Shown here: piece by piece, positions 1-64,000 of the stretch | How positions within the stretch are numbered: the first letter of the stretch is position 1 | Layout of the letters: the number at the start of each line of letters is the position of its first letter | IMG/VR virus record: IMGVR_UViG_3300009151_000034 | Coordinates: 64,001-128,000 of that record | DNA: 64,000 nucleotides | Reading direction: 5' to 3' (one strand) | Origin: a virus | Translations under genes and position numbers: made by a program | Notes under the pieces: model-generated | Database searches by the model: none | Told to the model about the DNA's origin: nothing | The model's input: only the letters and a program-made list of their open reading frames with translations

Positions 1-292
1 TACACAAGCCCTTCGATTTGCAAAGGACGATTATTTCTCTACGAAAATTATGTTCTCCTAAAGACAACACATCTTCGTTGAGAATTTTATTAGAACCGAA
101 ATAAGTTTTCCAGTCCGATTCAACAAGAAATTTCTTTTTCTTGCCTTTGATTTGTTTGGTCTTTGATTTTTTGAGTAGCTTCTTACCAATGTATTTTTTA
201 TCATTGGTTAAATTCGTTATCAAGTATACAAAGCCAATATACTCCGAAATACCATCCTCGTCAAGAGGAGTTTCATTATATAACCATGTCAT
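1..292 (-). CDS. GIY-YIG-like endonuclease family protein (3' end outside window)
   Basis: Manual translation from ATG 292: MTWLYNETPLDEDGISEYIGFVYLITNLTNDKKYIGKK; GFVY...YIG motif. Confidence 0.7.
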   Translation of the reverse strand, partial: MTWLYNETPLDEDGISEYIGFVYLITNLTNDKKYIGKKLLKKSKTKQIKGKKKKFLVESDWKTYFGSNKILNEDVLSLGEHNFRREIIVLCKSKGLC

Positions 293-339
293 AGTGAGGA
301 ATCTCCTTCAATATCCTCACTACTTAGGCATCTAAAATA

Positions 340-606
340 TTAATGATCCTCCCGATCACCAAAATCTAACGCATCGTCATCGTCTTCGTCTTCGTTTTCT
401 AAGACCCAACCAGATTCCTTTAAAATTTTATCCAAAACTGGATCAATACCAAAACATTCACGATCAGGCGAATCGATATTGTATTCTTCAAAAATTTCAA
501 TAAATTGTTCGTAAAGTCTTTCACGAACGCTATCATCTGACACAGTTTCATATACTGCATTGGCCATATCAATAAAAACTTTTAAACCAGATTTCCAGGT
601 AGCCAT
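340..606 (-). CDS. acidic hypothetical protein
   Basis: 88-aa ORF with AAGGA RBS. Confidence 0.6.
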   Translation of the reverse strand: MATWKSGLKVFIDMANAVYETVSDDSVRERLYEQFIEIFEEYNIDSPDRECFGIDPVLDKILKESGWVLENEDEDDDDALDFGDREDH

Positions 607-692
607 ATTATGTATTCCTTTTAGAGTTGCTGATGGATATGAGCGTGCCAGATTCCGGTAGTCTTTTTATGGACTAACGGAATACATTTATT

Positions 693-2582
693 TTAAATTT
701 CACATCCTCCTGCAACACATGCTAGTTCTTGTGTTCCTGTTGTCTTATCCTCATGTTCATTTACATTATACAAGTCGAAATCAACTTCTGGGAATGTCTT
801 GATCATTTCATCATATGCTTCTTTAGTCATTGGCTGATATGGTGCTTGTTGATAAATGGTGTCGTTGTAAGGTAAGAACGAAACGCCATTGATTTGATCA
901 AAGTGTTTATAGACCCAGGCACCAACTTCAAGCCATTCATGTTCACGCACATAGACAGTGATTGAAGGATTGTGTTCTACGTAATGCTCACCAACAATCA
1001 AGTAATGCTCTAGCTGATCGATAGCGGTCATTTCAGAAGCAATACGGCAATGTTCTGGTGACTTCATTGGGAAAGAAAATACCCAATTACTATCTTTCAT
1101 TACGTCAGTTTCATGAGGAACGCCCTGAGAAATCAAGAAATCAGATAGTGGGTCTTTCTTATCATTACGAACTGTTCTGATGTAGTATCGAGACATACGT
1201 GGATGAATACCAGATGACGAATCAACTAATTGTGAAACTGTCCCAGAGGGTTTCACGGTGGTAATTGATGCAGATGCAGGAATACCAAGTTTTTCTGCCC
1301 ATTCCTTGTTGACTTTTACGGCATGTTCACGAAGAGTAATAAACCAGTTCTTTGCTTCTTCTGTGGGATAACCAATAACAGGATGATCCATAATACCAGT
1401 TAATGAAACACCAAGTAAACGTTCTTCTTCAACATTCTTTTTCCAAACAGAACGAAGATAACGGAAGTCAGTTAGTGTGGATTGGAATGTTCCCATAATT
1501 GTTGCAAATTTAATTTTTGCAAGTAGAGTCTCTAAGGTATCTTGCTCACGGACAACAACCTCAGTCAAGTTACAAAATTCGTTTGGACGTAGAATAATTT
1601 CACCGCAAGGGTTTGTTCCGAAATCATAATTCGACTTACGGCGATCACCAAGACTCTTAACTTTCTTGATAGCAGCCACACGATTAACAATACCACGTTC
1701 ACCTGACTTAGAATCATAAAGAGATAGCCATTCTTTCATGAACGCACCAATATCAGGTTTTTCGGTATAAGCAGCAGAATTGTTAGCAAGCGCACGGTGA
1801 GCATCATCAACCCACCACTGACCATTCTTTGCACCACGCATACGATCATCAGAAAGATTTGACAATGAAATCAATGCACTACGACGAACACCACCAACTA
1901 CAACAACGTCGGCAATTTTGCACACAATATCATGGCATTCGATACTTGTTAGTTTTCTACCAGCAGCCTTACGGAAAATATTAATAGTAAATTTGAAAAG
2001 ATCATTGAGTGGAGCAGGTCCAGAAGAGCGACCACCAAATGTCTTAAGTGGAGCGCCAGCAGGACGTAGGGCAGTCAAATCCCATTGAGGCACCTGTCCA
2101 GCATAAAGAAGATTGATCAATTCACGATAAGAAGAAGCCCAGCCGATCTTTGAATCACGAACTTTAATTGTGGTTTCTGTTGGATGAAATTCTTCTGAGA
2201 CTACTGGTAGCTTGCTGACGAATTGGCGCTCAACAGAGAAGCCTAGGCCCGTGCCACACATTAAAATATACAAAGCCTCATCGAAACAACGAGGGTCATC
2301 TACGGCGATATATGAGCAATTATAACCCGCAACATTATCACGATCTAGAGCCTTACCAGCAGTCATAAGAGCACGCATGGAAGGCATAACTTCTAGGTTT
2401 ACGATAGAATTATAAATTTCATTCTTTGGAAAGGAATTGTCTCGTTCATAGAAATAATCGCAATATCTCTGAACAGTTTCTTCCCATGATTCGCGGCGAG
2501 TCTTTTCAGGAAGGAAACGGGCATATCTCGAAAGTGAAATATAGCGTTGATACGGATTAAGTCTTTGATTTTTAATACTCAT
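693..2582 (-). CDS. nrdJ: class II (adenosylcobalamin-dependent) ribonucleotide reductase
   Basis: TNPCGEI and VKPSGTVS motifs, C-terminal CVAGGCEI cysteine pair, no small-subunit gene adjacent. Confidence 0.92.
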   Translation of the reverse strand: MSIKNQRLNPYQRYISLSRYARFLPEKTRRESWEETVQRYCDYFYERDNSFPKNEIYNSIVNLEVMPSMRALMTAGKALDRDNVAGYNCSYIAVDDPRCFDEALYILMCGTGLGFSVERQFVSKLPVVSEEFHPTETTIKVRDSKIGWASSYRELINLLYAGQVPQWDLTALRPAGAPLKTFGGRSSGPAPLNDLFKFTINIFRKAAGRKLTSIECHDIVCKIADVVVVGGVRRSALISLSNLSDDRMRGAKNGQWWVDDAHRALANNSAAYTEKPDIGAFMKEWLSLYDSKSGERGIVNRVAAIKKVKSLGDRRKSNYDFGTNPCGEIILRPNEFCNLTEVVVREQDTLETLLAKIKFATIMGTFQSTLTDFRYLRSVWKKNVEEERLLGVSLTGIMDHPVIGYPTEEAKNWFITLREHAVKVNKEWAEKLGIPASASITTVKPSGTVSQLVDSSSGIHPRMSRYYIRTVRNDKKDPLSDFLISQGVPHETDVMKDSNWVFSFPMKSPEHCRIASEMTAIDQLEHYLIVGEHYVEHNPSITVYVREHEWLEVGAWVYKHFDQINGVSFLPYNDTIYQQAPYQPMTKEAYDEMIKTFPEVDFDLYNVNEHEDKTTGTQELACVAGGCEI

Positions 2583-2598
2583 TTATTTCAGTTCCTGA

Positions 2599-3294
2599 TT
2601 AATTGTTAATTGAATTCCGCAAAACGGACATAAAGGGAAAATATGGTAGGAGTTCATTATAGGCGCATTCGGCAATTTCCATATGTTCTTTTTGTGTCCC
2701 ATGTTTTGTTCGGACCATTATATATGTAATCCAAGAACGCACCGATCCTGAGACATAAAGGCGTGAAAGCGTGAGACCTTCGGGTAAAATTGCTCTAGCC
2801 TGTTCTTTTGCAACACCATTTTCAATAGCCCAGCGATATGTTTCATTGGCCATTTGAATAATTGCTTGCTGACGATCTTCCCATTCTTTAATTAAATTTA
2901 CGTCATCTGTCTCAATACTATTTTGGCGGTTCTTTTTATCCTGTAGCCGAGCCTCTCTGGTAACAAACCCAAGGTCTTTTGTTGGGTCGGCATAACGCTG
3001 TGAAAATTCTTGGAAGGAATAAGAACGATGGCGAAGAAGTTGACGACCAATATCGCGTGTTGTTTCTACTGCCATTACAACATTGACTTGCTCAAACACA
3101 GACCAGTGCTGATTTTTCATGCAGTATTGTAGAAGTTTCTCGGACGTTGCATTATTCATTTGGTTCCCAGGATTTGATACCCGTGCAGTATATGCAAGAA
3201 ATTCCTGGGGTGTTAGGCGATTGTTAGTATTTGGGTCGATCACTATAGATTGTGTCATAGCGATGATTTTAGCTGTGTTTGTTTCAGTGATCAT
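2599..3294 (-). CDS. thyX: FAD-dependent thymidylate synthase
   Basis: RHRSYSFQEFSQRY ThyX signature. Confidence 0.95.
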   Translation of the reverse strand: MITETNTAKIIAMTQSIVIDPNTNNRLTPQEFLAYTARVSNPGNQMNNATSEKLLQYCMKNQHWSVFEQVNVVMAVETTRDIGRQLLRHRSYSFQEFSQRYADPTKDLGFVTREARLQDKKNRQNSIETDDVNLIKEWEDRQQAIIQMANETYRWAIENGVAKEQARAILPEGLTLSRLYVSGSVRSWITYIMVRTKHGTQKEHMEIAECAYNELLPYFPFMSVLRNSINN

Positions 3295-3515
3295 TTCATA
3301 TACTCATAACATATTCAACCACAAACGGAGCATTTATAAAGTTCATCTTCCCATACCCCATTCACATTTTCGGGGGCTGGGCACTTTTTACCACCATTTT
3401 CAAAATATAAACATTCAAATGGCCTTTCTGGTTTACGGACATCGCGGACTAAAAAGTTATCTTTTTTAATAATTTTTAATTTCATTTTATATTTTCCTTT
3501 TGTTTTATGCGGGTA

Positions 3516-3773
3516 TCAATTCACATTAAGCTTTGCAGGCTCAACAAAATAATAGCCCTGTTCTCTCAGATAGTCAAGTTGTTTTTCAGTTGCTTTGATG
3601 GCAGGATAAACACTGGATCGTTCATAACTAGGATTGAAAGCCCATAGTTGATATATTTCTACACCACACTTAAGAGCATGATACGTGAAATGACCTAGTG
3701 ATGCCTTTGAAAGATTTGGTATTTTTCCTTCTCTCTCAGAAATATGATATGCTTTTTTCGTATCTACCTTCAT
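3516..3773 (-). CDS. hypothetical protein
   Basis: 85-aa ORF in packed minus-strand run. Confidence 0.5.
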   Translation of the reverse strand: MKVDTKKAYHISEREGKIPNLSKASLGHFTYHALKCGVEIYQLWAFNPSYERSSVYPAIKATEKQLDYLREQGYYFVEPAKLNVN

Positions 3774-3966
3774 ACTCTCTTAAATTCTCATTAACTTGCC
3801 AAAATGAAAAGTGGTTAGCTTGTTCAGTTATAGAATATTCTTTATTATAAGGAATCCAAATTCGTTCCCTTATTTTTTCATTCTGTGTGTTTCTTGTCAT
3901 TTTCCATAACGTATCTTTTATATCATCATGTATTTTATATGCAAAAATACTTTTCTTACGCATCAT
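3736..3966 (-). CDS. hypothetical protein coupled to last QV mini-gene; possibly a degenerate member
   Basis: Start overlaps EDLNDA tail of 3956..4156; WQVNENL near C-terminus. Confidence 0.45.
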   Translation of the reverse strand: MMRKKSIFAYKIHDDIKDTLWKMTRNTQNEKIRERIWIPYNKEYSITEQANHFSFWQVNENLREYEGRYEKSISYF

Positions 3967-4156
3967 TTAAATCTTCCCTGACTTGATCCCAGATTTGATA
4001 GCTGACTTGATCTCCGACTTGATCTCCGACTTGATCGTGGACTTGACACCTGACTTGAATACCGACTTGATAGCTGACTTGATCCTCGGCTTGTTCACAG
4101 ACTTGATACCAGACTTGCCCGCTGACTTGTTTATTAATTTGTTTTTTAACAGTCAT
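3956..4156 (-). CDS. QV-tetrapeptide repeat mini-protein (array 1)
   Basis: MTVKKQ...(QVxx)n...EDLNDA, 66 aa. Confidence 0.7.
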   Translation of the reverse strand: MTVKKQINKQVSGQVWYQVCEQAEDQVSYQVGIQVRCQVHDQVGDQVGDQVSYQIWDQVREDLNDA

Positions 4157-4346
4157 CTAAATCTTCCCTGACTTGACTACTGACTTGACTCCTGACTTGA
4201 CTACTGACTTGACTCCTGACTTGAATACCAACTTGATTCCAGACTTGATCCTGGATTTGATCCCAGACTTGATAGCTGACTTGATCCCAGACTTGATCCC
4301 TGACTTGATAGCTGACTTGATCCCAGATTTGTTTTTTAACGGTCAT
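4146..4346 (-). CDS. QV-tetrapeptide repeat mini-protein (array 1)
   Basis: MTVKKQ...(QVxx)n...EDLDDC, 66 aa. Confidence 0.7.
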   Translation of the reverse strand: MTVKKQIWDQVSYQVRDQVWDQVSYQVWDQIQDQVWNQVGIQVRSQVSSQVRSQVSSQVREDLDDC

Positions 4347-4512
4347 CTAAATCTTCCCTGACTTGACTATTGACTTGATCCCCGGCTTGATCCCCGACAT
4401 GATCCCAGACTTGTTCACAGACTTGATACCAGACTTGATGCAAGACTTGATGCAAGACTTGATCCCCGGCTTGTTCACAGACTTGTTTACTAATTTGTTT
4501 TTTAACGGTCAT
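4336..4512 (-). CDS. QV-tetrapeptide repeat mini-protein (array 1; below ORF-track cutoff)
   Basis: Manual translation MTVKKQISKQVCEQAGDQVLHQVLHQVWYQVCEQVWDHVGDQAGDQVNSQVREDLDDR, 58 aa. Confidence 0.7.
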   Translation of the reverse strand: MTVKKQISKQVCEQAGDQVLHQVLHQVWYQVCEQVWDHVGDQAGDQVNSQVREDLDDR

Positions 4513-4702
4513 CTAAATCTTCCCTGACTTGATCCCAGACTTGATCCCAGACTTGATTTGTGATTTGAACCCTGACTTGATCCCCGACTTGATCCCTGAC
4601 TTGACCACAGACTTGATGCCTGACTTGATTACCGACTTGATACCTGACTTGTTCCCAGGCTTGATCCCAGATTTGATACCTGACTTGTTTTTTAACGGTC
4701 AT
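4502..4702 (-). CDS. QV-tetrapeptide repeat mini-protein (array 1)
   Basis: MTVKKQ...(QVxx)n...EDLDDR, 66 aa. Confidence 0.7.
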   Translation of the reverse strand: MTVKKQVRYQIWDQAWEQVRYQVGNQVRHQVCGQVRDQVGDQVRVQITNQVWDQVWDQVREDLDDR

Positions 4703-4886
4703 CTAAATCTTCCAAATTTTCCAATAATTGATTTTTAGCATATATTTTATTAATAACTACCATCGAAGAAAGAACCATATGCCTAGTATAAACAATAGTC
4801 TGTATTTGTCGATTTACACATATTGGTTCTTGCATATGCTTAAGAACATCATTATAAATTATTTTTTTGATTTTAGATAATACCAT
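4692..4886 (-). CDS. non-repetitive mini-protein sharing the EDLDDR junction (array 1 leader)
   Basis: MVLSKIKK...LEDLDDR, 64 aa from ATG 4886. Confidence 0.5.
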   Translation of the reverse strand: MVLSKIKKIIYNDVLKHMQEPICVNRQIQTIVYTRHMVLSSMVVINKIYAKNQLLENLEDLDDR

Positions 4887-4915
4887 GATATATGAAAGAC
4901 CTTTATACGACAGGA

Positions 4916-4952
4916 ATAAAAATGGGGAGCAGTTTATTTTTTGCTCCCCATT
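4916..4952 (-). terminator. intrinsic terminator after DUF6745-like gene
   Basis: AATGGGGAGCA/TGCTCCCCATT stem followed by T run on minus strand. Confidence 0.75.
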
Positions 4953-4968
4953 GATACAACCAGTTATT

Positions 4969-5850
4969 TTAGGTTCGGAACTCCAAATCCCGTAGTTCGT
5001 TTTCCTCAAACCCATATGTCCATGCGTTGGCTTGCAGGGCAGTTTTCATTTCAGGTGGCACAGGAATTGCGAATGACCTTCCAGTCCCACAAAGAACTTG
5101 CAAGAACTTTTCGGTGCCAATGTCGGGGATATCAACCTCTAGAAGTGTTCCGATCATTGGGTCTTCGTCAACATCGATAACCTTAGAATTCAATTCCTTA
5201 AGAATATGAACCCAACCAAGAATTTCACAAGCAACGCGGCGAAGTTCTAGATTATCTTGCTTCAATGCCTCTTTAGCTGTTAGAGACTTCTTATCAGCAA
5301 TCCAGTGCCAACGCTTACGATCAAGACGAACACCATGCCAAGCATATACTTTAGTGTCATCCATATATTCGATAGCAGGTCCATCTTCGCAATGTAGACG
5401 ATTCTGATCATCGAACTTGATAAGCATTGGGCGTTCCTGAATAATAGCCTCATCCTCATCAACCCAGGCCCAACCACCTTCCTTGGCATATTCAACTAGA
5501 CCGTTAATGATGCTGAGATCGATACCACAAACATCATTAAAATAAGAATAAAAGCTAATCCAAGAACTGTCCTGAGAACCGAAAATGTTTCCATTCATAA
5601 AGGAATTTACATCACCTTCGGGACGAATTGACTTGTAAATCTTATAGGCATCGTGTGGACCCTTAGCGTAATACATTTTGCTAGGTGCCTTAAGATTTTG
5701 CGTAGTATAACAAAGTGCAAGGGCCTTCTTAGCCTTAGCAAAATCAATAACATCGGTATTAAGACCAATCTTCAACCACTTGGCAAGATGCATAGGAATC
5801 ATTGCTTCTTGTTCTGGGGTTAGCTTATCGATCTTATTTGTAGCGGCCAT
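4969..5850 (-). CDS. DUF6745-like protein
   Basis: KLTPEQEA...KWLKIGL N-terminus, GSQDSSWISFY, RLHCEDGPAIEY..AWHGV, NLELRR motifs. Confidence 0.75.
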   Translation of the reverse strand: MAATNKIDKLTPEQEAMIPMHLAKWLKIGLNTDVIDFAKAKKALALCYTTQNLKAPSKMYYAKGPHDAYKIYKSIRPEGDVNSFMNGNIFGSQDSSWISFYSYFNDVCGIDLSIINGLVEYAKEGGWAWVDEDEAIIQERPMLIKFDDQNRLHCEDGPAIEYMDDTKVYAWHGVRLDRKRWHWIADKKSLTAKEALKQDNLELRRVACEILGWVHILKELNSKVIDVDEDPMIGTLLEVDIPDIGTEKFLQVLCGTGRSFAIPVPPEMKTALQANAWTYGFEENELRDLEFRT

Positions 5851-5877
5851 AATATAATTTCCTTTATGTTTCAGATA

Positions 5878-6240
5878 TTAGTCAGCAGCCTTACGAAAAC
5901 CTTCTGGTGTATACTCTCGCTGGCGACGAATCATATACTTTCCAGGAGGAACTAGAATGCTTTCGTGTGTATCATGTGATCGTAGATGATCGATTTTAGT
6001 ATCTTCTTTTACTAGAAGAAACATTTTATACAAATCAATGTTCTGTGTATTGCTTTTGTTAGTCACAGGTTCGAAAGCCTCAACATATTCAGCTTCCATT
6101 ACGTGATTATGCATAGTTTCAGAATGAGCAACCACGATATGACCATTCTCTGCATTTACAGGAACGATATTTTCTGGGAACTCGTTGATACGCACAATGA
6201 TAAAATCACCTTGCGCTGCCATATTTTTAAGAATCTTCAT
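5878..6240 (-). CDS. His-motif small protein of the type usually found beside DUF6745 genes
   Basis: QGD, HSETMHNH, HDTH, PGKYMIRRQREY motifs. Confidence 0.65.
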   Translation of the reverse strand: MKILKNMAAQGDFIIVRINEFPENIVPVNAENGHIVVAHSETMHNHVMEAEYVEAFEPVTNKSNTQNIDLYKMFLLVKEDTKIDHLRSHDTHESILVPPGKYMIRRQREYTPEGFRKAAD

Positions 6241-6265
6241 TTCAATCTCCTTTTGTTGTTCCTCA

Positions 6266-6294
6266 TTTATACATCACAGTGAGGTGGCTGTCAA
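6266..6294 (-). promoter_or_regulatory. sigma70-type promoter for the DUF6745 pair
   Basis: TTGACA-17-TATAAA. Confidence 0.65.
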
Positions 6295-6358
6295 TAAGTT
6301 TTTTCAAATATTTAGAAAGTTTTTGGCCTGATATTACTTATCCCACTTTAAAATTTCT

Positions 6359-6571
6359 TTATCTGTAGATAATAGGTTTTTGTCTACCCATTGTAATGTT
6401 GGTTTGTGCTTTGATTTCGTTATTCGGCCATGTCCAACACTCAGAGTTATTGTCTTGAAAACACACCCAAAATAAATTGTGTTCTGGTCCATAGTCAATG
6501 ATAATATGAGCCAATGCGGAACCGTGGGGTGTTATAACAGGCAATGGTGGATTAAGTTGCAGCGTCATCAT
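6359..6571 (-). CDS. conserved phage hypothetical protein
   Basis: LQLNPPLPVITPHG...IIDYGPEHNLFWV, 70 aa. Confidence 0.6.
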   Translation of the reverse strand: MMTLQLNPPLPVITPHGSALAHIIIDYGPEHNLFWVCFQDNNSECWTWPNNEIKAQTNITMGRQKPIIYR

Positions 6572-6686
6572 TCATCGTCCCCTGATGCGGGCTTCTTGGT
6601 GAAAGTTTGCACCACTACCCAGATAGTCAGTGATTCTATCAATAACAGGTGTGATTAGCTTGGTTGTTTTTATCATGCAAATCCTC

Positions 6687-6944
6687 TTATGGTAGTTTCA
6701 TCAAATCTTGGAACAGGTGGTTCAAGTGTCCAAACAAAAATGCGATTGCCATGGTCGGAGCCAACAATGCCCACACATACCAAGGTTCGGCAGGACCGGT
6801 TTTGTTTCCAATATTCCGTATGAACCAAGCTATGTCAATCCCAATCCACACCAACAGGCCCCAACCCACCCAGGGCGAGGTGCACGCTCCGAGAAAGTAG
6901 CAAACAGTGCCGATGAGAGATAGGGTTACAATCAATGCTGTCAC
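6687..6944 (-). CDS. small membrane protein
   Basis: Three hydrophobic segments; GTG start overlapping upstream TGA. Confidence 0.45.
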   Translation of the reverse strand: MTALIVTLSLIGTVCYFLGACTSPWVGWGLLVWIGIDIAWFIRNIGNKTGPAEPWYVWALLAPTMAIAFLFGHLNHLFQDLMKLP

Positions 6945-7123
6945 TGTTTGATTCCTGCCAATTCGCTCATCCTGCGAACCTCGGGGTTGTTTTTCAAAAT
7001 CTTGCGAATCTTGCGGCGATGTCGCCAAGCACTATATCTCTCGACCATTTCATAGAAAGCCCACGTGCTCCACAGTAGAGGAACCATCCAAATCCAGTGA
7101 TAGCCAAATTTTGGGTCTCTCAT
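6941..7123 (-). CDS. small membrane protein
   Basis: 60 aa, one hydrophobic segment and basic tail. Confidence 0.45.
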   Translation of the reverse strand: MRDPKFGYHWIWMVPLLWSTWAFYEMVERYSAWRHRRKIRKILKNNPEVRRMSELAGIKQ

Positions 7124-7256
7124 TCTTCACCTTGATCAACCAAAACTGCATACACGATTGGAACTACCTTATCCCATGACATAGGGTCAGGTTCAACAAA
7201 ACGAATATGATATTCATTATATCCATCATCGCTGCTATAACAAAGCCATGCTAGTT

Positions 7257-7760
7257 TCATCGCTCTAGTTCTCCTACATTAACAAGGCCATCAGGGGTTG
7301 GTTTGAATTCTGCGGTAACAAAGGGCTTATTACCAATAAGCCTAGTATACTCCCTACCACCGTCAATTGCAAGCCCATTCTTCTCACAAAAATGATGAAG
7401 ATTGTGAGAATAAATCCATTCATCTTCACCAACATTTAACGCTGTAACATTATGTTTAGCGGTATCGGTGGCCGATGTAACCATAAGTTTACTATCATCA
7501 GAGTAATACAAAGCAAACCAGTTATCATAATCATTCGGAGGATTGTCTTGCCAAAAAACAGCACCGACAATATTAGTCCAACAACTTTTACCCATTAGAT
7601 GAGTTTGGTAGACATACTTGGCTTTATAATGTTCTTCTATGATCTTGAGATTTTCTGCACTGAAAATTGTGCATTCGCTGTTAATTTTAGTCACTTTTGT
7701 TTTCCTTCTCTGGATATTGGTATAATCGATAAGCCTTAACCCAAGTCCTATGAAGTTCAT
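7257..7760 (-). CDS. hypothetical protein (true start probably GTG near 7694)
   Basis: YSHNLHHF...IDGGREYTR motif. Confidence 0.55.
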   Translation of the reverse strand: MNFIGLGLRLIDYTNIQRRKTKVTKINSECTIFSAENLKIIEEHYKAKYVYQTHLMGKSCWTNIVGAVFWQDNPPNDYDNWFALYYSDDSKLMVTSATDTAKHNVTALNVGEDEWIYSHNLHHFCEKNGLAIDGGREYTRLIGNKPFVTAEFKPTPDGLVNVGELER

Positions 7761-7923
7761 CTTCCATTACAATTTTCTCAGCAATTTCATAAGAAAAAGT
7801 CGTGGCCACCACACACTTAAAACAGTCTGGATTTTTTGAACCGCTCCAAAATTCTAGGATACAATATTCCACTGAGTAGTATCCATCTTTCGGAGGATCA
7901 TAATAACCTGTCAATTCTGTCAT
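7687..7923 (-). CDS. hypothetical protein
   Basis: 78 aa, GGAG RBS, upstream TTGACT promoter. Confidence 0.5.
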   Translation of the reverse strand: MTELTGYYDPPKDGYYSVEYCILEFWSGSKNPDCFKCVVATTFSYEIAEKIVMEDELHRTWVKAYRLYQYPEKENKSD

Positions 7924-7999
7924 ACTTTACTCCACATATTAATATATCATAACTTAGCATGGGTTATTTTGGAAGTCAAGTGATATTTTGTATCAATAT

Positions 8000-9025
8000 T
8001 TAAACTCTCTTCCACTGGTTTAATGCAATCATAGCATTAAGATCGCTGTAAGTATGTTGATCAATAATATATTGTATAAATTCTGGACTCAAACCTCCTA
8101 AAATAGCATCATTGATATCTTTAAATGTAAAGTTTTCAGGAAAAATACAAATCTTATACCCATTCATAATTGCCTTAGACATTTTTGCTACAGTTTCTTT
8201 TGACCTTGGTTCGCAATCATAAACGACCACCATATTTTTCTTCGGCAAATCTTTAATAGTTGAAACCAGATCACCACCGGCTGTTGCGATGCTATTGGGA
8301 ACAAAAATTGCATCCAATACACCTTCAAACACATAAGTTTTTTTATTAAAATCCACCACATCCAAACCATATATTTTTGGTGTGGTTTCATCATTAACTA
8401 ACGTAATATAACGAGTCTTAGCATCACCGCTCAATGCTCTGCCCTGAAAAGCGTGCATGTTCTTATCCTTATTGATAAACGGAATAAGAACTCGTCCTTC
8501 ATCATATTTCAAAGCACTTTCACTAAACTTATCAGGAATTATATCATTTGTCCAGGAAAAAAACTTAGGACACCAGAAAATCTTGGAATGAAATGGATTG
8601 GGGATTAAACGTTCCGATATGAAAACTTTTGCTGGATGATCTGGTGATAATTGACTGATCTTCTTAAGACCTTTTAATGGCCCAGCAGACATGAATACAG
8701 GCTTCTTCATTTTATCAACAAAAGCATGTAATTCTTCTTGCTCAGGGGTCTTACGATCCTTAAGTTTTTCTAAAAGATAATCTGCATGTAATTGAAAATC
8801 TACAGTCTTCAGGAAATTATCAAACCCCATCGTCACTGAACAATTATGGCAGTGATACAATGTCTTTCCCGATTTGCTGTATATATAACCTCTGGATTTC
8901 TTCTTATCAGTCTCAGAGTCTCCACAAAGAGGACATGAGAAGTTTAAAGTATTACCAGACTTACGTTTATAATTCCTTAACCTAATGGAAAGGATATTAA
9001 GATACTTAGACTCAAGATAATCCAT
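8000..9025 (-). CDS. 61: DNA primase (T4 gp61-like)
   Basis: CPLCGDS..HCHNC zinc ribbon, FQGRAL, TOPRIM FEG.LD and YD.EPR. Confidence 0.93.
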   Translation of the reverse strand: MDYLESKYLNILSIRLRNYKRKSGNTLNFSCPLCGDSETDKKKSRGYIYSKSGKTLYHCHNCSVTMGFDNFLKTVDFQLHADYLLEKLKDRKTPEQEELHAFVDKMKKPVFMSAGPLKGLKKISQLSPDHPAKVFISERLIPNPFHSKIFWCPKFFSWTNDIIPDKFSESALKYDEGRVLIPFINKDKNMHAFQGRALSGDAKTRYITLVNDETTPKIYGLDVVDFNKKTYVFEGVLDAIFVPNSIATAGGDLVSTIKDLPKKNMVVVYDCEPRSKETVAKMSKAIMNGYKICIFPENFTFKDINDAILGGLSPEFIQYIIDQHTYSDLNAMIALNQWKRV

Positions 9026-9095
9026 AACAATTTCCTATACATCATAATCACAGGAATGATTATACGAGGATCATCATAGGTTGTCAAGAGAAATT

Positions 9096-9494
9096 TTAGT
9101 GGGATGCCTTAACATAGGTAATGGCCAAAGATATGATATATCCGATCATAGCACCACCACCACACGCCATCCATATCATTTTTTCGATACTAGCAATTTT
9201 TTCATTTAAATTTTTATGTTGGGTGGTAGAATCTTCGCGGGATTTTTTGATTTCTGCTAAAACGAGATTATCTTCGTTTCGCATCGTTGTGTATACGCTA
9301 TCAATTTTATCTTCGTATTCAACTCTTCGTTTCTCTACCATATCCAAAACGTTATCAGAAATTTTTTCTTGCTGGGTTAATCTTTGTTCGTGGACTGCAA
9401 GCATTTTTGAAAGATCAGCAGCAACAACAGCAAGTCTTTGAATTGCATCATCTATTTTATTAAAACGATTTTCGTTGTCTGGTGATAATGCCAT
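9096..9494 (-). CDS. coiled-coil protein with C-terminal transmembrane helix
   Basis: LAVHEQRL coil and hydrophobic C-terminus. Confidence 0.6.
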   Translation of the reverse strand: MALSPDNENRFNKIDDAIQRLAVVAADLSKMLAVHEQRLTQQEKISDNVLDMVEKRRVEYEDKIDSVYTTMRNEDNLVLAEIKKSREDSTTQHKNLNEKIASIEKMIWMACGGGAMIGYIISLAITYVKASH

Positions 9495-9497
9495 GTC

Positions 9498-9692
9498 TTA
9501 CTGTCCTTCTATATTTTTTAGTGGGGTCCGAGTAAACATGGTGCGAAGTTTTTTCTTTCCAGAAACACTATGATTTTGTAACATAGGATCAAATGTAGCA
9601 ATAGGACTACTTGCGTTACCAGAACTAGATGCGCCCATAGCATTTACTGGACCTGCGGATTCTGTTTCGTTTATGTTTTTATGCATTGACAA
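9498..9692 (-). CDS. hypothetical protein
   Basis: 64 aa, coupled to neighbours. Confidence 0.5.
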   Translation of the reverse strand: MSMHKNINETESAGPVNAMGASSSGNASSPIATFDPMLQNHSVSGKKKLRTMFTRTPLKNIEGQ

Positions 9693-10074
9693 TCAACCTT
9701 AGTGCTTTTATGATACCAGAATCCATAACAATCGCATCTGTGTATACGACATTTTCGTCCTTGACATTTTTTATGACGGTAGGAAATGCGTTTAACAATA
9801 TTAAAAACGGTTTGACTAACGAAAATTGTGGTTTCAACTTCAAATATAATATTTTTGCAAGTTTTTCACCAAACACATTATGCAACGTAATTATATGATT
9901 TAAAATAAGCCTATCTTTTAACTCACCAGTTTCCATATACCTCGTTAAGAGTTTCTTGATATATTTAATTCTTTCTAAATCTTCAAGAAACTCTTCCGTA
10001 GAATGCATGTAGGTATTATCATAATATTTTGCACAAAATAATAAAAAGTTGTCGTCCGTCAATAACTCATCCAT
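9679..10074 (-). CDS. conserved T4-like phage protein
   Basis: LTDDNFLLFCAKYYDN...ELKDRLILNHII.L.NVFG. Confidence 0.7.
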   Translation of the reverse strand: MDELLTDDNFLLFCAKYYDNTYMHSTEEFLEDLERIKYIKKLLTRYMETGELKDRLILNHIITLHNVFGEKLAKILYLKLKPQFSLVKPFLILLNAFPTVIKNVKDENVVYTDAIVMDSGIIKALRLIVNA

Positions 10075-10084
10075 TATTTTATGT

Positions 10085-11071
10085 TTAATATCCTATCGCA
10101 ATAAAATAAACGTTACTTCCAGTTCCCGTAGATGATGATTTAAGCGCAACATTAGATATGGGACTTCCTGTTGTTGGTGCTGCGCTTAAATAAGCATAAA
10201 AAGCACCTACAACGCTTGTGGCCGTAAATGATAATACCGCTATTGGGAATGCTTTAGCAAAACTAGCATTTCCCGATGTTGCAGTATTTGCAGAAAACCA
10301 GCCCCAGTTCATTAACAGACCGTTTGGAAGATATGTAAATCCATTAGCAGATGTTGTCGATGAACCAGTTCCAAGAATCAACCCTGTATTGGTAGTAACC
10401 GTAACGTTGGAAGCACGAGTATCCCCGTTTACATCAAGTTTATATGTAGGAGTTGTTGTTCCGATACCAACATTTCCTGTGCTTGTGATACGCATTCTTT
10501 CGTTAGTAGAAAGAGTTCCACCAGTGAAGAAATTCATGTAGGGAGAAGCCCCAGCAGTCCCTATAGAAAGATTTGTTCCACCAGAATAAATATAAGCATC
10601 AGATGGGCCATTAATTGTCCAGGAAGATTGTAAGAATCCACTTCCATTTATACCAACATCGATATAATTTGGATTGCTTGATACTGGACCAGTGGTATCA
10701 TTTACGATAAAGTCGGCTGATGCATTATTGCCTGTATTAGCGTTCCATAAAACAGCCTCAACGAAATTGTTTTGACTTGAACTTAATTCTGCTATCGAAA
10801 GATCAACAGGATTCCATTGAATTTGAGCATTTGATGATGAGTTGCCTACCATAATAGATGTGGCATTTGCTAAAAATCCGTTAGCAGACCCAATCGTTCC
10901 TATAGCAACCGAAGTTGTAGTTACGGCAGGCATGTTCTGAAAAAGATTTGAAACGGTAATAGTTTGAACATTCGCAGTTGTAGTGGCATTGTAAAGGACT
11001 ACTACCCTGTCCGTTGAAGCCAGGGTAGTAGCTACGGTTAAATCACTAATTTTTTTAGCGTCATTTGCCAT
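10085..11071 (-). CDS. tail fibre-like virion protein
   Basis: ERMRITSTGNVGIGTTTP repeat and NGFTYLPNGLLMNWG C-terminal domain. Confidence 0.75.
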   Translation of the reverse strand: MANDAKKISDLTVATTLASTDRVVVLYNATTTANVQTITVSNLFQNMPAVTTTSVAIGTIGSANGFLANATSIMVGNSSSNAQIQWNPVDLSIAELSSSQNNFVEAVLWNANTGNNASADFIVNDTTGPVSSNPNYIDVGINGSGFLQSSWTINGPSDAYIYSGGTNLSIGTAGASPYMNFFTGGTLSTNERMRITSTGNVGIGTTTPTYKLDVNGDTRASNVTVTTNTGLILGTGSSTTSANGFTYLPNGLLMNWGWFSANTATSGNASFAKAFPIAVLSFTATSVVGAFYAYLSAAPTTGSPISNVALKSSSTGTGSNVYFIAIGY

Positions 11072-11087
11072 GATTATAAATTACCTA

Positions 11088-12092
11088 TTAAGCGCCAGGA
11101 AGAATTGTTGCATCAGAAGCATCAGTAGTTGTAGCGGCTGTTCCATGAGCGGCAAGGGTAGAACCGAGAGTTCCCATAGCTACCAATGTTTCGTATTGAA
11201 CACGACCAGCACGACCACCAGTTCCTTCGGTGCGAAGAACCCAGCCAGCATGTGCAAGACCAGTATATTCTGATGCAGAAGAAGTCAATACACCTGTTGC
11301 AGTATCACCACGAATTGTATGACCAGTTTCTGCTGTTGCAGTCGTTCTTACATCGGTAATGTCAATATTTGATCCACCAGGAGTTGCTGATAACACAATG
11401 CCTGTTGTATTAGCAAAAGAAACATAATAATAAGCATTTCCTGTTAATGGGGTTAGTGGTGTATTAGCTGTTGTAACCAAATAATACAAGCGATCTCCTG
11501 CTTGCCAAAACGAATTGGCTGTCGTAACTTTTATAAAATCTGTTGCAGCAACAACACCATTTGTGTTGGCCTGAATTGTGATTGCGGCAGGAGCAGCAAT
11601 TACTGGCAATGGTGGTGCTTGATACCCAGAACCGATGGTCTGGATATTAAGTGCAGTAATACGACCTGCGCTTGAAGAACCTGCCGTTGTGTTAGCAAAA
11701 GCATTAGCAACGCCAGATGTTCCACCGTTAATAAGAGTTAATGAAACGGTAGCATTGGCCTGATAACCAGAACCACCAAATGTTACTTGACTTGTTGCTA
11801 GAGAGTTTGTAGTATTTTGTGCTTCGGTTGCTGATACACCAAATACACCCACGGCTCTTCCTGAAGTGAAGACTCCGATTGTTGTGTTATTAAACATTGC
11901 AACATCGATTGATGCCTTAGACCCTGCTGATGTATTGCCAAAATCAGCATTTGGTGACGATACAGGAGTTATAGACCCGCCTCGCCCGCCTTTTACTAGA
12001 GCGTAAGTTCCGATTGGTGCTCCATTGGAAGTTTCAGTGGTTGTTGATCCTGTAGCCGTAACAGCCTTATCATTTCTGCCCCATAGTGCCAT
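11088..12092 (-). CDS. virion structural protein
   Basis: MALWG start, HAGWVLRTEGTGGRAGRVQYETLVAM end, T/G/A-rich; TATAAATA at 12122-12129. Confidence 0.75.
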   Translation of the reverse strand: MALWGRNDKAVTATGSTTTETSNGAPIGTYALVKGGRGGSITPVSSPNADFGNTSAGSKASIDVAMFNNTTIGVFTSGRAVGVFGVSATEAQNTTNSLATSQVTFGGSGYQANATVSLTLINGGTSGVANAFANTTAGSSSAGRITALNIQTIGSGYQAPPLPVIAAPAAITIQANTNGVVAATDFIKVTTANSFWQAGDRLYYLVTTANTPLTPLTGNAYYYVSFANTTGIVLSATPGGSNIDITDVRTTATAETGHTIRGDTATGVLTSSASEYTGLAHAGWVLRTEGTGGRAGRVQYETLVAMGTLGSTLAAHGTAATTTDASDATILPGA

Positions 12093-12153
12093 AGTTTTTT
12101 ACTCCTTAAACTTGTTTCTCTTATTTATATTATTTGCTGTTCAGGATATATTT

Positions 12154-13581
12154 TTATGACTTTCCGCCTTTTGCATAAATTTGATTTTCGCTTTTTTTAT
12201 TGACAATAGTAGGAAATCTATCAGTTTCTTGTTTGTTAATTTTAATACGCTTTCCTGTTATAAAATCTTGTTTTTCATCAGAAATATTATAAGAAGCATT
12301 ATTATTTTTGACTCCTTCACCGTCAGTATTATTTTGATTACCAATTAAAGGAGCCATAGGAACTTTACTCTCTGAATTAAAAGACGCAGAGATTCTTTCA
12401 AGGCGATCTAGTTCTGCTGACGAAAGAGTATCTTCTTTCATAGAGCTACAATTACATTTGCCGTTTTTTCCGCAACGATTACATTTACCATTACTATTAC
12501 GAAGAGCAGTGAAATCTGCTTTTGTTAGTTCACCATAAGGTGGTGCTTTATCTAGGTTTTTTTGTTTACCAATCAGACCTTCTTGCATACGTTCTAGTTT
12601 TTTAACTTTTTTGGTTTCGGCTTTTTCATCGTCATCTTCATCTTCACCATCAACATCTTTGTTTTTGTCTTTGCCGTGTGATTTTGGTGCATGACGAGCA
12701 TCAACTTCTAACTTGCGGACTTTTTTGGTTTCGGCTTTTTCTTCTTTTTCGTTGTCTTCTTCGCCATCAACATCTTTGTTCTTATCTGATTCTGAAAAAT
12801 TAATACCTTCTTCCATATTACCAGACTTTAAACGAACAATTTGTCTCTGATGGAATTTCATACGATTAATTAAATTAGGATCAGGAGTTTTGCCTTTTTT
12901 TCTGGCTGCTTCAATTTGCTGATGATATTGGCGGGCAGCAACAGCATGAGCACCAATAACACTTCTTGGTGCTTCATCCAAATCTTCTTCTTTAATATCT
13001 GTATTAATTTGTGGATGAACATCAACTTTAGTTTTTCCTCCAACCATTTTTTTAACATCAGATAATTTAGTATCTTCTGTGGGTTGATTTTTCTTTTCCA
13101 TTACACTACGAGCAGCACTAATCAATGCCGCCGATAGACCGAAATTTTTTGAAAACATTGTTGGCTCCTCTATAATTTTTGTGTTGATTTCTGATGTTCT
13201 TGCAAGTTTAGATTTTGAATTTGTTGGTTTTTCGTTGTCTGGACGTGAAACATTTATAACTTTTTCGCGTTCTTTGGTGTTATGATCTGGATCAGCAGCT
13301 TCGGCATGAACCATTCCGCTGTGTGAACGTTTTTTGGCATCATGTTGACGTTTGATAGTTTCTTTTTCTGCGGTTTCTTTTGCTTTTTCTGAATCTTGTT
13401 CGGCATTTCTTTCTTGTCCTGCAACTCGACTCATAGCAGTTGAATGCCCGCCCCCAAATGAAGAATAGGCCGCCCTACTTGATTTACCAGCATCATGACC
13501 AGTTATTCTACCACCAGCATTAGCACCGTTCATTTCGGCAATAACTCGTGCCAGTGACTTGTATTTGCTCTTATCGTCCAT
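12154..13581 (-). CDS. highly charged putative internal head protein
   Basis: Many I/L/M-x-E sites, duplicated DKNKDVDGE..EKAETKKV.KLE segment. Confidence 0.5.
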   Translation of the reverse strand: MDDKSKYKSLARVIAEMNGANAGGRITGHDAGKSSRAAYSSFGGGHSTAMSRVAGQERNAEQDSEKAKETAEKETIKRQHDAKKRSHSGMVHAEAADPDHNTKEREKVINVSRPDNEKPTNSKSKLARTSEINTKIIEEPTMFSKNFGLSAALISAARSVMEKKNQPTEDTKLSDVKKMVGGKTKVDVHPQINTDIKEEDLDEAPRSVIGAHAVAARQYHQQIEAARKKGKTPDPNLINRMKFHQRQIVRLKSGNMEEGINFSESDKNKDVDGEEDNEKEEKAETKKVRKLEVDARHAPKSHGKDKNKDVDGEDEDDDEKAETKKVKKLERMQEGLIGKQKNLDKAPPYGELTKADFTALRNSNGKCNRCGKNGKCNCSSMKEDTLSSAELDRLERISASFNSESKVPMAPLIGNQNNTDGEGVKNNNASYNISDEKQDFITGKRIKINKQETDRFPTIVNKKSENQIYAKGGKS

Positions 13582-13582
13582 T

Positions 13583-14023
13583 TTATTGACCTTTTAAAAT
13601 GGATTTTAGCATCCACCCATGTTTGAAATGTATATCAATACGGTCTTGTAAGAAATTTGAAAGACCAACACAACTTTCTTTTTCTGCCATCTTTTGAGCT
13701 TTAGTTAGTTCGCTTATCAAGGTTGTATTATCCGATTCTAATTCTTTGATCATTTTTATTGCTGATGGAATATTTAGTTGATCTTGAATTGAACTAAGAG
13801 TTTGAAATCTTGTAAAACTTCCTGGTGCATAAGCTTCTAGTGTGCGAATATGTTCAGCAATAGAATCGACTGCTTCCCAAACTTCATTGTATAGACCATC
13901 AAGAAATGAATGATATTGAGGAAAATTTGGTCCCTCGATATTCCAGTGAAAATTATGAGATTTCAAATAAAATGCAAAATTGGTGGCAAGCACCTTTTTC
14001 ATTTGTTCAATTAATTCTTTCAT
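13583..14023 (-). CDS. dps: Dps/ferritin-like protein
   Basis: HNFHWNIEGPNFPQYH..D.IAEHIR ferroxidase signature. Confidence 0.92.
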   Translation of the reverse strand: MKELIEQMKKVLATNFAFYLKSHNFHWNIEGPNFPQYHSFLDGLYNEVWEAVDSIAEHIRTLEAYAPGSFTRFQTLSSIQDQLNIPSAIKMIKELESDNTTLISELTKAQKMAEKESCVGLSNFLQDRIDIHFKHGWMLKSILKGQ

Positions 14024-14032
14024 ATTCGTTTC

Positions 14033-14677
14033 CTATTTTATTCTTCTTATATGGACTGCACTACCACCAATTTTTTTTATTTTTTTGACTTCGTAATTAT
14101 CGCCCGCAATTCCCTTAACGTAATCATGAAGTTCATTACCATCAAAACCTTTTTGGTATACTTTTTGCACACCATTTTTAGTCTTACGATGCACCAATAT
14201 AGAGTTTGGTTCACCTCCTGGTTCAGAATTTTTAGCTGCATTCACGTCACCAGCCCATCCTCTTGTTACGATAATGGCATGACCCCCAGGTTTAAGAAGA
14301 CTGAGAATATGTTTTGTTACATGATGACGAAGTTCTGGATGCAAAACATTTAAGACGTTATGTGAGACAACACCATCATACTGATCTTTAATTTCTTCTG
14401 GTTTTGTGAAGTTTGGCTTGTGTGTGCTTCTTTCTGGTGCAGGCTCATACCCATGCACTTCAACATGCCCACCATCATTATGAAACGATTGACGCATAGC
14501 ATGGGTGCCTCCACCAAGACCAGCACCATAATCAAGAACTTTTGAATGGGGTTTAAGATGATGTTTAAGTAATTCTGCACTTTTTTTGTATGTTCCAGTT
14601 GTAGTAGCAACCTGAGTCGTTGCTGACCCAGGTTGATGCTCTAATGTTTCGTTTATAAATTTAGAAAATCTTATCAT
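14033..14677 (-). CDS. class I SAM-dependent methyltransferase with capsid-targeting-like N-terminus
   Basis: VLDYGAGLG, YDGVVSHNVLNV; starts MIRFSKFINE. Confidence 0.8.
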   Translation of the reverse strand: MIRFSKFINETLEHQPGSATTQVATTTGTYKKSAELLKHHLKPHSKVLDYGAGLGGGTHAMRQSFHNDGGHVEVHGYEPAPERSTHKPNFTKPEEIKDQYDGVVSHNVLNVLHPELRHHVTKHILSLLKPGGHAIIVTRGWAGDVNAAKNSEPGGEPNSILVHRKTKNGVQKVYQKGFDGNELHDYVKGIAGDNYEVKKIKKIGGSAVHIRRIK

Positions 14678-14873
14678 GATTTGTTCTTTTTTTATGTTCG
14701 GCTATGTATTTATGCACTTCGGTTCTTAACTCTTCTTTAGACATAGTATGGTGGACTTCAATCGCAGTATTAGAAAATGTTTTAATTACGTCATCGGATG
14801 ATTTTTCTATGTTTTCAATTACGTCAAAACAAAATAATTTTTTAATTCGCTGAACAATTGATTTCATTCTCAT
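14661..14873 (-). CDS. hypothetical protein
   Basis: 70-aa ORF. Confidence 0.45.
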   Translation of the reverse strand: MRMKSIVQRIKKLFCFDVIENIEKSSDDVIKTFSNTAIEVHHTMSKEELRTEVHKYIAEHKKRTNHDKIF

Positions 14874-14903
14874 CCACCCATTAAACTATATTATTTTTTG
14901 TAT

Positions 14904-17135
14904 TTAATGTGTTCCCATTTGGCAATGCCATTTTTTTAACGAAAGTGCCTTGCGTGTTGGACGATTATGCTTATCTTTCATGGGTCCAGGCACCCCACTC
15001 ATTCTTGCACAAAAAGATTTTCTACGGTTATATTCCTTACTACCCTGTTTTATTTCACTTGGTTCTGTTGTAACAGCGGTCTGAAGATGCGAACCTGGAT
15101 GTTCTTTTTTATAACTATTAACACCTTTTTGATTTAAACCACCTTTAGGATTTTTACCTTCTTTTCTTTGCCATGCCGCTGATTCAGAAATAACTCTTTT
15201 AATAGTATCTAGCGTGGTATGTTCTTCTTTTTTTTGTGAATTTCTGATTGCCTCGGCTGTTGGAGCGCCCGGTTCTCCTGGATTACGCATACGTTTACCA
15301 GCCTCTCTTCTTTTACGAATATTATACCAAAGACCTCTGTTAGATTCATCAACAGATTCTTGAACAGTTTTAATATGCGCCATAATCTGTCGGATTACCC
15401 CAGGAGAAATATCTTTATGGCGGGGAACTGCGATTGTATGCGGGGAATTTGGATGTTTATATACTTCATGATCACCACGGTCACGATGAAGAACGTAACC
15501 TATTTGTTTCATGTGGTTGGTTACGTCTCGGTGTGATCTACCAATATCAAAAGGATTAATCTTTTCGTATAGTGATTGTGTAAAATTAAACGATTCGTTC
15601 ATTGTCTTTTTTTCTCCTAATTTATCAAGCATTTTTTCTGCTGCTATACGAACATATTCATCTTCATCATTTAATGCTTTATCAAGATGTTCTTTAGTTG
15701 CATTTGGATGTGATGCTGCTGCCATACGAACATTCCAGTTTTTATCATCTAATGCTTTATTTAAGTTTTCTTTTGTTGCCTTTTCATGTTTTGTTGCTGC
15801 CATACGAACATTCCAGTTTTTATCATCTAATGCTTTATTAATATGTTCATTTGTGACATTTTGATTTCTTATTGCTGCCGCACGAACATGACGATCACTA
15901 TCATCAAGTGCTTTATTGATATTATTTTCATTAGCATTAGGATTTTTTGCTGCTGCTATACGGACATCAGATTCGCCGTCATTTAATGCTTTATCGATAT
16001 GTTCATTCGTTGCTTTTGGATGTTCTGCTGCTGCTCCACGAACAAAATCATCTTTATCATCAAGTGCTTTATTGATATTTTTTTCAGATGCGTTTGGGTG
16101 TTTGGTAGCGGCCAATCTAACATTATCATCTTTATCATCAAGTGCTTTATTGATATGATTTTCATTAGCATTAGGATTTTTTGCTGCTGCTTCACGAACA
16201 TAATGATCTTTATCATCAAGTGCTTTATTGATATTTTCACTTGTTGCATTTGGATGTCCTGCCGTTGCTTCACGAACTTCTGGATTTTTATCGTCTAACG
16301 CTTTATTTAAATCGTCTTTAGTTGCATTTGGATGAAGCATAATGGATTTGCCATTATCATTATATACTCCTGGGTGTTTAGTATAAAGCAAACTCCCACC
16401 TTTATGTTCACCAGAAAGTCTCTTAGCTAAATCTTCTGCATGTTTTTTAAATCCTTCGTGGTCAAGACCATAGTATGAATCAACGGCATATGCTGTATGG
16501 CCTTCGTTGTTTATATGAGGTTGTAATGTTGCTCTTGCAATTTCTTCGCCTTTGTGATTATGAAGATATGCAACAACAGTGCCATGTTTTGTTTCTTGTT
16601 GTAGATAATGCCTATTGATACCCGTATGGACATTTTTACAAGAACTATTTTCCCACGACTGTTCGGGGGCAGTCTGATTACGAATACCCGCCCCCGATCT
16701 TGTAATTCTAACACTTAAACCTGTTTGTTTCTTGCCTTGTCTGGTGCTGTCATTTGCAAATCCATTAATAAGTTGACTTGGCGCTTTTGATTTTGTAAGA
16801 ATTCCGCCAATTTTTACTTTTCTTCCATATTTGTCTGTTGTTTGACCTGCCCTATAATCGTCGGATTCAATATTTTGGCCGATGTGACGCTCTACTGCTT
16901 TATGTATTTCAGACTTATCGACAGTCCCAGAAAGAGGTTCTGATATTTCATCATTACCTTTGCCGAAAAAATGATCCGTGGCTGCTACTGCTTTTGGGTC
17001 ACGTTCCCATGTAGAAGCTTCTTTTTCTTCGGCTGGTGTAAGTTTCTCAAGAAGAGGCACAGTATTTACCGTAGAACTTGCCAATTGTTTTTGTTGGTTA
17101 GAAATAAACAGTGTCGCAAGTTCTACGGTATTCAT
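14904..17135 (-). CDS. multidomain protein: HEAT-like repeats + HicA-like domain + basic C-terminal phage domain
   Basis: About nine 26-aa repeats; GYVLHRDRGDHEVYKHP..IAVPRHKDISPG; AAWQRKEGKNPKGGLN..RRKSFCARM. Confidence 0.75.
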   Translation of the reverse strand: MNTVELATLFISNQQKQLASSTVNTVPLLEKLTPAEEKEASTWERDPKAVAATDHFFGKGNDEISEPLSGTVDKSEIHKAVERHIGQNIESDDYRAGQTTDKYGRKVKIGGILTKSKAPSQLINGFANDSTRQGKKQTGLSVRITRSGAGIRNQTAPEQSWENSSCKNVHTGINRHYLQQETKHGTVVAYLHNHKGEEIARATLQPHINNEGHTAYAVDSYYGLDHEGFKKHAEDLAKRLSGEHKGGSLLYTKHPGVYNDNGKSIMLHPNATKDDLNKALDDKNPEVREATAGHPNATSENINKALDDKDHYVREAAAKNPNANENHINKALDDKDDNVRLAATKHPNASEKNINKALDDKDDFVRGAAAEHPKATNEHIDKALNDGESDVRIAAAKNPNANENNINKALDDSDRHVRAAAIRNQNVTNEHINKALDDKNWNVRMAATKHEKATKENLNKALDDKNWNVRMAAASHPNATKEHLDKALNDEDEYVRIAAEKMLDKLGEKKTMNESFNFTQSLYEKINPFDIGRSHRDVTNHMKQIGYVLHRDRGDHEVYKHPNSPHTIAVPRHKDISPGVIRQIMAHIKTVQESVDESNRGLWYNIRKRREAGKRMRNPGEPGAPTAEAIRNSQKKEEHTTLDTIKRVISESAAWQRKEGKNPKGGLNQKGVNSYKKEHPGSHLQTAVTTEPSEIKQGSKEYNRRKSFCARMSGVPGPMKDKHNRPTRKALSLKKWHCQMGTH
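15620..16340 (-). repeat. 78-bp coding repeat (26-aa HEAT-like units)
   Basis: HPNAT.E.INKALDD....VR.AA repeated. Confidence 0.9.
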
Positions 17136-17249
17136 TTATTGATCCTTCTAAAATAGTAAAATGTTTATTTTATTTATCTTTTTTCATAAACAGACGCAAT
17201 AAAGTTTGGTGTCCATCCGTTAGAGGTTTACCTGTATTTATAATAAATT

Positions 17250-18245
17250 TTATTTTGAATTCCCGGTGAGTTGTGTGTCACTTTTAATTGTTTTAAGAAT
17301 GCCAGCAGCACCTTCAGTTTTTGCTCTAAGAGAAAGGATGATTTTTCCTTTATGTCTAAAATTTACTGAATTATCTTCATGGGTTACATCAAGATTATTA
17401 TGATCGTTCAAATAATGATCATAATCAATATGTGGATTAATTAAACTAGTATGATAGTTTCCGTTAATGCCACTTGATACAACCCTAATATGATCTTGTC
17501 CGGTATTATTTGCGTGCAATAAATTTCTTAAATGACGTGCCAATTCTGGTTTGGGTAATTGTGAATAAGCTTTATGCCATCTGCTTGCAATTGCAGGTAA
17601 TAATTTTTTTCGTTCTGCTGCTTCATCGGCTTTTAGTTGTGGGTTTTTAGGAACGATTTTCTTTAATTCTGCTCGTGATTTTCCTTTAATTTCATCTCCG
17701 TATTTGTCTTCAAGTTTTTTTCTTGATGTATCTATCATATTCTGAGATGACTGTTTAAACCCCAAACTATTTTCAATAGCACCTAACCCAGGTGCCTTAA
17801 TATGTGCTGGTTTGCCTTTTTCCTTATGTGCTTTTAAACTGATTCCTAAATGTTTACCATTTTTTTTGGTAATGTAAATATCAGACGAATCTTCATTTTG
17901 TGTTTTTTCAACACCAGTAATTTTTTTAACGTCACCAGATTTTGCAGACCGTTGAACATGACCAATATTTTCTCTGCCACCAACATGTTTAAATATGGCA
18001 TCAGCAGCAAGTTTTGCTCTTTGAAAATGATCATCATAATCTTGAGGAGTCATTGTTTTTTTGATTCTATCGTGTGCTTCTTCTGGCGTTTCTTTTTTTG
18101 AATTTGGAGGATTTTCCATATGTTTTCCCCCAAGCAAATGATAACCAGTCAATAATTCGTGCATATCTCCATTTGTTTGGACATCTGTTTTTTTGTTATC
18201 ATCTTCATAGAGATATAAAGATAAAAATTCTTTGAAACGTATCAT
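17250..18245 (-). CDS. putative PD-(D/E)XK-fold nuclease with capsid-targeting-like N-terminus
   Basis: GDMHE, SSDIYI...GISLK; starts MIRFKEFL; TATAAATA at 18279-18286. Confidence 0.55.
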   Translation of the reverse strand: MIRFKEFLSLYLYEDDNKKTDVQTNGDMHELLTGYHLLGGKHMENPPNSKKETPEEAHDRIKKTMTPQDYDDHFQRAKLAADAIFKHVGGRENIGHVQRSAKSGDVKKITGVEKTQNEDSSDIYITKKNGKHLGISLKAHKEKGKPAHIKAPGLGAIENSLGFKQSSQNMIDTSRKKLEDKYGDEIKGKSRAELKKIVPKNPQLKADEAAERKKLLPAIASRWHKAYSQLPKPELARHLRNLLHANNTGQDHIRVVSSGINGNYHTSLINPHIDYDHYLNDHNNLDVTHEDNSVNFRHKGKIILSLRAKTEGAAGILKTIKSDTQLTGNSK

Positions 18246-18289
18246 GGGTATATATAACCTTTTTATTAAAGACTAATATATTTATATAA

Positions 18290-18320
18290 AAAAAGGGTAG
18301 ACCTTTCGATCTACCCTTCT
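18290..18320 (-). terminator. intrinsic terminator
   Basis: AAGGGTAGA/TCTACCCTT stem plus long T run. Confidence 0.8.
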
Positions 18321-18430
18321 CCCAAACAACATGACTGAGAGGAACCCCACCTTGATCTCAGTTATTCCTGTGCTTATATTCACTATGCCACTTATACGTA
18401 ATCAAAACGTATTGCAAGTTGTCTGTCGTA
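18291..18430 (-). ncRNA. putative late structured ncRNA, family unassigned
   Basis: TATAAATA at 18435-18442, several helices, own terminator, no ORF in track. Confidence 0.5.
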
Positions 18431-18448
18431 AGTTTATTTATATAAAAC

Positions 18449-18649
18449 TTAATGCATACTTTTGCATACTCCTTCTGCAATGAAAGCAGGGGTCCATCCG
18501 TTAAACCCAACCTTATTTTTATTTAAATTGTTACAATATGTCTGGGCTTTTACTGCCTGATCGAAATGCATCACATATTGTTCTGTTGTGATTTCGTATA
18601 TTGACCAAATATTAATTCCACTTTTTTCAACTCGATATTTCTTAATCAT
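18449..18649 (-). CDS. hypothetical protein
   Basis: 66 aa, ends GFNGWTPAF. Confidence 0.55.
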   Translation of the reverse strand: MIKKYRVEKSGINIWSIYEITTEQYVMHFDQAVKAQTYCNNLNKNKVGFNGWTPAFIAEGVCKSMH

Positions 18650-19866
18650 TATTTAAAATCCTTAAAATTATTCTTGTTAAATTTAGGTTTGCTACTGTAA
18701 AATTCATCATTATCACGAGTTCCAAATGAAGTTTTGTCCATCAAAGGTCGATCATCAACAATATCACTCTGTGCAATATCTTCAACATCATACAATTTCA
18801 TCTTGCTCTTGTCAACTCCAATCACAAAACGTTTGTGCAGAGAAATATCATTATATCTGTTCTTCAATTGCTTCACCATAATTTGATTCATCGCTGCAAG
18901 TTCTTCGGTGCTGATAAGGGCAATCATCAAATCAGCAGTAGCAGGAAGTCCAAAGCTTTCTGATGTATCTTCAAGACCAACATCAGAATTATTAAAACCA
19001 CCACGAGTTGTTTGTGTGGCTGTAACAATTGGAACATTAAATTCCACGGCCAAACCACGAAGTTCCTCTGCGATAGCCTTGACATATGTATAGCTGTTAA
19101 TATTAGCTGTATATTTTATTCGAGAACTAGAACAAATGTTTAGATAGTCAATATAAATAATATCAGGCTTGAAATTCTTTTTTAACTTCAACTCATTAAG
19201 AAGATAACGAAAGTTTGATGAACCAGCAGAGGAAGTTGGGTATTCTTTGATGATTATCTTGCCCATAGTTTTACTTTTGATACGGTCAATCTTGCGCTGA
19301 TAGGTTTCCTTTGGCATCATAGATAGTTCTTTGATTGGAGTATCAAGTAAGTTGGCATCGATACGTTCTGCGATTCGTTCTTCTGCCATTTCCATTGTGA
19401 TGTAAAGAACATTCTTACCAGCCATAAGATTAGCAGCAGCACAATGACACATGAAAAGAGATTTACCAACACCAGTATTGTGTGATGATACACCATTTGT
19501 ATAATATCTGTGGTTTTCGTGATCAACTTGAATATCAACGATTGGTATTTTATTATTTATTTTTTTAACAATTCCACGAACGTAACCACAATCAGTAAAA
19601 AACATCTGATAATCGTTAGTTAAATCTTTTGCATATTCCCACCCATTTTTAGTTTCAAATAAATGATTCTCATTTACTCGGACAATTCGGTTATCATCAG
19701 TCTCTAAACGATATTCGTCCCATTCTCCCTTATCAACAAACGTAGATACCGGAACAAATCCATCAGGTGAAGTAACTTCTATTTCATAACCATCAGAAAT
19801 ATATTTTGCAATTTCGCCAATTTTTATTTCTTTTTCTTGCCATTCGGTCATAAGTTTTTCTTTCAT
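18649..19866 (-). CDS. 41: split-intein C-fragment + C-terminal half of gp41 replicative helicase
   Basis: VDIQV..YYTNGVSSHN|TGVGKS splice junction then DnaB-like motifs ITMEMAEE, IDYLN, TATQTTR. Confidence 0.93.
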   Translation of the reverse strand: MKEKLMTEWQEKEIKIGEIAKYISDGYEIEVTSPDGFVPVSTFVDKGEWDEYRLETDDNRIVRVNENHLFETKNGWEYAKDLTNDYQMFFTDCGYVRGIVKKINNKIPIVDIQVDHENHRYYTNGVSSHNTGVGKSLFMCHCAAANLMAGKNVLYITMEMAEERIAERIDANLLDTPIKELSMMPKETYQRKIDRIKSKTMGKIIIKEYPTSSAGSSNFRYLLNELKLKKNFKPDIIYIDYLNICSSSRIKYTANINSYTYVKAIAEELRGLAVEFNVPIVTATQTTRGGFNNSDVGLEDTSESFGLPATADLMIALISTEELAAMNQIMVKQLKNRYNDISLHKRFVIGVDKSKMKLYDVEDIAQSDIVDDRPLMDKTSFGTRDNDEFYSSKPKFNKNNFKDFK

Positions 19867-19903
19867 TTTATATAAATAAAGTTAACAGGAACGGGAGGTA
19901 TTA

Positions 19904-20533
19904 TTGATGTTTAACATGATATACAATAATTTATGTCGTAGCAGAAGTCAACTAAAAAATTTATGGGTTAAAGGATCAAATATTCATCGTCATCACATTA
20001 TACCAAAACATCAAGGTGGATTAGACGAAGAAACAAATTACACTTATCTTTCGGTGAGAGAACACATTATAGCCCATTATCTATTATGGAAAATTCATAA
20101 GAAACCAAACGATTTACGCGCTATGCATATGTTAGGTTGTAATTTAACTAGTGAACAAAGAAAAACGATTGGTATTTGGTGTAAAGATAATAATATAGGA
20201 ATATTTGACCCAACTAAAAATTTTAAATCAGAATGGTCAAAGCGTGGGGCTAAAACTCAAATGGATAAAAAGATCGGAATACATAATCCAGATAATTTCA
20301 AAAAAAATGCTTCTTTTGGAGGTAAAGCAGGAGCAAAAATTCAAATGGATAAAAAGATCGGAATACATAATCCAGATAATTTCAAAAAGAATTCCTCTCT
20401 TGGGGGTAAAGCACTTAAGAATATGGTTTGTGTAACAAATGGAAAACACAGGACAAGAATTCATCCTGAAAGATTAGAGGAATTCTTGTCAAATGGTTAT
20501 ATCAAAGGGTTTGTTCTTTTTACCGATATCTAA
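19904..20533 (+). mobile_element. free-standing HNH homing endonuclease between the gp41 halves
   Basis: HRHHIIPKHQGG..N...L..REH..AH..L; TATAAATA at 19871-19878; internal 27-aa duplication. Confidence 0.85.
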
Positions 20534-21146
20534 TTTTAATTAACGTATCAGGATGAACACAGCCTGCAAGAATAACATTGAGTGTCTTGTTTGGTAATCC
20601 ATCATCAGTGATTTTGTTTAGATAAGATAGATCGAAAGCAACACGAACTTCTTTACGGTGATAAAAATCATAGCGAGAATCACTATCATCTATCCAGTTA
20701 TGCCCAATATTACTATCAAAACTAACCGCAAGCGCATCAGACAAAATCTGTGGAATAGAACCCTTAGATAATGTTTTTTCTGAGCTTCCATCTATGATTT
20801 GAATAGACTGCCGAATACCATTATAGATTGCTTTTTCTTGACAAAACTTTTCAGTCTGATCTACAAGCCATTCAATACTCGTATCAGGTTCAAAGTCTAA
20901 TTGGCTAATCGACTGCGATGCACTAGTAAAAACATTTTGGTCAACATGTTCTTTGTTGGAAAGTTCAATATTAAGCGCCTCTTGTGTAGGAAAATTATTA
21001 TATTTTTGAACATAGTTATTAATTAATTCAAATATAATTCTATCACCGCCATTTTCGAAATATTCTTGTTTTAGGAATGGAATAACCTTCCTGCCATACT
21101 CTTCGCGTAGAATCAGATTTCCGAAAATAACTTGTTCAAAACTCAT
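20520..21146 (-). CDS. 41: N-terminal half of gp41 helicase + 13-aa split-intein N-fragment
   Basis: gp41 N-domain ending KTLNVILAG|CVHPDTLIKIRYR*. Confidence 0.92.
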   Translation of the reverse strand: MSFEQVIFGNLILREEYGRKVIPFLKQEYFENGGDRIIFELINNYVQKYNNFPTQEALNIELSNKEHVDQNVFTSASQSISQLDFEPDTSIEWLVDQTEKFCQEKAIYNGIRQSIQIIDGSSEKTLSKGSIPQILSDALAVSFDSNIGHNWIDDSDSRYDFYHRKEVRVAFDLSYLNKITDDGLPNKTLNVILAGCVHPDTLIKIRYR

Positions 21147-21155
21147 AAAAAACTC

Positions 21156-21371
21156 CTATAAAAACTTATTTTCGACTTTAAATATTCCTGCACAATAATT
21201 CTCTGCCATATCATGTGCATAGTGCATGTTATGATCTTTACATTCTTGTAAATCTAACATGATATCATCTTTATAGAATTCTATAAAGATGGTCATGCCA
21301 ATAACAGAGATGGCAGATTTTAGTCTGCCATCCTTGCTATAATATACTTCATTATGACTCGGTAGACTCAT
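21156..21371 (-). CDS. hypothetical protein
   Basis: 71-aa ORF between uvsX and 41. Confidence 0.55.
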   Translation of the reverse strand: MSLPSHNEVYYSKDGRLKSAISVIGMTIFIEFYKDDIMLDLQECKDHNMHYAHDMAENYCAGIFKVENKFL

Positions 21372-22395
21372 TCTCCATCATCTCCCCTTGTGCCATAGTA
21401 TACTTGTTCTTAATCCATGATGCGAAGTCTGTTGTCTTAAGAACATCTTTCCAAAACTCGGAATTATTATCGATCTCAGATGCACGATAATTCTTGCTGA
21501 GTTCACCAGTTTCCTTATCAACCTTGGCATACCATCCGTTCTTTGGCTTTACAATATAGCCTGCTTCAACTGCCAAGTCAAGTAGTCCTGACCATTTATT
21601 GATGCCACCGTCATAAGAAACCGTAATAGGAATTTTTGACTTTTCTTTGACGTAACGAGACTTTTCGACATTAATGATAAAGTGATAACCTTTGATTTCT
21701 TTATCATCCTTATCTTGCTGGCGACCAAGAATCCAAATATTATCAGCACCATAATATGAACCAGTGCCACCACCTACAATATCTTTCGGATATAGACCGA
21801 TTTCTTTGTAAGTATGATTAATCACAACCATAGGAATATCCTTAAGTGTTAACTTGGCTGTCACAATGCGGAAGAAAGACTTGAGAGCTTTTGCTCGTGT
21901 CATATCAGCAACAGTCTTACCTTCGATTGCGTCTTCGGTTTCTTTCTTGGATGCAAGATTTCCAATCGAATCAATAACAATAAAAATTTTATCCTCTCGA
22001 CTTAGTTCTTTCAATTGAACCGAAAGATCATGCTTTAGTTCTTCCACATCGGTAACGGGTGAGTGAATGACCGAATCGTGCGGAATATTGAAAGTATCAA
22101 AATATCCTTGAGGCGTTCCAAATTCTGAATCATAAAACAAAATAAGACCATCCTTATACTTACGAAGGAAAGCAGAAGCCAAAAGTAAAGCAAACCCGGT
22201 CTTAAAATGTTTTGATGGTCCTGCAAGCATTGTTACACCTGGGGTAATTCCACCATCAAGTGAACCAGAAAGTGCCACATTGATCATTGGAATTGGTGTA
22301 GGAATCATATCTTTTTTAGAATAAATTTTACTCTCACTAAGCATAGAAGTATGTTCGAGTGTAGAGTTCTTGATTAGCTTATCACGTAGAGACAT
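21352..22395 (-). CDS. uvsX: RecA-like recombinase UvsX
   Basis: AGPSKHFKT, YDSEFG, IDSIGNLASKKE; start MSLRDKL with AAGGA RBS. Confidence 0.95.
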   Translation of the reverse strand: MSLRDKLIKNSTLEHTSMLSESKIYSKKDMIPTPIPMINVALSGSLDGGITPGVTMLAGPSKHFKTGFALLLASAFLRKYKDGLILFYDSEFGTPQGYFDTFNIPHDSVIHSPVTDVEELKHDLSVQLKELSREDKIFIVIDSIGNLASKKETEDAIEGKTVADMTRAKALKSFFRIVTAKLTLKDIPMVVINHTYKEIGLYPKDIVGGGTGSYYGADNIWILGRQQDKDDKEIKGYHFIINVEKSRYVKEKSKIPITVSYDGGINKWSGLLDLAVEAGYIVKPKNGWYAKVDKETGELSKNYRASEIDNNSEFWKDVLKTTDFASWIKNKYTMAQGEMMENESTES

Positions 22396-22574
22396 TTTAT
22401 TTTCCTTTTGTATGCTTATATTTCGTTTTGAAAGTATTTTACGGGCTTCTCTGAATGCTTCTTTAACTGCATCATATCCCTTTTCATGACCACTTGATCT
22501 ATACCACTCACAATCTGGCGGGCATTCTTTTTCTAGTCCACATCCACAGCCGCCACCATGATCATATTTTGCCA

Positions 22575-23682
22575 TTACATATAGTCCTCCAATGTAAGTT
22601 GTCTTTCTGCTTGCCAACCAATAACATCAAGAATTGAAGTAATTGGATCAAGGAAAGTCTTCTGGAACTGCATATCATAATCCACATACTTCTGCAAGTC
22701 AAATTCATCTGGTAGACTTTCAGGGACCGAAATAACCGTATCCTCAATGATATTAGGCATTCTGAGATAAGCAAACTTAATCTTATCATTTTCACCAATC
22801 AACGGATATTTGTTGCTCAGTTCTTCGTTATTTTTAATAAGATTGTTATATAACAGAGCGCCCTTCACATGGATTGGAGTCCCTTTGATGTATACTTCTC
22901 CGTCTACTTTGGAGGCATACTTATCAAGTCCCTTCACCCCACGAGGAAAAGCAATATCCTCGAAAGGAAGATTTCTGAAATTATCTTTGAATTCAGCAAT
23001 AAATGCTTGGGTAGTTTTTTCATCCTTATTCATAATAATTTCGAGTGCCTTCTTGATATTGACACGGGAAGCCTTTGGAGTTGAAGAACGAACCGATTCG
23101 ATACCAGAAACTTTTACTTGTGGTTCAGAAAACTGCACGCCTTCAATATTCCAGGCATTCAAAATATACATCTTCTTTCCTCGCCAAATACCTTTACTGG
23201 CAATCGTTTCGCGTTTCATAAACATCTTTTGCTTATATGCATTCATGTAAGACGCAAGTTCTTCATATGACTTGTTAATCATAGGTTGAATTTTTTGTTC
23301 ACAGAATTCATCAAGCATCTTGACAATTTGTAGTTCGTCAGTGATGCCAACCTTGTTCACTAGACCTTCCATATCAACATAGATCGAGTCCGTATCAGAT
23401 GCAATAAGGTAATCGAAATTTTTGGTCTTGAGAATTCGGTTAAGATATTCATTCATTTTATTTCCGATCCAACGAACGGAAAGTTGTCCTGACATTGTAA
23501 TGGCTTCAGCAAGATTGAAGTCAAACCAGCGGAACCAGACGTTACCAAGAGCACCATATGCTGAGTTAAAGTTGCACCTTTTTGGCTAGTTGCAAATTAT
23601 GATACTTTGAAACATCCCTTTCTACCTTTTTCTTGAGTTCAATCAATTCGCTGTCACTTAATTTGCTGTAATCGTCTAACAA
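22575..23682 (-). CDS. 43: DNA polymerase B, C-terminal subunit (gp43B); needs +1 shift at 23568
   Basis: TTG start with GGAG; KKVQL/NSAYGALGN motif B broken by one extra T; ASDTDSIY motif C. Confidence 0.88.
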
Positions 23683-23744
23683 AACTTATTCTCCAAATAA
23701 CAAAGGTTTGATGTTTTCATCTATAAATAAAATTCCATATTTTT

Positions 23745-25223
23745 TTAGCTTTTAGAAATACCTCTTTTGTTTAGTTCATCATCAATCTTTTGAAGTTTTT
23801 TCTTGGCCTCTGTCATCTTCTCCTTATATTCTACACGGTCGTTATACATCTTTTCCATAAGAGCAGGCAAGAACCCTTGCTTATCCTTACGATACATTGT
23901 GCCGTTGGCAGCATAAGCATATTCGTCTTGAAGATTACCAAGACTACCTTCTAGCAATTCATCAAGACTAGGCCAACCATCTTCGGCTTTCTCAATAAAT
24001 GTTTCGGGTGAAATATTATATTGCATAATCAAATGTGGGTATAGGCTGTTCAAGTCAAACGAGACAACCCACTTGCTAAGGCCCAACCTGGGCTCCTTGA
24101 CATAACCACCAATAAGTTCTTGGTCGAAAGTATTGATCTTCATTCTTGGAACAACAATGCATCGATCCATCAGGTAATTGTGAATGATAATATCCCAAGG
24201 TCGAACCGTAGTAAAAGTGTCAGCATAGTTTACCTTGGCGTCATATGCGAAGGCGATGACCTGTTCGATAAACTTTAACTTTTCTTCAAGTAGATCAATG
24301 AGCGTAACGTCATGCACGTTGTAGTCAATGAACATTTCGAAGTTGCGCTGATACATATCATCAAGTGAAACATATCCTTCGGTTTTGTAATCAAGCTTTT
24401 TCTGACCTAAGACCTTCTCGGCAATATGATCTAGCTTATAGCTTTCTTCGTTACCAAAAGAAAACTTCTTATATAATGCATAATAATCAAGCACATTGAT
24501 ACCGGCAGGAACATACACAGTCATTTCCTTGCCGTGGATTTCAATTTTACGCTCGTTCAAAAATCCCCAAGGCGAAAGAAGATTTGCTTCTTTGTTACCA
24601 AGTATACGTTTGATACGATTTACTATATACGGAATATCAAAAAATTCTATGTTCCAACCAGTGATAATATCAGGAAGAAATCGACCTGACTGCCATACAC
24701 GGAGAAATTTGGTTAATAAATCATGTTCGTCTTTGCAATGAAGATATGTTACTTTATCTGACTTAGACTTGTATGGTTTAAGACCCAATACTACCTTTTC
24801 ACCACGACGACTAACCGTGATTGCCGTGATTTCTTTATCTGCCGTTTCGATATTAGGAAACCCACCAGAGGAATCTGTTTCGATATCGATGCTGATAATA
24901 TTGATCTTACCAACATCATAATGAATATCACCATGAAAATTATCATAGATATAAAGATACGCAAAGTTTTCAAGACCATAGATAGGCTTGCCTGAAACAT
25001 TATCAAAAATCTTAAGATGATCTTTGGCTTCTTTAATAGTATTGAATGGCATCTTGATCAGCGGAGTTCCATCCAAAAGACGAAATTCTGTCTGAGCATT
25101 CTTTGGTGCTAATTCGAAAAGATAGGGAGAATATGGGATTTTTTCAGCTACACGTTCGCCATTCTTATAACCACGAACATAAACCTTGTCACCTCTAGCA
25201 AAAACATTAGTATAAAAATCCAC
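23745..25223 (-). CDS. 43: DNA polymerase B, N-terminal subunit (gp43A)
   Basis: Exo DIET, GWNIEFFD, YNVHD; motif A SFDLNSLYPH. Confidence 0.95.
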   Translation of the reverse strand: MDFYTNVFARGDKVYVRGYKNGERVAEKIPYSPYLFELAPKNAQTEFRLLDGTPLIKMPFNTIKEAKDHLKIFDNVSGKPIYGLENFAYLYIYDNFHGDIHYDVGKINIISIDIETDSSGGFPNIETADKEITAITVSRRGEKVVLGLKPYKSKSDKVTYLHCKDEHDLLTKFLRVWQSGRFLPDIITGWNIEFFDIPYIVNRIKRILGNKEANLLSPWGFLNERKIEIHGKEMTVYVPAGINVLDYYALYKKFSFGNEESYKLDHIAEKVLGQKKLDYKTEGYVSLDDMYQRNFEMFIDYNVHDVTLIDLLEEKLKFIEQVIAFAYDAKVNYADTFTTVRPWDIIIHNYLMDRCIVVPRMKINTFDQELIGGYVKEPRLGLSKWVVSFDLNSLYPHLIMQYNISPETFIEKAEDGWPSLDELLEGSLGNLQDEYAYAANGTMYRKDKQGFLPALMEKMYNDRVEYKEKMTEAKKKLQKIDDELNKRGISKS

Positions 25224-25279
25224 ATTATTCTCCTATCTCATTCAATGTTCAGCAGTATACTATGAGACGGCTGTGGATG

Positions 25280-25894
25280 TCAAGAGAAAAGTTCTAGTGC
25301 TTCCTTGTAGATTTCTTCACGTTCTTGAAGTCCGATTGTTCCACCATTAATACGTTTTGTTGCGCCCAAACAATCTTGACGATCAGCAAACCCATTCAGA
25401 CCATGTTTGTTCCAAAACCAGCCAGCAGACATACATGCACCTTCTGGTGTTTGCATATAGTCAACAGCCTCATCAATGCTCATTCCATTATCTGTTGCAA
25501 ATCCGTGATAATTATCATGTCCTGTGATTTGAATAAATCCACGGCCCCGAAACTTATAGCCATCACCAGATGCTTCGCTACCATTTCCCATACGATTGCT
25601 ATAGACGCGGTTAGCAATTTTTTCTGGTTGATGTGCATATTCTGAAGTATTTACGTTATGAAAATACTTTGGAAAAACTACTGCTAGACGTTCTCCACGA
25701 TAATTCAAACTTTCTTCGGTAATTGTAAGACCACCAGATTCATGACCAACTTGAGCCAAGAACATAGCAATACGTTCTGGGGTATTGATTTCATATTTTT
25801 CAAGCGTTTCATTAAGTGCATCAATATATTTTTTTAGAACAACCGCTTTTGTTGATTCAAAAAGTGATTGAAGTTGATTGAGTGTTACTACCAT
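25280..25894 (-). CDS. GH19 endolysin
   Basis: FLAQVGHESGG, FRGRGFIQITG..NY, TKRINGG. Confidence 0.9.
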   Translation of the reverse strand: MVVTLNQLQSLFESTKAVVLKKYIDALNETLEKYEINTPERIAMFLAQVGHESGGLTITEESLNYRGERLAVVFPKYFHNVNTSEYAHQPEKIANRVYSNRMGNGSEASGDGYKFRGRGFIQITGHDNYHGFATDNGMSIDEAVDYMQTPEGACMSAGWFWNKHGLNGFADRQDCLGATKRINGGTIGLQEREEIYKEALELFS

Positions 25895-25906
25895 GTTTAT
25901 TCTCCA

Positions 25907-25938
25907 TAAAAAAAGGGAGCCATAAAAAGCTCCCCTTT
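25907..25938 (-). terminator. intrinsic terminator
   Basis: GGGAGC/GCTCCC stem with T7 run. Confidence 0.7.
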
Positions 25939-25940
25939 AT

Positions 25941-26105
25941 TTATCTATCGTAATAGCCTTTTCCGATTGCATGGATATCATATTTGGTGATGCCCATGTC
26001 TTTTAGTTCGCGCTCATCTAAGTTTGATAAACTAATTAACATACTTTGATGCTTGAAATGGTTTTTCACCCAACTAGTGAATTGGGCGATTGCGTTTTTA
26101 AACAT
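25941..26105 (-). CDS. DUF1127 small protein
   Basis: LSNLDERELKDMGITKYDI. Confidence 0.8.
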   Translation of the reverse strand: MFKNAIAQFTSWVKNHFKHQSMLISLSNLDERELKDMGITKYDIHAIGKGYYDR

Positions 26106-26112
26106 TTTTTTA

Positions 26113-26610
26113 TTACTCCTGAAGGAATTTTTTGTTTTTACCAGCCTTAGAATCTTCACTAGCATCATTGATATTAATTTTCTTTGGCTTCTTTGATTCG
26201 GGGATGATGTGTTCTAGCCAGACCTTAAGCATACCGTTAAGTAATTCGGCATTCTGAATTTCTACATTGTCGGCTAGGGTGAATTTGCGGGTAAAAGCAC
26301 GATCTGCAATGCCTTTATATACATAAGCCGTGCTGTCTTCTGCTGCTGTATTTACAGCTAGATTTCCTTTGATTAGTAAAGTATTTTCCTCAAGAGTAAG
26401 TTCAATGTCTTGCTTTGAAAAACCAGCAACTGCCATTTCGATAACATATTTGTTATCTTCAACTTTTTTGATATTATATGGGGGGAATGTGCCAGTCATT
26501 GCGGTATTTGCAAGTTCGGCTAATCTTTTTGCCATATGATCGGCTCCTACGAAGTAACGATCAATATTGGACGTATTAATATTATAAATTTTCCAAAAGT
26601 CTGTTGTCAT
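26113..26610 (-). CDS. hsp20: small heat shock protein Hsp20
   Basis: FPPYNI, IEMAVAGF, GIADRAFTRKFTLAD, NGML. Confidence 0.93.
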   Translation of the reverse strand: MTTDFWKIYNINTSNIDRYFVGADHMAKRLAELANTAMTGTFPPYNIKKVEDNKYVIEMAVAGFSKQDIELTLEENTLLIKGNLAVNTAAEDSTAYVYKGIADRAFTRKFTLADNVEIQNAELLNGMLKVWLEHIIPESKKPKKININDASEDSKAGKNKKFLQE

Positions 26611-26675
26611 TTAAGACCTCCTATTAAGCGAGGGTTGTTGTAGTATTCCATGTGACCTCGAAAGCATCACATAAA
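26611..26675 (-). promoter_or_regulatory. ROSE-like RNA thermometer
   Basis: CCTCGCTT opposite AGGAGG SD, plus upstream hairpin ATGTGA/TCACAT. Confidence 0.55.
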
Positions 26676-26709
26676 CTTATTTAGTGCTGGGAAACGAATT
26701 TTCAAGCCT

Positions 26710-26997
26710 TCAGTGATAATTATTTTCCATTTTTTCTTTGGTAGTTATATAAAGCTCACTTGTGTCTTCGTCGTATATAAATACGGGAGTGAGATTTGCC
26801 ATTTTGAATTCTATTGATGCATGTAATAATGTATTAAATGCATTATCCAAATCTTCGCTATCTAAATCTGTGGCAGAATTTTTTATAACATGTTCAGGAA
26901 TTTCATATAGCATATTGTTATAACCCCAGGAGTATCTTATGAATCGAATAGCGATATATTTATTTATTGGAATGTTTGTGTTCGGAACTATTGGCAC
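26710..26997 (-). CDS. hypothetical protein (start probably near 26913)
   Basis: MLYEIPEH... ORF. Confidence 0.45.
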   Translation of the reverse strand: MPIVPNTNIPINKYIAIRFIRYSWGYNNMLYEIPEHVIKNSATDLDSEDLDNAFNTLLHASIEFKMANLTPVFIYDEDTSELYITTKEKMENNYH

Positions 26998-27292
26998 CGC
27001 ATATTACCAATGGAAAAAAAACATTGAGCACGAAGCCTTGTTAGAATTTAATCAAAAGCAAATGGAAAAGAATATAAAAGACCAACAAGAGTTTTCCAAA
27101 AAGCAACAAGAAATTGCCCAGCAGCAACAAGAAGCTTCAGCAATGCTTATCCAACAAAATGCCCAGCTAACATCAAAAATTAAATCGATTGACGGGTATT
27201 TAAGTTCTGATGCAGCCAAGAAAGGCGATAGACCAAGCTCAGATGTTATCAAAAAAACTATCGATATGATCCAACAAGGAAACGTAAAATGA
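26939..27292 (+). CDS. putative inner-membrane spanin
   Basis: N-terminal TM plus coiled coil, overlaps downstream lipoprotein. Confidence 0.6.
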   Translation: MNRIAIYLFIGMFVFGTIGTAYYQWKKNIEHEALLEFNQKQMEKNIKDQQEFSKKQQEIAQQQQEASAMLIQQNAQLTSKIKSIDGYLSSDAAKKGDRPSSDVIKKTIDMIQQGNVK

Positions 27293-27582
27293 AATATTTG
27301 TTATTAACCGGATTGTGTGCTCTGGTTGCATGTTCTGACCCTACACCAGAAATCATAACAAGCACAAAACATCTTGTTGTCATGCCAGATTCATCAATGT
27401 TTGAGTGTCCGTTGATTTCTACTTTTCCTAATACTAAAACTCTTACAGACATTCAGGTTGCTAGTCTAGTTAAAGAATTATATCGAAATAACAAACAATG
27501 TTACACTAATATTAATGCTGTTAAAGAATTCTTAGAACATGCCAAGAAAACCGCTGATACTAAGGAAGAAATAACTAAGTAA
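27289..27582 (+). CDS. putative outer-membrane spanin lipoprotein
   Basis: LVAC lipobox, Pro/Cys periplasmic part. Confidence 0.6.
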   Translation: MKYLLLTGLCALVACSDPTPEIITSTKHLVVMPDSSMFECPLISTFPNTKTLTDIQVASLVKELYRNNKQCYTNINAVKEFLEHAKKTADTKEEITK

Positions 27583-27586
27583 TAAT

Positions 27587-27663
27587 AGCACGGAACCCGT
27601 TTTCGCACTTTCCGGGGTTTGCTGATATTGAAGGAGAAGTGGTTGGCAGATATCAGACGTGCT
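27587..27663 (-). ncRNA. putative 77-nt three-way-junction RNA
   Basis: AGCACG/CGTGCT closing stem, two hairpins with complementary loops; follows tRNA-Cys. Confidence 0.5.
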
Positions 27664-27671
27664 TTATAAAA

Positions 27672-27742
27672 AGTTCCGTGCCGGAATCGAACCAGCCTAG
27701 AAGGATTTGCAGTCCTTCACATAACCAATCTGCCAACGGAAC
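27672..27742 (-). tRNA. tRNA-Cys(GCA)
   Basis: Cloverleaf, AAGGA-CTGCAAA-TCCTT arm; no encoded CCA. Confidence 0.9.
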
Positions 27743-27747
27743 ATATT

Positions 27748-27822
27748 TGGTAGGGACGGATGGATTTGAACCACCGGCATCAAGTGTCAGAGACTTGCGT
27801 TCTACCGCTGAACTACATCCCT
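27748..27822 (-). tRNA. tRNA-Gln(CTG)
   Basis: CAAGT-CTCTGAC-ACTTG arm, CCA end. Confidence 0.9.
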
Positions 27823-27835
27823 ATATTATAATATT

Positions 27836-27909
27836 TGGTAGCGATTGAAGGAATCGAACCCACATTAGCGGAGTCAAAGGCCGCCGTCCTACCGTTGAAC
27901 GAAATCGCC
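27836..27909 (-). tRNA. tRNA-Gln(TTG)
   Basis: CTTTGAC loop, TTCGATT T-loop, CCA end. Confidence 0.88.
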
Positions 27910-27919
27910 ATTAATTTTT

Positions 27920-28123
27920 TTATGCGTAAAAGTCTGTTTTAATACTAGGGGCAACAGAAACTACTAGCTGCCCATCATCATTAAAAACTTTAGCATGACC
28001 ATCATTTGTTTCTGCTTCTTTTAAGGCTTCTTCAAATGTTCCGAATCGTTTTTCTTCTACATCTAAGCCACCACCAAACCAACGGTGTGTGATAACTCTA
28101 TATATTTTTTGAAATAAATTCAA
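27920..28123 (-). CDS. hypothetical protein
   Basis: 67-aa ORF. Confidence 0.5.
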   Translation of the reverse strand: MNLFQKIYRVITHRWFGGGLDVEEKRFGTFEEALKEAETNDGHAKVFNDDGQLVVSVAPSIKTDFYA

Positions 28124-28124
28124 T

Positions 28125-29180
28125 TTACGATTCCTTACAATATTTAAGCCAAATCTTTCCGGTTTTGTTCGTGTATCGTGTTAAAGAAAATTGATTCGCC
28201 AAAACATTCAACTGAGGATATTTATAAGAATATTCAAGTTTCTTTACGATATCCTTAGTGCTAGTTGGAACAGCAGTTGTTCCCCAGGCTGCCCAAGGTA
28301 ATTCGTTAGATGAAACAACAGGAACCCCTTGGCTAATCATATCTGCCGAAACGATATTAAAAGTTTCGCTAAAACTAACTTGCAGGCCCATATCCATTTG
28401 ACCACAACATTTAAGAAACTCTTCATGAGGCAACCACCCATAATCAAACATTCTATGTCCTCGATTGTATAGATGTTGGAATAATCCACGAAGATTATGT
28501 AATATAGGTTCACCTTTCATTTCAATTCGGCCTGTATTGACATAAAAATGTAGTTTCTTATCAATATTTTCTGCGAATTGAATAGCTGCATGAGCCTGAA
28601 TCAAATGATTTTTTAAAGGTCTTACTGCACCAAAACATCCAATGTCAATATATTCTTTATCTCGATTGAATGATTTACTTTTAAAATATTGTGGATAATA
28701 ATTCGGAAGATAAATTACCCGCTCAGAAGTTTTTGCATCTGTCCAGTAATTCTTTCGTTTCAAAAAAGAAGCAATTTCTTCATAGAACCTTGGAGAATTA
28801 CATGCAATAACAATATTTTTGAAACCAGAATAATCTCCAATCCAATCCATTGCCATACCTTCACCCGCCATAAAAGGCATTTCGCTATGGAGTCGAATAA
28901 TCCATGTGACTTTAGGATGAAGTTTTTCTAGGACTGCAAATTTTGAAGGAACTACCCACAAAGCTTCAATAATAACATGAGTGGGGTTAAATTTTGTGAC
29001 TTCTCTATCGATATCGTTATTATCAACCACCACAACCAATTTACTTAATACGCCATTTTCTATAAGGTTTCTGTGGACGAATGACGCAGAATTATAAAGA
29101 CCCGTGCTGAGACCAATATGAGAGTGGACAACAGCATTATAGTCTTCGCGGCGTTTTAAAATAAACAAGACTTTTTTCAT
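28125..29180 (-). CDS. GT-B (GT4-like) glycosyltransferase
   Basis: FGAVRPLKN, SFSETFNIVSADMISQGVPVV. Confidence 0.8.
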   Translation of the reverse strand: MKKVLFILKRREDYNAVVHSHIGLSTGLYNSASFVHRNLIENGVLSKLVVVVDNNDIDREVTKFNPTHVIIEALWVVPSKFAVLEKLHPKVTWIIRLHSEMPFMAGEGMAMDWIGDYSGFKNIVIACNSPRFYEEIASFLKRKNYWTDAKTSERVIYLPNYYPQYFKSKSFNRDKEYIDIGCFGAVRPLKNHLIQAHAAIQFAENIDKKLHFYVNTGRIEMKGEPILHNLRGLFQHLYNRGHRMFDYGWLPHEEFLKCCGQMDMGLQVSFSETFNIVSADMISQGVPVVSSNELPWAAWGTTAVPTSTKDIVKKLEYSYKYPQLNVLANQFSLTRYTNKTGKIWLKYCKES

Positions 29181-29297
29181 AATATACTCATGAGATGATA
29201 GGATGTGAACAGAGGAACATTCTTATTTATCATCAAGTATATTGAATTAGTGTGACAACAGAATTAAATTTAATTATCTTTACAGACAAAGAATTTT

Positions 29298-29305
29298 TAT
29301 AAATA
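29298..29305 (+). promoter_or_regulatory. T4-type late promoter
   Basis: TATAAATA 38 nt upstream of SBP gene. Confidence 0.65.
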
Positions 29306-29343
29306 TACCACTTATAGAAATATCACTAAAAGGTGCCAGCGAG

Positions 29344-30168
29344 ATGAAAAATATCTTAGTTGCTTTAGGTTTGGTTGTTGTTTTATTATTTAATTGTTCT
29401 GCTTTAGGTCAAGTAACCCCACCAGAAATAGCAGAAATTAAAAAATCAGGTCAGCTTGTGGTAGGTATGACTAGTTTCGATAATCTTCCGTTTTATGCAA
29501 AATACGGCGATGATGTTATTGGACTAGATGCTGATATTGCTCGAAAAGTTGCACAAATACTTAACGTTAAAGTTGTTTTTCGTAGAGATGCATCAACGTT
29601 TCAAGATGTTGTTGAGCAAGTAAAACGCGGCGAATCAAATATAGCCATTTCAAAACTTAGCATAACTCCACCAAGATTGATAGCCGTAAGATTTTCAGAC
29701 CCATATGTTAAACTTCACCAGGGGTTGTTGGTCAATCGATTATGGTTGAGCGGGGCTGAAAATGGAAGGTCGTTACCAAAAGTAATGAGAAATTTTGATG
29801 GTGGGATTGCATTTATTCAAAACACTGCATATGACACATTTGCAAGAAGCAATTTTCCCAAAGCAACCTTTATGCCAAAAGAAAATTGGGAACAAGTTTT
29901 GGAGGCGGTTATCAATGGAAATGCAGCATTAGCTTATCGTGATGAATTCGAAATCAAAAGAATTTCGATTGAACGTCCAGAAAGTAATATAACAACAAAG
30001 GCCATTACATTAACCGATAGCACAGATTATATTGCAGCAGTTGTTGATTTTCGCCACACGCAATTACTAGAAATTGTTAATTTTGTGATCAAAAACGATT
30101 TTAATGATATCGATGTGCGTAAATTGATTACGATGTATCAGGCCATGCAGAAAAAGTTAAGCAAATGA
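29344..30168 (+). CDS. amino-acid substrate-binding protein (family 3)
   Basis: Signal peptide, IKKSGQLVVG, GLDADIA, LSITPPR, FSDPY. Confidence 0.88.
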   Translation: MKNILVALGLVVVLLFNCSALGQVTPPEIAEIKKSGQLVVGMTSFDNLPFYAKYGDDVIGLDADIARKVAQILNVKVVFRRDASTFQDVVEQVKRGESNIAISKLSITPPRLIAVRFSDPYVKLHQGLLVNRLWLSGAENGRSLPKVMRNFDGGIAFIQNTAYDTFARSNFPKATFMPKENWEQVLEAVINGNAALAYRDEFEIKRISIERPESNITTKAITLTDSTDYIAAVVDFRHTQLLEIVNFVIKNDFNDIDVRKLITMYQAMQKKLSK

Positions 30169-31427
30169 TCAAAAAAACACTGACAAGTCCATTCACCATA
30201 TTATTAAGTATTACCATAGGGGTATTGGCTGGTGTCTGGTATCCTGCCGAAAGCCAATTATTTGAAGGTGTTGGTGGTATATATCTTAGTCTGTTAAAAG
30301 TCGTTGTGCTACCATTCTTGTTAGCCACGATATTAGTTGGTATCGTAAGCCTTCTTCAACGAGAAGGTGCCAGCAACATGATCAAAAAAATAATGATTGG
30401 GTTTATGCTTAGTATGGTCTTATCTGGTGCTATTGGTATTGCGGCAGTAAAATTAACATCAGGTGAAATGACTAACGAAAAGAAAATCATGCTGGGCAAT
30501 TTAGTCAATAGCAAAGATAATGGCACCAATAGTTTTGAAATGACTTTACAGGTAACAAACACCCCCGAAGAAAAAACAAATCCATTCGAAATCTTTAATA
30601 AATTCATTCCAGAAAATATCTTCCAGGCACTTAACCTAGGAGAAAGTCTAAAGGTTGTCGTATTTTGTCTTATCTTTGGTATAAGTCTTGGTAATATCAA
30701 GAGTGCCGGTCAGCAAGCAATTCTTGATATTTTAAAAACAATTCAGCAGGCATCAATTTCAATTTTCAAATTTCTCAATTATTTGTTGCCATTCGCTCTA
30801 CTTGCAATGATTTCAAGTCAAGTGGGCAAAGTAGGAATATCAATTTTTGAAATGATGTTCGAATTCATATACCAACAAGCACTAGGCGGATTGTTGATAA
30901 TTATTGTCGGAACATTAGTTATCTGGATGCGTAGTAAAGTTAGTATTTTAAAAGTAATATCAGAAGTCAAACAAACTTTAATTATTGCGGTTAGTTCAAG
31001 AAGTGCGCTTGCCTGTATCCCATATGCCCAGGATGCACTTACCAAATTAAAATTTGAAACAAATAATGTAGAATTATTGGTTCCTCTTGGCTTCACTGTC
31101 AATCGAATAGGCAGCATTTGTTATTATGCCATTGCCACGATTTTCATTGCGAACATATATGGAGTTGATCTCGGTGTATCGGGTTTGATTATAGTTTTAT
31201 TTGGAAGTATGTTAGCGGGTCTTGCATCAGCGGGAACTACAGGTGTATTGACGGTAGCAACGGTGGCGATTGTTTGTGACCTATTAAAACTACCACATGA
31301 AGCCGCTATCGTTCTTCTTATCGCAGTCGATCCGATAATGGATATGATTCGCACAGCCAGTCACGTATATGGAAACGTTGCAGTATCAAGTTTTGTTTGT
31401 TCAAAGGAATTAATTATCAAGGAGTAA
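30165..31427 (+). CDS. dicarboxylate/amino acid:cation symporter (DAACS, GltP-like)
   Basis: Multi-TM, IPENIF, SSRSALACIP, PLGFTVNRIG, VDPIMDMIRT. Confidence 0.9.
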   Translation: MIKKTLTSPFTILLSITIGVLAGVWYPAESQLFEGVGGIYLSLLKVVVLPFLLATILVGIVSLLQREGASNMIKKIMIGFMLSMVLSGAIGIAAVKLTSGEMTNEKKIMLGNLVNSKDNGTNSFEMTLQVTNTPEEKTNPFEIFNKFIPENIFQALNLGESLKVVVFCLIFGISLGNIKSAGQQAILDILKTIQQASISIFKFLNYLLPFALLAMISSQVGKVGISIFEMMFEFIYQQALGGLLIIIVGTLVIWMRSKVSILKVISEVKQTLIIAVSSRSALACIPYAQDALTKLKFETNNVELLVPLGFTVNRIGSICYYAIATIFIANIYGVDLGVSGLIIVLFGSMLAGLASAGTTGVLTVATVAIVCDLLKLPHEAAIVLLIAVDPIMDMIRTASHVYGNVAVSSFVCSKELIIKE

Positions 31428-31433
31428 TCAACT

Positions 31434-32030
31434 ATGGATTTTAAAGACACATTCTTCAAAACTTTAGAATGGGTCGGACATAATCCACTCCGTCTAGTTA
31501 TATTATTAGTCATAGGTGTATTCGGAATGGGTGCATGGTTCGTCTACACTGAAAAAGATGCATTTATGGCTTCTTATAGAGCACAGCAAGCCTTACCACG
31601 TATGAATGGCAAATATGAAGAAGCTGTAGGATTTGTTTTAAAAGAAGGCAATGCCGACATGGTTGCCATATTTGAAGTAAATCCGCTTCTTAATACAAGA
31701 AAATTGGTGTATCTTGTAATGAAAGATACAGGCAGAGTCAAATCTTACGATGGCACTGAGGTAGGTCTATTCACAAAAGACTTAGATAATAATAGAGATG
31801 TTATTGCTTTGATGAGTGGCCAAATGCCATGTAGTGATTATAAAAAACCACAAAGTTATATGGGTTTTGTTTATGTCAGAGCAGGAATAACTCATATGTG
31901 CAGAGTCAGCGTTCCACCCGATCCTAGCAAATTCATTGGACAGATATCTGTGGGTTGGAAAGTCAAACCAGAAGACGACGACGCTATGCGGACTGTAATA
32001 CGAGTTGGTTCATCAATGCTTTGGCAATAA
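31434..32030 (+). CDS. single-TM protein with large C-terminal domain; possible T4 t-like holin
   Basis: N-terminal amphipathic helix, one TM, two Cys in soluble domain. Confidence 0.4.
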   Translation: MDFKDTFFKTLEWVGHNPLRLVILLVIGVFGMGAWFVYTEKDAFMASYRAQQALPRMNGKYEEAVGFVLKEGNADMVAIFEVNPLLNTRKLVYLVMKDTGRVKSYDGTEVGLFTKDLDNNRDVIALMSGQMPCSDYKKPQSYMGFVYVRAGITHMCRVSVPPDPSKFIGQISVGWKVKPEDDDAMRTVIRVGSSMLWQ

Positions 32031-32040
32031 AGGATACACA

Positions 32041-32349
32041 ATGTTTTTTAATATTTTATTAGCTTCAAATTTGCTCTTACATAACGTAGATTATCAAAGA
32101 GCGCAAGTTCCTGCCGTCTGTGATATTGATACGGAAGTGTTTTCTAACATGAAGAGGGATGGATTTTCTCCATGGATTTACACAAAGATGGAGAAAGATC
32201 ATAACGAGTTGGTTATTATCGTGTGGAGAACACCAAATAACAATGAAATTTCTGTTACAAGAACATTAAAAGGCGAAGGTAAAACTTGCATTGTGGGATG
32301 GGGTGACAAAGATACTACTATTTTTGAACCCACACCAAAATCATATTAA
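32041..32349 (+). CDS. small exported protein
   Basis: AAGGA RBS, hydrophobic N-terminus, two Cys. Confidence 0.5.
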
Positions 32350-32480
32350 CGAGGCGGCATACTTTTTTTAAGACCGGCTGCAATAATTTCATGAATCGTC
32401 CTATTGCAGCCGACACATTTCTTAGTCTGTTCGTCTATTCTACATATTTTTATACACGGCGATTCTGATGTATTTGACAA
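32346..32480 (-). CDS. DUF1289-like Cys-rich small protein
   Basis: Manual translation from TTG: [10 protein letters not shown]....[11 protein letters not shown], 44 aa. Confidence 0.7.
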
Positions 32481-32496
32481 TGTAATATCCTTTAAT

Positions 32497-32645
32497 AGTT
32501 TTTATGGCAGGTGAGGTATCCATCTGGTGGTTCCTAACAAGGACTAAGTGCCAGATTGCCCATTCTCCTTTTACCGAATGATCATTTCGGTTCTACCTAT
32601 ATCGCTTGCAAGTCGAGTTTGGTAGACTTTCCTTACCACAAAACT
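32497..32645 (-). ncRNA. putative multi-helix structured RNA
   Basis: TTGACT-17-TAAACT promoter at 32661-32689; terminal stem and three internal helices. Confidence 0.55.
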
Positions 32646-32694
32646 TTATTGACGACTTACAGTTTATCACTTGCGCCGATATAAGTCAATCTAT

Positions 32695-32982
32695 TTATCG
32701 TAATAGTTGTGCAATTTCTTCTTTGATGTTTTGTAAATCACGGAGCATATGGTTTGTGACAATACGTGAGTTGACGATTTCAGTTACCATACCTAGCAAT
32801 TCATTAATAGCTTTTTCTTTTTCCTCCTGAAGCGTAACAGCACGTTCTTGCAATAAATCAGCAACCGCATTAGCAAGGTTTAGACGAATATCAATTCCAT
32901 CAATTGATTTTCCTCCATTATGATACGAATATTGCCACTTAATTGCAGCCTGAATAACGTTTTCTTCAATTTCAGTGTTCAT
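32695..32982 (-). CDS. hypothetical protein
   Basis: 95 aa with GAGG RBS. Confidence 0.5.
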   Translation of the reverse strand: MNTEIEENVIQAAIKWQYSYHNGGKSIDGIDIRLNLANAVADLLQERAVTLQEEKEKAINELLGMVTEIVNSRIVTNHMLRDLQNIKEEIAQLLR

Positions 32983-33111
32983 AATATAAATCCTCTTTTT
33001 AGGCAGAAAATTATTAAACGTTTGTTACACGGCCAAAAACATAAAATCTTGCGCCATTATACAAACCAATGAGCCAAGTGTTTGTGAGAATATCATAACG
33101 ACTTACCATCT

Positions 33112-33327
33112 TCAAACTCCTTCAATAATAGGTTTGGAAATCACAAATTCAGTGTTAGAAACATAACGAGAATATTCCACTGCCTTATTTAAGGTAGGAA
33201 ACTTCTTTGATTTAACAACAGCATATCCATAATCTTTTGAACCGATATCTTTGTTGCAAATTTCATAGGTAACTTTGTATGTGTTCTTCATCTCATTTTT
33301 CTCCTGACTCTCTTTCAATACAAGCAT
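33112..33327 (-). CDS. hypothetical protein (start probably near 33291)
   Basis: AGGAG before MKNTYKV. Confidence 0.45.
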   Translation of the reverse strand: MLVLKESQEKNEMKNTYKVTYEICNKDIGSKDYGYAVVKSKKFPTLNKAVEYSRYVSNTEFVISKPIIEGV

Positions 33328-33382
33328 TATATACTATATATGTGTTGAGTCAAGAGAAAAATGACTTAGCGGAGAAGTTTTT

Positions 33383-34093
33383 TTAAGCTAGAGCCCCAGC
33401 AACTTTACCGACAGCGGAACCGAAACGATTTGCGCCAGTCCTAATTGCACCAGTAACACGATTTTTAATATTCGTAATACCAGTATCAATCTTATTAGCT
33501 AATTTGTTAGTTCCATAAACGTTTGATCTGTGAATGCTTTTAGCCAAATCTCTGTTCGCAGCAGTTTTACTTGCTGTAATTGAAGCATCACGGTGTCTTT
33601 GTTGTAATCCAGTAACTTTTGCCTTATGGAATCCGGCTTTAATCGCGCCAGAAATACCAGAAGAATTCGTAGCAGAAGTTTTCATTGCTTTTACTGCTCC
33701 CTGATATTTTTGATTTGTTGCGGCACGAGTCTTAAGAGCTTTTGCAGCAGTATTTTGTTGGCTTTTGGCACGGAATTTGGATACCATGTTACGAATACCA
33801 TGAGCAGCACCAGCAACAAAACCACCAATCGATTCATCCATCATGGCTTCGATTATTTCCATGAATAAGTCTTCGTTGATATCATAACCTGTTACGCTTT
33901 CCATAACAGCATCATTAAGTGTTGGTTGCTTATAATTTTGAATGAAGTGTTCCATCATGATCGAAGCAACATATGCGTCTTCTTCGGTCATCTCATAATC
34001 TTCGGAAAAATCATAGAGTTCTTCTGCAATAGTTTCCAAAAAATTAATGAACACGTCTTCTCTTAGTGTAATTTGTTGTTCTGTCAAGTCCAT
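33383..34093 (-). CDS. late protein, acidic N-half and basic C-half; possible head protein
   Basis: TATAAATA at 34131-34138, GGAGG RBS. Confidence 0.55.
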   Translation of the reverse strand: MDLTEQQITLREDVFINFLETIAEELYDFSEDYEMTEEDAYVASIMMEHFIQNYKQPTLNDAVMESVTGYDINEDLFMEIIEAMMDESIGGFVAGAAHGIRNMVSKFRAKSQQNTAAKALKTRAATNQKYQGAVKAMKTSATNSSGISGAIKAGFHKAKVTGLQQRHRDASITASKTAANRDLAKSIHRSNVYGTNKLANKIDTGITNIKNRVTGAIRTGANRFGSAVGKVAGALA

Positions 34094-34149
34094 AGCTAAA
34101 CCTCCATTGAAAAACGAGTTATTATAGCTATATTTATAAATAACAGAAT

Positions 34150-34226
34150 TGGTAGCCACAGTTGGATTTGAACCAACACTTTGCAGATTTTGAGTCTGCT
34201 ACCTCTGCCAATTGGGTTATGTGGCC
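34150..34226 (-). tRNA. tRNA-Leu(CAA), short variable loop
   Basis: GCAGA-CTCAAAA-TCTGC arm, CCA end. Confidence 0.88.
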
Positions 34227-34227
34227 G

Positions 34228-34596
34228 TTACTTCAATCCTCGGTGTAATACGGCAGATTTATAACTGATTGCTTCAAAAAAGTCAAGCAGTGTTTTCATT
34301 GTAAGGGTTGGATCAGCATTACCACACATAAACACATCAACGGCAGCGAAACCTTTTTCTGGCCATGTATGAACTGACATATGTGATTCTGCAAGAACAA
34401 CAACACCAGTATAACCCATTCCTTCACCAAAATGATGCCAGTTTGCAGTTATGACAGTGGCACCAGCTTCTTTGGCTGCGGATTCAAAAATAATTCCTGC
34501 TTTATCCATATCGAAAAACGAGGTATTATTTATTTCACCCCAGATATCAATCATAAGATGGAATCCTAGTGATGGGTTATCTTCGATGTTTTGCAT
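34228..34596 (-). CDS. speD: S-adenosylmethionine decarboxylase proenzyme family
   Basis: GVVVLAESHMSVHTWPE..AAVDVFMCG. Confidence 0.9.
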   Translation of the reverse strand: MQNIEDNPSLGFHLMIDIWGEINNTSFFDMDKAGIIFESAAKEAGATVITANWHHFGEGMGYTGVVVLAESHMSVHTWPEKGFAAVDVFMCGNADPTLTMKTLLDFFEAISYKSAVLHRGLK

Positions 34597-34783
34597 TATT
34601 CATAACCTTTAAAAAATTTCATGTTGCCACATTTTTCACATCGAAGAATAAATTTTTTACCTATAACTACATCATCGTCGTTTAAAACTGTGCGTTCTTC
34701 ATGGACAATCCATTTATGAAAACATCCATGTAGTAAAAAATCAATAATTCTTTTCATAGTTTTTCCAAACTTTAAATGATAAA

Positions 34784-34859
34784 TGGTGCCGGTTGCAGGA
34801 CTTGAACCCACCGCCTGAAGTTCACAAAACTCCTGCTCTACCAGATGAGCTAAACCGGC
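34784..34859 (-). tRNA. tRNA-Thr(TGT)
   Basis: GCCGGTT acceptor, TTTGTGA loop, CCA end. Confidence 0.85.
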
Positions 34860-34869
34860 GACACTTTAT

Positions 34870-36810
34870 TTAACTTCTTGTAATTTTAACATTGGGATTT
34901 TTTTTACCAGAAACTGGAACTTTTGCTTTTGCTTTTGCTTTTTTTGCTTTATTGACAACTTGATTAGGTTGTGGAGCAACATATTTTTTACCGCGAGCTT
35001 CTTCTTGATCTTCTGGCTTATCAATTTCATATTCGCCATTATGATGAACCGCATGTTCTATATGTTCGCCACCAACATGATGAGTGAAATTGGAATGATG
35101 TTGAACATCACTTGTGGATTCGGTTGGCGTTGTGGCAATAATGCCCCCAGCTATTTTTTTATTTTTAGTTTTGAATCTCTTACTATCAGGGGGCAAGAAT
35201 TCATTATCTTTAAATCTAGAATCAGTTGGAATCATATGTGGCGAACCATCATCATTCTTACCTACCTGAACCAATCTAGGATGAAGAATGTGTTGTTTTT
35301 GATAATCATAACGTCTGGACACACCATCATCACCAGTAATGGTTTTATGTCCATAATGAGCCTTGTCCGGTGTTGTTGGTTTCCCGTTTCCATCAAAATG
35401 TCCTTCTGGACCTTCTGCTTTTTCTGCTTGTGAAAGATCGCGGTCTTCTCTGCCGTGTGACCAATATTTTGCATGAGTTACATTTTTTTCGAATGCTTTT
35501 GCTTCATCACTTCCACGTTTTAGGTTTGTTACCATATAAGAATTCTTAGGTGGAACTTTCTTACCTTCGTCATTTACCAAATCTTTACCACTCGTATCTG
35601 TTGCAGAAATGGTCTGGCGAATTCTTTGCATATCTTTATTTCTGCGAGCATTTTCTGGAACTTCGCCTTGGTCAATCGAATTTTTACCAGAAGTAGCGTT
35701 ATGTTCATTTCTTTGTGGTTTTACTTTTGGACCAGTATTTGAATATGTTACATGCCAATTATTTTCAGGATCATGCATTTCATTGGTCTTACCATACGAA
35801 TTACCTATGATTGGTGGCTTACCTTCTTCTGCACGTTGAGAATTAAGATGTTTAATCGCATGTCTTGAACTTCTATCAGTTTCATCTACAACATTTGGTC
35901 GGAACAAGAAACGCTTGTTTTTCTTATCAGCATGTTCAGCACGTTTGCGAAGAGAATGCGTGTGAGCTAAAATCCAATCATTAGTCATTGCAGGATCGTG
36001 TTTTGCTTGCTCATGTGCTGCTCTACGAACTGCTGCACCAGTATATTGGGATTCCGCTTTTGGTGCAAAACATGTGCCTTTGCTAGTATCAGCAACACCA
36101 GCATGATTAATTCCGCCGCCGCAACCTTCAGTTTGTGCAGGGCATGTGTTTAGAATATGTTGTTTTTGGTCTGCACCATGACCAGAAGTATATACAGCAT
36201 GACCAGCAACGCCTTTAGATGATGCTGCTTCAAAAGAACGTCCTTGTTCATCATGTTCATTTTGGACAGTATCAGTTTTTTCGCCTTCGTCCGTGGTATC
36301 TTTACTATCTAGATGCCCAGCAGCATGAAGACGCGCGATTGCTTCTTTTTCTAGTCTTAATTGTTCTTTTTTTGGTTTGGTAAAATGATCATCAAGAGTT
36401 TTTTTATGTTGTTCTTCAATTTGATTGATCGTCAGTGGAGCACGATGTTCGCCACCATAAACTGATGCGCGCATTTCATTACGCTCATTCATACCTTTAT
36501 AATGTTCGCCTGATGATGATTTACCACCAACCCACATATGTCTTGGGACTGAAATACTAGAAGCTCTACCAGCACCGCCATCTCGTGTAATGAGCAAACG
36601 ATTTTGGTTTGTGGGGTCTTTTTCAACAGATTCATAGATAGAACGAGATGCTTGTCCTCCATAAGGAATATAATCATTAACGCCAAAAAGCATGTTTTGC
36701 ACATGATGCTCTTGAGTGAATTTTGGATTATTTTCACACGTAGAAATTGTATGGTATTCTCCAGTTCTGTGTGATGTAGATTCAACAAGATAATTTCTGA
36801 ATGAAATCAT
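34870..36810 (-). CDS. His-rich late protein with Gp88-like Cys domain and capsid-targeting-like N-terminus
   Basis: MISFRNYLVE; NTCPAQTEGC..TCFA, FRPNVVDETD, NWHVTYS, DSRFKD; TATAAATA at 36861-36868. Confidence 0.55.
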   Translation of the reverse strand: MISFRNYLVESTSHRTGEYHTISTCENNPKFTQEHHVQNMLFGVNDYIPYGGQASRSIYESVEKDPTNQNRLLITRDGGAGRASSISVPRHMWVGGKSSSGEHYKGMNERNEMRASVYGGEHRAPLTINQIEEQHKKTLDDHFTKPKKEQLRLEKEAIARLHAAGHLDSKDTTDEGEKTDTVQNEHDEQGRSFEAASSKGVAGHAVYTSGHGADQKQHILNTCPAQTEGCGGGINHAGVADTSKGTCFAPKAESQYTGAAVRRAAHEQAKHDPAMTNDWILAHTHSLRKRAEHADKKNKRFLFRPNVVDETDRSSRHAIKHLNSQRAEEGKPPIIGNSYGKTNEMHDPENNWHVTYSNTGPKVKPQRNEHNATSGKNSIDQGEVPENARRNKDMQRIRQTISATDTSGKDLVNDEGKKVPPKNSYMVTNLKRGSDEAKAFEKNVTHAKYWSHGREDRDLSQAEKAEGPEGHFDGNGKPTTPDKAHYGHKTITGDDGVSRRYDYQKQHILHPRLVQVGKNDDGSPHMIPTDSRFKDNEFLPPDSKRFKTKNKKIAGGIIATTPTESTSDVQHHSNFTHHVGGEHIEHAVHHNGEYEIDKPEDQEEARGKKYVAPQPNQVVNKAKKAKAKAKVPVSGKKNPNVKITRS

Positions 36811-36882
36811 AATTGATATATTCCTTTAAAAAATAGGATTTTATAAAAAGTGTTCTAGGCTATTTATACAATCTAAAATTTA

Positions 36883-37167
36883 TTAGCTGTCATCTTTAGG
36901 TTTATCGGTGTCAATGGTTTCCCATGTTGTTGTCACAATTTTCTTGAGACGACCAGCAGTTTTACAGGCATAACAATCGTGCCATTCGGTTTCATAATAA
37001 CGATTCCGATAATCAACTAGATTTTCATAGCTGATATATCCAACACCATTACATCTATCGCAAATAATAATAGATGATTCAATTTTTGGTTCTAATTTTG
37101 GTGTTCCCAATGTAGGCACTATCTCAGTCCTCCCAATCACGGTGGGCTGGCTTAACACGTCGAACAT
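36883..37167 (-). CDS. DnaJ-type zinc-finger small protein
   Basis: CDRCNGVG and CYACKTAG. Confidence 0.6.
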   Translation of the reverse strand: MFDVLSQPTVIGRTEIVPTLGTPKLEPKIESSIIICDRCNGVGYISYENLVDYRNRYYETEWHDCYACKTAGRLKKIVTTTWETIDTDKPKDDS

Positions 37168-37403
37168 TCTTTTTTTTGTCGTTCTTAGAAAAATCACGCT
37201 CATTAGACCAACCTTCACAATTATAACTACAAAAATTATCATTGTCGTCATTACGTGTAATATTAGACCGAATAGCGGATCGATTTTGGCAGGCGCATTC
37301 CATAGTTTTACTTTTCCTAAAAAGTTTCAAAAATACACCAGAGGGTCATTCCCGTCTGATGAAACCAATATAGCATGGGAGATTTGGGTGTGTCAAGCGA
37401 AAA

Positions 37404-37567
37404 ATTTACGGCACCATCAACTCTCTTACGGGAGAGCATTGATATTGGATTTACCCACTCTGGATTTTACCCAGTTCAACAAAAACTTTTCTAGGATATC
37501 ACACTGGTTTTTGTCTTCCTACATTCTATTTGATGCGCGGTCAAAAGGTAATGTAAGTGCCATAAAT
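37404..37567 (-). ncRNA. putative multi-branch structured RNA downstream of tRNA-Ser
   Basis: 11-bp closing stem with G-U on minus strand and five internal hairpins. Confidence 0.6.
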
Positions 37568-37577
37568 CATTATAAAA

Positions 37578-37667
37578 TGGAGGAAAGGGTGGGATTCGAA
37601 CCCACGACACCGATGAAGGTGTATCGGTTTTCAAAACCGAGGTAATAGGCCGCTCTACCACCTTTCC
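37578..37667 (-). tRNA. tRNA-Ser(TGA)
   Basis: Long variable arm, TTTGAAA loop, CCA end. Confidence 0.92.
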
Positions 37668-37733
37668 AATTGCTAACCTCGTTTTGTATAATAGTCTTAT
37701 CTTTTTTGCTATTATACAAAACGAGTGCTTATG

Positions 37734-37807
37734 CTTCCTAGCCTGGACTCGAACCAGGGACATTCTGATTAACAGTCAGATGCTACTACCAACTGAGCTA
37801 CTAGGAA
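37734..37807 (-). tRNA. tRNA-Asn(GTT)
   Basis: TCTGA-CTGTTAA-TCAGA arm. Confidence 0.9.
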
Positions 37808-37809
37808 TC

Positions 37810-37850
37810 AAAAATGGAGGACTGAGAGAATTAACTATCAGTCCTCTTTT
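37810..37850. terminator. hairpin, probably a bidirectional terminator
   Basis: GAGGACTGA/TCAGTCCTC with A/T runs on both sides. Confidence 0.55.
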
Positions 37851-37859
37851 ATTTAGGCG

Positions 37860-38072
37860 TTATGCTGCCAGACGATAACGGCGGCGAAGTTGCCCCCTGT
37901 TATTAACACTCTCATCTAGAACAACATCAATCCCGTGATCATGACGCGCACGATAAACTAGATCATGAGGATTAGCAACACCAAAGCGATGAGAAATTTG
38001 TTTTGCAGTAAGAGTAGCACCATTACGAAGTGCGGCAGTGAAAGCAACTAGACGATCACGATTATTATTCAT
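37860..38072 (-). CDS. small helix-turn-helix protein
   Basis: LTAKQISHRFGVANP..VYRAR. Confidence 0.65.
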   Translation of the reverse strand: MNNNRDRLVAFTAALRNGATLTAKQISHRFGVANPHDLVYRARHDHGIDVVLDESVNNRGQLRRRYRLAA

Positions 38073-38152
38073 AATATAAGTCTCCTATTTGAGTTTGTAA
38101 AGGGTTGTAGCCCATAGCGAAAAATGTTCACTACTTAAGTATGATACCACAG

Positions 38153-38632
38153 TTAATCTAATGGGTCAACGGGCATCAAGATTTTTTCCATACCGAGAGC
38201 GGTTGTGCCATCAATATAAAAATGTTCGTGTTCGATTCCGGTATATTGGTATCCAAATTTTTCATAAAATTTTCTAGCGCGTAGATTTTTGTCAGACACT
38301 TGCAAGGAAATTCGAGTGCCTCCATCACGAACAATAAAATTTTCGATAGTTTCCAGCACGAATTTCCCATAATTAGTTTTTTGAAATTCTGGGCGTATCG
38401 CAATAGACTCAATATTATATGATGAATCTAAATCATGAATTACAATAATATATCCTACTAAAACGCCTTCAACTTCTAGGACATAAAAAAATCCATCATA
38501 ATCGATGCAATCTTCAATATAGTCTTCAAAAACATATTTTGAAAAAGCGTCAGGGCCGAATACTTTATCGATATCAACTATCGAATTAATATCTTCGGGT
38601 TTAACTTTTCTTAAATTTAGTGTTGGGATCAT
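38153..38632 (-). CDS. RimI-like GNAT acetyltransferase
   Basis: IAIRPEFQKTNYG, LQVSDKNLRARKFYEKFGY. Confidence 0.85.
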   Translation of the reverse strand: MIPTLNLRKVKPEDINSIVDIDKVFGPDAFSKYVFEDYIEDCIDYDGFFYVLEVEGVLVGYIIVIHDLDSSYNIESIAIRPEFQKTNYGKFVLETIENFIVRDGGTRISLQVSDKNLRARKFYEKFGYQYTGIEHEHFYIDGTTALGMEKILMPVDPLD

Positions 38633-38671
38633 TTACTAGTTCTTTCCTAGTCTTATAGGATAATATAAAGT

Positions 38672-38878
38672 TTCGGGATACCAAGTGTCCTGCATGTCTT
38701 GGGATGACATTTAACGGTTTTACCAGCAGTTCTTAATACTTTTAAATGACTGAACCCATTTCATGTCATCTGGTCCCGAAGTGGCTTGAAGATAGACCGA
38801 CTGAACTATAACGTTATTTGATGGTTTAGAATTTTTAGAAATTCCCACAGTCTTGTCATTAGGTGGAAGAACCCATCA
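38672..38878 (-). ncRNA. putative structured non-coding region
   Basis: TTCGGGA/TCCCGAA, GATGACAT/ATGTCATC, CCAAG/CTTGG, TGATGG/CCATCA helices; no ORF in track. Confidence 0.45.
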
Positions 38879-38891
38879 CTCCCACTTATCT

Positions 38892-39080
38892 TCAAATGGT
38901 GGATGCGATTTTTGTTTTCGCATCAATCTTTTTTTTCCATATAGAATTATAGAAGAATACTTTAGCCATGTCAATAGGATAATACCAGTATTTTTGTTTG
39001 AACCCGAGAGGCTGGTGATCAAACCACGACCAAAAAGCCTCTCGGAATTCTTCAGTCTCTAGAACATCTTGTTCAGGCAC
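38892..39080 (-). CDS. hypothetical protein
   Basis: 62-aa aromatic-rich ORF. Confidence 0.5.
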   Translation of the reverse strand: MPEQDVLETEEFREAFWSWFDHQPLGFKQKYWYYPIDMAKVFFYNSIWKKKIDAKTKIASTI

Positions 39081-39086
39081 AACACA

Positions 39087-39596
39087 TTAAAAACGATATT
39101 GTGCGCCAGCAGAAAATAGATGTTCGTCCTTAGCAGCAGACTTTAAATCATGCACAGGGCGGACATTACGATATCGAAAATCGAATTCAACCGATTCAGA
39201 TACTGCAACACGAATACCAGCACCGGCATCATAAACTGGAACAGCAGAACCAGACTTGATAGACCCTAGCTTATCGAAAGCATATCCGCCACCAACAAGA
39301 ACGTATGGAGTGATTGTAGAATTAGGAATTCGATACTGACCGATAACGTTTACGGTTGCCATTTCACCAGCACCAGTTGAGCGCCAAGCACGTTCAAATT
39401 CGCTTTCAACACGAACAAAATTACCGATTTGATATCCTACAACAGCACCAACATTGATACGATTTCGTTCATCCGTTGACGATCCAAGTGAACCACCAGC
39501 ATAAAGACCAGAACGATCAGCCTTGACAGGATCAGCAGCCATAGCAGCACTACCAAAACCAACAAGCATAGCAGCAGCCAACATAATATTCTTCAT
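39087..39596 (-). CDS. 8-stranded outer-membrane beta-barrel (Omp25/RopB-like)
   Basis: Signal peptide AMAAD, GLYAGGSLG, TPYVLVGGG, terminal YRF. Confidence 0.85.
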   Translation of the reverse strand: MKNIMLAAAMLVGFGSAAMAADPVKADRSGLYAGGSLGSSTDERNRINVGAVVGYQIGNFVRVESEFERAWRSTGAGEMATVNVIGQYRIPNSTITPYVLVGGGYAFDKLGSIKSGSAVPVYDAGAGIRVAVSESVEFDFRYRNVRPVHDLKSAAKDEHLFSAGAQYRF

Positions 39597-39625
39597 TTCA
39601 TTTCCTTTTCATTATAATTAAAAAT

Positions 39626-39699
39626 TGGAGCAGGATACGAGAATCGAACTCGTGTCTTCAGCTTGGAAGGCTGTAATAATACCATTATACCAATCCTGC
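39626..39699 (-). tRNA. tRNA-Gly(TCC)
   Basis: CTTCCAA loop, T73, CCA end. Confidence 0.9.
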
Positions 39700-39919
39700 A
39701 TATAGAGTCGTTTACTTATATTTCTTTTCGAGTTCTTTAATTCTGCGTTCAAGATATTCTTTTACAATTCCAATTTCTTGGGTCTGAAGATATGGAGGAA
39801 GAATATTAATATTATTAGATAATTCATCAACAAATGCAGACCGTTTAATCATATCACTAGAATAGTTCATGTTGTATTTTCCATTATAAAGTAAACACGA
39901 TATGATGTCAAAGAATAAA

Positions 39920-39995
39920 TGGCACCAGTGCAAGGATTCGAACCTTGATCTGACGATTTTGGAGATCGCAATGTTAGCCGTTACACCACACTGAT
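39920..39995 (-). tRNA. tRNA-Trp(CCA)
   Basis: GCGAT-CTCCAAA-ATCGT arm, G73, CCA end. Confidence 0.9.
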
Positions 39996-40062
39996 ATTCT
40001 TCGCACTGGTATCATTTGTCTCTTTGATCGGGTATCTTATTTATACCAGTTCATAAGACATT

Positions 40063-40335
40063 TTAGTCGTTCTTGGCTTCCTTGTCAACAGTTTTTTGCT
40101 TGGCTTTGAAGATAACAATGTTAAAAATATTAGGGATATCCACTATGCGTTCGACAAGAAAAATCAAATAAAGAGGTGTTAGGACTGGTGAAAAAATAAC
40201 ATAAAAGAATACGTTCCACAAAATTGATCCAATAGTCACATCATATCCAGATTCCCATTCATCATACATAATACCACATGATGTTAACAGACCCAAAGCA
40301 ATCCAGACACAAAGTATAATTTCCAGAATACCCAT
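40063..40335 (-). CDS. small membrane protein
   Basis: Two hydrophobic segments. Confidence 0.5.
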   Translation of the reverse strand: MGILEIILCVWIALGLLTSCGIMYDEWESGYDVTIGSILWNVFFYVIFSPVLTPLYLIFLVERIVDIPNIFNIVIFKAKQKTVDKEAKND

Positions 40336-40339
40336 ATTT

Positions 40340-40546
40340 TCATCTTCCTTCTTTAATTCTATTGAGTTTTTTTAATTCCATGTGGCAAGCAAACATAAAT
40401 TGAAATCTGGTTCCCACAAACCCAAGACTGCAAATCATAATCATGGCATCTAAGAGACAGATAAAACCCATGATAAAATTCTGCAATCTCATTTGGGGAT
40501 GTGAAAACCATACATGTAAGAACAAATATTTTATACTATTTTTCAT
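40340..40546 (-). CDS. small membrane protein
   Basis: One hydrophobic segment. Confidence 0.45.
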   Translation of the reverse strand: MKNSIKYLFLHVWFSHPQMRLQNFIMGFICLLDAMIMICSLGFVGTRFQFMFACHMELKKLNRIKEGR

Positions 40547-40737
40547 AATTTACAATATTATCCACACAGTCATCTTCGTGGATAATATTCATAAGTTCTT
40601 TTAATTCTTTTCGATAACGCCGAACAATTCCGTTGAGAGCAGTTCCGTTATGATACCCATTTTCATTGATAAACATTTTTGAGCGGTCAAGTTCATTACG
40701 AATATCATCCACCATTTGTTTTAAATTTTTCATATTA

Positions 40738-40977
40738 TCATTCCTCGTTTTTGAGTAGCCACTTATTCGAAATCGTCTTAAAAGACATACTACCGTCATG
40801 AAGATTTTTATATACTAAACCTTCACGCCCGCTCTTATTCCCAATAATACTCTGACCATCAGCCAAAGTCAATAGGCTATCTACGGTTTCGCCGTCATTA
40901 ATTGTCTTGGCATCAATCAGAGGAACGTGATCAAGACCGAGAAGATGTGTCTCGATAGAATATTTTGATTCACTCAT
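40738..40977 (-). pseudogene. C-terminal fragment of an Rnl2/DRB0094-type RNA ligase
   Basis: REGLVYK and SFKTISNKWLLK motifs without the upstream KxDG motif. Confidence 0.6.
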
Positions 40978-41024
40978 CTTGTCTATCTTTCATCTTTTGA
41001 TAAAAACATCATACCAGGATCACA

Positions 41025-41261
41025 TCAGTCTGTCAAGTAGTCAACCCCGTAATAATATGAACTAACTGTCTTCATTGCCTCTAAAAGATTGCAATAATAT
41101 GTGTAATCTTCCATATGGTGTGAATATTGATCTTTTGTGAGTGCTAGGCGATCAACTTCACTTTTAATATCATGATAATCCTCATAAAGAGTTTTTTTAA
41201 AAGCATTAACCAAATCATCATGATCGATATCTACATTAACTTTTAGTGTATAGTTTGCCAT
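41025..41261 (-). CDS. hypothetical protein
   Basis: MANYTLKV start with AAGGA RBS. Confidence 0.45.
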   Translation of the reverse strand: MANYTLKVNVDIDHDDLVNAFKKTLYEDYHDIKSEVDRLALTKDQYSHHMEDYTYYCNLLEAMKTVSSYYYGVDYLTD

Positions 41262-41405
41262 ATTAATTTTTATTCCTTTTATATTAATCGAACATCCAAT
41301 ATAGATACGTTGTGAAGCAGACATTGATAACCGTTGCCACCACCGAAGATACAATCATTGCCAAAAAAACTGTTGACCACTCGATATTTTTCATAATAAA
41401 CCCTT

Positions 41406-41624
41406 TCAACCAATATCAATTTTTAATGCACGCAAAATATACATGTTAGCCTCAGAGTTGTCAATCTCAATATTATAATCAACTCCCGTGTAAAAGAATT
41501 TACCTGTTTCGCTTTTCACGTCTTGAAAGGTGTCGATGCAAATTTCAGGTTCACCGAATTCAGGGTCAGCCTTGTCTAGAATGAGTTGTAAGTCCTCAAT
41601 GAAATCCTTAAGAAGCATAATCAA
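41406..41624 (-). CDS. hypothetical protein
   Basis: 72-aa acidic ORF with upstream TTGACA..TATAAT promoter. Confidence 0.5.
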   Translation of the reverse strand: MIMLLKDFIEDLQLILDKADPEFGEPEICIDTFQDVKSETGKFFYTGVDYNIEIDNSEANMYILRALKIDIG

Positions 41625-41699
41625 ACCTTTCGCGTTGTTTCTAAAAGCAATTATAGCCCAAGTGTCGGGTGTTTGTCAATCGATATTTTAGGCGAAGTT

Positions 41700-42197
41700 T
41701 CAATAAAAAATCGGATTGGTGTTGACAATGGTATCAAAACCTTCATCGAGGGTAGGCATCTCAAGATTTTCCATCATATTCTTCATAACATGTCCGGGGA
41801 TAGTTTTACCGGGGCGACTATTAAGACGATCCGAAAGAATATCATTTTTGGGCGTATTAAAAAACACAGCGATCTTATAATATTCTTCTGGAATAGACTT
41901 AATTTTATTCTTACGGGTTTTGGTCGATGTGTTAGTCTGATCCCAAACGATATCTTTTTTATAATGAATCGCTTCCCGTAAAGTTTCGTTCATGAGTTTT
42001 GTTGCAGCATCTATCATCATATGAAAACATTCGTCATATGTTTTTTCCTGCATCTTAGCCCAGGCGTCGATTGTGTGATCTGTTCCAATCAATGCATAAT
42101 TAGGACGGAAGATATGTTTATTCTTTTCGATCCATGTAGACTTACCAGAACATGGAACACCAACCATCATATAAAGAAACGGACGGGTCTTATACAT
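41700..42197 (-). CDS. P-loop polynucleotide-kinase-like protein (AAA_33)
   Basis: GVPCSGKST, VWDQTN. Confidence 0.85.
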   Translation of the reverse strand: MYKTRPFLYMMVGVPCSGKSTWIEKNKHIFRPNYALIGTDHTIDAWAKMQEKTYDECFHMMIDAATKLMNETLREAIHYKKDIVWDQTNTSTKTRKNKIKSIPEEYYKIAVFFNTPKNDILSDRLNSRPGKTIPGHVMKNMMENLEMPTLDEGFDTIVNTNPIFY

Positions 42198-42209
42198 TTT
42201 TAATCTCCA

Positions 42210-43388
42210 TTAATCGATAACAACAGAGTTCCATCGAGCAGTCTTTAGAATGCCTCGGGTCTTTTCAAACTGAGTATTTGAACTGAGATGGATATACACG
42301 TTTTGCTTCACCATGTCAAGAGAAATTCCTTCCTCTTTTTTATCCCATACTTTAAAAATAAGACCACGCATCGTAGGCTCTGAATCCTGTGTTTTAATAG
42401 CAAAATTCTTGCGGGAAATACCAGAAGCGGCAATCAACATAAGTTCGCTGTTGATGTTGCCCCAGAAATCATAGATATCCTTCCACACTGCATCCTGAAA
42501 GTCAACCAATTTCTTCTTATCGTTATCGGAAAGAAGTGGCATCAGATCATCAGTCTTTTCGTCAATGATAAGACCAACAACATCACGTTCATTCTCTAGC
42601 ATACTTTTGGCACGGTGTAAAGAGATATAGGTATCGGCCTTGACCTTCACCATATGACCATCATCAAAACGGATTACAATACCTTCTCTGTCTTCCCATT
42701 TGCGGACGCTTTCGGTATTTTCTTCGAATGTTTTAGATGCATCATGAGACTCAACACAAGATACTACTGGAATATCAAAAAACGAAGCAAAAGACGATAA
42801 TGCAGTATGGTTAAGATATCGTCCAGTGAAATTACTACGAACGGCAGTCAAAATAAGTTGGTCTTTTGGGTAGTCAACCACAATACGTTGCTGGCGGCTG
42901 CACCATTCAAAAATAGGCGTCATACCAATATTAATCATATATTCAGCGGCTTTTTGATACTGAGGGTTATTAGCAACAAATACTTCTGCTTGCATAGAAA
43001 CTTCGGTCACGCCCATCTTTGTTCCCCAGCGGATATGACCACGAATAGGAATAGGACGGATCATAGAACCATCAAGTTTTTCTAAAAAACGGTGCGACTC
43101 TGTAATATTAAGATCAGTTACATCGGCTCGTTCGCCATAATTAAAAAATTTGTGATATGGGCGTGAAATAACTTCTCCGGTTTCTGTATCAAAAATAAGC
43201 CCACGAAGTTCACGGCGAATAGCAGAAGCACGATCAATCACGGGAGGAAATGTATCAGACCCCATACGAACATAATTTACGACTGTGTAACTATCTTTTT
43301 CCACAATGATAAAATTATGGTCATCTTTAATCACTTCACGGACTTCTGCCAACGTGATGTTAATCGGAAACTCATAATGTAGGGTCAT
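42210..43388 (-). CDS. rnlA: RNA ligase 1
   Basis: RELRGLIF, PYHKFFN, EKLDGS, FEW, EGIVI, KVK. Confidence 0.92.
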   Translation of the reverse strand: MTLHYEFPINITLAEVREVIKDDHNFIIVEKDSYTVVNYVRMGSDTFPPVIDRASAIRRELRGLIFDTETGEVISRPYHKFFNYGERADVTDLNITESHRFLEKLDGSMIRPIPIRGHIRWGTKMGVTEVSMQAEVFVANNPQYQKAAEYMINIGMTPIFEWCSRQQRIVVDYPKDQLILTAVRSNFTGRYLNHTALSSFASFFDIPVVSCVESHDASKTFEENTESVRKWEDREGIVIRFDDGHMVKVKADTYISLHRAKSMLENERDVVGLIIDEKTDDLMPLLSDNDKKKLVDFQDAVWKDIYDFWGNINSELMLIAASGISRKNFAIKTQDSEPTMRGLIFKVWDKKEEGISLDMVKQNVYIHLSSNTQFEKTRGILKTARWNSVVID

Positions 43389-43445
43389 AACTTTTTATCC
43401 TCTCTTTACCTGATTAAAACATATTATCAGGTTTATTAGTCCATG

Positions 43446-43748
43446 TCAAGCTAAATCTTCCTGGACTTGATTATCGACTTGATCCCAGGCTTGATCCCAG
43501 ACTTGATTATCGACTTGATCCCAGACTTGATCCCAGACTTGACTCCTGACTTGATCCCAAACTTGATCCATGACTTGTTTTTTGACTTGATCCCAGACTT
43601 GATCCCTGACTTGATGTAGGACTTGATACTGGGTTCGATTTCTGACTTGAACATTAACTTGATCGCTGACTTTATCCCAGACTTGATTCCAGACTTGAAT
43701 TTTAGCTTGATAACTAATTTGATTACTAATTTGATTTTTAACAGTCAT
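43446..43748 (-). CDS. QV-tetrapeptide repeat protein (array 2)
   Basis: MTVKNQ...(QVxx)n...EDLA, 100 aa. Confidence 0.7.
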   Translation of the reverse strand: MTVKNQISNQISYQAKIQVWNQVWDKVSDQVNVQVRNRTQYQVLHQVRDQVWDQVKKQVMDQVWDQVRSQVWDQVWDQVDNQVWDQAWDQVDNQVQEDLA

Positions 43749-43914
43749 CTAAATCTTCCCTGACTTGATCCCAGACTTGATCTCTGACTTGAATACCAAC
43801 TTGATTCCAGACTTGTTTCCAGACTTGTTGCATGACTTGATCTCTGACTTTATCACAAACTTGAACCCCGACTTTATCATAAACTTTATCACAGACTTGA
43901 ATGTTATCAGTCAT
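43738..43914 (-). CDS. QV-tetrapeptide repeat mini-protein (array 2; not in ORF track)
   Basis: MTDNIQVCDKVYDKVGVQVCDKVRDQVMQQVWKQVWNQVGIQVRDQVWDQVREDLDDC, 58 aa. Confidence 0.7.
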   Translation of the reverse strand: MTDNIQVCDKVYDKVGVQVCDKVRDQVMQQVWKQVWNQVGIQVRDQVWDQVREDLDDC

Positions 43915-44083
43915 TTAAATCTTCCCAGACTTGATCGTTGACTTGATCCCTGACTTGAATACCAACTTGATTCCAGACTTGTTTCCAGGCTTGATGTAGG
44001 ACTTGCCTGCTGACTTGTTGATTGTCAACTTGATCCCAGGCTTGAATTTTAGCTTGATAACTAATTTGTTTTTTAACAGTCAT
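43907..44083 (-). CDS. QV-tetrapeptide repeat mini-protein (array 2; not in ORF track)
   Basis: MTVKKQISYQAKIQAWDQVDNQQVSRQVLHQAWKQVWNQVGIQVRDQVNDQVWEDLND, 58 aa. Confidence 0.7.
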   Translation of the reverse strand: MTVKKQISYQAKIQAWDQVDNQQVSRQVLHQAWKQVWNQVGIQVRDQVNDQVWEDLND

Positions 44084-44267
44084 CTAAATCTTCCTGGACT
44101 TGATCCCGGATTTGATCCCTGACTTGATCGCTGACTTGTTCCCTGACTTGATTCCAGACTTGATGTAGGACTTGATACTGGGTTCGATTTCTGACTTGAA
44201 CATTAACTTGATCGCTGACTTGTTCCCTGACTTGATCATGAATATCATAATTAAATTTATTATACAT
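44073..44267 (-). CDS. QV-tetrapeptide repeat mini-protein (array 2)
   Basis: MYNKFNYDIHDQVREQV...EDLDDC, 64 aa. Confidence 0.65.
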   Translation of the reverse strand: MYNKFNYDIHDQVREQVSDQVNVQVRNRTQYQVLHQVWNQVREQVSDQVRDQIRDQVQEDLDDC

Positions 44268-44421
44268 CTTCGTCGGCGGATAGAACATTTTTGACTGTAT
44301 CTTTAATAACTTTCAAAAGACCTATAGAAGCAAAATGGCGCATAGCCTCATCATCAAGATCAAGTGTTAGAGTAGCACCACCATCATCATGATCCTGGCA
44401 GTCAACAACTTCAATTTTCAT
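44260..44421 (-). CDS. small hypothetical protein
   Basis: MKIEVVDCQDHDDGGATLTLDLD..., 53 aa, GGGAG RBS. Confidence 0.55.
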   Translation of the reverse strand: MKIEVVDCQDHDDGGATLTLDLDDEAMRHFASIGLLKVIKDTVKNVLSADEDV

Positions 44422-44422
44422 T

Positions 44423-44782
44423 TCACAATCTCCCTAAACATTCTTTAAATTCTTCTGGTAAAATTACATTGTTTGGCACATTCTTAAACATCCATGCGAT
44501 TTCGTGAGGCTTATAACCAGAGAGGCCAGTCCCGACAGCAGTAAGAATGAACCGTAGATCAGGATTATCATACGAAAATTGGATAAAGATGTCAACATAT
44601 TTTTTGATCTCTGTTAATGGTAAAGTATTGATTTTATTATCTTTTGTCGGGATTGCATAGCTGTTACCCTGTAGACCAACACCCTGACCATAGATAGCGC
44701 CATGATACTTCTTAGCAAAAAGTGCGGCACCTTTACCGTGCCTTCCGGCTGTGTTGGAACCGAAAGTGAAAATATCACGCAT
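44423..44782 (-). CDS. macrodomain-like phage protein
   Basis: FTFGSNTAGRHGKGAA, SYAIPTK, TAVGTGLSG. Confidence 0.75.
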   Translation of the reverse strand: MRDIFTFGSNTAGRHGKGAALFAKKYHGAIYGQGVGLQGNSYAIPTKDNKINTLPLTEIKKYVDIFIQFSYDNPDLRFILTAVGTGLSGYKPHEIAWMFKNVPNNVILPEEFKECLGRL

Positions 44783-44951
44783 AATTTAAATCCTCTTTTA
44801 CTTGATTTATGACTTGAACCCCGATTTGACCATAAACTTGATCCCAGACTTGATCCCTGACTTGTTCATAGACTTGTTCATAGACTTGATCCCCGGCTTG
44901 ACCCCCGACCTGATCCCTGACTTGATACTTGACTTGTTTTTTAACGGTCAT
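44775..44951 (-). CDS. QV-tetrapeptide repeat mini-protein (not in ORF track)
   Basis: MTVKKQVKYQVRDQVGGQAGDQVYEQVYEQVRDQVWDQVYGQIGVQVINQVKEDLNYA, 58 aa. Confidence 0.7.
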   Translation of the reverse strand: MTVKKQVKYQVRDQVGGQAGDQVYEQVYEQVRDQVWDQVYGQIGVQVINQVKEDLNYA

Positions 44952-45123
44952 TTAAATCTTCCCAGACTTGACTTGAGGCTTTATCAATAATTTCACGGTT
45001 GACTTTATAACTGACCGGATCATTGGCTTGGCCCCAGATTTCATATTTGGCTTGATTACAAATATGATCATAGAATTGAATGTTGACTTGTTTTGTGATT
45101 TTAATTTTATCTACAATAGTCAT
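44941..45123 (-). CDS. diverged QV-family mini-protein
   Basis: Residual 4-aa period, ends QVWEDLNDR. Confidence 0.6.
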   Translation of the reverse strand: MTIVDKIKITKQVNIQFYDHICNQAKYEIWGQANDPVSYKVNREIIDKASSQVWEDLNDR

Positions 45124-45302
45124 AGAAACTTTAAATCTTCATCCAATTGAAATCTTAGATGCACCTTATATTGATTAAATACTATATCTTCAACTTCTCC
45201 CCATATAACAAAAGAAATGTGTTCGGCATAATTTAAGTCCCAAATTTTTCGAAAACTTTCCCTATCTGTGTATGAAGCCATAATTTTATTTTTAACGGTC
45301 AT
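45120..45302 (-). CDS. diverged QV-family mini-protein
   Basis: Starts MTVKNK, ends QLDEDLKFL. Confidence 0.55.
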   Translation of the reverse strand: MTVKNKIMASYTDRESFRKIWDLNYAEHISFVIWGEVEDIVFNQYKVHLRFQLDEDLKFL

Positions 45303-45477
45303 TTAAATCTTCACCAATTTGATTCCAGGTAAACCACCACATATCACCCACAGAACCATCTGCTGGCAATAACATAGTAATTTCATAAGGATAAACATCA
45401 CTATAATATTTTTCTTGACATCGATAACGACAATCCCGCCATACATCTTTTTTTATTTTATCTATAAGTTTATTCAT
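45292..45477 (-). CDS. diverged QV-family mini-protein
   Basis: Ends WNQIGEDLNDR. Confidence 0.55.
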   Translation of the reverse strand: MNKLIDKIKKDVWRDCRYRCQEKYYSDVYPYEITMLLPADGSVGDMWWFTWNQIGEDLNDR

Positions 45478-45508
45478 AAATTCACCTGACCCAATTTATA
45501 ATAATTTA

Positions 45509-45585
45509 TGGTAGACGGAGCCGGGTATGATCCGACATAATGACCGTTATGAGCGACCCGCATTTTCCATTTATGCTATCCGTCC
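45509..45585 (-). tRNA. tRNA-Met/Ile2(CAT) with atypical T-loop
   Basis: CTCATAA loop, GGACGGA/TCCGTCT acceptor, CCA; T-loop ATCATAC. Confidence 0.8.
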
Positions 45586-45602
45586 AAATACCAAGTGCAG
45601 GA

Positions 45603-45953
45603 TTACTTTTTAAGTTTCTTAGTTTCATCCTCAATCCACGCTTTAAGCAGATTAATACCAGGATCAACAACTCCTTGGACTTTTTCATCATTCAAAAAAG
45701 AATTTGTATAACTAGTAGCCACCATCACCATCATCGTCTTTTGATCAGGAATTAAAATTGATAATCCTGAACAAACACACACTACGATAAAAATACGTTT
45801 GCCGATATTAATAATATCTGTTTCATTTTCAAGTAAACCAAAAACGATTGCAAATGAAGATAAAATTGCTCCAAAAATCCCCACGATAACACAGAGACCA
45901 TGAATATTATTCAAAACATTATTCAAATATAAAATATAGGGTAGAGAACTCAT
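45603..45953 (-). CDS. membrane protein
   Basis: Two TM segments, IPDQKTM. Confidence 0.6.
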   Translation of the reverse strand: MSSLPYILYLNNVLNNIHGLCVIVGIFGAILSSFAIVFGLLENETDIINIGKRIFIVVCVCSGLSILIPDQKTMMVMVATSYTNSFLNDEKVQGVVDPGINLLKAWIEDETKKLKK

Positions 45954-45954
45954 A

Positions 45955-46401
45955 TCAAAAATCTCCTGGTGCTACTTGAGCACATATAATACCATTTGCA
46001 CGCCAAGCATCTACAACTCTATTTCTGTCGTCAAATGCAATAAGAGGATTGAAACCGTCTGCCCGAATTTGTTCAAGAAGTTCAATTTTAACAACTGCAT
46101 CATCACGATAGTCGCCCTTCTTACGCATATAAAGGTTCTTAGGTGGAAGAACATGATGCCGTAGCCATTGCTCAGTTTTTTCGCGGTAAATTTCTTCACG
46201 CCCTGAGCAGAACACGATATCCCAACCAGAGTGCCAAAGAGAAACCACAACATCGATAACCGGCTGAATTGGTAAATCATTCTCTACATTTGCATAAAAT
46301 GCTTTCCAATTTTTTGGGTTAGATTGAATCCATGAACGGCGATGTTCTAGGTTGGCAATAGTTCCATCTAAATCACAAATTATTGATTTTTTTACGTGCA
46401 T
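45955..46401 (-). CDS. HAD 3'-phosphatase (PseT phosphatase-domain-like)
   Basis: CDLDGT, SGR, MRKKGDYRDD.VVK, FDDR, QVAPGDF. Confidence 0.9.
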   Translation of the reverse strand: MHVKKSIICDLDGTIANLEHRRSWIQSNPKNWKAFYANVENDLPIQPVIDVVVSLWHSGWDIVFCSGREEIYREKTEQWLRHHVLPPKNLYMRKKGDYRDDAVVKIELLEQIRADGFNPLIAFDDRNRVVDAWRANGIICAQVAPGDF

Positions 46402-46423
46402 ATTAAAATCTCCATAATAAAAG

Positions 46424-46621
46424 TTAATCTTTCCAGTTACCGATAGGATCAAAACCAGAATACTCACCTAGAAAATGTTTTTTGGCAATTTCTGCTTTTT
46501 CTTTGGTTTCAAATTCTACTACCTTAGAAAATACTATCTGATCATTTTCAATTTGAGTCATACAAACAAAGAACAAACCACTAGCGGTTTCAAAAACATC
46601 AGCGTTACGTTTATCAGCCAT
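46424..46621 (-). CDS. hypothetical protein
   Basis: AAGGAG RBS, TTGACA promoter upstream. Confidence 0.55.
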   Translation of the reverse strand: MADKRNADVFETASGLFFVCMTQIENDQIVFSKVVEFETKEKAEIAKKHFLGEYSGFDPIGNWKD

Positions 46622-46675
46622 GGTATATCTCCTTGATCACATGCATAATATACTACTCAGAAACCTTGGTGTCAA

Positions 46676-47281
46676 CTACTTTTTATTATGATTGACAATT
46701 TTTTTGCCTGGGGTTCCTAACATGATTTTAGTATGCCATGCCCCACCAATCTTACGCTGATAAGAATGATGTTTATATTCTGGATGTGCCATAATTTCGG
46801 GATCATCGTCTGGTGGCCTTCTAATTTCATCATCTGAATCTAAATGATGATGCACATGATGATATGGAACAATATGCTTGGATAGCTTTTCGCTACCAAC
46901 ATGTTTTTTCATACTAGCCAATAAATTAGAAGATTGTTCACCATATGCTCTGCCGGTTGTAAGATCAGCAACAACCATTTTACCTGCTGCTCTTTTGCCT
47001 TCTTTTGAACCATCAGAAGCAACCGCAACCAGTTTACGACCATTCTTATCTTTATATAAGACGGCGGCAGTAATTTTTCCGCCTTCTTTTTTAAGTTTCC
47101 ACATAGGAATATTTTTCTTCATATCTTCTGTGTCATGAAACCCAGAACCATGAATCCCACCGATTTCTTTATATGACTTATCCAACATATCTTTAACATG
47201 CTGGGCGTGTTCTGATTTTCTAGGATCATCGCCTATTAAATTTACAAAACGCTCTGATATGAATTTGGAAAATGAAATCAT
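46676..47281 (-). CDS. His-rich protein with capsid-targeting-like N-terminus
   Basis: MISFSKFISE start with GGAG RBS, CATAAATA upstream. Confidence 0.6.
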   Translation of the reverse strand: MISFSKFISERFVNLIGDDPRKSEHAQHVKDMLDKSYKEIGGIHGSGFHDTEDMKKNIPMWKLKKEGGKITAAVLYKDKNGRKLVAVASDGSKEGKRAAGKMVVADLTTGRAYGEQSSNLLASMKKHVGSEKLSKHIVPYHHVHHHLDSDDEIRRPPDDDPEIMAHPEYKHHSYQRKIGGAWHTKIMLGTPGKKIVNHNKK

Positions 47282-47313
47282 AAAAATACTCCATAGGTTT
47301 TGAGTATTTATGA

Positions 47314-47532
47314 TTAAAGAGGCTTGAGTTCCCATCGGCGTGATACAATTTGGGTCTCTGTAATCCACCGGCAATCAGAAGGTCCATTTTTACCTTCCTG
47401 AACTGTTTTGATGCAAATTTTATTAGAATGCAGACTTCCGACACCAGCAACTACCCATTCATTCCCAAACTTAGAAATAGCGGTGCGTTCGGTGTTGCGC
47501 GTCGGAAGCCAAACTACGAATTGCTTATGCAT
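47314..47532 (-). CDS. early hypothetical protein
   Basis: Own promoter cassette and GGGAG RBS. Confidence 0.5.
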   Translation of the reverse strand: MHKQFVVWLPTRNTERTAISKFGNEWVVAGVGSLHSNKICIKTVQEGKNGPSDCRWITETQIVSRRWELKPL

Positions 47533-47693
47533 TAGGTTATCTCCCTCTCTGATAAAAGCATCTTAACAGAATCGGCAGGGTAGTCAAGATTTATTTTCTA
47601 TCCAGTCATTAATGCGTATTCCAATCTTACACCCAAGGTATCCAAATCCAATCACAACAACTAGATTGATCCAAGGCATTAAGATATTAAGAA

Positions 47694-48017
47694 TCACACA
47701 TTCTCCTTGATGACAAAGGTGGTGCCTCGAATGGTGATACGCTGAACGGTATCAAGATTGATCGAACGCCACGCATTGTTCGCCACATCAAAGACAGGCA
47801 TAAGATGGGGATTATTGGCCTTACGTGTGACCAAAGCAGCCTTAGAAGACTCAGAGGCATCATCACCCTTCAGAAGAGAGTGACCAGCATGGGTTTGCAC
47901 ATTCATAGTCCGAAGAGTGCCATCAGCCTTAATAAAGTCCACCCCAATGAAGGTAGAACCAGCAGACTCGATAAGAGCCTTGATGTTTTCACGGCGAGAT
48001 TCGATTTGGTTGGTCAT
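47694..48017 (-). CDS. SH3/WYL-like fold early protein
   Basis: VDFIKADGTLRTM...VFDVANNAWRSINLD. Confidence 0.65.
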   Translation of the reverse strand: MTNQIESRRENIKALIESAGSTFIGVDFIKADGTLRTMNVQTHAGHSLLKGDDASESSKAALVTRKANNPHLMPVFDVANNAWRSINLDTVQRITIRGTTFVIKENV

Positions 48018-48067
48018 TTTAAACTTCCTTGTATATGTTTTTTGTCTATGAAAGAAACTTAGACGGT

Positions 48068-48355
48068 TTAAGCGAGAATGTCAAGCAATTTCTTGCGTTC
48101 TGCCTGAATATAATTTTCAATGAGCCAAGGAGCCAAGGTAGCACGAACTTGGGTTTCTTTGTTATAATCTTTGAATCCAGTGAGGTAGAACCCCATTGTG
48201 CCACAAAAAGTAGCACCCTCATTTTCAATCGTGCTATACGCCATGCTGACCATATAATCCACAAGAGTTTCTTCTGTGAACCGTTCCTTGGCGTGGGTGT
48301 TGACGATGAGAAGAACGCGGGCGACCTGAGCAAAATCGGTTTTATCATAGTTCAT
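48068..48355 (-). CDS. early hypothetical protein
   Basis: Follows promoter cassette. Confidence 0.6.
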   Translation of the reverse strand: MNYDKTDFAQVARVLLIVNTHAKERFTEETLVDYMVSMAYSTIENEGATFCGTMGFYLTGFKDYNKETQVRATLAPWLIENYIQAERKKLLDILA

Positions 48356-48414
48356 GGAAACTCTCCGGTGTTGATAAAGGCATCATAGCAGATTTCAGCC
48401 GGTTGTCCAGTGTT

Positions 48415-48753
48415 TTATGGGTTGATTGGAGTATCGTAAAACACAGGAACACCTTGACGCTTGCAGTCCACATTAAGTGAAGTTGCCAGTTTAATCGCGG
48501 ATGCCACTTTGGGAGGCACGGTAGTGTATACGTTCCAGGCAGGCACGGCAAGGCCCAAAGACTTGAGGAGTATCACGCGCCAGCGTCCCAATTCATAGGC
48601 ATACGCACGCGCTTTGGTGGGTGCGCCATCCACAAGCGCATAGTCAAAAGGTCGGCCATTGCGGGCATCTTCCCACCCGGCTTGGCAATAAGGAACGCGG
48701 GGATCATTTTTTGCCTTGAGACCGTTGCGGTGAGTGCCAGAAACATTTGACAT
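48415..48753 (-). CDS. early hypothetical protein
   Basis: Follows promoter cassette. Confidence 0.6.
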   Translation of the reverse strand: MSNVSGTHRNGLKAKNDPRVPYCQAGWEDARNGRPFDYALVDGAPTKARAYAYELGRWRVILLKSLGLAVPAWNVYTTVPPKVASAIKLATSLNVDCKRQGVPVFYDTPINP

Positions 48754-48830
48754 GGTGTGGTATCCCTCAGTGATAACGCTTGGTTGATAAAGACATCATA
48801 CTCGATAGGCGCCGCATAGTCAATAGTTTT

Positions 48831-49196
48831 TTAGGCCCCCAACACTTTTTTTATGGGGTGTTCATTATTATATTTGATACCCCAGCGGAAACAATAAAAG
48901 CCCACATCGTCTTTGCAGTCCATCGCATCCATATCCCATGCGAGGGCGGTGGCGTGATCGATGCCATGGTCGTCCATGAGGGCAGCAATATGCGCCTCCC
49001 ATTTAGCCTGGAACACGATCTCGGCTTGCCTCTCTTCCTCAGCGGCACGCTGGGCGGTTTCAATAAACCCATCCCAAGTAGCCTGCAATTCGGCGTCGGT
49101 CATGGCATCATAGTTGAGGCGGAACCGAAACCCATACGCTTCCTTCGACAGATCAGAGATTTCGTTGAGAAGGAATTCGCGGGAGAAAGTGGTCAT
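48831..49196 (-). CDS. early hypothetical protein
   Basis: ISDLSKEAYGFRFR; follows cassette. Confidence 0.65.
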   Translation of the reverse strand: MTTFSREFLLNEISDLSKEAYGFRFRLNYDAMTDAELQATWDGFIETAQRAAEEERQAEIVFQAKWEAHIAALMDDHGIDHATALAWDMDAMDCKDDVGFYCFRWGIKYNNEHPIKKVLGA

Positions 49197-49255
49197 CTGG
49201 TGGTATCCCTCTGTTGATAAAAGCATCATAGCAGAATTATCAGGATAGTCCAGTC

Positions 49256-49456
49256 TTATTTTAGTCCATATTTGATAAAATCCAAAGATGCAAACTCAGC
49301 ACCCTCTTCAGATTTCATATAGCGTTCATCCACCTGCACATCATTTTCGAACATGGTGACGATGTAGATCATCTTGGTGGTGTGGGTGTCATAGTCACCA
49401 TAGCAGGCATCTTCGTCATAGGTGTCAACGTCGATCACTGTGCGGCGGTTCGTCAT
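49256..49456 (-). CDS. early hypothetical protein
   Basis: Follows cassette. Confidence 0.55.
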   Translation of the reverse strand: MTNRRTVIDVDTYDEDACYGDYDTHTTKMIYIVTMFENDVQVDERYMKSEEGAEFASLDFIKYGLK

Positions 49457-49506
49457 GTGGCTATCTCCTGTCTATGAAAAGAATATAGCGCATTCACAAA
49501 TTAGAG

Positions 49507-49953
49507 TCAAGAATTTTTTTCAGCCTCGACGCAGAATTCTTCACGACTGCCACGGCTCAACTCAGACCAGGGCAAAAAATTGAGCAAAGATTTGGCATGA
49601 AGAGCACGACCAGCAGTTTCACGGTCAGACATTACCACGATGGTTTTTGAAGAAGTAGGTGCAGGAATGGGCGCAGGAGTAGCCGCAGGCTTGATAGGTT
49701 CCATAATTCGCGCAACAGGAACCGTTGCCACCACAGGCATCACAGCAGTCTCCACCAGAGATGCGCGGAAAGCCTGCATTTCCGCCTTAGTGCGGCGATT
49801 ACGTTTGGTTGCAGTCTTAGCAGTCTTAGCAGTCTTAGCAGTCTTAGCAGTCTTAGCAGTCTTAGCAGAAGTTACAGGAGCCTTAGCTGCCTGCATTTCA
49901 ATCTTAGTCCGACGACGCGCACGCTGACCATTGGAAGCAACACCACGAGGCAT
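49507..49953 (-). CDS. basic protein with (AKT)6 repeat and duplicated RRTK.EMQA motif
   Basis: 9-bp repeat 49811-49864. Confidence 0.6.
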   Translation of the reverse strand: MPRGVASNGQRARRRTKIEMQAAKAPVTSAKTAKTAKTAKTAKTAKTATKRNRRTKAEMQAFRASLVETAVMPVVATVPVARIMEPIKPAATPAPIPAPTSSKTIVVMSDRETAGRALHAKSLLNFLPWSELSRGSREEFCVEAEKNS

Positions 49954-50004
49954 GTAGGTATCTCCGTTCTTGATAAAGGCATCTTAGCAGGTTTTGGGCG
50001 AATG

Positions 50005-50268
50005 TCAATCAAAAACTTTGACCACATGAACACCCTCGCAGCGATAAACTACTTCGCCGCGAATCGAAAAGGTATCACCATCCTTAAGGTCATTGCAAGT
50101 CTGAAATTCATCATACAGAGCACAATGCATAGCCTTGCCATTCCTACCGATTGTATCCACATCTCCTTCAGGATGCCGAATGAGCAAAAGAGTGTTGGTT
50201 TCACCCAACCACGTCTTAAGGCCCTTAATGTAATAAGAACCATTTTCTTTGACGAGTTCGTAGTTCAT
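50005..50268 (-). CDS. early hypothetical protein
   Basis: Follows cassette. Confidence 0.6.
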   Translation of the reverse strand: MNYELVKENGSYYIKGLKTWLGETNTLLLIRHPEGDVDTIGRNGKAMHCALYDEFQTCNDLKDGDTFSIRGEVVYRCEGVHVVKVFD

Positions 50269-50332
50269 GTCTGTAGGTATCCCTTGTTGGTAGAAGCATC
50301 ATACTCGAAGGCACCGGGATAGTCAAGTCTTT

Positions 50333-50578
50333 CTATTGAGGTTTAGAAAATACCATTCCGATATTTTTTCCCCAATTTTTCGCAACCCACTTCTGCAACA
50401 CGGTTTTGGCGTCAGTGCCTTCAACCCAGACAGCTTTGCCACGCCACATAGAATGCGTGACGCCCATTTTGCCCCGGAAAGCAGGCTTGTCAGACGTAAG
50501 CACTTCGAAATGGTGGCTGCCAAACGCATTACCGTTGGCGATGGTGAAGTTGAAGTGCGCGCGGTTGGTGATGGCCAT
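50333..50578 (-). CDS. early hypothetical protein
   Basis: Follows cassette. Confidence 0.6.
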   Translation of the reverse strand: MAITNRAHFNFTIANGNAFGSHHFEVLTSDKPAFRGKMGVTHSMWRGKAVWVEGTDAKTVLQKWVAKNWGKNIGMVFSKPQ

Positions 50579-50647
50579 GACTCAATCTCCTGTTGGTAGA
50601 AGCATCATACTCGAAGGCACAGCATACACAAGTCTTATTTTGTATTA

Positions 50648-50962
50648 TTAGAAATTATAATCGTAAAATTTACGAGGTTTGTCAGCAAGTTTGTAGCGAT
50701 TGCCGTTCGAGTCTTGCCAGCGCCCATCTTTATTAAGGCGGATGCGGATGGTGCGATAAGTTTGATTGCTGGTGATAGTCCATTCTTGATCATTCTGGCG
50801 CAAAAAATGCCCAAAGAAACCACCGGGAGCAAAACCAAGTTTATTTTCGGAATTGGAACGAACCGCATCCATCTCACGGATTTCGAGGGTCTTGTCGCTG
50901 ACCCTGCGGATGATTTCATAGGGGTTGATATCGCTGTAGCCGGTATGGTTGGCGTAGTTCAT
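50648..50962 (-). CDS. early hypothetical protein
   Basis: MNYANHTGYSDINPYE...PRKFYDYNF; follows cassette. Confidence 0.65.
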   Translation of the reverse strand: MNYANHTGYSDINPYEIIRRVSDKTLEIREMDAVRSNSENKLGFAPGGFFGHFLRQNDQEWTITSNQTYRTIRIRLNKDGRWQDSNGNRYKLADKPRKFYDYNF

Positions 50963-51018
50963 GTCGTCATCTCCTGTTGGTAGAAGCATCATATCAGAAA
51001 CCACAGCATATGCAAGTC

Positions 51019-51213
51019 TTATTTTGTATTATTAATAAGTGCGTCGGTAACAGAGGCGATTTTAGGAATGCATTTGTCGGCGTAATGTTCATTGAGTTGC
51101 GCGCAGTATTCTTCGGCTTGTTTGTATGTGGCGAAGGTTCCCTGGGCGCGGTGTTCGATGGTGCCTTCATGGAGGTCTTCGATGACGAGGCGGATGGTGT
51201 TTTTGAAGCGCAT
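51019..51213 (-). CDS. early hypothetical protein
   Basis: Follows cassette; ends NNTK inside next cassette. Confidence 0.55.
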   Translation of the reverse strand: MRFKNTIRLVIEDLHEGTIEHRAQGTFATYKQAEEYCAQLNEHYADKCIPKIASVTDALINNTK

Positions 51214-51296
51214 GTCGTGGTATCCCTTGGCTGATGTAAGGATCATATACTAGGTCGTCATCGAGGTCAACACTTATTTTGTATCATTTTATCCTA

Positions 51297-51635
51297 TTAC
51301 ATCATGGCATCTGCACGTTCACGCTCTGCAATGTAAGGTTCTTCGTCTTGATATGCTTTAGAACCGTAAACAATGCGATCATTCCAGAAATTGAGGTCAA
51401 GTGCTTTTATGCCATCTTTTTCAATTTTATTACGCACTTTGTTAAAAAGAACCTGACAAGCATCATATCCTTCAGCGGTATATGGGAATGCGTGGCGGTG
51501 GGTGTATTCGATACCGTAATCATCATTCACGGTGATACGATAGCAGGGATCATATCGATAGCGGCGTTCACCATCCTCATGATTGACCCAGGTGTTGACG
51601 ATTTCATCTTTGCCGAAGTCTACGACCAATGCCAT
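51297..51635 (-). CDS. early hypothetical protein
   Basis: Follows cassette; VYGSKAYQ motif. Confidence 0.6.
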   Translation of the reverse strand: MALVVDFGKDEIVNTWVNHEDGERRYRYDPCYRITVNDDYGIEYTHRHAFPYTAEGYDACQVLFNKVRNKIEKDGIKALDLNFWNDRIVYGSKAYQDEEPYIAERERADAMM

Positions 51636-51701
51636 GTCTTAATCTCCTGTTGGTAGAAGCATCATAGCATCATTCACAGCATACACAAGTCTTATTTTGT
51701 A

Positions 51702-51875
51702 TTAAGATGTTATATTTCCGGTTGAAGGGTCGATCTCATATTCACCACAAAATATCTTATATGGTATCGAACCGTCATCGTTCCGCCATTGAAAATAATA
51801 GGATTTCTGTGCCTTGGTGAAACTATCAAAAGATTGCTGAATACCGTTGTCATCATGTATCAGATCATACGTCAT
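51702..51875 (-). CDS. early hypothetical protein (57 aa, not in track)
   Basis: Manual translation MTYDLIHDDNG...; follows cassette. Confidence 0.5.
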   Translation of the reverse strand: MTYDLIHDDNGIQQSFDSFTKAQKSYYFQWRNDDGSIPYKIFCGEYEIDPSTGNITS

Positions 51876-51931
51876 GAATCAATCTCCTGTTTATAGAAGC
51901 ATCATATCAGGAACCACAGCATACACAAGTC

Positions 51932-52168
51932 TTATTTTGTATCATTATATTCATAGTTGACTTTAATTTGCCCGATCACTTTAAACAAATCATTAAAAGC
52001 GATTTCTTTTGTATCAAACCCATCGCTGTTGTCTTTATTTGTTTCAATAACGTCAAGCATCTCGTCACGCACTTCCCAATAGAACCTCTTGCCAATCTGC
52101 ATCACATTAAACTGCAATTGTATACCTTGAGCCATATCTCTACATTCCTTTACGTATTCACTCAACAC
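51932..52168 (-). CDS. hypothetical protein
   Basis: Ends NDTK inside next cassette. Confidence 0.5.
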   Translation of the reverse strand: MLSEYVKECRDMAQGIQLQFNVMQIGKRFYWEVRDEMLDVIETNKDNSDGFDTKEIAFNDLFKVIGQIKVNYEYNDTK

Positions 52169-52314
52169 CCATATAAGAACACATTATCCACATATTGTCA
52201 AATCATATCATATCAACCCAGCCATGATTTTTTTGCATAGATATATGACATTTCCTCATTGACAGAATTTTGAACCCCTGTATAATAGCTGATGTTAAAC
52301 AGGAGTATGCCTAA

Positions 52315-52809
52315 ATGCTAATCGATTTTGACGGTTCACCTAATAAAGTTGATCTAAATGAAATTCATGACGCACTTGAGTTTTATGCAGAAATTTTGTT
52401 GGGCAAACGTCTTTCAAAAAATATCAAGTTGAATGTGACTTTTGTTCCTAACTTGATGAAACGACGCCAGACTGAAGCTGATTGTAATTTTGAAGATGAA
52501 GATGCAAAAGTTCATCGTGAATTTACCATCAACATCGATTCGGGGTTCAGCCGTCCTAAAACTCTGCAATGTCTGGCTCATGAGATGGTCCATGTCAAAC
52601 AAATGTCAAAAGGTGAATTGACTATCGCTTATGTCAAAGGTAGGGGTCATCTCAACCGCTGGAAAAATACCCTTGTTGACGAAAACAAAATCGGATATTG
52701 GGATGTGCCTTGGGAAATAGAGGCTTATGGAAGGGAGTTGGGTTTATATGTGCGCTACGATCAAGACAAAAAAGAAAAATCCGCCAAAGCCAAAAAACTT
52801 GGTGGCTAA
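52315..52809 (+). CDS. HEXXH zinc metallopeptidase-like protein
   Basis: LAHEMVHVKQ, YWDVPWEIEAY; TTGACA-17-TATAAT upstream. Confidence 0.8.
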   Translation: MLIDFDGSPNKVDLNEIHDALEFYAEILLGKRLSKNIKLNVTFVPNLMKRRQTEADCNFEDEDAKVHREFTINIDSGFSRPKTLQCLAHEMVHVKQMSKGELTIAYVKGRGHLNRWKNTLVDENKIGYWDVPWEIEAYGRELGLYVRYDQDKKEKSAKAKKLGG

Positions 52810-52883
52810 GGTCTTATCGTCACCACTTTTCCGCAAACGTGTTGTGGAATCGAAGGTTATCTATAAAAGAGTTAAGAAGGTAT

Positions 52884-53324
52884 ATGACCACGATGTATGA
52901 GCCACCTCATTATTTTAATATCTTGGCAAAATTGGCGTCTTCAATGACGAAGGTGGCCAATGCCAGGATTTGCGCTTGCATTGTTCATAAAAACAGTATT
53001 GCATCGTTTGGAATGAATCAGCTAAAAAGCCACCCGTTCCAGGCAAAATTTAGCACCAACAAAGATTCAATTTTTCTGCACGCTGAAGTTGATGCTATTA
53101 AAAATGCTCTTAAGTATCTTAGCGTAGACGACCTAAGAAAAAGCACCCTTTATATCTGCCGCATAAAAACGGTAGAAAACAAAGAGTGCTGGGGATTGTC
53201 TAGACCTTGTGAAGGTTGCGCCAGAGCAATTGCTACATTCGATCTTCGTGCGGTGTATTACTCAAACGATTATTCGGCAAAACAGAAGGTGAATTCATAT
53301 CAATCATATAGAGTTGTTTCTTAA
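52884..53324 (+). CDS. zinc-dependent nucleoside/nucleotide deaminase
   Basis: HAEVDAI and SRPCEGC. Confidence 0.85.
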   Translation: MTTMYEPPHYFNILAKLASSMTKVANARICACIVHKNSIASFGMNQLKSHPFQAKFSTNKDSIFLHAEVDAIKNALKYLSVDDLRKSTLYICRIKTVENKECWGLSRPCEGCARAIATFDLRAVYYSNDYSAKQKVNSYQSYRVVS

Positions 53325-53461
53325 GTTTTTCTGCTAGTGGTTTGTATTGTGTTTCCGTTCGATCATGCAAAGTTCTATAATCAAATCTTCTTTTATCATC
53401 GTCCAGATCAATCATGGTCTGGACGAATTTTTGTATGGTATCGAATAGTTCCTCAACTTCT

Positions 53462-53866
53462 TTAGTATTCATCTCTGGCTTCCTTAACATCATCATCATT
53501 TGGTGGTGTGTCAACTATTACATACTGAGCACGTGTATCCATAAAAGGATATGCTTCTAGAATTTTACGGACTTCCATTAATTTTTTAATCGAAGCATTG
53601 ATGCTATTTTGAACCGTGGCATCATTCGTGCCATCTTTAAGATCAGTTAATGCACCGTCTAGATTACTATCAACGCTATAATCTACATGGAATATCATAC
53701 CTTCCGGTGTTGATTCCGTAGAAAAAGGCGGAAAAAGAAGTTGTTCAATTTGAGCTAACTTTTTTTCCGCCTCATTTTTACGTTCTTCAGGAGACTTCTT
53801 TTTTTTCCAAAACCACATTATGTATGTCTCTTTTTTCCTATTGTATATTTTGTTACAAGTTCCCAA
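53462..53866 (-). CDS. hypothetical protein (start probably near 53818)
   Basis: ORF downstream of regA. Confidence 0.5.
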   Translation of the reverse strand: MGTCNKIYNRKKETYIMWFWKKKKSPEERKNEAEKKLAQIEQLLFPPFSTESTPEGMIFHVDYSVDSNLDGALTDLKDGTNDATVQNSINASIKKLMEVRKILEAYPFMDTRAQYVIVDTPPNDDDVKEARDEY

Positions 53867-54219
53867 TCAAATTTTTCTTTGTGGGAAATAATTTTAATTT
53901 GATTCATGGGAGCTTTAGGTTCTTGGTGCTGCTGTTTGTTGACGATCTGGACTAGATTCCAATCTTCCAACAGTCCTGCAATAGCATTACGTCTGCCTTT
54001 ATCTTCTTCGGAAAAATCTGTAGGTTTCCCATCAAGAGCAAAAAGTTCTTTAAAGTGAACGATGAAATAATTTCCTTGTTTATGAAGAATATGGCAAGAT
54101 TGGAATATTTTTTTATCTTTGCGTGAAGCTACACCAATTCGTGTCAATGTTTCCTTAACTTTAAGGAAATCTTCTTCACTAGTTAGTTTTACCTCCAAAA
54201 ATGTTTCTGTTAGTAGCAT
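53818..54219 (-). CDS. regA: translational repressor RegA
   Basis: DFLKVKETLTRIGVAS, QSCHILHKQG.YFIVHFKELF. Confidence 0.96.
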   Translation of the reverse strand: MLLTETFLEVKLTSEEDFLKVKETLTRIGVASRKDKKIFQSCHILHKQGNYFIVHFKELFALDGKPTDFSEEDKGRRNAIAGLLEDWNLVQIVNKQQHQEPKAPMNQIKIISHKEKFDWELVTKYTIGKKRHT

Positions 54220-54246
54220 GACTTTTATACCTCATAATGTTCTCCA

Positions 54247-54714
54247 CTACTTGTATTTTATTGGAGATTTGATATCTGGTGATAAAAATTTAGCTATGAT
54301 TTCTGTCTTTTGCTTGTCGGATAAAATCTTCCAGGCAATTTTTGCTTTTGATAACGATAAATCTTCCAGCATAGCTAAACTTTCGATGTATTTATCGTCT
54401 TTGGTTTTTTGCTTCTTTTCCCAATTTTTATAACGGCGATCTTGTGGAAGACTATAAAAATAAAAATCATATTGCATTTTTGGATCGATGCCTGGATAAA
54501 AATTCATACTCTCGGCAAGATGCAAATATTCTGGGAAGGATGAGATAGCCTTGTTTACGATCCAGGGAACATATTCTTTGGCAGTATCCTCAACATACAT
54601 ATAATTCTTATGATTTTTAATTGAGTTGATCATAGTCCATACATCAACCCGTGGTTTAACTTCGATCTTTTCTTCTAGAATTTCTTCTGGTCCAAACAAA
54701 GTTTCACGGATCAT
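54247..54714 (-). CDS. 62: clamp loader small subunit
   Basis: YVPWIVNKAIS, MQYDFY; synteny 45-44-62-regA. Confidence 0.85.
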   Translation of the reverse strand: MIRETLFGPEEILEEKIEVKPRVDVWTMINSIKNHKNYMYVEDTAKEYVPWIVNKAISSFPEYLHLAESMNFYPGIDPKMQYDFYFYSLPQDRRYKNWEKKQKTKDDKYIESLAMLEDLSLSKAKIAWKILSDKQKTEIIAKFLSPDIKSPIKYK

Positions 54715-55661
54715 AGGTATTCACACTCTCGGATGATCTCAACAAAAAACGATAGAAGATTAATTTCTGGATTGGCAACAAAGCTGCCCTTGAATTGATA
54801 CTCTGCAATCTTCATGACCAGAATAGGAATGGATGACTTCGCAAAAGAAGAATCTGCATATTCATAAATCAAACGAAACAAATCATTTTGGTCAGTCTCT
54901 GGATTCTCTGCCAGCCACTTACGCAGAGAATCAAATTGCTTGTTCTTGCATAGCTTAATAATTTCTTTAACCGGAAGTTCTTCAAACTCAGAAAGAATAC
55001 CAGTATCAATCACACCATGAGCAGAATACTTTTGTAGTTCATTTAGAACACGTCGCCAATCAGGAAAATGGCTGCTAATAACGGCAGCAATAACCTTCTT
55101 ATCATACTTGATGTTTTCACTGGTAAGGATAAAATCAACTCGCTTCATGAACTGTGAAGCAAGCTTTGGCATTTCTTCCTTGCCAATTTTGAATTCAATC
55201 ACAGGCGCACGAGAATGTAGGGCTGGAATAATACGGTGTTTCTTGTTACAAGTCAAAATGAAACCGCAGTTACTTGAAAACTCTTCCATGAAATTACGAA
55301 GAGCGGGCTGGGTAGAATTAGCATTAAGATAATCTGCCTCGTCAAGAATAACATACTTACGCTTTCCACTGAAAGACATACCAGACGCATAATCTGAAAT
55401 TTCGTTACGAAGCGTATCAATATTACCGTTCATCGATCCGTTGATGATGATATAATCATTACCAATTTCTTCAAGCAAAGCACGAGCCACGGTTGTTTTA
55501 CCAACACCAGGACTGCCATCTAAAATCATGTTAGGAACATTACCCTGGTCCACATAATTTTGAAACATAGACTTTAGTGAAGCAGGAAGAATAGTATCCG
55601 CGATCTTTTGAGGACGATATTTCTCAACCCAAAGATATTGTTCAAGCATTACTTTCTCCAA
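54711..55661 (-). CDS. 44: clamp loader AAA+ subunit
   Basis: LWVEKYRP, GVGKTT, ILDEADY. Confidence 0.95.
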   Translation of the reverse strand: MEKVMLEQYLWVEKYRPQKIADTILPASLKSMFQNYVDQGNVPNMILDGSPGVGKTTVARALLEEIGNDYIIINGSMNGNIDTLRNEISDYASGMSFSGKRKYVILDEADYLNANSTQPALRNFMEEFSSNCGFILTCNKKHRIIPALHSRAPVIEFKIGKEEMPKLASQFMKRVDFILTSENIKYDKKVIAAVISSHFPDWRRVLNELQKYSAHGVIDTGILSEFEELPVKEIIKLCKNKQFDSLRKWLAENPETDQNDLFRLIYEYADSSFAKSSIPILVMKIAEYQFKGSFVANPEINLLSFFVEIIRECEYL

Positions 55662-55752
55662 TTACATAATATAAAAAACTTACTAGGAGGGAAGATTAAT
55701 CGATAGTTTTGATAAATCTTTCCGCCTAGTAAGATATAGCAGATAAACGATA

Positions 55753-56451
55753 TTAAGTCAAGTTAAGCTTGGAGGTATCTTTCATGATAATCCAATATTC
55801 GATTTCTGGATTATTCATATAAATCACCTTTAAAGAATTATCCAAAGAAATCTTAACATCATAATCAGCAGAAATCATCTTGATAGTTGCAGGATTGAAG
55901 TAAGCACAAAACTTCTTATCGGTTTGGCCAATAATAGTGCTATAAAATCCAGACTTCACACCAGTATTGCTATCTTCTTTCTTTTCTGCTTGAAGCTTGA
56001 TAGTTTCTCCATCACCAACAAATGACATATCAGTAAGATTCATAATACTGATTGCTTTTAGAGTATCCTGAATATCTTTGTATAAAAGCTTAAATTGAAC
56101 GCTATTTGAATCAGAAACTTCTAGGTTTGAAAAAGTTGGAATCTTAAATGCCTTCTTAATCAGTTCAGGATCGCAGTAGTTATAAATCAAAGAAGTTTGT
56201 TTGTTGTAAACATTCACATATCGATCACTAAATTCCAGTTCAGGGGCTCCAAGTAAAGTAATTGCCTGAATAAATTGTGATAGGCTGTAAATAGAAAAGT
56301 CTACAGGAAATACTTCCACAACTTTTGCTCTTGACGTGATATCTCGGTTTGGAGAAATTGTTGTCAATTCAGACCCAGCCTTGACCGTAATACATGAATT
56401 AATAGACGAATAATTCTTTAGAATATCCATAGTCTTAGCACTTAAAATCAT
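55753..56451 (-). CDS. 45: sliding clamp
   Basis: LSAKTMDILKNYSSIN, FSIYSLSQF; synteny. Confidence 0.88.
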   Translation of the reverse strand: MILSAKTMDILKNYSSINSCITVKAGSELTTISPNRDITSRAKVVEVFPVDFSIYSLSQFIQAITLLGAPELEFSDRYVNVYNKQTSLIYNYCDPELIKKAFKIPTFSNLEVSDSNSVQFKLLYKDIQDTLKAISIMNLTDMSFVGDGETIKLQAEKKEDSNTGVKSGFYSTIIGQTDKKFCAYFNPATIKMISADYDVKISLDNSLKVIYMNNPEIEYWIIMKDTSKLNLT

Positions 56452-56517
56452 AATATAATCTCCAAAAGAAGTTGAGGGAATCAACTCACTTTAGTATGTT
56501 GATTCCATCCTGTCAAT

Positions 56518-57363
56518 TTAAGCTTTCTTGCCTAGCTGTGTAGGATCAGCAGTAGCAGCAGCGCCGATAGATGCAAGATCAGCCAATGATCCACCAAAGA
56601 TATAGCTACCAACGTGTTGTAGACGCATCCAAGGGCAATACCAAATTTTTCCACCAATTTTTCCTAGATAATGACAAAACCAATAATCCTCAGAAAGATA
56701 ACGCTTCGATTCTGGTTCAATTTCGGCCTGGAAATACATATGAATTTCACGAGAGCCATCAAAATGGGCCGTGCGAATGTGATCTGGCTTATACGAATAC
56801 TGAGGATAAGCATCACGGAACTTTTCAAACGTGCTCTTACGAGTCATCATAAACCCGGTTCCAATTTCAGAAACTTCGATTGGCTCATCAATTCGGAAAG
56901 AACCACCACCATTCTTTGGATTGAATACGTAATCACCAACAAACTTTTCAAGAACGTTGGGGTCTTCATCTGCCATACCTTTATCTACTGCAAGCTTGAT
57001 CTTTTCCCAGCTAATGCACTTTTTAGGATAAGGACCAGCAAGAACATCATATTCTGAATCATCAGATTGGAGAGCAAGTAATGCAAGAACATCACGAGGA
57101 TCGAAACCAATATCAGAATCGATAAACATCATATGAGTGCAGTCAGAACGCATAAACTCATCAACACAGTAATTACGAGCACGAGTAATTAATGATTCGT
57201 TAAAGAGAAAGTAAGATTGCATATGAATGCCGTTTGCAGCACACATAGCAGTTAAATCGGCCACAGACTTAGTAAACATACCCGCACACATACCACCATA
57301 CATTGGGGCAGCTAAGAAAAGTTTGCGCTTACGCAGTTCGTCCATTTCAATTTTTATTTCCAT
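56518..57363 (-). CDS. GT-A-fold glycosyltransferase-like protein
   Basis: PMYGG, ESLITRARN, FIDSDI, GTGFM, LSEDYWFC. Confidence 0.75.
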   Translation of the reverse strand: MEIKIEMDELRKRKLFLAAPMYGGMCAGMFTKSVADLTAMCAANGIHMQSYFLFNESLITRARNYCVDEFMRSDCTHMMFIDSDIGFDPRDVLALLALQSDDSEYDVLAGPYPKKCISWEKIKLAVDKGMADEDPNVLEKFVGDYVFNPKNGGGSFRIDEPIEVSEIGTGFMMTRKSTFEKFRDAYPQYSYKPDHIRTAHFDGSREIHMYFQAEIEPESKRYLSEDYWFCHYLGKIGGKIWYCPWMRLQHVGSYIFGGSLADLASIGAAATADPTQLGKKA

Positions 57364-57365
57364 AT

Positions 57366-57830
57366 TTATTCACCTTTTGTTTTATAATGATCAGCGTGAA
57401 GAGTTAACATGATGTAATGCAATGCTTTCATTAAATCATCTTTGTTATTGCCGTTTTTTTTCCCATATCGCCAAAGATACTTAATTGCGGTATTACGGAA
57501 AGTTGGTGCAGCATCACCTAGAGCCATCCAAGCATCAAAACACGTAATTTTTTTATTTGTGTTATAATGTTGTCCATACGTTTTATCAACATATTCTTTT
57601 AATGCTGTGATAATTTCTGGCTCGTTGTATTTATACATCGGACCATCATGATTTTTTTCTACCGTGGCATTAATTTCGTTAAAAACATTATTTTTTACAT
57701 CGACCGTTGTATATGCTCGGTCAGTCATAGGAACAGCTATGCCACCATTCAAAATAGCAGTAGAAAAATTATCATAACCAACAGAAACACCGCCAGCCAT
57801 TAAATTATCAGTATTATAAATCTGTGCCAT
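57366..57830 (-). CDS. DUF3310-like protein
   Basis: TYGQHY, AIKYLWRYGKKNG..DLMKALHY. Confidence 0.75.
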   Translation of the reverse strand: MAQIYNTDNLMAGGVSVGYDNFSTAILNGGIAVPMTDRAYTTVDVKNNVFNEINATVEKNHDGPMYKYNEPEIITALKEYVDKTYGQHYNTNKKITCFDAWMALGDAAPTFRNTAIKYLWRYGKKNGNNKDDLMKALHYIMLTLHADHYKTKGE

Positions 57831-58213
57831 TAAAATGATTTTCCTCCTGTTTTTTCTCGATTGGCAAGTTGGTGGTCTGCTCGATCTGCGTTGTAATCAT
57901 GTTTCTCATCGATTGCACCAGCAATATCAAGACCCTGTAGAGCACCCAAATCAAGAATGCGAATAATACAATCGGCAAGTTCCACCTCAATCATTTTACG
58001 ATTTACAAGATGATCGTCCATCAAATTTTTACGAGCACCTTCAAGTGCCTCAGAAAGTTCGGAATGACAAAGAGCAATCATTGTTCCGACTTCACGAGAC
58101 TTAGAATGCCATCCCATTTTTAAGGCTTGGTTGTGTAGTTTTTCTTGAATTGAACGAAAACAATTTATTTCTGTTGTGGTGAGAGAAAATTCAGTTTTTT
58201 TTGTGTTTGTCAT
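57830..58213 (-). CDS. MazG-like NTP pyrophosphohydrolase
   Basis: HSELSEALEG, VELADCIIRILD. Confidence 0.85.
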   Translation of the reverse strand: MTNTKKTEFSLTTTEINCFRSIQEKLHNQALKMGWHSKSREVGTMIALCHSELSEALEGARKNLMDDHLVNRKMIEVELADCIIRILDLGALQGLDIAGAIDEKHDYNADRADHQLANREKTGGKSF

Positions 58214-58442
58214 TAATCATCTCCGTAATAATTTTTTTGCTATTCACTGGTCCAATTGTTGTTTCGTAAATCAATTTTGCCGACGATAGCATTGCGGAAG
58301 CCAACATTAGCAACTGAGAAGGGTTATCACACATCATGATAAGACTATCAATGTTGGATAACATCACTTCCATTTGTTTTTTTTCTAAAGCCTCATTTTC
58401 ATTCATTATATAATCCATGTTGGGGGTTGACGATATTTCCAA
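58191..58442 (-). CDS. hypothetical protein
   Basis: IMMCDNPSQLLMLASAML. Confidence 0.5.
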   Translation of the reverse strand: MEISSTPNMDYIMNENEALEKKQMEVMLSNIDSLIMMCDNPSQLLMLASAMLSSAKLIYETTIGPVNSKKIITEMINDKHKKN

Positions 58443-58942
58443 GAGTGAAGCGAAGCTTTGCCCACCTTGTAGTAGTTGCGATAGTTGAGCATAGAATCAG
58501 TTGAAATAATATATTGTTCATCCATACACGAAGGCATTGGGGTCCAATCATTATCCTTGAGATTGTCGGGTAGGTCAATCAAAAAACTTGAAACGGCACC
58601 GAAACATTTATGAACTTTACCATAACGGTATGTATACTCATCCATTAGGGCAAAGAAATGTTCTAGTAGCCAATTATAATTTTGTTTGGACTGCCGACAC
58701 CAAACAGCAGAAGGATGATTGATATGGGTGGATTGATATAAAACACTATCACGGCTGTCTTTAAGAACGAATCTTTTTACGTTCCGACCTGTATTTGACT
58801 TTTCAGTCTTTTCCTGTCCATCAAGAACACGATGGGCAGTTGATAGCAATTGGGCAGATTCTAAAATTTGTTTTATAATATGCTTATTTACTAAACATAC
58901 AGCAGCTTTATTTGGGTCGATATCAACATAAAAAATTTGCAT
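58406..58942 (-). CDS. pyrimidine-dimer DNA glycosylase-like protein
   Basis: KHIIKQILESAQLLSTAH, THINHPSAVW, EYTYRYGKVH. Confidence 0.8.
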   Translation of the reverse strand: MQIFYVDIDPNKAAVCLVNKHIIKQILESAQLLSTAHRVLDGQEKTEKSNTGRNVKRFVLKDSRDSVLYQSTHINHPSAVWCRQSKQNYNWLLEHFFALMDEYTYRYGKVHKCFGAVSSFLIDLPDNLKDNDWTPMPSCMDEQYIISTDSMLNYRNYYKVGKASLHSWKYRQPPTWII

Positions 58943-58943
58943 T

Positions 58944-59474
58944 TTATTCCTTGTTATTAAACATATTATAAAAATTACTCAATTTATTCAATTCGTCTAT
59001 AGTTGCATCTTTTTTTAATAGATTGGCTCTTGTTGAAACTATCACTATATTATCTTTTGTATATCCTTTATTATTATAAATTCTATCTATTGATGGTGAG
59101 TTGAAATGTTTTTTTCTATCACCAGTTTCTAGTTTTATTCCTAAAACCGGGCAATAATCTGGAATTATGATATCTTCGATAATCAATGTATGTTCAAGAC
59201 CGGCGGCTTTTGCTCTTTGTTTTGAGTTATTCAACATAGCATACGCTGGCTTGGTTTTCCAGTTATTTTTTCGTCTTTCTTTTTCAATTATAGCTTTTTT
59301 GGCTGAACATGATTTACAATTTGGCCTGATACCTTTAGATTCGTCATTTTTATTTATTCTTGAAAATTTACTTTGCCTTAATTCCAATTTACACATTTTG
59401 CAGATTATTTTTGGTTTTGGATCGCCGTATTTATTTTTTCCAGTTCTGGCCATTTGTGGCATAGCTTTTTTCAT
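58944..59474 (-). CDS. His-Me finger (HNH-like) endonuclease
   Basis: CKMC..CKSC, CPVLG, SPSIDRI...GYTKDNIVIVS.RAN; TATAAATA upstream. Confidence 0.75.
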   Translation of the reverse strand: MKKAMPQMARTGKNKYGDPKPKIICKMCKLELRQSKFSRINKNDESKGIRPNCKSCSAKKAIIEKERRKNNWKTKPAYAMLNNSKQRAKAAGLEHTLIIEDIIIPDYCPVLGIKLETGDRKKHFNSPSIDRIYNNKGYTKDNIVIVSTRANLLKKDATIDELNKLSNFYNMFNNKE

Positions 59475-59542
59475 TTTTTTCCCTTTGTGTAAACTCTATA
59501 ATCTATTTATAATAATAGAGAGTTTACACAAATTATTACCCT

Positions 59543-60049
59543 TCAAAAATTAAGTAGTTTCCACTTTCGGTTCTTTCTTATCCAAAGTTTATGTTGACGC
59601 AAAGCTTTTTCACGGTGGATTGGATTTGCATGACGATAATACTCATATCCATCAAGAAAGTCAAGACCTTGTTGGAAAACTCGTGCAGTAATTCCTGTAA
59701 ATGTTTCCGTTCGGATTTCGCTATTAGGTAAAGCAAAACGAACTTTTATATGCTTTGGTCTACTAATTTTAACAGACATTCCTGGCCATGTCAAGCTAGT
59801 TTCTTCAAGTGTGACCAATTCTGTGCTGGGCATGACGACACGCGGATTATAACATACAAAGTTTTGTGGATCACCTCTCATAGCAAACACTCTATATGGT
59901 ATACTTAATTGTGGAGCAGATAAACAAATTCCACCACCATCATACATTGTCTTGACAAGTTCTTGTGCAAATTCGATAGGTTCAAATGGTGGTGTGGTAA
60001 AATCAAAGTTTAAACTTTTTTCTCTTAGAAAGGTAAAATTTTGTGTCAT
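59543..60049 (-). CDS. peptide deformylase-like protein lacking metal ligands
   Basis: PDF layout but GICLSAPQ, EETSLT, QQGLDFLDG. Confidence 0.75.
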   Translation of the reverse strand: MTQNFTFLREKSLNFDFTTPPFEPIEFAQELVKTMYDGGGICLSAPQLSIPYRVFAMRGDPQNFVCYNPRVVMPSTELVTLEETSLTWPGMSVKISRPKHIKVRFALPNSEIRTETFTGITARVFQQGLDFLDGYEYYRHANPIHREKALRQHKLWIRKNRKWKLLNF

Positions 60050-61761
60050 GCTGCTGATTCCATTTTTGAAAAGTTTTTATGTTTTGTGAACCGAATAATA
60101 TTGTTGAATTTATCGTTCATCTGTTCCTTGTGAGAAATAACAAACATGCTATTATCGGATGCTAACGATTGAATGATAGCCATGAGTTGATCTGTCCCAG
60201 AAGAATCTAAAGAACTATCAAAAACTTCATCTAAGATCAATAGGTTAGTGCTGATAGAGTTACGAAGTTTTGCTATTGCTCTCCATGTAAACAATAAAGA
60301 TAAATCAATTTTTTGTTTTTCACCTTCGGAAAATGATGCATAACTAAAATCATCTCTATATCTTGACTTGATGCTTTCTTGAAATTCACTGTTCATTTCG
60401 AAGCTAACAAAGAAATCCATCATTGCCAGATACTTGTTCACCAATTTGTTGATAACAGGAATATACTGGTTGATAATTTTAGTTTTAATACCACCGTCTT
60501 TTAACATAAGAGCAGCAGCAGCTAAGACTTGACGATCTTCCTGAAACGAATTGAATTTTTCTTGAATTTGCGTCAAGTCTTTTTCAAGATCGGCAATTTT
60601 TGTTTCGGTTGTTTGTTTCACCGATTTTTTTGCGTTATCAATTTCATTTTGAATGGTAATGCAAATAGATTTGTTATGTTTAATAGATTGTTGAAACTGC
60701 ATCAGCAAAGAACTCACTTCACTGATATCGGATTCAATTTTAGTTATATTAACCATTCGATCATTAGCTTTTTTATTAGCCTCTTCCCATTTAATCATTG
60801 TGTTATCGATTTTAGCAACCTTGGCTTCTCGGTCTTTAACAATATCAGCAGCAAATGAAGGTTCAATGCCCTGGGAACAAGTTGGGCAATTTTCATGCTT
60901 TTTAAAAAACGATATTTCTTTTTTGAAAATATCTTTATTGTTCAAAGATTTAGTCCGATAGTCACGGAGCTTGTTTAAATCATTGTAGACATGGGTGCGG
61001 TCTTCTTTGATGGCTTCTAGTTCTGAAATTTTCACTTGAAGAATTTTTACTTCTTCCATACTTTCTTTAATATTTAAAACATGTTCAGCGATTGTTGTTT
61101 CTTTTTGCTTGATAAATTCTTCATTTTTGGAACGAAGTTCTTTAAGATGCTGATGGACTATTTCAATTTTGGTCTTGACAATTTTTTTGTTATTTTCTGT
61201 TTCCTGCACGTCTTTTTCGTTCTGCTGGATTTGCTCTTTAAGCAGAACATTCATCTTAGTGAAAATTTCAAGGTCTAATAAATCTTCGATGATAGCTCTG
61301 CGATTTGGTCCAGTTAGCTGCATGAACGGAACAAAGGAAGCAGACCCAAGAACCACAACTTGACAGAACGATTTAAAATTAATCTTGAGGATTTGTTTTT
61401 CGAGAATTGCTTGATAATCTTTCATTTCGGCATCTTGATTTATTAATTTTTCATTGCAATAAACCTCAAAAAGATTTGGCTTAATACCGCGAACAATTCG
61501 ATACATGTTTGAACTAGACCAAAATTCAATTTCAACCAACGCATCTTTGCGTGTGATAGAATTGACTAGCTGGCCTTTATTGATATTACGAAATGGTTTA
61601 CCAAACAAACCAAAGGTCAATGCATCAAGCATCGTTGACTTGCCTGAACCATTTTCACCAACAATAAGTGTCGTCCCGGCTTTACTCAGATCAAGTTCTG
61701 AGAAAACATTCCCGGTTGAAAGAAAGTTTTTCCATCGAATAAATTTAAATTCAATACTCAT
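60046..61761 (-). CDS. 46: recombination endonuclease ATPase subunit (Rad50/SbcC-like)
   Basis: GENGSGKST, CPTC hook, FSEGEK, LDEVFD. Confidence 0.96.
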   Translation of the reverse strand: MSIEFKFIRWKNFLSTGNVFSELDLSKAGTTLIVGENGSGKSTMLDALTFGLFGKPFRNINKGQLVNSITRKDALVEIEFWSSSNMYRIVRGIKPNLFEVYCNEKLINQDAEMKDYQAILEKQILKINFKSFCQVVVLGSASFVPFMQLTGPNRRAIIEDLLDLEIFTKMNVLLKEQIQQNEKDVQETENNKKIVKTKIEIVHQHLKELRSKNEEFIKQKETTIAEHVLNIKESMEEVKILQVKISELEAIKEDRTHVYNDLNKLRDYRTKSLNNKDIFKKEISFFKKHENCPTCSQGIEPSFAADIVKDREAKVAKIDNTMIKWEEANKKANDRMVNITKIESDISEVSSLLMQFQQSIKHNKSICITIQNEIDNAKKSVKQTTETKIADLEKDLTQIQEKFNSFQEDRQVLAAAALMLKDGGIKTKIINQYIPVINKLVNKYLAMMDFFVSFEMNSEFQESIKSRYRDDFSYASFSEGEKQKIDLSLLFTWRAIAKLRNSISTNLLILDEVFDSSLDSSGTDQLMAIIQSLASDNSMFVISHKEQMNDKFNNIIRFTKHKNFSKMESAA

Positions 61762-62838
61762 ACTTCAAGTGCCACTGCTTCATGATAAAGGTTAATTATT
61801 ACGTTTTCAAGTTTCTGCTTATTTACCGATCCTGATATGTCACTGATATGATTACGAAAAATATCGATTGTGTTTTCAACTTCTTCAGTAATATCAGATT
61901 CAGTTTCGAGGTCTAAATTCAAATGATCTTCAACAATCTGAATATCTAAAGCCCCGGCTTTTTCGACTTTTTCACAAAACATATCAAACCAGTAAGGATT
62001 ATTTTTATTACGAACCACGATTTTGCATAAAACACCATTAAAGGGACTGAAATCACAATTAAGAAGTTCTTCGGAAGTGCATGTGCTATCATCATAGAAT
62101 GCTTTCATAAACATCTTATATGGATTTTCAATGAAAGTCAATTCTCGGGTTTCTGTATCTAAAATATGGAAACCCCTAGCATCTCCATAATCCGACCAAG
62201 TAAATTGACCATGACTACCAAGATAATATACCCCATCATTATTTGACCGATGGTGATAATGACCAGAGCAAGTAAGATCAAACTTTTGACTAAAAATGTT
62301 CGAATCTTCGCCATGAGTCGAGACATTACCCCTAAACATTTGAAAGCCTCGTAGTTCGAGATGCCCAAGGCAAATTTGAGCAGTCGTATTTTTAATTTTG
62401 TCGAATGTGGCATCTTTATTTTCTTGACAAATCCATGGAACAAAAAGAAATTTAGCATCATATAATACAACTTCGGTTGCTGTATCATACACATGAAACT
62501 TTTCAGAATTCATTGTGGGACAGCAAAGTTCTTGGATGGAATTTACCGACGTTGTGTTTTTATAGTAAATATCATGATTTCCAAGAATTTGATGGTAATC
62601 AATACCACGTTCTATGATTGGCTGAATAAAATCTTCACGCAGACGTTTTGCAGTCTGAATGTTAATATATTTTCTACGATCCACCAAATCACCAAGATGA
62701 ATAATCGTATCAATTTTCATAGTGTCAATTAGAGGAAAAAAGATATTATCTAAAAACTTTTTGTTGTTATCCAAAAATGCAACATGATCATTACGAACAC
62801 CAAAAGTGTGTATCAGCTATAAGAGCTAATTTAGCCAT
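61758..62838 (-). CDS. 47: recombination endonuclease nuclease subunit (Mre11/SbcD-like); +1 indel at 62802-62805
   Basis: MAKLALIADTHF/GVRND, LGDLVD, GNHD, GHYH. Confidence 0.92.
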
Positions 62839-63089
62839 ACCGATTCTCCTTTCACCTTCATTATCTTATTTTTTTAGTATTAAAATTTTTCTTGTTTAGT
62901 TCTTGTTCACAATATTCTTTAATGGCTCGAACCCTATCTTCATAGTTATTGCGAACATTTACATTAAAATTTTTGTTGGTCATCCCCTCCACACAATCTA
63001 TCACTGCGGGAGGAATAAGATGTTTTTGTAACATATGTCTGGTCCTTTTTAATTCCTTTGCGAAAGTTTTTCATAGTTCGCATTATAGC

Positions 63090-63548
63090 CTATTTCGGGG
63101 GTTTAGTCAACTTGTCTTCGAAACTTTTAATAATCTCATTTGCAATTTCATCATTGCTTAGGTGTAGTTCTCCATGAACATCTTCAGTCAAACTAAGATG
63201 CTGCATGTTCTTATATTTGAGATAGGTTTGCTTCTTTTCTTTAGCGATACGTCTTAGCATTGCGTTCCATGCAATTCTGGTAAAATATGCAAAAGGGTTA
63301 TTCGACCTTTCTGGATTAAAGCCATGAACAGATTCAACACAATTTTCAACAGCATCCCCAACCATATCATCTCGATAGGTGTAATTAACAAAATTAGCCT
63401 TAGTTGATAGTCTTTTACAAATTTCGTTTATGCAGGCTCCAATATAATTGGGAATAGCCACAAATTCATTGCTTTCTTTAGTTTTATTTTTAAACTCAAC
63501 GAGAGCATTAAAGAAATCCACATTGTTCACATAGTGACGCTTTTTCAT
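63090..63548 (-). CDS. 55: late sigma factor
   Basis: HYVNN, NFVNYTYRDDM, NPFAYFT.IAWNA.LRRI.KEKKQ. Confidence 0.93.
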   Translation of the reverse strand: MKKRHYVNNVDFFNALVEFKNKTKESNEFVAIPNYIGACINEICKRLSTKANFVNYTYRDDMVGDAVENCVESVHGFNPERSNNPFAYFTRIAWNAMLRRIAKEKKQTYLKYKNMQHLSLTEDVHGELHLSNDEIANEIIKSFEDKLTKPPK

Positions 63549-63599
63549 ATTGACAGCCTTCTGAGTTGTTGGTATAATCGTTAGTGAAGAGATGATGAA

Positions 63600-64000
63600 T
63601 TATAATAAGTTTATGTTGTATATCTTGTATTCAAACTTTTCCTCTGCGTATATCTTGATACGTTCAACGAAATGAAGCATCGTATGGTTTTTCATAGATT
63701 TCCAGGAAAGATCATCAGCTATATCATAGAGAGTTGCATTAGTTTTGGTTTCAGACCTTCGAAGCCCACGGCCAATTGATTGTAAATTTCTAACCCGTGA
63801 TTTTGAAGGACTAGCGAATATAATGTTATGCAAATTACGAATGTTAATACCTGTGGAGCTAGTTCCGTAAGAAGCAACCACAATAGCATTTTTTTCTGTC
63901 TCAATAGCCTTACGTATTTCTTCACGTTTCTCACCCTTTACTTCACCAGAGATATAAAAAACTTTTCTATCTTTAACTTCTGCTGATATCATGTCATATA
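63600..64000 (-). CDS. uvsW: UvsW helicase, C-terminal part
   Basis: ASYGTSSTGINI.NLHNIIFASPSKS, QSIGRGLR. Confidence 0.93.
   Translation of the reverse strand, partial: YDMISAEVKDRKVFYISGEVKGEKREEIRKAIETEKNAIVVASYGTSSTGINIRNLHNIIFASPSKSRVRNLQSIGRGLRRSETKTNATLYDIADDLSWKSMKNHTMLHFVERIKIYAEEKFEYKIYNINLL

Follow-up and report, generated by a model that had tools for sequence, protein, structure and literature searches.

Chained QV-repeat microgenes in a complete viral genome and their relationship to phage DUF6745 proteins

Tetrapeptide-repeat proteins have been described in mycobacteriophages, where they are represented by Tweety gp54 and also by Che8 gp57 and PMC gp51 (PMC2884959). The variation of gp54 is found at the first and second codon positions and has been read as selection for variation (PMC2884959), and changes in repeat number tune counter-defence against Phrann gp29/gp30 (PMC9262239). 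In T4-type phages, small open reading frames (ORFs) of hyperplastic regions are shuffled by PeSL (promoter-early plus stem-loop) cassettes (PMC2839356, PMC4122927). The DUF6745 family (PF20530; phrog_31813), to which the present locus is related, is named in Microcystis phage Ma-LMM01 and in Mycobacterium prophage prophiGD102-1 as a "hypothetical protein" only, and a literature search on DUF6745 and on the QV motif returned no relevant paper. It is a large, phage-centred family without a studied member.

The window analysed here is a stretch of 64,000 nucleotides (nt), positions 64,001 to 128,000 of IMG/VR virus record IMGVR_UViG_3300009151_000034. It is part of a complete genome of 149,097 bp with direct terminal repeats and 37% G+C; loci of its relatives include T4-type genes, among them those for gp32 and gp59. 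Two arrays of small genes are present in the window. As judged by sequence comparison, they consist of chained, intact and fast-changing microgenes that are homologues of a tract within DUF6745 proteins and that are recurrently linked to a repeat-less DUF6745 core.

Gene layout and junctions

All features of the first locus lie on the minus strand. A gene for a 120-aa protein matching phrog_27831 (5878-6240; PHROG E-value 3.6e-9), called here the partner, is followed by a gene for a repeat-less DUF6745 protein of 293 aa (4969-5850; Pfam PF20530, E-value 6.5e-29). The latter is the sole DUF6745 copy in the genome and is located directly upstream of array 1, from which it is separated by a terminator-like hairpin (4922-4951) with a 10-11 bp stem and a following U-run. 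The predicted RNA fold of this hairpin has an energy of -25.1 kcal/mol (z -4.0). It was missed by the consensus terminator scan because its loop is 10 nt long and the scan is limited to loops of 3-8 nt.

Array 1 begins with a gene of 64 aa (4692-4886), which leads into the first junction and has an orthologue at 79% identity in relative L085. Although the initial annotation regarded this gene as non-repetitive, it carries a degenerate repeat together with the family head and the EDLDDR tail, and is better seen as a diverged family member. It is followed by QV microgene 1 (66 aa, 4502-4702), QV microgene 2 (58 aa, 4336-4512), QV microgene 3 (66 aa, 4146-4346), which served as the query for the searches, the fold and the complex model, and QV microgene 4 (66 aa, 3956-4156), which has the variant tail EDLNDA. 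The four chained genes of 58-66 aa made of 12-bp QV units that had been noted from the sequence are therefore all found again, on the minus strand. The last gene (76 aa, 3736-3966) is not repetitive and has its own ATG within the last junction of the array; against Pfam it gave nothing that passed the curated cut-off (BRF1 weakly, E-value 0.009), and it belongs to no PHROG family.

Array 2 (43446-45477, also on the minus strand) holds eight more family members of 60-100 aa, five of which are clear QV genes; a phrog_2072 gene (44423-44782) and another of 53 aa break up the series. The whole genome thus encodes about 9 clear QV genes and 14 family members, as separate ORFs of 58-100 aa. The apparently non-repetitive members have the head and the Q-x-x-E-D-L tail common to the family, with a hydrophobic residue at every fourth position; they appear to be diverged members of one family with the QV genes. 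Most of the microproteins are acidic (pI 4.4-5.6). When the microproteins were compared with Pfam and PHROG, all matches stayed below threshold (DUF4816, phrog_33514 and phrog_5189) and were taken as compositional. Rfam (E-values up to 1) and tRNA scans of the array 1 region gave no match, nor did a blastn comparison of the region with cultured phages.

The junctions of array 1 share a common geometry. In each of them the next ATG is located 8 nt ahead of the stop codon, giving an overlap of 11 nt and a +1 frame for the following gene, and a single conserved sequence encodes the EDLDD tail, supplies a Shine-Dalgarno (SD)-like stretch and includes the next ATG. The initial annotation had quoted one junction sequence for the end of every QV gene: this is exact for QV genes 1-3, while gene 4 ends in a variant (EDLNDA, ATGATG). 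The purine run GGGAAG occupies positions -12 to -7 of each junction ATG, the same region in which the long ORFs of the genome are enriched for AGGA, AAGG or GGAA (-14 to -9). Eleven copies of the junction occur in the 149-kb genome, all on the minus strand and all in arrays 1 and 2. The stop/start overlaps and the SD spacing are those of a translationally coupled operon, and coupling is predicted. A search for the exact junction pattern in IMG/VR and JGI metagenome contigs found none. Sigma-70 promoter and terminator scans gave sites at chance level, not above the shuffled expectation, and the late-promoter motif TATAAATA, looked for near both arrays, is absent.

The repeat unit and the DUF6745 tract

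The microgenes are built of 12-nt units encoding a variable dipeptide and a constant Q-V pair (Tandem Repeats Finder: period 12 nt, about 60 copies). Across 115 units the CAAGTC half is nearly invariant, with CAA in 110 and CAG in 1, and GTC in 90, GTT in 9 and GTA in 1, and entropy reaches 1.6-1.8 bits at unit positions 1, 3 and 4. In the rest of the genome GTC accounts for only 13% of valine codons and AGG for only 5% of arginine codons, and GGG is also rare; the units are therefore related by descent rather than shaped by the codon preference of the phage. Moreover, C is never the last base of the 61 D, N, Y or H codons that encode the second variable residue, whereas 17-29% of these codons end in C genome-wide.

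This pattern extends to all lineages examined, in which third positions barely vary and strong variation falls on the first and second positions within the variable codon pair. The fused tract of L023 takes this furthest: its 60 units differ at only two nucleotides and form six unit types. Elsewhere the QV pair is written as CAGGTC, CAGGTA, CAAGTT, CAGGTT or CAAGTG, each uniform within its own lineage, which indicates that the constraint acts on the protein. These differences argue for concerted evolution of a coding repeat and against a DNA-level motif. Off-frame and opposite-strand ORFs are open only because of the repeat, and homology sits in the QV frame. Variation restricted to non-synonymous sites in every lineage examined offers a clean case for the study of selection or mutation bias in coding minisatellites.

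Comparison of the microprotein encoded at 4146-4346 with longer proteins gave 56 matches (E-values 9.5e-41 to 1.3e-4, 41-69% identity), which fall in internal tracts; 41 of the 56 proteins carry PF20530. In the fused proteins the QV tract has an N-terminal domain on one side and the DUF6745 C domain on the other. A length-matched search with the same microprotein found one short relative, and QV tracts were also seen in proteins of other architecture, one example being a tract that follows a macro domain. The microproteins are thus free-standing homologues of the tract that phage DUF6745 proteins hold internally. The gene at 4969-5850 scores 101.1 bits against PF20530 (gathering cut-off 27; model positions 7-200 of 206) and aligns to the N and C domains of 20 homologues. 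It has about 25 non-repeat residues at the place where these 20 proteins hold a QV tract of 70-290 aa. The initial annotation had not recognised the repeats as a detached DUF6745 tract or the neighbouring gene as a tract-less DUF6745; the predicted docking of one on the other was likewise missed.

QV tracts are encoded on at least 350 viral contigs, and the 80 that were fetched carry mostly fusions of 360-540 aa; since these 80 loci were obtained through QV matches, co-occurrence counts drawn from them are biased accordingly. Short QV genes in tandem are found in L003 (4 genes), L018 (3), L042 (14), L054, a phage of 368 kb (20), L064 (7), L067 (6), L071 (5) and L083 (4). The expandable, fast-changing library of real chained small genes that had been proposed from the single sequence is thus matched by similar arrays in many phage contigs. 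Every array has its own conserved head, tail and type of overlap, the geometries among relatives being 4-nt overlaps (ATGA), 11-nt overlaps, 17-nt overlaps or short gaps.

The DUF6745 genes of the fetched loci fall into two classes, with at least 11 repeat units or with 0-1. In these QV-retrieved loci, all genes of the second class have microgene arrays in the same locus or genome. Arrays beside a repeat-less DUF6745 gene occur in L018, L064, L067, L071, L083, L084/L054, L085, L088, L090 and L091, and range from 3 to 20 or more short QV genes. Because the loci had been retrieved through QV matches, a second sampling was made through the DUF6745 protein itself. A related-locus search of IMG/VR with the single DUF6745 protein found no relative; the close relatives came from the DUF6745 homologue search, which gave 866 homologues at E-values of 1e-10 or below, mostly of 283-295 aa. 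Among the repeat-less homologues sampled in this way and with DNA available, four of five have QV genes alongside: L085 (DUF6745 96% identical to that of the window; 4 QV genes nearby), L088 (68%; 1 QV gene nearby, or 3 short QV ORFs in another count), L090 (52%; about 20) and L091 (54%; 2). The fifth, L087 (72%), has the core and the phrog_27831 partner and no QV gene within the fetched locus. Conversely, an 80-kb fragment (49% complete) has 14 microgenes and no DUF6745 gene. These two cases indicate that microproteins and core are not strictly interdependent.

The partner is often found in the same setting, and the combination of repeat-less DUF6745, phrog_27831 gene and QV microgenes is seen repeatedly among uncultured phages. 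A tblastn match to phrog_27831 is present in 38 of the 91 fetched loci and in 8 of the 11 with a repeat-less DUF6745 gene (L064, L067, L083, L085, L087, L088, L090 and L091); the same search gave no match in L018, L071 and L084. When 60 C domains are placed on a maximum-likelihood tree, at least 4 changes of the split state are required. The window groups with L064 and L083 (support 99/99), the head M-x-x-V-K-x-Q-V is similar in the microproteins of all three, and the acidic tail is similar in L064 and the window. The grouping and the similar heads and tail indicate that the split is old in this clade and has been maintained.

Predicted docking of the microproteins and turnover of the arrays

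The reading preferred here, to which a probability of about 0.6 is given, is that arrays 1 and 2 form a coupled microgene library whose variable helices dock, in trans, with the DUF6745 core that lacks the repeat. The tract would, in this phage lineage, have left the DUF6745 gene and become a set of separate genes. Each microprotein of about 60 residues, folded as one long helix of tetrapeptide repeats, would then dock on the core in a groove, predicted at about residues 85-118 and 25-30, that includes the conserved W-x-S-F-Y motif, so that one core and its phrog_27831 partner could be combined with many variable helices.

The docking step is supported by modelling. The microprotein encoded at 4146-4346 was modelled as a single helix (residues 2-65, pLDDT 88), and the AF2 model of the DUF6745 protein has a pLDDT of 92. 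The latter matched nothing in the PDB by sequence search, Foldseek or VIA-align (best VIA-align Z 3.9), and no function was therefore borrowed from a known fold; a search of the ESM Atlas led to no family but its own, members of which are fused to leucine-rich repeats in cyanobacteria. When core and microprotein were modelled together, the complex scored 0.77 (runs 0.76-0.80), and the best of three controls 0.13; partner pLDDT is at least 83. This mark is reached by 58 of 80 solved complexes and by 2 of 110 mismatched pairs, counts that are only rough because the alignments were self-made. Contact agreement between the three runs is low (only at least 2%), which leaves the docking register undefined. 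A periodic helix would give association without a defined register, and the complex model is read as support. Models of this kind may readily accommodate a long amphipathic helix. The predicted interface includes W25, Y48 and W-x-S-F-Y (residues 97-101), which are among the most conserved DUF6745 positions, and in the fused proteins the W-x-S-F-Y segment comes directly after the tract. The detached helix may fill the place that the tract takes in cis. Features that count against the preferred reading include the distance of 39 kb between array 2 and the DUF6745 gene, and the terminator-like hairpin between that gene and array 1.

It could instead be supposed, along the lines of the initial annotation, that the microproteins act alone: small acidic helices would bind proteins of the host or of its defences, or titrate them, with DUF6745 as no more than the evolutionary source of the repeat. 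The remote position of array 2 would fit such stand-alone action, as would the acidic character of most microproteins, the 80-kb contig with its 14 microgenes and the occurrence of QV tracts in other architectures, such as that with the macro domain. It is nevertheless rather unlikely, given that the core is kept beside arrays in at least four separately placed lineages of the tree, that the complex model of core and microprotein passes its controls and that nothing points to a host target. The persistence of the arrangement over DUF6745 identities from 96% down to 52% is difficult to reconcile with another view, according to which the arrays are non-functional, minisatellite-like by-products of the DUF6745 tract, amplified and now decaying, with ORFs that are open because the repeat has no stops. 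All units retain the ATG, the SD-like site, the conserved head and tail and the stop; heads and tails are conserved at the protein level even though overlap geometries differ among relatives; and the variation avoids synonymous sites, the opposite of neutral decay. Some observations do lend themselves to this view, namely that every frame of the repeat is open, that codon usage is atypical, that relatives contain frameshifted or truncated units (for example two L067 genes and a 39-aa L085 gene) and that L087 has none at all in its locus. On balance it is improbable.

Two further possibilities concern the level at which the repeat is read. The hexamer is almost invariant in the DNA of this phage, third codon positions included, as would be expected if the functional element were nucleic acid, either protein-binding GACTTG sites every 12 bp or a structured RNA. 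The dipeptide is kept with other hexamers in other lineages, however, the Rfam scan found nothing even at E-values up to 1, and homology is strong at the protein level, all of which makes a nucleic-acid function very improbable. Programmed +1 frameshifting at the junctions, by which the chained ORFs would be read as one polyprotein, is scarcely credible: the junctions offer no slippery codon pair suited to a +1 shift, their purines lie 14 nt from the stop instead of 3, and a well-placed ATG is available in each junction. Its attractions are that the next gene is always in the +1 frame and that the A-run of the junction, with the purines upstream, loosely resembles the prfB site. The use of ATGA, 17-nt overlaps or gaps by the arrays of other phages suggests that independent initiation is the shared feature.

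The arrays turn over between relatives. In the DNA of the window and of L085, flanking genes are 85-88% identical, and the arrays align in many registers at only 68-78%. The number of QV genes is not the same in L085, which also holds five small genes absent from the genome of the window; the comparison of cassettes among relatives suggested at the outset thus reveals a different microgene set in a relative whose DUF6745 protein is 96% identical. Exact rare-variant blocks of 33-39 nt are common to arrays 1 and 2, which are 39 kb apart, and a 65-nt exact block is common to two genes within array 2. The variable dipeptides have a median entropy of 4.19 bits in free arrays and of 2.71 in fused tracts (Mann-Whitney p 5e-7, relatedness ignored), and this phage has 48 kinds of dipeptide in 118 units compared with a median of 8.5 kinds in fused tracts.

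These sequence comparisons show that the library changes by gain and loss of 12-nt units and by exchange of blocks between microgenes, including exchange across the two arrays. Whole microgenes are duplicated, lost or replaced at the conserved junction, which provides each new copy with a start codon and an SD-like site. The repeat evolves like a minisatellite while acting at the protein level. The diversification by recombination proposed in the initial annotation agrees well with the non-synonymous character of the variation and with the blocks exchanged between genes and between both arrays. As regards reverse transcriptase, its statement that no dedicated diversifying enzyme was visible can be extended to the complete 149-kb genome, in which no match to reverse transcriptase (PF00078) was found under conditions in which control genomes do match. 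A diversity-generating retroelement (DGR) was rejected as a candidate because the complete genome has no reverse transcriptase.

The likeliest role of the complex, by analogy with Tweety gp54, would be tunable recognition of a host or defence protein. The more specific role of decoy or inhibitor of host defence, put forward in the initial annotation, receives no direct support; a function in tunable recognition or counter-defence is suggested by the analogy. A wider generalisation is possible and is offered tentatively. Phages of several lineages may have turned an internal repeat into a genomic repertoire, with a core and partner loaded with a dozen or more interchangeable helices, so that each virus would have many versions of one recognition or counter-defence complex. 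Slippage and the exchange of cassettes would renew the repertoire, and no dedicated diversifying enzyme would be needed.

Comparison with known systems

DGRs resemble the present arrays in being phage-borne and in producing site-restricted, non-synonymous hypervariation of a binding-type protein. In contrast to DGRs, there is neither a reverse transcriptase nor a template/variable repeat pair here, the adenines of the Q codon (CAA) are invariant, and unit position 1 varies among T, A and G. With PeSL cassettes the arrays have in common a short conserved sequence that flanks many small variable genes of T4-like phages and that goes together with genes being gained, lost or replaced among close relatives. 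The resemblance is one of effect only: the junction described here is an 11-nt coding overlap with tail, SD-like site and start rather than a promoter-terminator lying between genes, and sigma-70-like sites show no enrichment.

Tweety gp54 comes closer. It has a 12-nt unit with two constant and two variable residues and invariant third positions (PMC2884959), G or W at a variable site, a repeat number that varies among close relatives and a tract flanked by unique N- and C-terminal parts. It differs in its constant pair (A-A, in place of Q-V), in that its repeat is internal to one protein and never split into microgenes, and in that its function is known from escape mutants, to which nothing here is comparable. 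No Pfam match was found for gp54, and hhalign against the DUF6745 alignment gave a probability of 0.1; gp54 thus appears to be the nearest analogue and not a detectable homologue.

The fused DUF6745 proteins share with the arrays the variable dipeptide with Q-V, the 12-nt unit, the invariant third positions, the residues seen in the variable dipeptide (W/R/G/S and D/N/E/S), the core domains and a neighbouring phrog_27831 gene. They differ in holding the tract within one polypeptide, whereas here it is distributed over separate genes that have a start, head and tail of their own. Because the variable module is uncoupled from the core in the split form, the system becomes testable, as its parts can be expressed apart. 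If docking holds, phage protein diversity would be obtained through a multigene library of plug-in helices, unlike in DGRs or in tail-fibre cassette swapping, and a molecular context would be provided for Tweety gp54, the only tetrapeptide-repeat phage protein that has been studied.

Junctions and joining in the microgene arrays

The QV microgenes, short genes built of 12-nt units that encode a variable dipeptide followed by Q-V, overlap one another at a conserved junction. Array 2 of the window (43446-45477, minus strand) is broken up by a 53-aa acidic gene and a 119-aa phrog_2072 gene (44423-44782, minus strand; E 3.5e-43), the latter with its start codon within a QV-type junction. At the related viral locus L090, an array is followed by a glutaredoxin gene (10617-10862) whose N-terminus is a microgene head (M-N-S-M-K); junction-mediated joining therefore extends to ordinary genes. 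At locus L067, parts of two microgenes (2793-3017 and 3748-3996) are read out of the proper repeat frame, and one of these genes continues into the head of the next gene. Frameshift decay or fusion is an occasional event within microgene arrays.

Sequence context in the window and its close relative

A strong hairpin followed by a U-run (4922-4951, minus strand; z -4.0) lies between the stop codon of the repeat-less DUF6745 gene and the first gene of array 1. It was overlooked by the consensus terminator scan, whose size limit its 10-nt loop exceeds. Array 1 may form a transcription unit of its own or an attenuated one.

Two tandem repeats occur elsewhere in the window: nine copies of a 78-nt unit (15633-16334; 71% matches) and 6.4 perfect copies of the 9-nt unit GCAGTCTTA (49811-49868). 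One comparison of the window with its close relative L085 gave no counterpart match for the window's 629-aa ribonucleotide reductase ORF (693-2582). Both reductase ORFs of L085 (3623-6026) carry intein-splicing matches.

QV tracts and DUF6745 in fused proteins

The fused DUF6745 gene of locus L023 (3689-5284) holds a 60-unit tract with only two variable nucleotides per 12-nt unit, position 1 (T, A or G) and position 5 (A or C). All six possible unit types occur, interspersed. Such two-site variation may stem from recurrent site-specific mutation or strong selection.

In P0046 and P0047, proteins retrieved by homology search with one microprotein, QV tracts connect domains other than DUF6745, which makes the tract a module that can be reused outside this family. 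Both share a C-terminal domain of ~60 aa, and one has a macro-type N-terminal region (O-acetyl-ADP-ribose deacetylase, as named by JGI). A cyanobacterial ESM Atlas cluster of 72 members fuses leucine-rich repeats to DUF6745, in agreement with a core bearing exchangeable binding repeats.

Follow-up and report, generated by a model that had tools for sequence, protein, structure and literature searches.

Why should a gene whose relatives carry a long four-residue repeat in mid-protein lack that repeat, and lie directly upstream of a chain of small genes that encode the same kind of repeat on their own? The question is raised by the stretch of viral DNA analysed here (64,000 bp, hereafter the window), which comprises bases 64001–128000 of a complete 149,097-bp virus record with direct terminal repeats. 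Neighbouring genes include those for ribonucleotide reductase, ThyX, a primase and an RnlA-like RNA ligase, and a search with the 3.1-kb region of interest found no match in cultured phage DNA. A first-pass annotation, made from the letters alone, had proposed that the gene belongs to the DUF6745 family, that it has lost an internal 'QV' tract found in many members, and that the tract has been externalised into separate genes, giving a possible, undescribed system of three parts.

We examined the gene itself (4969–5850, minus strand), which encodes a protein of 293 residues. Its membership of DUF6745 is secure: Pfam PF20530 matches over profile positions 7–200 of 206 (E = 6.5e-29; 101.1 bits against a cut-off of 27), and phrog_31813 is also matched. 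The protein contains both family motifs, FGSQDSSWISFY (family pattern G-x-[HQ]-D..W..FY) and NRLHCEDGPA...AWHG (family pattern R-L-H-x-E-D-G-P-A ... W-H-G), and in an alignment of 56 DUF6745 sequences H153, W171, G173 and R204 are invariant. The same alignment places the tract of the relatives after residue 77 of the window protein, where there is a 15-residue non-repetitive linker just ahead of the FGSQDSSWISFY motif; no period-4 tract was detected in the protein, in agreement with the annotation. In an AlphaFold2 (AF2) model of this 'core' protein (pLDDT 93.9, pTM 0.82), the residue-77 site is a short, confidently modelled loop joining two helices (pLDDT 96–98 around it). The complete genome contains exactly one DUF6745 copy.

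A second gene (5878–6240, minus strand; 120 residues) had been named as a conserved partner of the first, and it proved to be both present and conserved. The protein matches phrog_27831 (E = 3.6e-9) and contains the motifs QGD, HSET.H.H and RRQREY; a homologue adjoins DUF6745 in 74 of 80 related IMG/VR loci. Across an alignment of 36 sequences the invariant motifs are QGD, HSETGH.H, H..R..D.H and RQRE, and the AF2 model is all-beta (pLDDT 84.5). The invariant Q-G-D, E-T, several histidines and a C-terminal aspartate suggest a metal or ligand site. The idea that the partner might be a cupin, taken from its H-x-H motif, found no support in fold or profile searches.

Both conserved proteins are without a known fold. 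Structural comparison with the PDB (Foldseek and VIA-align, 48,161 chains) gave no match for the core (best Foldseek E-value 0.25, best VIA Z 4.4) or for the partner (best Z 3.3), and profile searches of the two against PDB sequences returned nothing. ESM Atlas look-ups yielded no informative neighbour, no PADLOC-DB family matched the core, the partner or a mini-protein of the kind described below at E ≤ 0.01, and in the literature library searched no paper refers to DUF6745 or PF20530 and no member of the family has been studied.

Between the core gene and the small genes downstream lies a terminator-like hairpin followed by a U-run (4913–4952, minus strand), close to where the annotation had drawn a terminator. 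It has an 11-bp stem and a 10-nt loop (stem 4921–4952, U-run to approximately 4913; −22.1 kcal/mol, z = −5.05). A consensus terminator scan skipped the hairpin because its loop is 10 nt long. The stem and loop are identical in a close relative, locus L004, where QV genes follow the same hairpin and the core protein is 96% identical.

The QV tracts that had been read as separate genes just downstream are indeed separate genes, arranged as a chain on the minus strand. The chain opens with a non-repeat gene (4692–4886; 64 residues, C-terminus LEDLDDR) that overlaps the next start by 11 nt and has a homologue at 1111–1305 of L004 (DNA identity approximately 93%). Four QV mini-genes follow, at 4502–4702 (66 residues, of the form MTVKKQ-(x-x-Q-V)n-REDLDDR), 4336–4512 (58 residues, with an 11-nt overlap junction), 4146–4346 (66 residues) and 3956–4156 (66 residues, C-terminus REDLNDA). 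These second to fifth members of the chain share one layout: MTVKKQ, 10 to 14 x-x-Q-V units, and then REDLDD. The last of them is chained through a further 11-nt overlap to a non-repeat gene of 76 residues (3736–3966), which has no family match.

The annotation located this array correctly and missed a second, 39 kb from the DUF6745 gene, which holds about half of the mini-genes. The second array (43446–45477, minus strand) consists of two blocks. The first (43446–44288) contains four chained QV genes (43446–43748, 43738–43914, 43907–44083 and 44073–44288), and the second (44775–45477) contains a QV gene (44775–44951), a degenerate one (44941–45123) and two non-repeat members (45120–45302 and 45292–45477), for a total of five clear QV genes, one degenerate gene and two non-repeat chain members. 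The detached repeat is thus encoded in this genome by about ten separate mini-genes over two arrays, and QV repeats occur at these two places only, both inside the window. The underlying 12-nt periodic pattern gave 49 matches in the window and none in shuffled sequence. Two further features of the second array were noted: an RnlA-like RNA ligase gene (42210–43388) adjoins it, and it is interrupted (44423–44782, minus strand) by a gene for a 119-residue protein of phrog_2072 (unknown function, E = 3.5e-43) together with a 53-residue gene.

Consecutive genes in both arrays are joined by a 28-nt junction, GAAGATTTAGATGACCGTTAAAAAACAA, in which one gene ends and its successor begins. Eight copies with 0–3 mismatches are present, four in each array (4139–4712 and 43731–45312), and the occurrence of this sequence in arrays 39 kb apart suggests exchange between them. 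The EDL-type C-terminus of the QV genes is part of this junction and is common to the non-repeat chain members as well, and it coincides with a purine-rich stretch 5–6 nt before the next ATG. Because the non-repeat genes share this ending and the purine-rich stretch falls within it, the EDL-type C-terminus may mainly represent the translational-coupling and start signals of the following gene rather than a docking motif. We also considered whether a +1 or −1 frameshift joins successive mini-genes into longer proteins, and set it aside: the A-run comes only after the stop, re-pairing of the P-site codon is impossible, and the overlaps in related arrays are plain ATGA.

The regularity of the arrays at the DNA level raises a first alternative, namely that the repeats act as DNA or RNA, for example as clustered GATC sites (for Dam or restriction) or as protein-binding arrays, with their coding capacity secondary. 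GATC occurs 20 times per kb within the arrays (3956–4702 and 43446–45123) and 3.3 times per kb in the rest of the window. This sixfold density arises because the dipeptide D-Q is always encoded as GAT-CAA, and the enrichment is absent from relatives with QL or SAV repeats. There, as in SV and SL tracts, both the internal tracts and the mini-genes keep the peptide pattern using other codons and without GATC, so conservation is at the protein level. We consider a nucleic-acid role for the repeats very improbable.

We then asked how general the internal tract is. An exhaustive profile search placed the DUF6745 family at 15,600 clusters at 50% identity. From IMG/VR, 80 loci were gathered with a domain-alignment scan (stricter single-protein peptide patterns had given none), and in 37 of these the protein has an internal tract of period 4, 27 to 195 residues long, which always follows the N-terminal helices and precedes the Y-G-Q-H-D..W..FY motif. 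Among the best 150 cluster representatives a tract is detectable in 59 (QV in 20, SV in 14, QL in 13 and SL in four) and no tract is detectable in the remaining 91; the types seen in all are QV, SV, QL, SL and xSAV, with MW202476 providing an example of an x-S-S-L tract. The tract, at the position that the annotation had named for it, is therefore a feature of many family members. Tract loss is not a peculiarity of the window copy: the nearest relatives of the window core are all tract-less proteins of about 283–295 residues, and the tract-less state is common to a whole clade of hundreds of proteins.

The single-chain arrangement is well illustrated by a Mycobacterium prophage, prophiGD102-1, in which the N-terminal helices of gp38 are followed by approximately 45 x-x-Q-L units, and these by the DUF6745 domain; the gene upstream (gp37) encodes the QGD...RRQREW partner (phrog_27831). 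The window has the same N-terminal helices and C-terminal domain with the same partner next to them, and its mini-genes share the repeat pattern; a tblastn search with the third QV mini-gene (4146–4346) as query matches the internal tract of gp38. The difference is one of location: in prophiGD102-1 the tract lies inside the core, whereas in the window it has gone from the core and is found in about ten separate genes. In agreement with this relationship, 41 of 56 longer proteins matched by a mini-gene carry PF20530. A third arrangement is found in the Microcystis phage Ma-LMM01, where gp174 contains no repeat and a long non-repeat linker, with gp175 as its partner and no mini-genes seen annotated beside it.

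QV tracts are not exclusive to DUF6745, and a few occur in a macro-like family (P0173 and L135, the latter at 1191–2378, minus strand). These proteins consist of a weak N-terminal macro-domain match, a middle region, the tract and a C-terminal domain of approximately 70 residues, the last of which is also present in P0183. The presence of QV tracts in such a family hints at a conflict-related role. Pattern matches in giant-virus MAG contigs (L139, L141, L156, L165 and L172) proved to be unrelated low-complexity proteins (PVQV, QPQV, VVKQ and EKQV).

If the mini-genes are the tract in another form, then cores with and without the tract should differ in their surroundings, an association that the annotation had foreseen. 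We counted free repeat mini-genes within 10 kb of the 80 IMG/VR loci and found them at 24 of the 43 tract-less loci and at none of the 37 tract-bearing ones. In about 20 of the 24, one mini-gene lies within a few hundred bases of the core–partner pair. Contigs of three of the nearest relatives carry the module: L004, described above; L008, with partner, core and four QV genes; and L006, with a partner plus QV genes flanking the core on both sides. The tract-less loci without mini-genes are mostly genome fragments (in L014 the array lies just past the 10-kb flank), and within the tract-less clade 12 of 37 proteins have no mini-gene within 10 kb, again mostly on genome fragments. One locus is an exception: L048, on a 53,742-bp record (G005) that is 91% complete, encodes a tract-less DUF6745 protein of 271 residues and a partner and has no QV-type array.

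The same distribution was observed when the search was reversed. When IMG/VR was scanned for runs of five CAAGTC units spaced 12 nt apart, at least 119 stretches were returned; of 79 loci, about 50 have mini-genes. Nine loci contain a tract-bearing DUF6745 gene, none of them with mini-genes, and 12 contain mini-genes together with a DUF6745 gene that lacks a long QV-bearing ORF. We also checked 11 whole records that had mini-genes and no DUF6745 gene in the stretch first examined. Two of these are complete (196,948 and 158,520 bp); each has a single DUF6745 gene with an open frame of 297–304 residues, an array that begins directly after it, and more arrays elsewhere. All three complete genomes with mini-genes (G000, G006 and G009) therefore encode one tract-less DUF6745 protein with an array directly downstream. 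At 16 DUF6745 loci in bacterial genomes, some with tracts, no mini-genes were found. In the samples examined a phage has the internal tract or the free mini-genes, never both.

We next considered how often the two states have been exchanged, using a tree built on the N- and C-terminal parts of the proteins with the tract columns removed. The window core falls in one tract-less clade of 33 rows (support 94/89). A second case lies elsewhere: in L061 the core (392 residues) contains a non-repeat linker and is accompanied by a partner gene and, at a distance of 3.7 kb, by four x-S-A-V genes in tandem; the sister of L061 is L062, which has an internal x-S-A-V tract (support 100/100). A single clade of all tract-less proteins is rejected by 191 log-likelihood units (AU p = 1e-5), for a group that was named after seeing the tree. 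A further candidate, L043, has a partner, a core of 294 residues and a chain of five x-x-Q-L genes, and lies close to Q-L-tract relatives in the tree; its independent origin was set aside, since a tree placing it with the main tract-less clade is not rejected (p = 0.24). As judged from these trees, the tract became detached on no fewer than two occasions, and on each the free genes kept the repeat type of the closest relative with an internal tract. Descent of the mini-genes from the tract, with continued usefulness next to the core, accounts for this pattern, which is otherwise difficult to explain. Shared tract sequence, complementary co-occurrence and repeated splitting all point to an externalised tract and a module of three parts, much as the annotation had supposed, and the underlying gene arrangement (a tract-less DUF6745 gene with detached repeat genes) is a recurring and undescribed one.

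What the detached proteins do is a separate matter. The mini-genes share the sequence and the frame of the tract, and we lean, by a small measure, towards the reading in which the mini-proteins replace the tract in a functional link with the core–partner module. An alternative is that they are autonomous: tract-derived decoys, mimics or inhibitors of whatever host factor the tract engages, which do not bind the DUF6745 core. Such independence would fit with the hairpin that separates the core gene from the chain, with the arrays that lie far from the core gene in the three complete genomes, with the nearly complete record that has a tract-less core and no array, and with the QV tracts found in another protein family; the model of the tract-less core is, moreover, compact and confident around the insertion site with nothing to fill the place of the tract. 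The position of one array directly after the core gene in every complete genome, and of a mini-gene close to the pair at most mini-gene loci, argues the other way, and replacement of one form by the other is the simplest account of the strict either/or distribution. We therefore regard autonomy of the mini-proteins as unlikely on the whole, and continue with the reading in which they substitute for the tract.

The repeats themselves vary in an unusual manner. Across 118 units in the window, the Q and V codons are near-invariant even at their third positions (CAA in 117 units, GTC in 101), and the two preceding codons vary at their first and second positions, encoding W, R, G, S, K and D, Y, N, K. 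Identity to L004 is 93% over the flank and the first non-repeat gene, 95% over the repeat cores and 67% over the variable codons; the two variable codons of the 12-nt unit diverge about five times faster than the flanks. The number of mini-genes also differs between the two phages. We suggest that this pattern reflects two processes: unequal recombination and conversion, acting among units as well as at the 28-nt junction, and selection that favours amino-acid change.

A harsher interpretation of the same variation is that the arrays are by-products of repeat instability, in which a 12-nt repeat prone to slippage and recombination, with a self-propagating 28-nt junction, spreads as near-neutral or selfish sequence and the open frames reflect a unit that cannot encode stops. 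The very composition of the unit leaves four of its six frames open, phages that share 93% identity in their flanks have arrays of different copy number and content, and fixation of CAA-GTC at third positions is what recent expansion predicts. Against these points, an ATG in the QV frame, a stop and the conserved coupling junction are features of every unit; the arrangement is kept across cores that are 53–96% identical, and there are QL and xSAV versions of it in which the junctions differ; and the variable codons stay in a narrow set (W, R, G, S, K; D, Y, N), with no stop among the 118 units. On this evidence we think it distinctly improbable that the arrays are by-products.

Concentration of variation at defined codon positions of a phage protein is also characteristic of diversity-generating retroelements. 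The window arrays differ from these in having no template/variable repeat pair and in variation that is not limited to adenines. A search for reverse transcriptase (PF00078) found no match in the complete 149,097-bp record, in contrast to control genomes, which do match; a diversity-generating retroelement was rejected because the genome encodes no reverse transcriptase. A second phage precedent, cited as a parallel in PMC2884959, is VR2 of bbp36 in Bordetella phage BMP-1, a variable-number in-frame tandem repeat in a non-essential gene. According to its description it is set apart by a 24-bp unit, a different protein and the lack of separate mini-genes.

Among studied proteins, the one analogue is gp54 of the mycobacteriophage Tweety. 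Its central tetrapeptide repeats keep two residues fixed and vary the other two, with G, W, S and Y among those that vary (PMC2884959, PMC9262239). Gene 54 has fixed third codon positions, as do the window units (PMC2884959); its repeat number changes fast, and mutants in repeat number gain counter-defence against Phrann gp29/gp30 (PMC9262239). The likeness is one of analogy: gp54 has no PF20530 match and belongs, with Che8 gp57 and PMC gp51, to phrog_3416, and is therefore not homologous to the window core (phrog_31813). Its repeat is A-A-x-x, no phrog_27831-type partner accompanies it, and free-standing repeat genes have not been described for it. Because of this analogy, and because the genes are located in variable early-gene regions, we suggest that the module may act in phage–host conflict, in counter-defence or target recognition.

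These observations can be combined in a working model. The three parts of the putative, conserved phage accessory module would be an all-beta, His-rich partner, the DUF6745 core, and a library of detached proteins bearing the hypervariable tract, which most other lineages carry as an insert in a single surface loop of DUF6745. The mini-genes would be translated by coupling, and unequal recombination at the junction would add or remove them as whole genes. The mini-proteins would take over the job of the tract, offering several surfaces decorated with W/R/G/S/K and D/Y/N at once, and would be either bound to the core–partner pair or acting on the same target. A bolder form of the model, which we offer as a speculative possibility, is that the core and partner constitute an invariable machine into which any one of a large set of repeat subunits, each with a gene of its own, can be fitted, a design that has evolved repeatedly from a single-chain ancestor. 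If this is true, one phage could make mixed complexes with different recognition surfaces, and would possess a combinatorial, recombination-fed plug-in library against variable host defences or targets.

The DUF6745 tract is among the fastest-changing coding features in these phages, and its repeated conversion into an array represents a natural experiment in which the variable part has been separated from the constant part. It makes testable which of the partners binds what, and whether repeat proteins of the gp54 type are tunable counter-defence adaptors. Should the mini-proteins dock onto the core, viruses would have a new means of diversifying a recognition surface, one that uses neither reverse transcriptase nor DNA inversion.

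Comparison of the window with L004 also revealed differences near ThyX. The gene after ThyX in the window encodes a 629-residue reductase (phrog_367), and the gene at the same place in L004 (3623–5026) encodes a ribonucleotide reductase of class I type that has an ATP-cone and a weak intein-splicing match. The interval between DUF6745 and ThyX contains different small genes in the two phages.

Follow-up and report, generated by a model that had tools for sequence, protein, structure and literature searches.

A predicted S1-split class-1 mini-intein with a 13-residue N-terminal piece in the Walker A loop of a T4-like phage gp41 helicase

Split inteins with short N-terminal pieces

Natural inteins split at the S1 site, with N-terminal pieces (IntN) of 15 to 16 aa, have already been characterised (PMC13014065, PMC10189870). 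The shortest of these IntN pieces (15 aa) belongs to the PolB16 OarG intein (PMC10189870), and the next (16 aa) to VidaL (PDB 6vgv/6vgw; Burton et al. 2020, cited in PMC13014065). In the engineered S1 splits of Ssp DnaB M86 and Ssp DnaX S1, an IntN of 11 aa splices (PMC13014065, PMC11766414); they are split at the same position as the intein described here, and show that an 11-13-residue IntN with only strands β1-β2 can trans-splice, but they are man-made and laboratory-evolved. The AceL-TerL and GOS-TerL inteins, located in phage-like terminase genes, are also naturally split with a short IntN (25 and 37 aa, respectively), but these pieces are longer, the host protein is another one and the split is of the S2 type, behind helix α1 (PMC11766414).

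Inteins of gp41 itself are known from the "fractured genes" gp41-1 to gp41-9 (Dassa et al. 2009, PMC2677866), in which the two halves of a T4-like phage gp41 are separated by a free-standing homing endonuclease gene, loci that have lost the nuclease gene also occur, and the same gene-breaking model applies as here. The inteins gp41-1 to -7 are inserted at P-SSM2 position 356 and have a canonical break with an IntN of about 88 aa, while gp41-8 and -9 occupy two further insertion sites (PMC2677866). Our literature search on atypically split helicase inteins returned nothing relevant, and an earlier description of the gp41 family presented below may exist.

Organization of the gp41 locus

The window analysed here is a stretch of 64,000 nucleotides (positions 64,001 to 128,000 of IMG/VR record IMGVR_UViG_3300009151_000034) from an uncultured T4-like phage, whose genome is complete (149 kb, with terminal repeats). 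In this phage gp41 is split into two ORFs on the minus strand, with an HNH homing-endonuclease gene antisense between the halves. The upstream ORF (20520..21146, -, 208 aa), whose ATG is preceded by a strong AGGAG Shine-Dalgarno sequence, encodes the gp41/DnaB N-domain (PHROG 19, E 1e-40) and has the C-terminus NVILAG followed by CVHPDTLIKIRYR. Its first 195 aa are the N-extein (20562..21146, -; PHROG 19 DnaB-like helicase, E 1.2e-40), ending with NVILAG, the first half of Walker A. The remaining 13 aa are the IntN (20523..20561, -), which comprises Cys1, block A and strands β1-β2 and aligns with residues 1-13 of contiguous alleles; the codons of Cys1 and Arg13 lie at 20561-20559 and 20525-20523, and the TAA stop at 20522-20520.

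The downstream ORF (18649..19866, -, 405 aa) begins with the C-terminal intein piece (IntC; 19477..19866, -), which has 130 aa, or 125 aa if the second ATG at 19851 is the start, carries block B NENH and blocks F/G VDHENHRYYTNGVSSHN, and ends VSSHN. The C-extein (18649..19476, -) follows with Thr+1 in TGVGKS and contains the DnaB_C ATPase domain (Pfam E 6.6e-15) and the stop codon. No recognisable Shine-Dalgarno sequence precedes this C-half; most split relatives have one. The original prediction had read the end of the N-half as LAG followed by CVHPDTLIKIRYR and a stop (20523-20561), which agrees base for base with our reading. Its description of the C-half, opening with an intein part of 125-130 aa that ends with SSHN before Thr (19477-19866), likewise matches the sequence, as do the block B VNENH and the +1 nucleophile Thr. 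It had also claimed that the exteins together rebuild Walker A, which holds because intein-less gp41 fragments (P0164, P0169, P0172, P0197 and others) carry an uninterrupted LAGTGVGKS.

The free-standing HNH-type nuclease gene (19904..20533, +; PHROG 655, E 2.7e-16; weak match to Pfam HNH) has an ORF of 208/209 aa depending on the start (19904/19907), with ATG 19907 as the likely one, and it shares the 14 nt at its 3' end with the IntN codons. It is preceded by a T4-type late-promoter motif, TATAAATA (19871-19878, +), found 16 times in the window against 6.6 expected, and by a Shine-Dalgarno GGGAGG (19893-19898, +). This stretch (19871..19898, +) borders the C-half start codon on the opposite strand, and a hairpin that would mask the ribosome-binding site in front of the nuclease gene was unsupported (z +1.2). 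The gene contains an 84-nt tandem duplication (20246-20329 / 20330-20413); antisense homologues were found in two related loci (L007, L012), and a longer type in two more (L006, L010). As in the definition of fractured genes by Dassa et al. 2009, a homing endonuclease gene (PHROG 655) lies between intein-bearing halves; however, the nucleases of gp41-1 to gp41-9 are GIY-YIG or Vsr-like, whereas the gene found here is of the HNH type and occupies, in antisense orientation, the S1 loop of an intein in the P-loop. In three relatives (L005/P0005, L008 and L013) both inteins, the P-loop type and one at the gp41-1-type site, are present in one gp41.

In the whole 149-kb genome the only DnaB_C match is the gp41 C-half, and no second helicase was found. 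The intein and the nuclease gene each occur once in the genome, and a search for other intein block-G signatures found none. Read-through of the N-half stop was considered and rejected, since none of the 13 tRNAs of the genome is a suppressor.

Identity, fold and family of the intein

The best sequence match of the IntC is VidaL (PDB 6vgv, E 1.3e-9), and 840 database proteins match the IntC; given these matches, its intein likeness is far above chance. The features of a class-1 intein are present: Cys1 directly after LAG, NENH, VDHENHRYY, and SSHN before Thr. Cys1 is conserved in all 93 split N-half clusters, and in ten aligned family members the block-B His, HENHRYY and SHN with the following Thr are invariant, NENH varying once (NEDH). 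Across the whole family, block B has Asn in place of Thr. The curated intein HMMs scored below their cut-offs (TIGR01445, 17.5 bits against 24.5; TIGR01443, 13 bits against 15.6), and none of the Pfam intein models matched the window protein.

The fold was analyzed with an AF2 model (pLDDT 86.5) of the contiguous allele L005, which is 85-87% identical to the window intein. The best Foldseek match of this model is again VidaL (TM 0.85/0.88, rmsd 1.6 Å); the best 40 or so matches are without exception inteins or intein-like (BIL) domains, and PolB16 OarG is a weak match (rank 43-46). In the model, intein residues 7-13 form β2 and residues 14-17 a loop, followed by a further strand and helix α1, which places the split after residue 13 directly behind β2 and before α1, at the S1 site. 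Separate ORFs encode IntN and IntC, each together with one extein, as in seven related loci. Taken together, these comparisons support a putative class-1 mini-intein in the gp41 P-loop that is naturally and atypically (S1) split.

VidaL resembles this intein in being Cys-dependent, split just behind β2, composed of a basic IntN and a long acidic IntC, and derived from phage-like metagenomic DNA. It differs in its sequence (about 28% identity) and IntN length (16 aa against 13), and it groups by sequence with the inteins of UvsX recombinases (PA5oct, Salicola SCTP-2), apart from the gp41 inteins; Thr+1 and block B NENH further set the window intein apart. Neugebauer and co-workers reportedly named in 2017 an intein "VidaL T4Lh-1", perhaps in a T4-like helicase. 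PolB16 OarG shares the S1 split and the short IntN, but has a cysteine-independent Ser1/Ser+1 chemistry, an IntC of 168 aa and a PolB polymerase as host.

The gp41 P-loop intein family is abundant in metagenomes; the best 120 clusters include 98 split and 14 contiguous alleles. In one near-identical gp41, P0245 (identity to the window halves 92% for N and 96% for C), the same intein is unsplit (RYRKKEQT-TEWQEKE), which argues that the nuclease gene made the split. The intein is also contiguous in L005, L009 and eight long proteins. The split position recurs in seven other loci, three of which have no nuclease gene, and the nuclease-less split relatives keep their own Shine-Dalgarno sequence for the C-half. 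Among deposited phages, tblastn with the IntC revealed no gp41 instance, only UvsX and terminase inteins with 31-35% identity, and megablast of the region gave no near-identical genome among 50,697 phage records.

The intein and the nuclease gene appear to move as a cassette: the region 19457..20564, comprising IntN, nuclease gene, IntC and P-loop codons, is 99.6% identical to the metagenome contig L016 (4 differences in 1,108 nt), whereas the flanks and exteins on both sides are only about 75-80% identical. The tract of identity covers the intein up to its borders and about 20 nt more of P-loop codons, a pattern consistent with a free-standing nuclease in the service of the intein it had broken.

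Origin of the 13-residue IntN and predicted trans-splicing

The original prediction had pointed to the very short IntN, and the comparison bears this out: 13 aa is less than the 14-23 aa (mode 16) of the 93 family clusters and less than the 15 aa of the shortest characterised natural IntN. The IntN is this short because one base change appears to have trimmed a 19-residue piece. The alignment with L016 reads cgg AAA aaa gaa caa acc ctt tga against cgg TAA... in the window, and the N-halves P0244 and P0123 end with RYRKKEQTL. Comparison thus shows a single AAA→TAA change at window position 20522, probably removing the variable tail KKEQTL of a 19-aa IntN while keeping the whole conserved core. 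The new stop (20520..20522, -) replaces the AAA codon of Lys14 found in the relatives; the rest of the former tail (KEQTL and TGA; 20502..20519, -) is now untranslated on the minus strand, as recognized from the sequence and the tails of the relatives. On the plus strand, the same change reads Ser→Thr in the C-terminus of the antisense nuclease.

Alternatively, the 13-aa IntN could be an artefact of sequencing or assembly, or a defective allele of recent origin; the nonsense change would then impair trans-splicing, and this genome would be that of an unfit or non-viable form of a phage with a working IntN of 19 aa. This would agree with the single-base difference from L016, P0244 and P0123, with the loss of Lys14, which is nearly universal in the family, and with the uniqueness of the length: no second 13-aa IntN was found among the 93 N-half clusters (minimum 14), although clustering at 90% identity could hide cases. 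We nevertheless consider this explanation unlikely. The exact 208-aa N-half product is recorded on four contigs from two sources (JGI/IMG and Logan), whose read sets may overlap, and the genome is complete with terminal repeats. An exact-pattern scan of viral contigs gave no match to the N-half product, and a metagenome scan found the AAA allele only, in L016. According to the L005 model, the residues removed by the TAA belong to the loop past β2, and the tail varies freely in both length and sequence across the 93 clusters, nine of which already end at residue 14. Additionally, an engineered S1 IntN of 11 aa splices (PMC13014065).

Trans-splicing activity is suggested by the conservation described above, the single helicase gene, the split alleles that have outlasted the loss of the nuclease gene, and a dN/dS of 0.11 for the IntC (window against the contiguous allele L005). 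That the gp41 pieces are functional without covalent splicing, with the intein halves serving as a non-covalent dimerisation module comparable to the intein-less split NrdA of phage Aeh1, is in our opinion very improbable. Intein-less split genes can indeed work (Friedrich et al. 2007, cited in PMC2677866), but here the break lies inside the P-loop, so that without splicing Walker A would be interrupted by about 143 additional residues in the complex. Cys1, the block-B His, the penultimate His, the Asn and Thr+1 are all conserved, and the low dN/dS of the IntC also speaks against it. Removal of the 650-nt insert as an intron, or its translational bypass, yielding a contiguous intein precursor, was the RNA-level route named in the original prediction as contrary evidence and has a negligible probability. 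Rfam gave no intron or other RNA family anywhere between 18000 and 22000, even with E ≤ 1 allowed. The inserted DNA is a protein gene on the opposite strand and has a promoter motif and a Shine-Dalgarno sequence of its own. A stop would also remain after its removal, since the TAA precedes the insertion junction by 6 codons, and the nuclease-less relatives are still split, with their own Shine-Dalgarno sequence for the C-half.

We therefore regard as likely the combined reading of a natural S1-split class-1 mini-intein in the gp41 Walker A loop, split by the nuclease gene, active in trans, trimmed by AAA→TAA and mobile as a cassette. As the comparison of alleles shows, a free-standing HNH gene inserted antisense in the post-β2 loop of a once-contiguous intein, giving the N-half its stop and the C-half its new start. 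The two products, gp41N-IntN (195+13 aa) and IntC-gp41C (130+275 aa), would be translated separately, and the basic 13-residue β1-β2 hairpin would dock onto the acidic, nearly complete IntC. A thioester would then form at Cys1, the acyl group would be transferred to Thr+1, and cyclisation of Asn130 would make the P-loop LAG-TGVGKS whole again. The intein and the nuclease gene appear to pass between phage lineages as one unit.

The intein is thus a new member of an already known kind, with an IntN below the shortest characterised natural one (15 aa). Short natural IntN pieces are wanted for protein semisynthesis and live-cell labelling because they are within reach of chemical synthesis. This locus adds a natural 13-mer, and its relatives a large panel of predicted Cys1/Thr+1 S1-split inteins with naturally varied tails. 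The alleles in the data represent contiguous, nuclease-split, split after gene loss and tail-trimmed stages of one intein, which makes them a clean example in favour of the gene-breaking model at a non-canonical site, and the presence of one cassette in two diverged phage lineages bears on mobility among phages. We see an even chance for the stronger reading, in which the 13-mer is fully competent, and hence the shortest natural split-intein piece, and the intein together with its antisense HNH gene acts as a single homing unit, invading gp41 P-loop alleles that lack an intein. If the 13-mer is indeed fully competent, a bare β1-β2 hairpin would be the minimal natural S1 IntN.

The split gp41 intein and its break point

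The gp41 replicative helicase is encoded by two minus-strand ORFs, namely an N-half (20520..21146), which specifies the N-domain of gp41 and terminates in NVILAG|CVHPDTLIKIRYR*, and a C-half (18649..19866), whose first 130 residues end in VSSHN and are followed by TGVGKS... and the DnaB_C ATPase domain. When the ORFs were re-derived from the window sequence, all the coordinates and residues of the original prediction were found to be correct. The virus record is complete (149,097 bp with terminal repeats, 37% G+C), and its gp41 extein is ~72% identical to those of T4-like cyanophages and of the Methylophilales phage Melnitz. The genome contains a single DnaB_C gene, and a search for intein signatures elsewhere in it found none beyond the gp41 intein, which suggests that the replicative helicase would be completed only by trans-splicing. 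No suppressor tRNA was found among the tRNAs encoded by the genome.

The IntC part matches the VidaL intein (PDB 6vgv, E 1.3e-9), with weaker matches to the gp41-1 and DnaX inteins; scores of curated intein HMMs were under their cut-offs. An AlphaFold2 model was obtained for the contiguous allele L005, which is 85-87% identical to the window intein (pLDDT 86.5), and Foldseek placed VidaL as its top match (TM 0.85/0.88, rmsd 1.6 Å), the next ~40 matches being other inteins. In this model, strand β2 comprises intein residues 7-13 and is followed by a loop (residues 14-17), a further strand and helix α1, placing the window stop codon exactly where β2 ends. In the literature, a split site at this position is termed S1, with VidaL and PolB16 as examples (PMC13014065), and in the predicted structure the gp41 intein is broken at S1.

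An alignment of 10 family members shows no variation in the block-B His, HENHRYY or SHN|T, and NENH varies once. The net charge is +2 for IntN and -9 for IntC, and dN/dS between the window IntC and that of L005 is 0.11. A database search with IntC returned 840 proteins, making this a large intein family, and the best 120 clusters included 98 split C-halves and 14 contiguous forms.

Origin of the 13-residue IntN

An IntN forms the end of 93 of the best 120 N-half clusters, and Cys1 is conserved in all 93. The IntN is 14 aa long in nine of these clusters, 15 aa in four, 16 aa in 37, 17 aa in 20, 18 aa in 16, 19 aa in four and 20-23 aa in three; none of the 93 has 13 aa. The conserved core is C-V-H-P-x-T-x-[IV]-x-[IV]-R-x-[RK], usually followed by Lys and then by a variable tail. 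Comparison with L016, a metagenome contig with a near-identical cassette, showed cgg AAA aaa gaa caa acc ctt tga in L016 versus cgg TAA aaa gaa caa acc ctt tga in the window. A single A→T change at 20522 has converted Lys14 to a stop codon and left KEQTL* behind as a relic that is no longer translated. Read on the plus strand, this substitution replaces Ser by Thr close to the nuclease C-terminus (LFTDI in the window versus LFS in the split relatives L007 and L012). The exact 208-aa N-half product is recorded on four contigs (JGI/IMG and Logan).

It is plausible that 13 residues suffice for IntN function, because they contain all of β1-β2, because natural IntN tails vary freely and can be as short as 14 aa, and because an IntN of 11 aa is functional in engineered S1 splits (PMC13014065, PMC11766414). 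The caveats are the loss of Lys14 and a C-half without a Shine-Dalgarno sequence. The latter was sought at the C-half start codon and is absent, the leader (19867-19900, minus strand) reading ...TTTATTTATATAAAATG; the opposite strand of this segment carries the nuclease gene's late-promoter motif and Shine-Dalgarno sequence. GGAG, AGGA or GAGG precedes the C-half in six of the seven split relatives, whether or not a nuclease gene is present, the exception being L012, which has the same nuclease-gene type as the window.

The nuclease gene, the mobile cassette and allelic forms

The ORF between the gp41 halves (19904/19907..20533, plus strand; 208/209 aa) matches PHROG 655 'homing endonuclease' (E 2.7e-16) and, weakly, Pfam HNH. 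It is preceded by the late-promoter motif TATAAATA (19871-19878, plus strand) and the Shine-Dalgarno sequence GGGAGG (19893-19898, plus strand), and its final 14 nt are antisense to IntN codons. The gene also contains an 84-nt tandem duplication (20246-20413, plus strand; copies ~90% identical), shared with L016, that encodes KKIGIHNPDNFKKN.S.GGKA twice.

From 20564 to 19457, the window and L016 differ at only four of 1,108 positions: the nonsense change at 20522, two in the nuclease gene (20389 and 19937) and an IntC Thr/Met difference (19742). Both flanks are ~75-80% identical, and the N-exteins share 72% protein identity. The tract begins 3 nt before the Cys1 codon and ends 20 nt past the Asn codon, within conserved P-loop codons. 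This near-identical tract between divergent gp41 flanks shows the intein and nuclease gene to be a mobile cassette, recently transferred between two gp41 backgrounds.

The unsplit protein P0245 (612 aa; 92% identical to the window N-half and 96% to the C-half) reads ...LAG|CVHPDTLIKTRYRKKEQT-TEWQEKEIKIG...SSHN|TGVGKS in one frame, and the N-extein of P0244, a split form ending RYRKKEQTL*, is 99.5% identical to that of P0245. One lineage therefore contains both alleles that have the nuclease gene and alleles that lack it. With P0245 as the contiguous reference, the insertion point lies between ...KKEQT and TEWQ..., and the insertion supplied 'L*' for the N-half and, for the C-half, 'MKEKLM'; on this sequence comparison, it is the nuclease gene that made the split. 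Further contiguous alleles are L005, L009 and P0005/8/12/50/52/69/83/93.

The same split position was found in seven other viral contigs. The gp41 halves are separated by a homologous antisense HNH gene in L007 and L012, by a longer type of antisense nuclease gene in L006 and L010, and by a 56-173-nt spacer without a nuclease gene in L008, L011 and L013. Split alleles therefore outlast loss of the nuclease gene, and those without it correspond to stage III in the model of gene breaking by Dassa et al. (PMC2677866).

In some relatives, a single gp41 contains two inteins (L005/P0005; the C-half ORF ends of L008, 3468-4664, and L013, 3309-4637), the second of which, a split intein of the canonical gp41-1 type, lies at ...TTRSGF|C; in L008 and L013 the P-loop intein is split as well, and three separate pieces encode the helicase. 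A canonical split intein likewise breaks the adjoining uvsX of L008 (55-2361, with a nuclease gene between the intein halves), L011 (3-1282) and L013 (1066-2673), whereas the uvsX of the window is intact (21352-22617).

Relation to known split inteins

The cultured jumbo phage PA5oct (NC_071039.1, 134722-137728; L002:61-2769, L017:123-368) has a VidaL-type S1-split intein in UvsX. Its gp276 (81 aa, 'hypothetical') is the UvsX N-extein plus a 17-aa IntN (CLPETAKVKIRLSKKQS), gp275 (477 aa, 'hypothetical') carries at its C-terminus a Vsr-like nuclease, and gp274 begins with a ~130-aa IntC followed by UvsX. The uvsX gene of Salicola phage SCTP-2 contains a contiguous form of this intein and a second intein.

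Natural atypical split inteins are already known, with IntN lengths of 25 aa in AceL-TerL, 37 aa in GOS-TerL, 16 aa in VidaL and 15 aa in PolB16 (PMC13014065, PMC10189870), the last termed 'record-short' in a 2026 paper (PMC13014065); the 13-aa IntN of the window is a modest length record. The split inteins that Dassa et al. (PMC2677866) described in gp41 occupy other insertion sites, are canonically split and are associated with GIY-YIG or Vsr-like nucleases, whereas that of the window combines the P-loop, the S1 break and HNH. Our literature search found no description of a P-loop, S1-split gp41 intein family, although an earlier one may exist. A 'VidaL T4Lh-1' intein may belong to this family. 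For the gp41 intein, the natural series of evolutionary stages is unusually complete.

Follow-up and report, generated by a model that had tools for sequence, protein, structure and literature searches.

A second, distant array of QV mini-genes in a T4-like phage shares exact blocks with the first and encodes helices predicted to dock on DUF6745

Array 2, a chain of tetrapeptide-repeat (QV) mini-genes within the 64,000-nt stretch of phage DNA analyzed here (the window), probably represents a second depot of one translated mini-gene family, which recombines with array 1 and whose helical products would dock on DUF6745; we hold this account with moderate confidence. Exact blocks common to both arrays, together with the predicted docking on DUF6745, suggest that the two are probably one fast-changing library.

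Organization of array 2

The source genome is that of a freshwater T4-like phage. ORF calling recovered the five minus-strand QV mini-genes of 100, 58, 58, 64, and 58 aa anticipated by an earlier, sequence-only reading (Table 1), and the array runs past the end set by that reading, 44951, with three more junction-bearing genes at 44941-45123, 45120-45302, and 45292-45477. The repeat unit consists of 4 residues (12 nt, in frame), namely Q, V, and two variable residues, with a positional entropy of 0.1 to 0.6 bits at the Q/V codons versus 0.8 to 1.75 bits at the variable codons. The five array-2 genes carry 12, 12, 12, 12, and 23 units; across nine genes, the count is exactly 12 in five and 14 in three. 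A typical product of ∼58 aa comprises a short head (M-T-V-K-K-Q), 12 to 14 units, and an acidic-hydrophobic tail (E-D-L-D-D), of which A2d lacks the head and A2a the full tail. The N-terminal half of A2b is made of unusual KV units, and its C-terminal half is common to A2c and the array-1 gene 4146-4346. The one-codon insertion that had been noticed in A2c (NQQV) is a real extra CAA that keeps the frame. No family was found for the mini-proteins in Pfam, PHROGs, NCBIfam, or PADLOC, where they returned only weak low-complexity matches below the cutoff (e.g., DUF4816, 25 bits), and none of them matches the PF20530 (Pfam DUF6745) profile.

Each start codon sits within the tail of the preceding gene, the genes overlapping by 8 to 11 nt, so that the chain is probably translated by coupling. 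A 21-nt junction occurs in nine copies genome-wide, all confined to the two arrays; its exact sequence has no match in IMG/VR and is specific to this phage. The earlier claim that the five genes have the same junction held for some of them but not strictly for A2a, which terminates early (EDLA, TGA), A2c, which terminates on a TGA variant, or A2e, which terminates in NYA with its stop overlapping the ATG of the non-QV gene 44423-44782. The latter encodes a protein matching phrog_2072 (E = 3.5e-43) and NF049995 (E = 1.9e-43), and the product of 44260-44421 has no family in Pfam, PHROGs, NCBIfam, or PADLOC. The 64 aa of A2d are counted from an ATG that overlaps the stop of 44260-44421; the ORF finder also gives 71 aa from 44288. 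The array-2 junctions hold no promoter-like or terminator-like site, and the sole strong promoter-like site follows the last gene, with the A2a stop inside its TTGACA hexamer. This site is a consensus match only, and such sites are no commoner in the region than in its shuffles. No exact T4-type late promoter (TATAAATA) was found near either array.

A2a appears to have arisen from two mini-genes fused in frame, with AAAAAACAAGTC at 43572-43583 as the putative scar. The sole internal KK unit among 125 units lies directly after A2a unit 12 and matches the canonical head, and removal of 22 nt from the canonical junction fuses the two frames exactly.

Table 1. Features of array 2 and related loci in the window
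Feature	Position	Strand	Description
Array 1	3956..4702	-	Four QV mini-genes (3956-4156, 4146-4346, 4336-4512, 4502-4702); blocks and junction common with array 2
DUF6745 gene	4969..5850	-	293 aa, repeat-less; PF20530, E = 6.5e-29; predicted docking partner of A2b
Sigma-70-like promoter match	43421..43449	-	TTGACA, 17 nt, TAATAT, with TG; between the array and an RNA ligase gene; overlaps A2a stop
A2a	43446..43748	-	QV mini-gene, 100 aa, 23 repeat units
A2b	43738..43914	-	QV mini-gene, 58 aa, 12 units
A2c	43907..44083	-	QV mini-gene, 58 aa, one-codon CAA insertion
A2d	44073..44267	-	QV mini-gene, 64 aa; opens the lower sub-array
Non-QV gene	44260..44421	-	53 aa; acidic tail DEDV and stop overlap A2d start in the style of a QV junction
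A1S_2505-family gene	44423..44782	-	119 aa; annotated phage non-structural protein; nested between the two sub-arrays
A2e	44775..44951	-	QV mini-gene, 58 aa, 12 units
A2f	44941..45123	-	Decayed QV mini-gene, 60 aa; canonical tail and junction
Gene without QV periodicity	45120..45302	-	60 aa; MTVK head and EDL tail retained
Array-2 leader gene	45292..45477	-	61 aa; canonical EDLNDR tail and junction

Detached QV arrays in other phages

At least 11 other IMG/VR contigs contain overlapping QV mini-genes in tandem, and these keep the head-repeat-tail plan; alignment of 33 mini-proteins from 11 phages revealed conservation of the head (M-x-x-V-K/R-x-Q-V) and of the acidic-hydrophobic tail. Of the ten contigs examined, nine encode one DUF6745, and all nine copies, like that of this genome, are repeat-less. 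From these IMG/VR loci we define here a class of detached QV mini-gene arrays accompanied by a repeat-less DUF6745, which is not described in the literature; our literature search found no paper on DUF6745 or on phage tetrapeptide-repeat arrays. Array 2 fits the class by its units (at least eight per gene), its head, tail, and overlaps, and the repeat-less DUF6745; adjacency to DUF6745 is absent. Arrays are also dispersed in complete genomes, at up to 18 kb from DUF6745 in G007 and at 16 to 26 kb in G006, so adjacency is common but not obligatory.

The detached arrays L062, L107, L130, L138, L146, and L164 and those of genomes G004, G006, and G007 are alike in overlaps, plan, and repeat-less DUF6745. 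These arrays of other uncultured phages further resemble those of this genome in occupying multiple loci in one genome, with exact inter-locus blocks; in another phage, distant QV loci have exact common blocks of 54 to 67 nt. Array 2 differs from the other arrays in its phage-specific junction, its setting in an RNA-repair cassette, and its distance of 39 kb from DUF6745, compared with the 0 to ∼26 kb measured elsewhere. The same repeat, with the same variable positions, is also found inside the DUF6745 proteins of prophiGD102-1 (gene 38; Mycobacterium phage) and of the IMG/VR loci L059, L073, and L094, where this cis tract lies at the place of a gap in the window's DUF6745, after approximately residue 75. 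These relatives thus hold the QV repeat within one DUF6745 polypeptide, whereas here it is distributed over ∼10 separate genes in two places and is absent from DUF6745. With low-complexity filtering, a tblastn search of GenBank phages with A2b returned the mycobacterial prophage only.

Predicted docking on DUF6745

PF20530 has one match in the 149-kb genome, which makes DUF6745 single copy, and the Pfam domain spans residues 87 to 286 of the core protein, so that the QV repeat falls outside it. AF2 predicted A2b to be a single alpha helix (residues 3 to 57, pLDDT 88). The complex model of DUF6745 and A2b scored 0.82, against 0.11 for the best of three controls. Among solved complexes, 58 of 80 attained this mark, as did 2 of 110 mismatched pairs, counts that hold only roughly for the present case because custom alignments were used. 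Contact agreement among the runs was at least 52%, with a partner pLDDT of at least 79. In the model, the lowest-error contacts are V35, V39, V43, V47, V51, and L55, and those of the N-terminal half of A2b track the Q/K-V positions with period 4. The DUF6745 alignment included fused forms with the cis repeat, which may have steered the placement. The modeling supports the predicted docking of A2b on this phage's DUF6745. Against it, a straight helix with a valine at every fourth residue cannot present a constant face to a flat surface, and cis tracts reach 63 units, far beyond the length of any groove. Array 2 also lies 39 kb from the DUF6745 gene, within an unrelated cassette, which counts against the favored account. 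As for the fold of DUF6745, the best Foldseek match against the PDB had an E value of only 0.076, a wide VIA-align search reached a best Z of 4.8 over one sub-domain only, and Atlas gave no usable match.

The most serious alternative, although an unlikely one, is that array 2 is self-expanding repeat DNA: the mini-ORFs would be tolerated debris that came off the DUF6745 repeat and spread through plastic regions by slippage and recombination, with neither DUF6745 binding nor a library role. Such an origin agrees with a codon usage that is far from that of the genome and resembles a mutational cloud around one master unit, and with the location of array 2 in a lineage-specific insert that is partly missing from a close relative. 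Debris does not readily account for the retention of starts, stops, overlaps, and the modal 12-unit length, for head and tail motifs kept as protein despite different DNA in other phages, or for the fact that, across ten genomes, arrays accompany only repeat-less DUF6745; the complex model, which passes its controls, likewise speaks for a binding role.

The insert, 2.5 kb long, interrupts the RNA-repair cassette. At the loci of the nearest RNA-ligase relatives, ligase and phosphatase genes adjoin each other, and a QV tract is missing from all 50 such loci, which argues that array 2 is a lineage-specific insertion. A megablast search of GenBank phages with 42000-47000 returned nothing, and IMG/VR scans with the A1S_2505 protein and with the DUF6745 protein alone found no relative.

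Exact blocks within and between the arrays

The protein blocks previously noticed in the arrays proved to be exact DNA matches. The longest, of 65 nt (43608-43672 and 44157-44221), is the block reported as duplicated between A2a and A2d. QVWNQVGIQVR, listed for 4146-4346, A2b, and A2c, corresponds to a 39-nt match within array 2 (43784-43822 and 43950-43988) and to matches of 33 nt (4215-4247 and 43949-43981) and 32 nt (4216-4247 and 43784-43815) between the arrays, whereas ISYQAKIQ, attributed to two genes, lies in a 28-nt match (43694-43721 and 44041-44068). The identity inside the exact blocks extends to silent markers, i.e., GTT in QVGI and QVNV units, AGA for Arg, and CTA for Leu.

These matches surpass shuffled-unit nulls both within and between the arrays (500 shuffles per kind, pooled and within gene). 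The longest match of 65 nt compares with null means of 30.7 and 30.4 nt and null maxima of 54 and 52 nt (pooled and within gene, respectively). Ten gene pairs have at least 28 nt in common, against 1.64 and 1.46 expected, and no shuffle equaled ten. When only array 1 was compared with array 2, four pairs had at least 31 nt in common versus 0.32 expected, a number equaled in 0 of 1,000 shuffles. We relied on pooled nulls because permutation of units within one diagonal, which returned p values of 0.05 and 0.08, has weak power with 12 units.

At an abrupt block edge, the flanking units diverge as much as random ones do: A2b and A2c differ at 4, 6, 4, 4, 5, and 3 and then at 1, 0, 0, 1, 3, and 1 positions in successive 12-nt units (random mean, 3.7). 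A2c is a mosaic, with a head as in A2a (28 nt) and a tail as in A2b (39 nt), and the middle of A2a is as in A2d; the block partners are incompatible with any single tree. Local unit duplications are also apparent: QVRS-QVSS occurs twice in 4146-4346, QISN/QISY is found in A2a, and QVYE occurs twice in A2e. On this sequence evidence, we regard segmental exchange within and between the arrays as the best reading of the blocks.

Plain duplication followed by divergence, with array 2 copied once from array 1 and the blocks as unmutated remnants untouched by later exchange, seems to us less likely still than debris. It would explain why the 32-nt block begins at nt 99 in both 4146-4346 and A2b, why the leader genes of the two arrays (45292-45477 and 4695-4886) have a weak end-to-end similarity (BLASTP, 27% identity, E = 0.008 in a single comparison), and why the A2a/A2d pair stays below random divergence over ∼8 units, beyond the block, decaying more gradually (2, 1, 0, 0, 0, 0, 2, 2, 4, 1, 3, and 5 mismatches per unit). 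Unmutated remnants should nevertheless not be flanked, on the same diagonal, by units with 4.3 mismatches (random, 3.7) where the blocks have 0, silent sites included; nor should one gene be nearest to different paralogs part by part, or the inter-locus block pattern be seen again in another phage.

Codon usage and the level of constraint

Repeat codons depart strongly from those of the genome: GTC makes up 80% of Val codons in the repeats versus 13% genome-wide, AGG 72% of Arg codons versus 5.7%, and Ser is AGY only. Valine-codon variants lie on a transition path from GTC, with GTT, GCC, and ATC one step away and ATT, GCT, and ACC two; the lone exception is a single GTA. The GTT, GCC, ATC, and AAA variants had been read as an argument for selection on protein. 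That argument is weak, because the codons are rare in the genome and lie on the transition path from GTC, and the GTC/AGG/AGY usage points instead to putative constraint or homogenization at the nucleotide level. A protein product is better supported by the preservation of starts and stops and by length changes kept in multiples of 3, mostly 12, as well as by the in-frame QV repeat inside the DUF6745 proteins of other phages and by the different repeat codons of other phages (CAG; GTG, GTT, or GTA in some).

A constraint that acts on the nucleic acid or on an antisense frame of P-D-L-I repeats, with the QV reading incidental, is very improbable. Its attraction is that GTC dominates irrespective of the Q codon, both here and in other phages (497 of 648 repeat valine codons), that the variable-site alternatives W/R/G and D/N/Y leave Pro and Ile unchanged when read on the antisense strand, and that GATC is seven times as dense as in the genome. 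Moreover, the antisense strand more often leaves the same variation silent, the 68 distinct DNA units encoding 61 sense versus 44 antisense peptides. We rejected antisense P-D-L-I coding: TAG stops lie within three of the nine genes, there is no ATG, and the frame runs opposite to the local gene direction, whereas the QV frame is continuous with DUF6745 domains in relatives. Dam-site (GATC) clustering was likewise discarded as a signal, because it follows from GAT-CAA coding; GATC is not conserved, since GAC encodes D in another phage.

Assembly and population comparison

Contigs from three runs of different studies match array 2 exactly, and one of them crosses all of A2a. This 425-nt contig (X3 record 20; other sample, other study) equals 43391-43815 with 0 differences and takes in both the fusion scar and the 65-nt block. 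The junctions at 43738-43748, 43907-43914, and 44073-44083 are crossed by further exact pieces. Repeat mis-assembly, i.e., mosaic genes as assembler chimeras, is accordingly of negligible probability: exact repeats beyond the word size do collapse in short-read graphs, and breaks in Logan contigs fall within 43541-44207, but the identical independent contig spans the whole of A2a and the other exact pieces bridge three junctions.

The population comparison was made from contigs, with X3 and X4 informative only where they cover the stretch. The sequence was identical in three 2017 freshwater runs, for which no variant inside array 2 is listed. The exchange "ongoing" within and between loci that had been proposed stood in part: exchange is backed by the exact blocks, the sharp edge, and the tree conflict, whereas its ongoing nature was not borne out, since no variant appeared inside array 2 in the three samples. 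The only population hint of array turnover is an ∼96%-identical relative from another study, in which 44820-45289 (∼470 nt) is swapped for ∼60 nt and the gene number differs. Separately, Logan contigs of runs X1 and X2 contain joints from 43559 to 44064 and from 43615 to 44064, ambiguous with their 30-nt sides; these were left out as variant evidence because they are probably array-1 contigs placed on array 2.

A possible mechanism and its significance

In the explanation that we favor, a recombining, translated mini-gene family with DUF6745 as its partner, the genes, blocks, statistics, pairing with repeat-less DUF6745, and model scores are observed, whereas translation, binding, the direction of events, and purpose are the parts that we infer. 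The QV repeat would have become detached from DUF6745 and multiplied, so that one core could wear ∼10 different faces. Slippage in the 12-nt register may add and remove units, while homologous recombination or gene conversion would shift multi-unit blocks within an array and across 39 kb, the near-identical repeats and the 21-nt junction providing the homology for exchange. A 22-nt junction deletion may have joined two mini-genes into the 100-aa A2a. Each product would be a single long helix, whose Q/V ladder and tail leucine are predicted to dock on the sole, repeat-less DUF6745, and in the first half of the modeled helix the two variable residues per unit would lie outside the interface. More tentatively, both arrays and their counterparts in other phages might constitute a recombining library of co-expressed helices that compete for one DUF6745 core, the Q/V ladder being the constant docking face and the exposed variable surface, reshuffled through unit slippage and conversion between loci, serving as a polymorphic recognition repertoire against variable host factors such as defense proteins. 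Such a repertoire would be assembled from detached repeat modules instead of a single variable gene; we consider this extension possible and doubtful.

Phage genomes are rich in tiny genes of unknown use, and the present set gains a testable partner in DUF6745. With a far second array exchanging blocks with the first, the unit of evolution would be the entire dispersed family instead of a single operon. That such arrays recur across many uncultured phages, strictly paired with a repeat-less DUF6745, together with a model that docks the constant residues, points to a general, undescribed mode of protein-surface diversification. If binding is confirmed, it would provide the first functional handle on DUF6745, and the arrays would offer a natural system for repeat-driven recombination in T4-like phages.

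Comparison with known systems

In T4-type phages, PeSLs are short conserved sequences on either side of small non-essential genes, located in plastic regions of the genome, and act as recombination sites for modular shuffling, each being an intergenic unit of promoter and stem-loop (Arbiol et al. 2010, PMC2839356). In array 2, by contrast, the conserved junction is coding, stop and start overlap, and the junctions show neither a promoter nor a terminator match. PeSL cassettes were rejected on this ground, since the genes overlap by 8 to 11 nt with no promoter and stem-loop terminator between ORFs. A diversity-generating retroelement (DGR) was rejected as well: the complete genome has no PF00078 reverse transcriptase, while control genomes match, and the DGR pattern of variation restricted to template adenines is absent, since the two adenines of CAA are invariant and all four bases occur at the variable positions. 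Pentapeptide-repeat proteins (PF00805) were not matched either, the period being 4 and not 5 and Pfam giving no match. Proteins of that family are beta-helices, and A2b is predicted by AF2 to be one alpha helix over residues 3 to 57.

Parallels are found among repeat systems that reshuffle. The highly internally conserved (HIC) repeats of fungal NLR genes such as het-d and het-e are reportedly near-identical in DNA with few variable residues. HIC units are reshuffled within and between paralogous loci, and WD40, ANK, and TPR repeats measure ∼30 to 40 residues in large eukaryotic receptors. QV units are likewise near-identical and reshuffled, but they comprise 4 residues and lie in free-standing 58-aa phage proteins. 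In pilS/pilE of Neisseria and vls of Borrelia, dispersed arrays of partial variants act by gene conversion as silent donors for one expression site. Exchange of segments among dispersed arrays is common to those systems and to the phage arrays, whereas here each unit comes with a separate start and stop and is probably expressed.

Setting and composition of array 2

The window belongs to a complete phage genome of 149,097 bp with direct terminal repeats, which occurs in freshwater metagenomes. Array 2 is a chain of ten small minus-strand genes (43446-45477) in which the start codon of each gene falls within the last codons of the gene before. The five QV genes described in the sequence-only reading, which are built on a 12-nt unit encoding Q, V, and two variable residues, were borne out in number and length. 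The 21-nt junction at which consecutive mini-genes overlap occurs nine times genome-wide, only in arrays 1 (3956-4702) and 2, and a genome-wide scan revealed no additional QV gene beyond those of the two arrays. Both arrays open with a nonrepeat leader gene of ∼61 to 64 aa (4692-5015 and 45292-45477), with a K-I-K-K head and a canonical tail, EDL-D/N-DR. They resemble each other weakly (27% identity), a hint that a segmental copy seeded the arrays.

Array 2 is placed between the phosphatase and ligase genes of an RNA-repair cassette. The RNA-repair functions at 41700-46467 are encoded by three separate genes, contiguous or nearly so in relatives, but here 2.5 kb of small genes part the phosphatase from the ligase. 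In the nearest relatives by ligase (50% identity), 42 nt separate the end of the phosphatase gene from the ligase gene, and a QV tract was found at 0 of 50 ligase loci of relatives. Array 2 and its neighbors back to 45953 are thus a lineage-specific insert of ∼2.5 kb in a conserved cassette. Just upstream of the ligase gene, 43421-43449 closely fits the sigma-70-type promoter consensus (TTGACA, 17 nt, TAATAT, and an extended TG). Its TTGACA hexamer takes in the stop of the last QV gene (43446-43748), an overlap that may explain the shortened tail of this gene.

Genes of array 2 and of the surrounding RNA-repair cassette
Feature	Position	Strand	Size (aa)	Family or remark
AAA_33 kinase gene	41700-42197			after ligase gene
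T4-type RNA ligase 1 gene	42210-43388			PF09511
Five QV genes of array 2	43446-44951	-	100, 58, 58, 64, 58	
Non-QV gene inside array 2	44260-44421	-	53	unrelated
A1S_2505-family gene inside array 2	44423-44782	-		annotated phage nonstructural protein, unrelated to QV; NF049995 (E 1.9e-43), phrog_2072
Decayed QV gene	44941-45123	-		
Gene without repeat, head and tail kept	45120-45302	-		
Gene without repeat, head and tail kept	45292-45477	-		
Polynucleotide-kinase-phosphatase (PNKP)-type phosphatase gene	45955-46467			PF25109

Shared blocks and probable segmental exchange

Every block named in the sequence-only reading proved to be an exact DNA match. The array-2 genes share a 65-nt block (43608-43672 and 44157-44221) and a 39-nt block (43784-43822 and 43950-43988), the array-1 gene 4146-4346 shares 33 and 32 nt with two array-2 genes, and the ISYQAKIQ head block is exact over 28 nt. 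As a null, the nine clear QV genes were cut into 125 units of 12 nt, which were shuffled either pooled or within genes (500 shuffles). The longest shuffled match averaged 30.7 nt and reached 54 nt at most when units were pooled, and 30.4 nt and 52 nt when they were shuffled within genes, versus the 65 nt observed. At least 28 nt were common to 10 gene pairs, versus 1.64 (pooled) or 1.46 (within genes) expected, and at least 31 nt to four inter-array pairs, versus 0.32 expected, a count equalled in 0 of 1,000 shuffles. A 32-nt trio around the rare GTT-GGT-ATT unit was kept in all three genes in 0 of 20,000 shuffles. Measured against this null, which the earlier reading had named as the relevant comparison, the blocks are longer and commoner than expected, also between arrays; they are real and beyond chance. 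Logan contigs from three metagenome runs of different studies match the array-2 stretch exactly, with breaks inside the repeats that are unavoidable in short-read graphs. From run X3, a 425-nt contig spans 43391-43815 with zero differences and takes in the complete 100-aa gene together with its 65-nt block; the remaining junctions are bridged by exact pieces from runs X1 and X2. These matches argue against repeat mis-assembly, the other explanation of the blocks raised beforehand.

The individual genes are mosaics. Gene 43907-44083 combines the head of 43446-43748 with the tail of 43738-43914, the latter from unit 7 on; its mismatches per unit to 43738-43914 run 4, 6, 4, 4, 5, 3 and then 1, 0, 0, 1, 3, 1 (random mean, 3.7). 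The first half of 44073-44267 is the same as the middle of 43446-43748. Array 2 has the QVWN-QVGI-QVR block in common with 4146-4346, along with the DDC tail. Silent markers (GTT, AGA, and CTA) are present in the shared blocks and show them to be identical by descent rather than through convergent selection. Duplications of one or two neighboring units are frequent. We infer that the 100-aa gene 43446-43748, with 23 units, is a gene fusion: the sole KK unit among the 125 (AAAAAACAAGTC, 43572-43583) reads as a canonical head and directly follows unit 12, 12 being the modal gene length, and the frames of two genes join exactly once 22 nt of the canonical junction are removed. Slippage would have shaped the mini-genes, along with recombination or conversion and the loss of junctions; repeats and junctions provide short homologies for recombination. 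T4-like phages recombine avidly on such homologies.

Judged from sequence, segmental exchange within and between loci is the best reading of the exact blocks and mosaic units, as had been proposed; that it is ongoing is only partly supported. At the level of Logan contigs, no variants inside array 2 were listed in three 2017 runs. A relative in run X4, a 2022 metagenome of another study, is ∼96% identical in the flanks, but has 44820-45289 (470 nt, three mini-genes) swapped for ∼60 nt; only short pieces align in the lower sub-array, and 15 nt are deleted at 45405. This replacement is the only evidence here of recent turnover.

Possible coding constraint

Selection on protein, for which codon variants (GTT, GCC, ATC, and AAA) had been cited, is only partly supported. 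The codon argument carries little weight, since every Val-codon variant in the repeat (GTT, 10; GCC, 8; ATC, 7; ATT, 5; GCT, 2; ACC, 2; GTA, 1) except the single GTA can be reached from GTC by transitions. The QV genes (3956-4702 and 43446-44951) have a codon usage foreign to the genome: GTC accounts for 80% of Val versus 13% genome-wide (p = 4e-58), AGG for 72% of Arg versus 5.7%, and Ser is only AGY (AGC or AGT). In unrelated phages, too, GTC is the prevailing Val codon of the repeat (497/648), whichever of CAA and CAG encodes Q. Translation of the 68 distinct DNA units yields 61 sense and 44 antisense peptides; the antisense number is lower because changes among W/R/G and among D/N/Y leave Pro and Ile unaltered on the opposite strand. 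Antisense coding was rejected on TAG stops in three of nine genes, the lack of ATG, and an orientation against the local gene direction; the QV frame runs continuous with both DUF6745 domains in relatives. A diversity-generating retroelement (DGR) is excluded, because the genome carries no reverse transcriptase. The GATC density of the QV genes (3956-4702, 43446-44267, and 44775-44951) is seven times that of the genome (∼24 versus 3.6 per kb); these genes make up 1.2% of the DNA but contain 8% of all GATC sites. This density follows from D-Q coded as GAT-CAA, and a phage coding D as GAC has no GATC enrichment; the enrichment is therefore probably a by-product of coding.

The QV family and DUF6745

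An IMG/VR scan for six CARGT words at 12-nt spacing returned at least 119 stretches of two kinds. Among the matches listed, these were long DUF6745 proteins that carry 14 to 63 QV repeats in an internal tract, and tandem overlapping mini-genes at loci L061, L062, L068, L087, L107 (11 genes), L130, L138 (11), L146, L164 (7), L173, and L176. The mini-proteins have a plan in common: a head with V-K/R-x-Q-V, repeats, and a tail with acidic and hydrophobic residues. One DUF6745 occurs in 9 of 10 mini-gene contigs examined, the tenth being a 63%-complete fragment, and it is repeat-less in 9/9, as is the single copy in this genome. The eleven mini-genes of L107 (5702-10946) and those of L138 (727-7084) flank a repeat-less DUF6745 on both sides, in L138 on both strands. 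Arrays lie at several places in the complete phage genomes G006 and G007 and in G004, where exact 54- to 67-nt blocks link QV genes 5.5 to 6.5 kb or more apart; a distant, block-sharing second array is thus a recurring family trait and not peculiar to this phage. A 108-aa metagenomic protein, P0039, resembles window gene 5878-6240 (phrog_27831) at its start and then turns into a QV tract. A fusion, or a frameshifted read-through, joining this partner gene and a QV mini-gene may account for it.

AF2, with a 33-sequence alignment, predicted the 43738-43914 product as a single helix (residues 3 to 57; mean pLDDT, 87.7). The DUF6745 core (4969-5850) has a confident predicted fold (pLDDT, 90), for which structure searches returned no similar solved fold; among viral proteins, the core is matched best by that of Microcystis phage Ma-LMM01, also a DUF6745 protein. 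The complex model of the two scored 0.82, versus 0.11 for the best of three controls; 58 of 80 solved complexes attain the score mark, as do 2 of 110 mismatched pairs, counts that hold only roughly because our own alignments were used. At least 52% of contacts agree between runs, with a partner pLDDT of at least 79. There is no solved structure for the model to recall, and fused forms in the core alignment may have guided placement of the helix. The predicted contacts of lowest error are V35, V39, V43, V47, V51, and L55. Over the N-terminal half of the helix, predicted contacts return every four residues at the Q/K-V positions, and none of the variable pairs is among the contacts listed. The modelling supports a putative binding of the array-2 protein to the DUF6745 core. 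Array 2 is best seen as a second depot within a family of detached-repeat genes linked to DUF6745.

Comparison with known systems

In the cultured cyanophage Ma-LMM01 (L188, NC_008562), gp175 and gp174 (1662-3193) are the same gene pair as window genes 5878-6240 and 4969-5850, gp175 being related to the former. Its DUF6745 protein (gp174) differs in having a Lys/Glu-rich linker where the QV tract would be. The published transcriptome places gp174, together with gp175 upstream of it, among the middle genes of cluster B5, as it does uracil-DNA glycosylase (PMC5780444, supplementary file 4 and main text). This middle expression fits an intracellular, nonstructural role. The literature searched held no publication on DUF6745. 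Fungal NLR genes, with their reshuffled repeats, offer an idea near to QV mini-gene exchange. Among the nearest published ideas is also PeSL-mediated shuffling in T4-type phages (PMC2839356).
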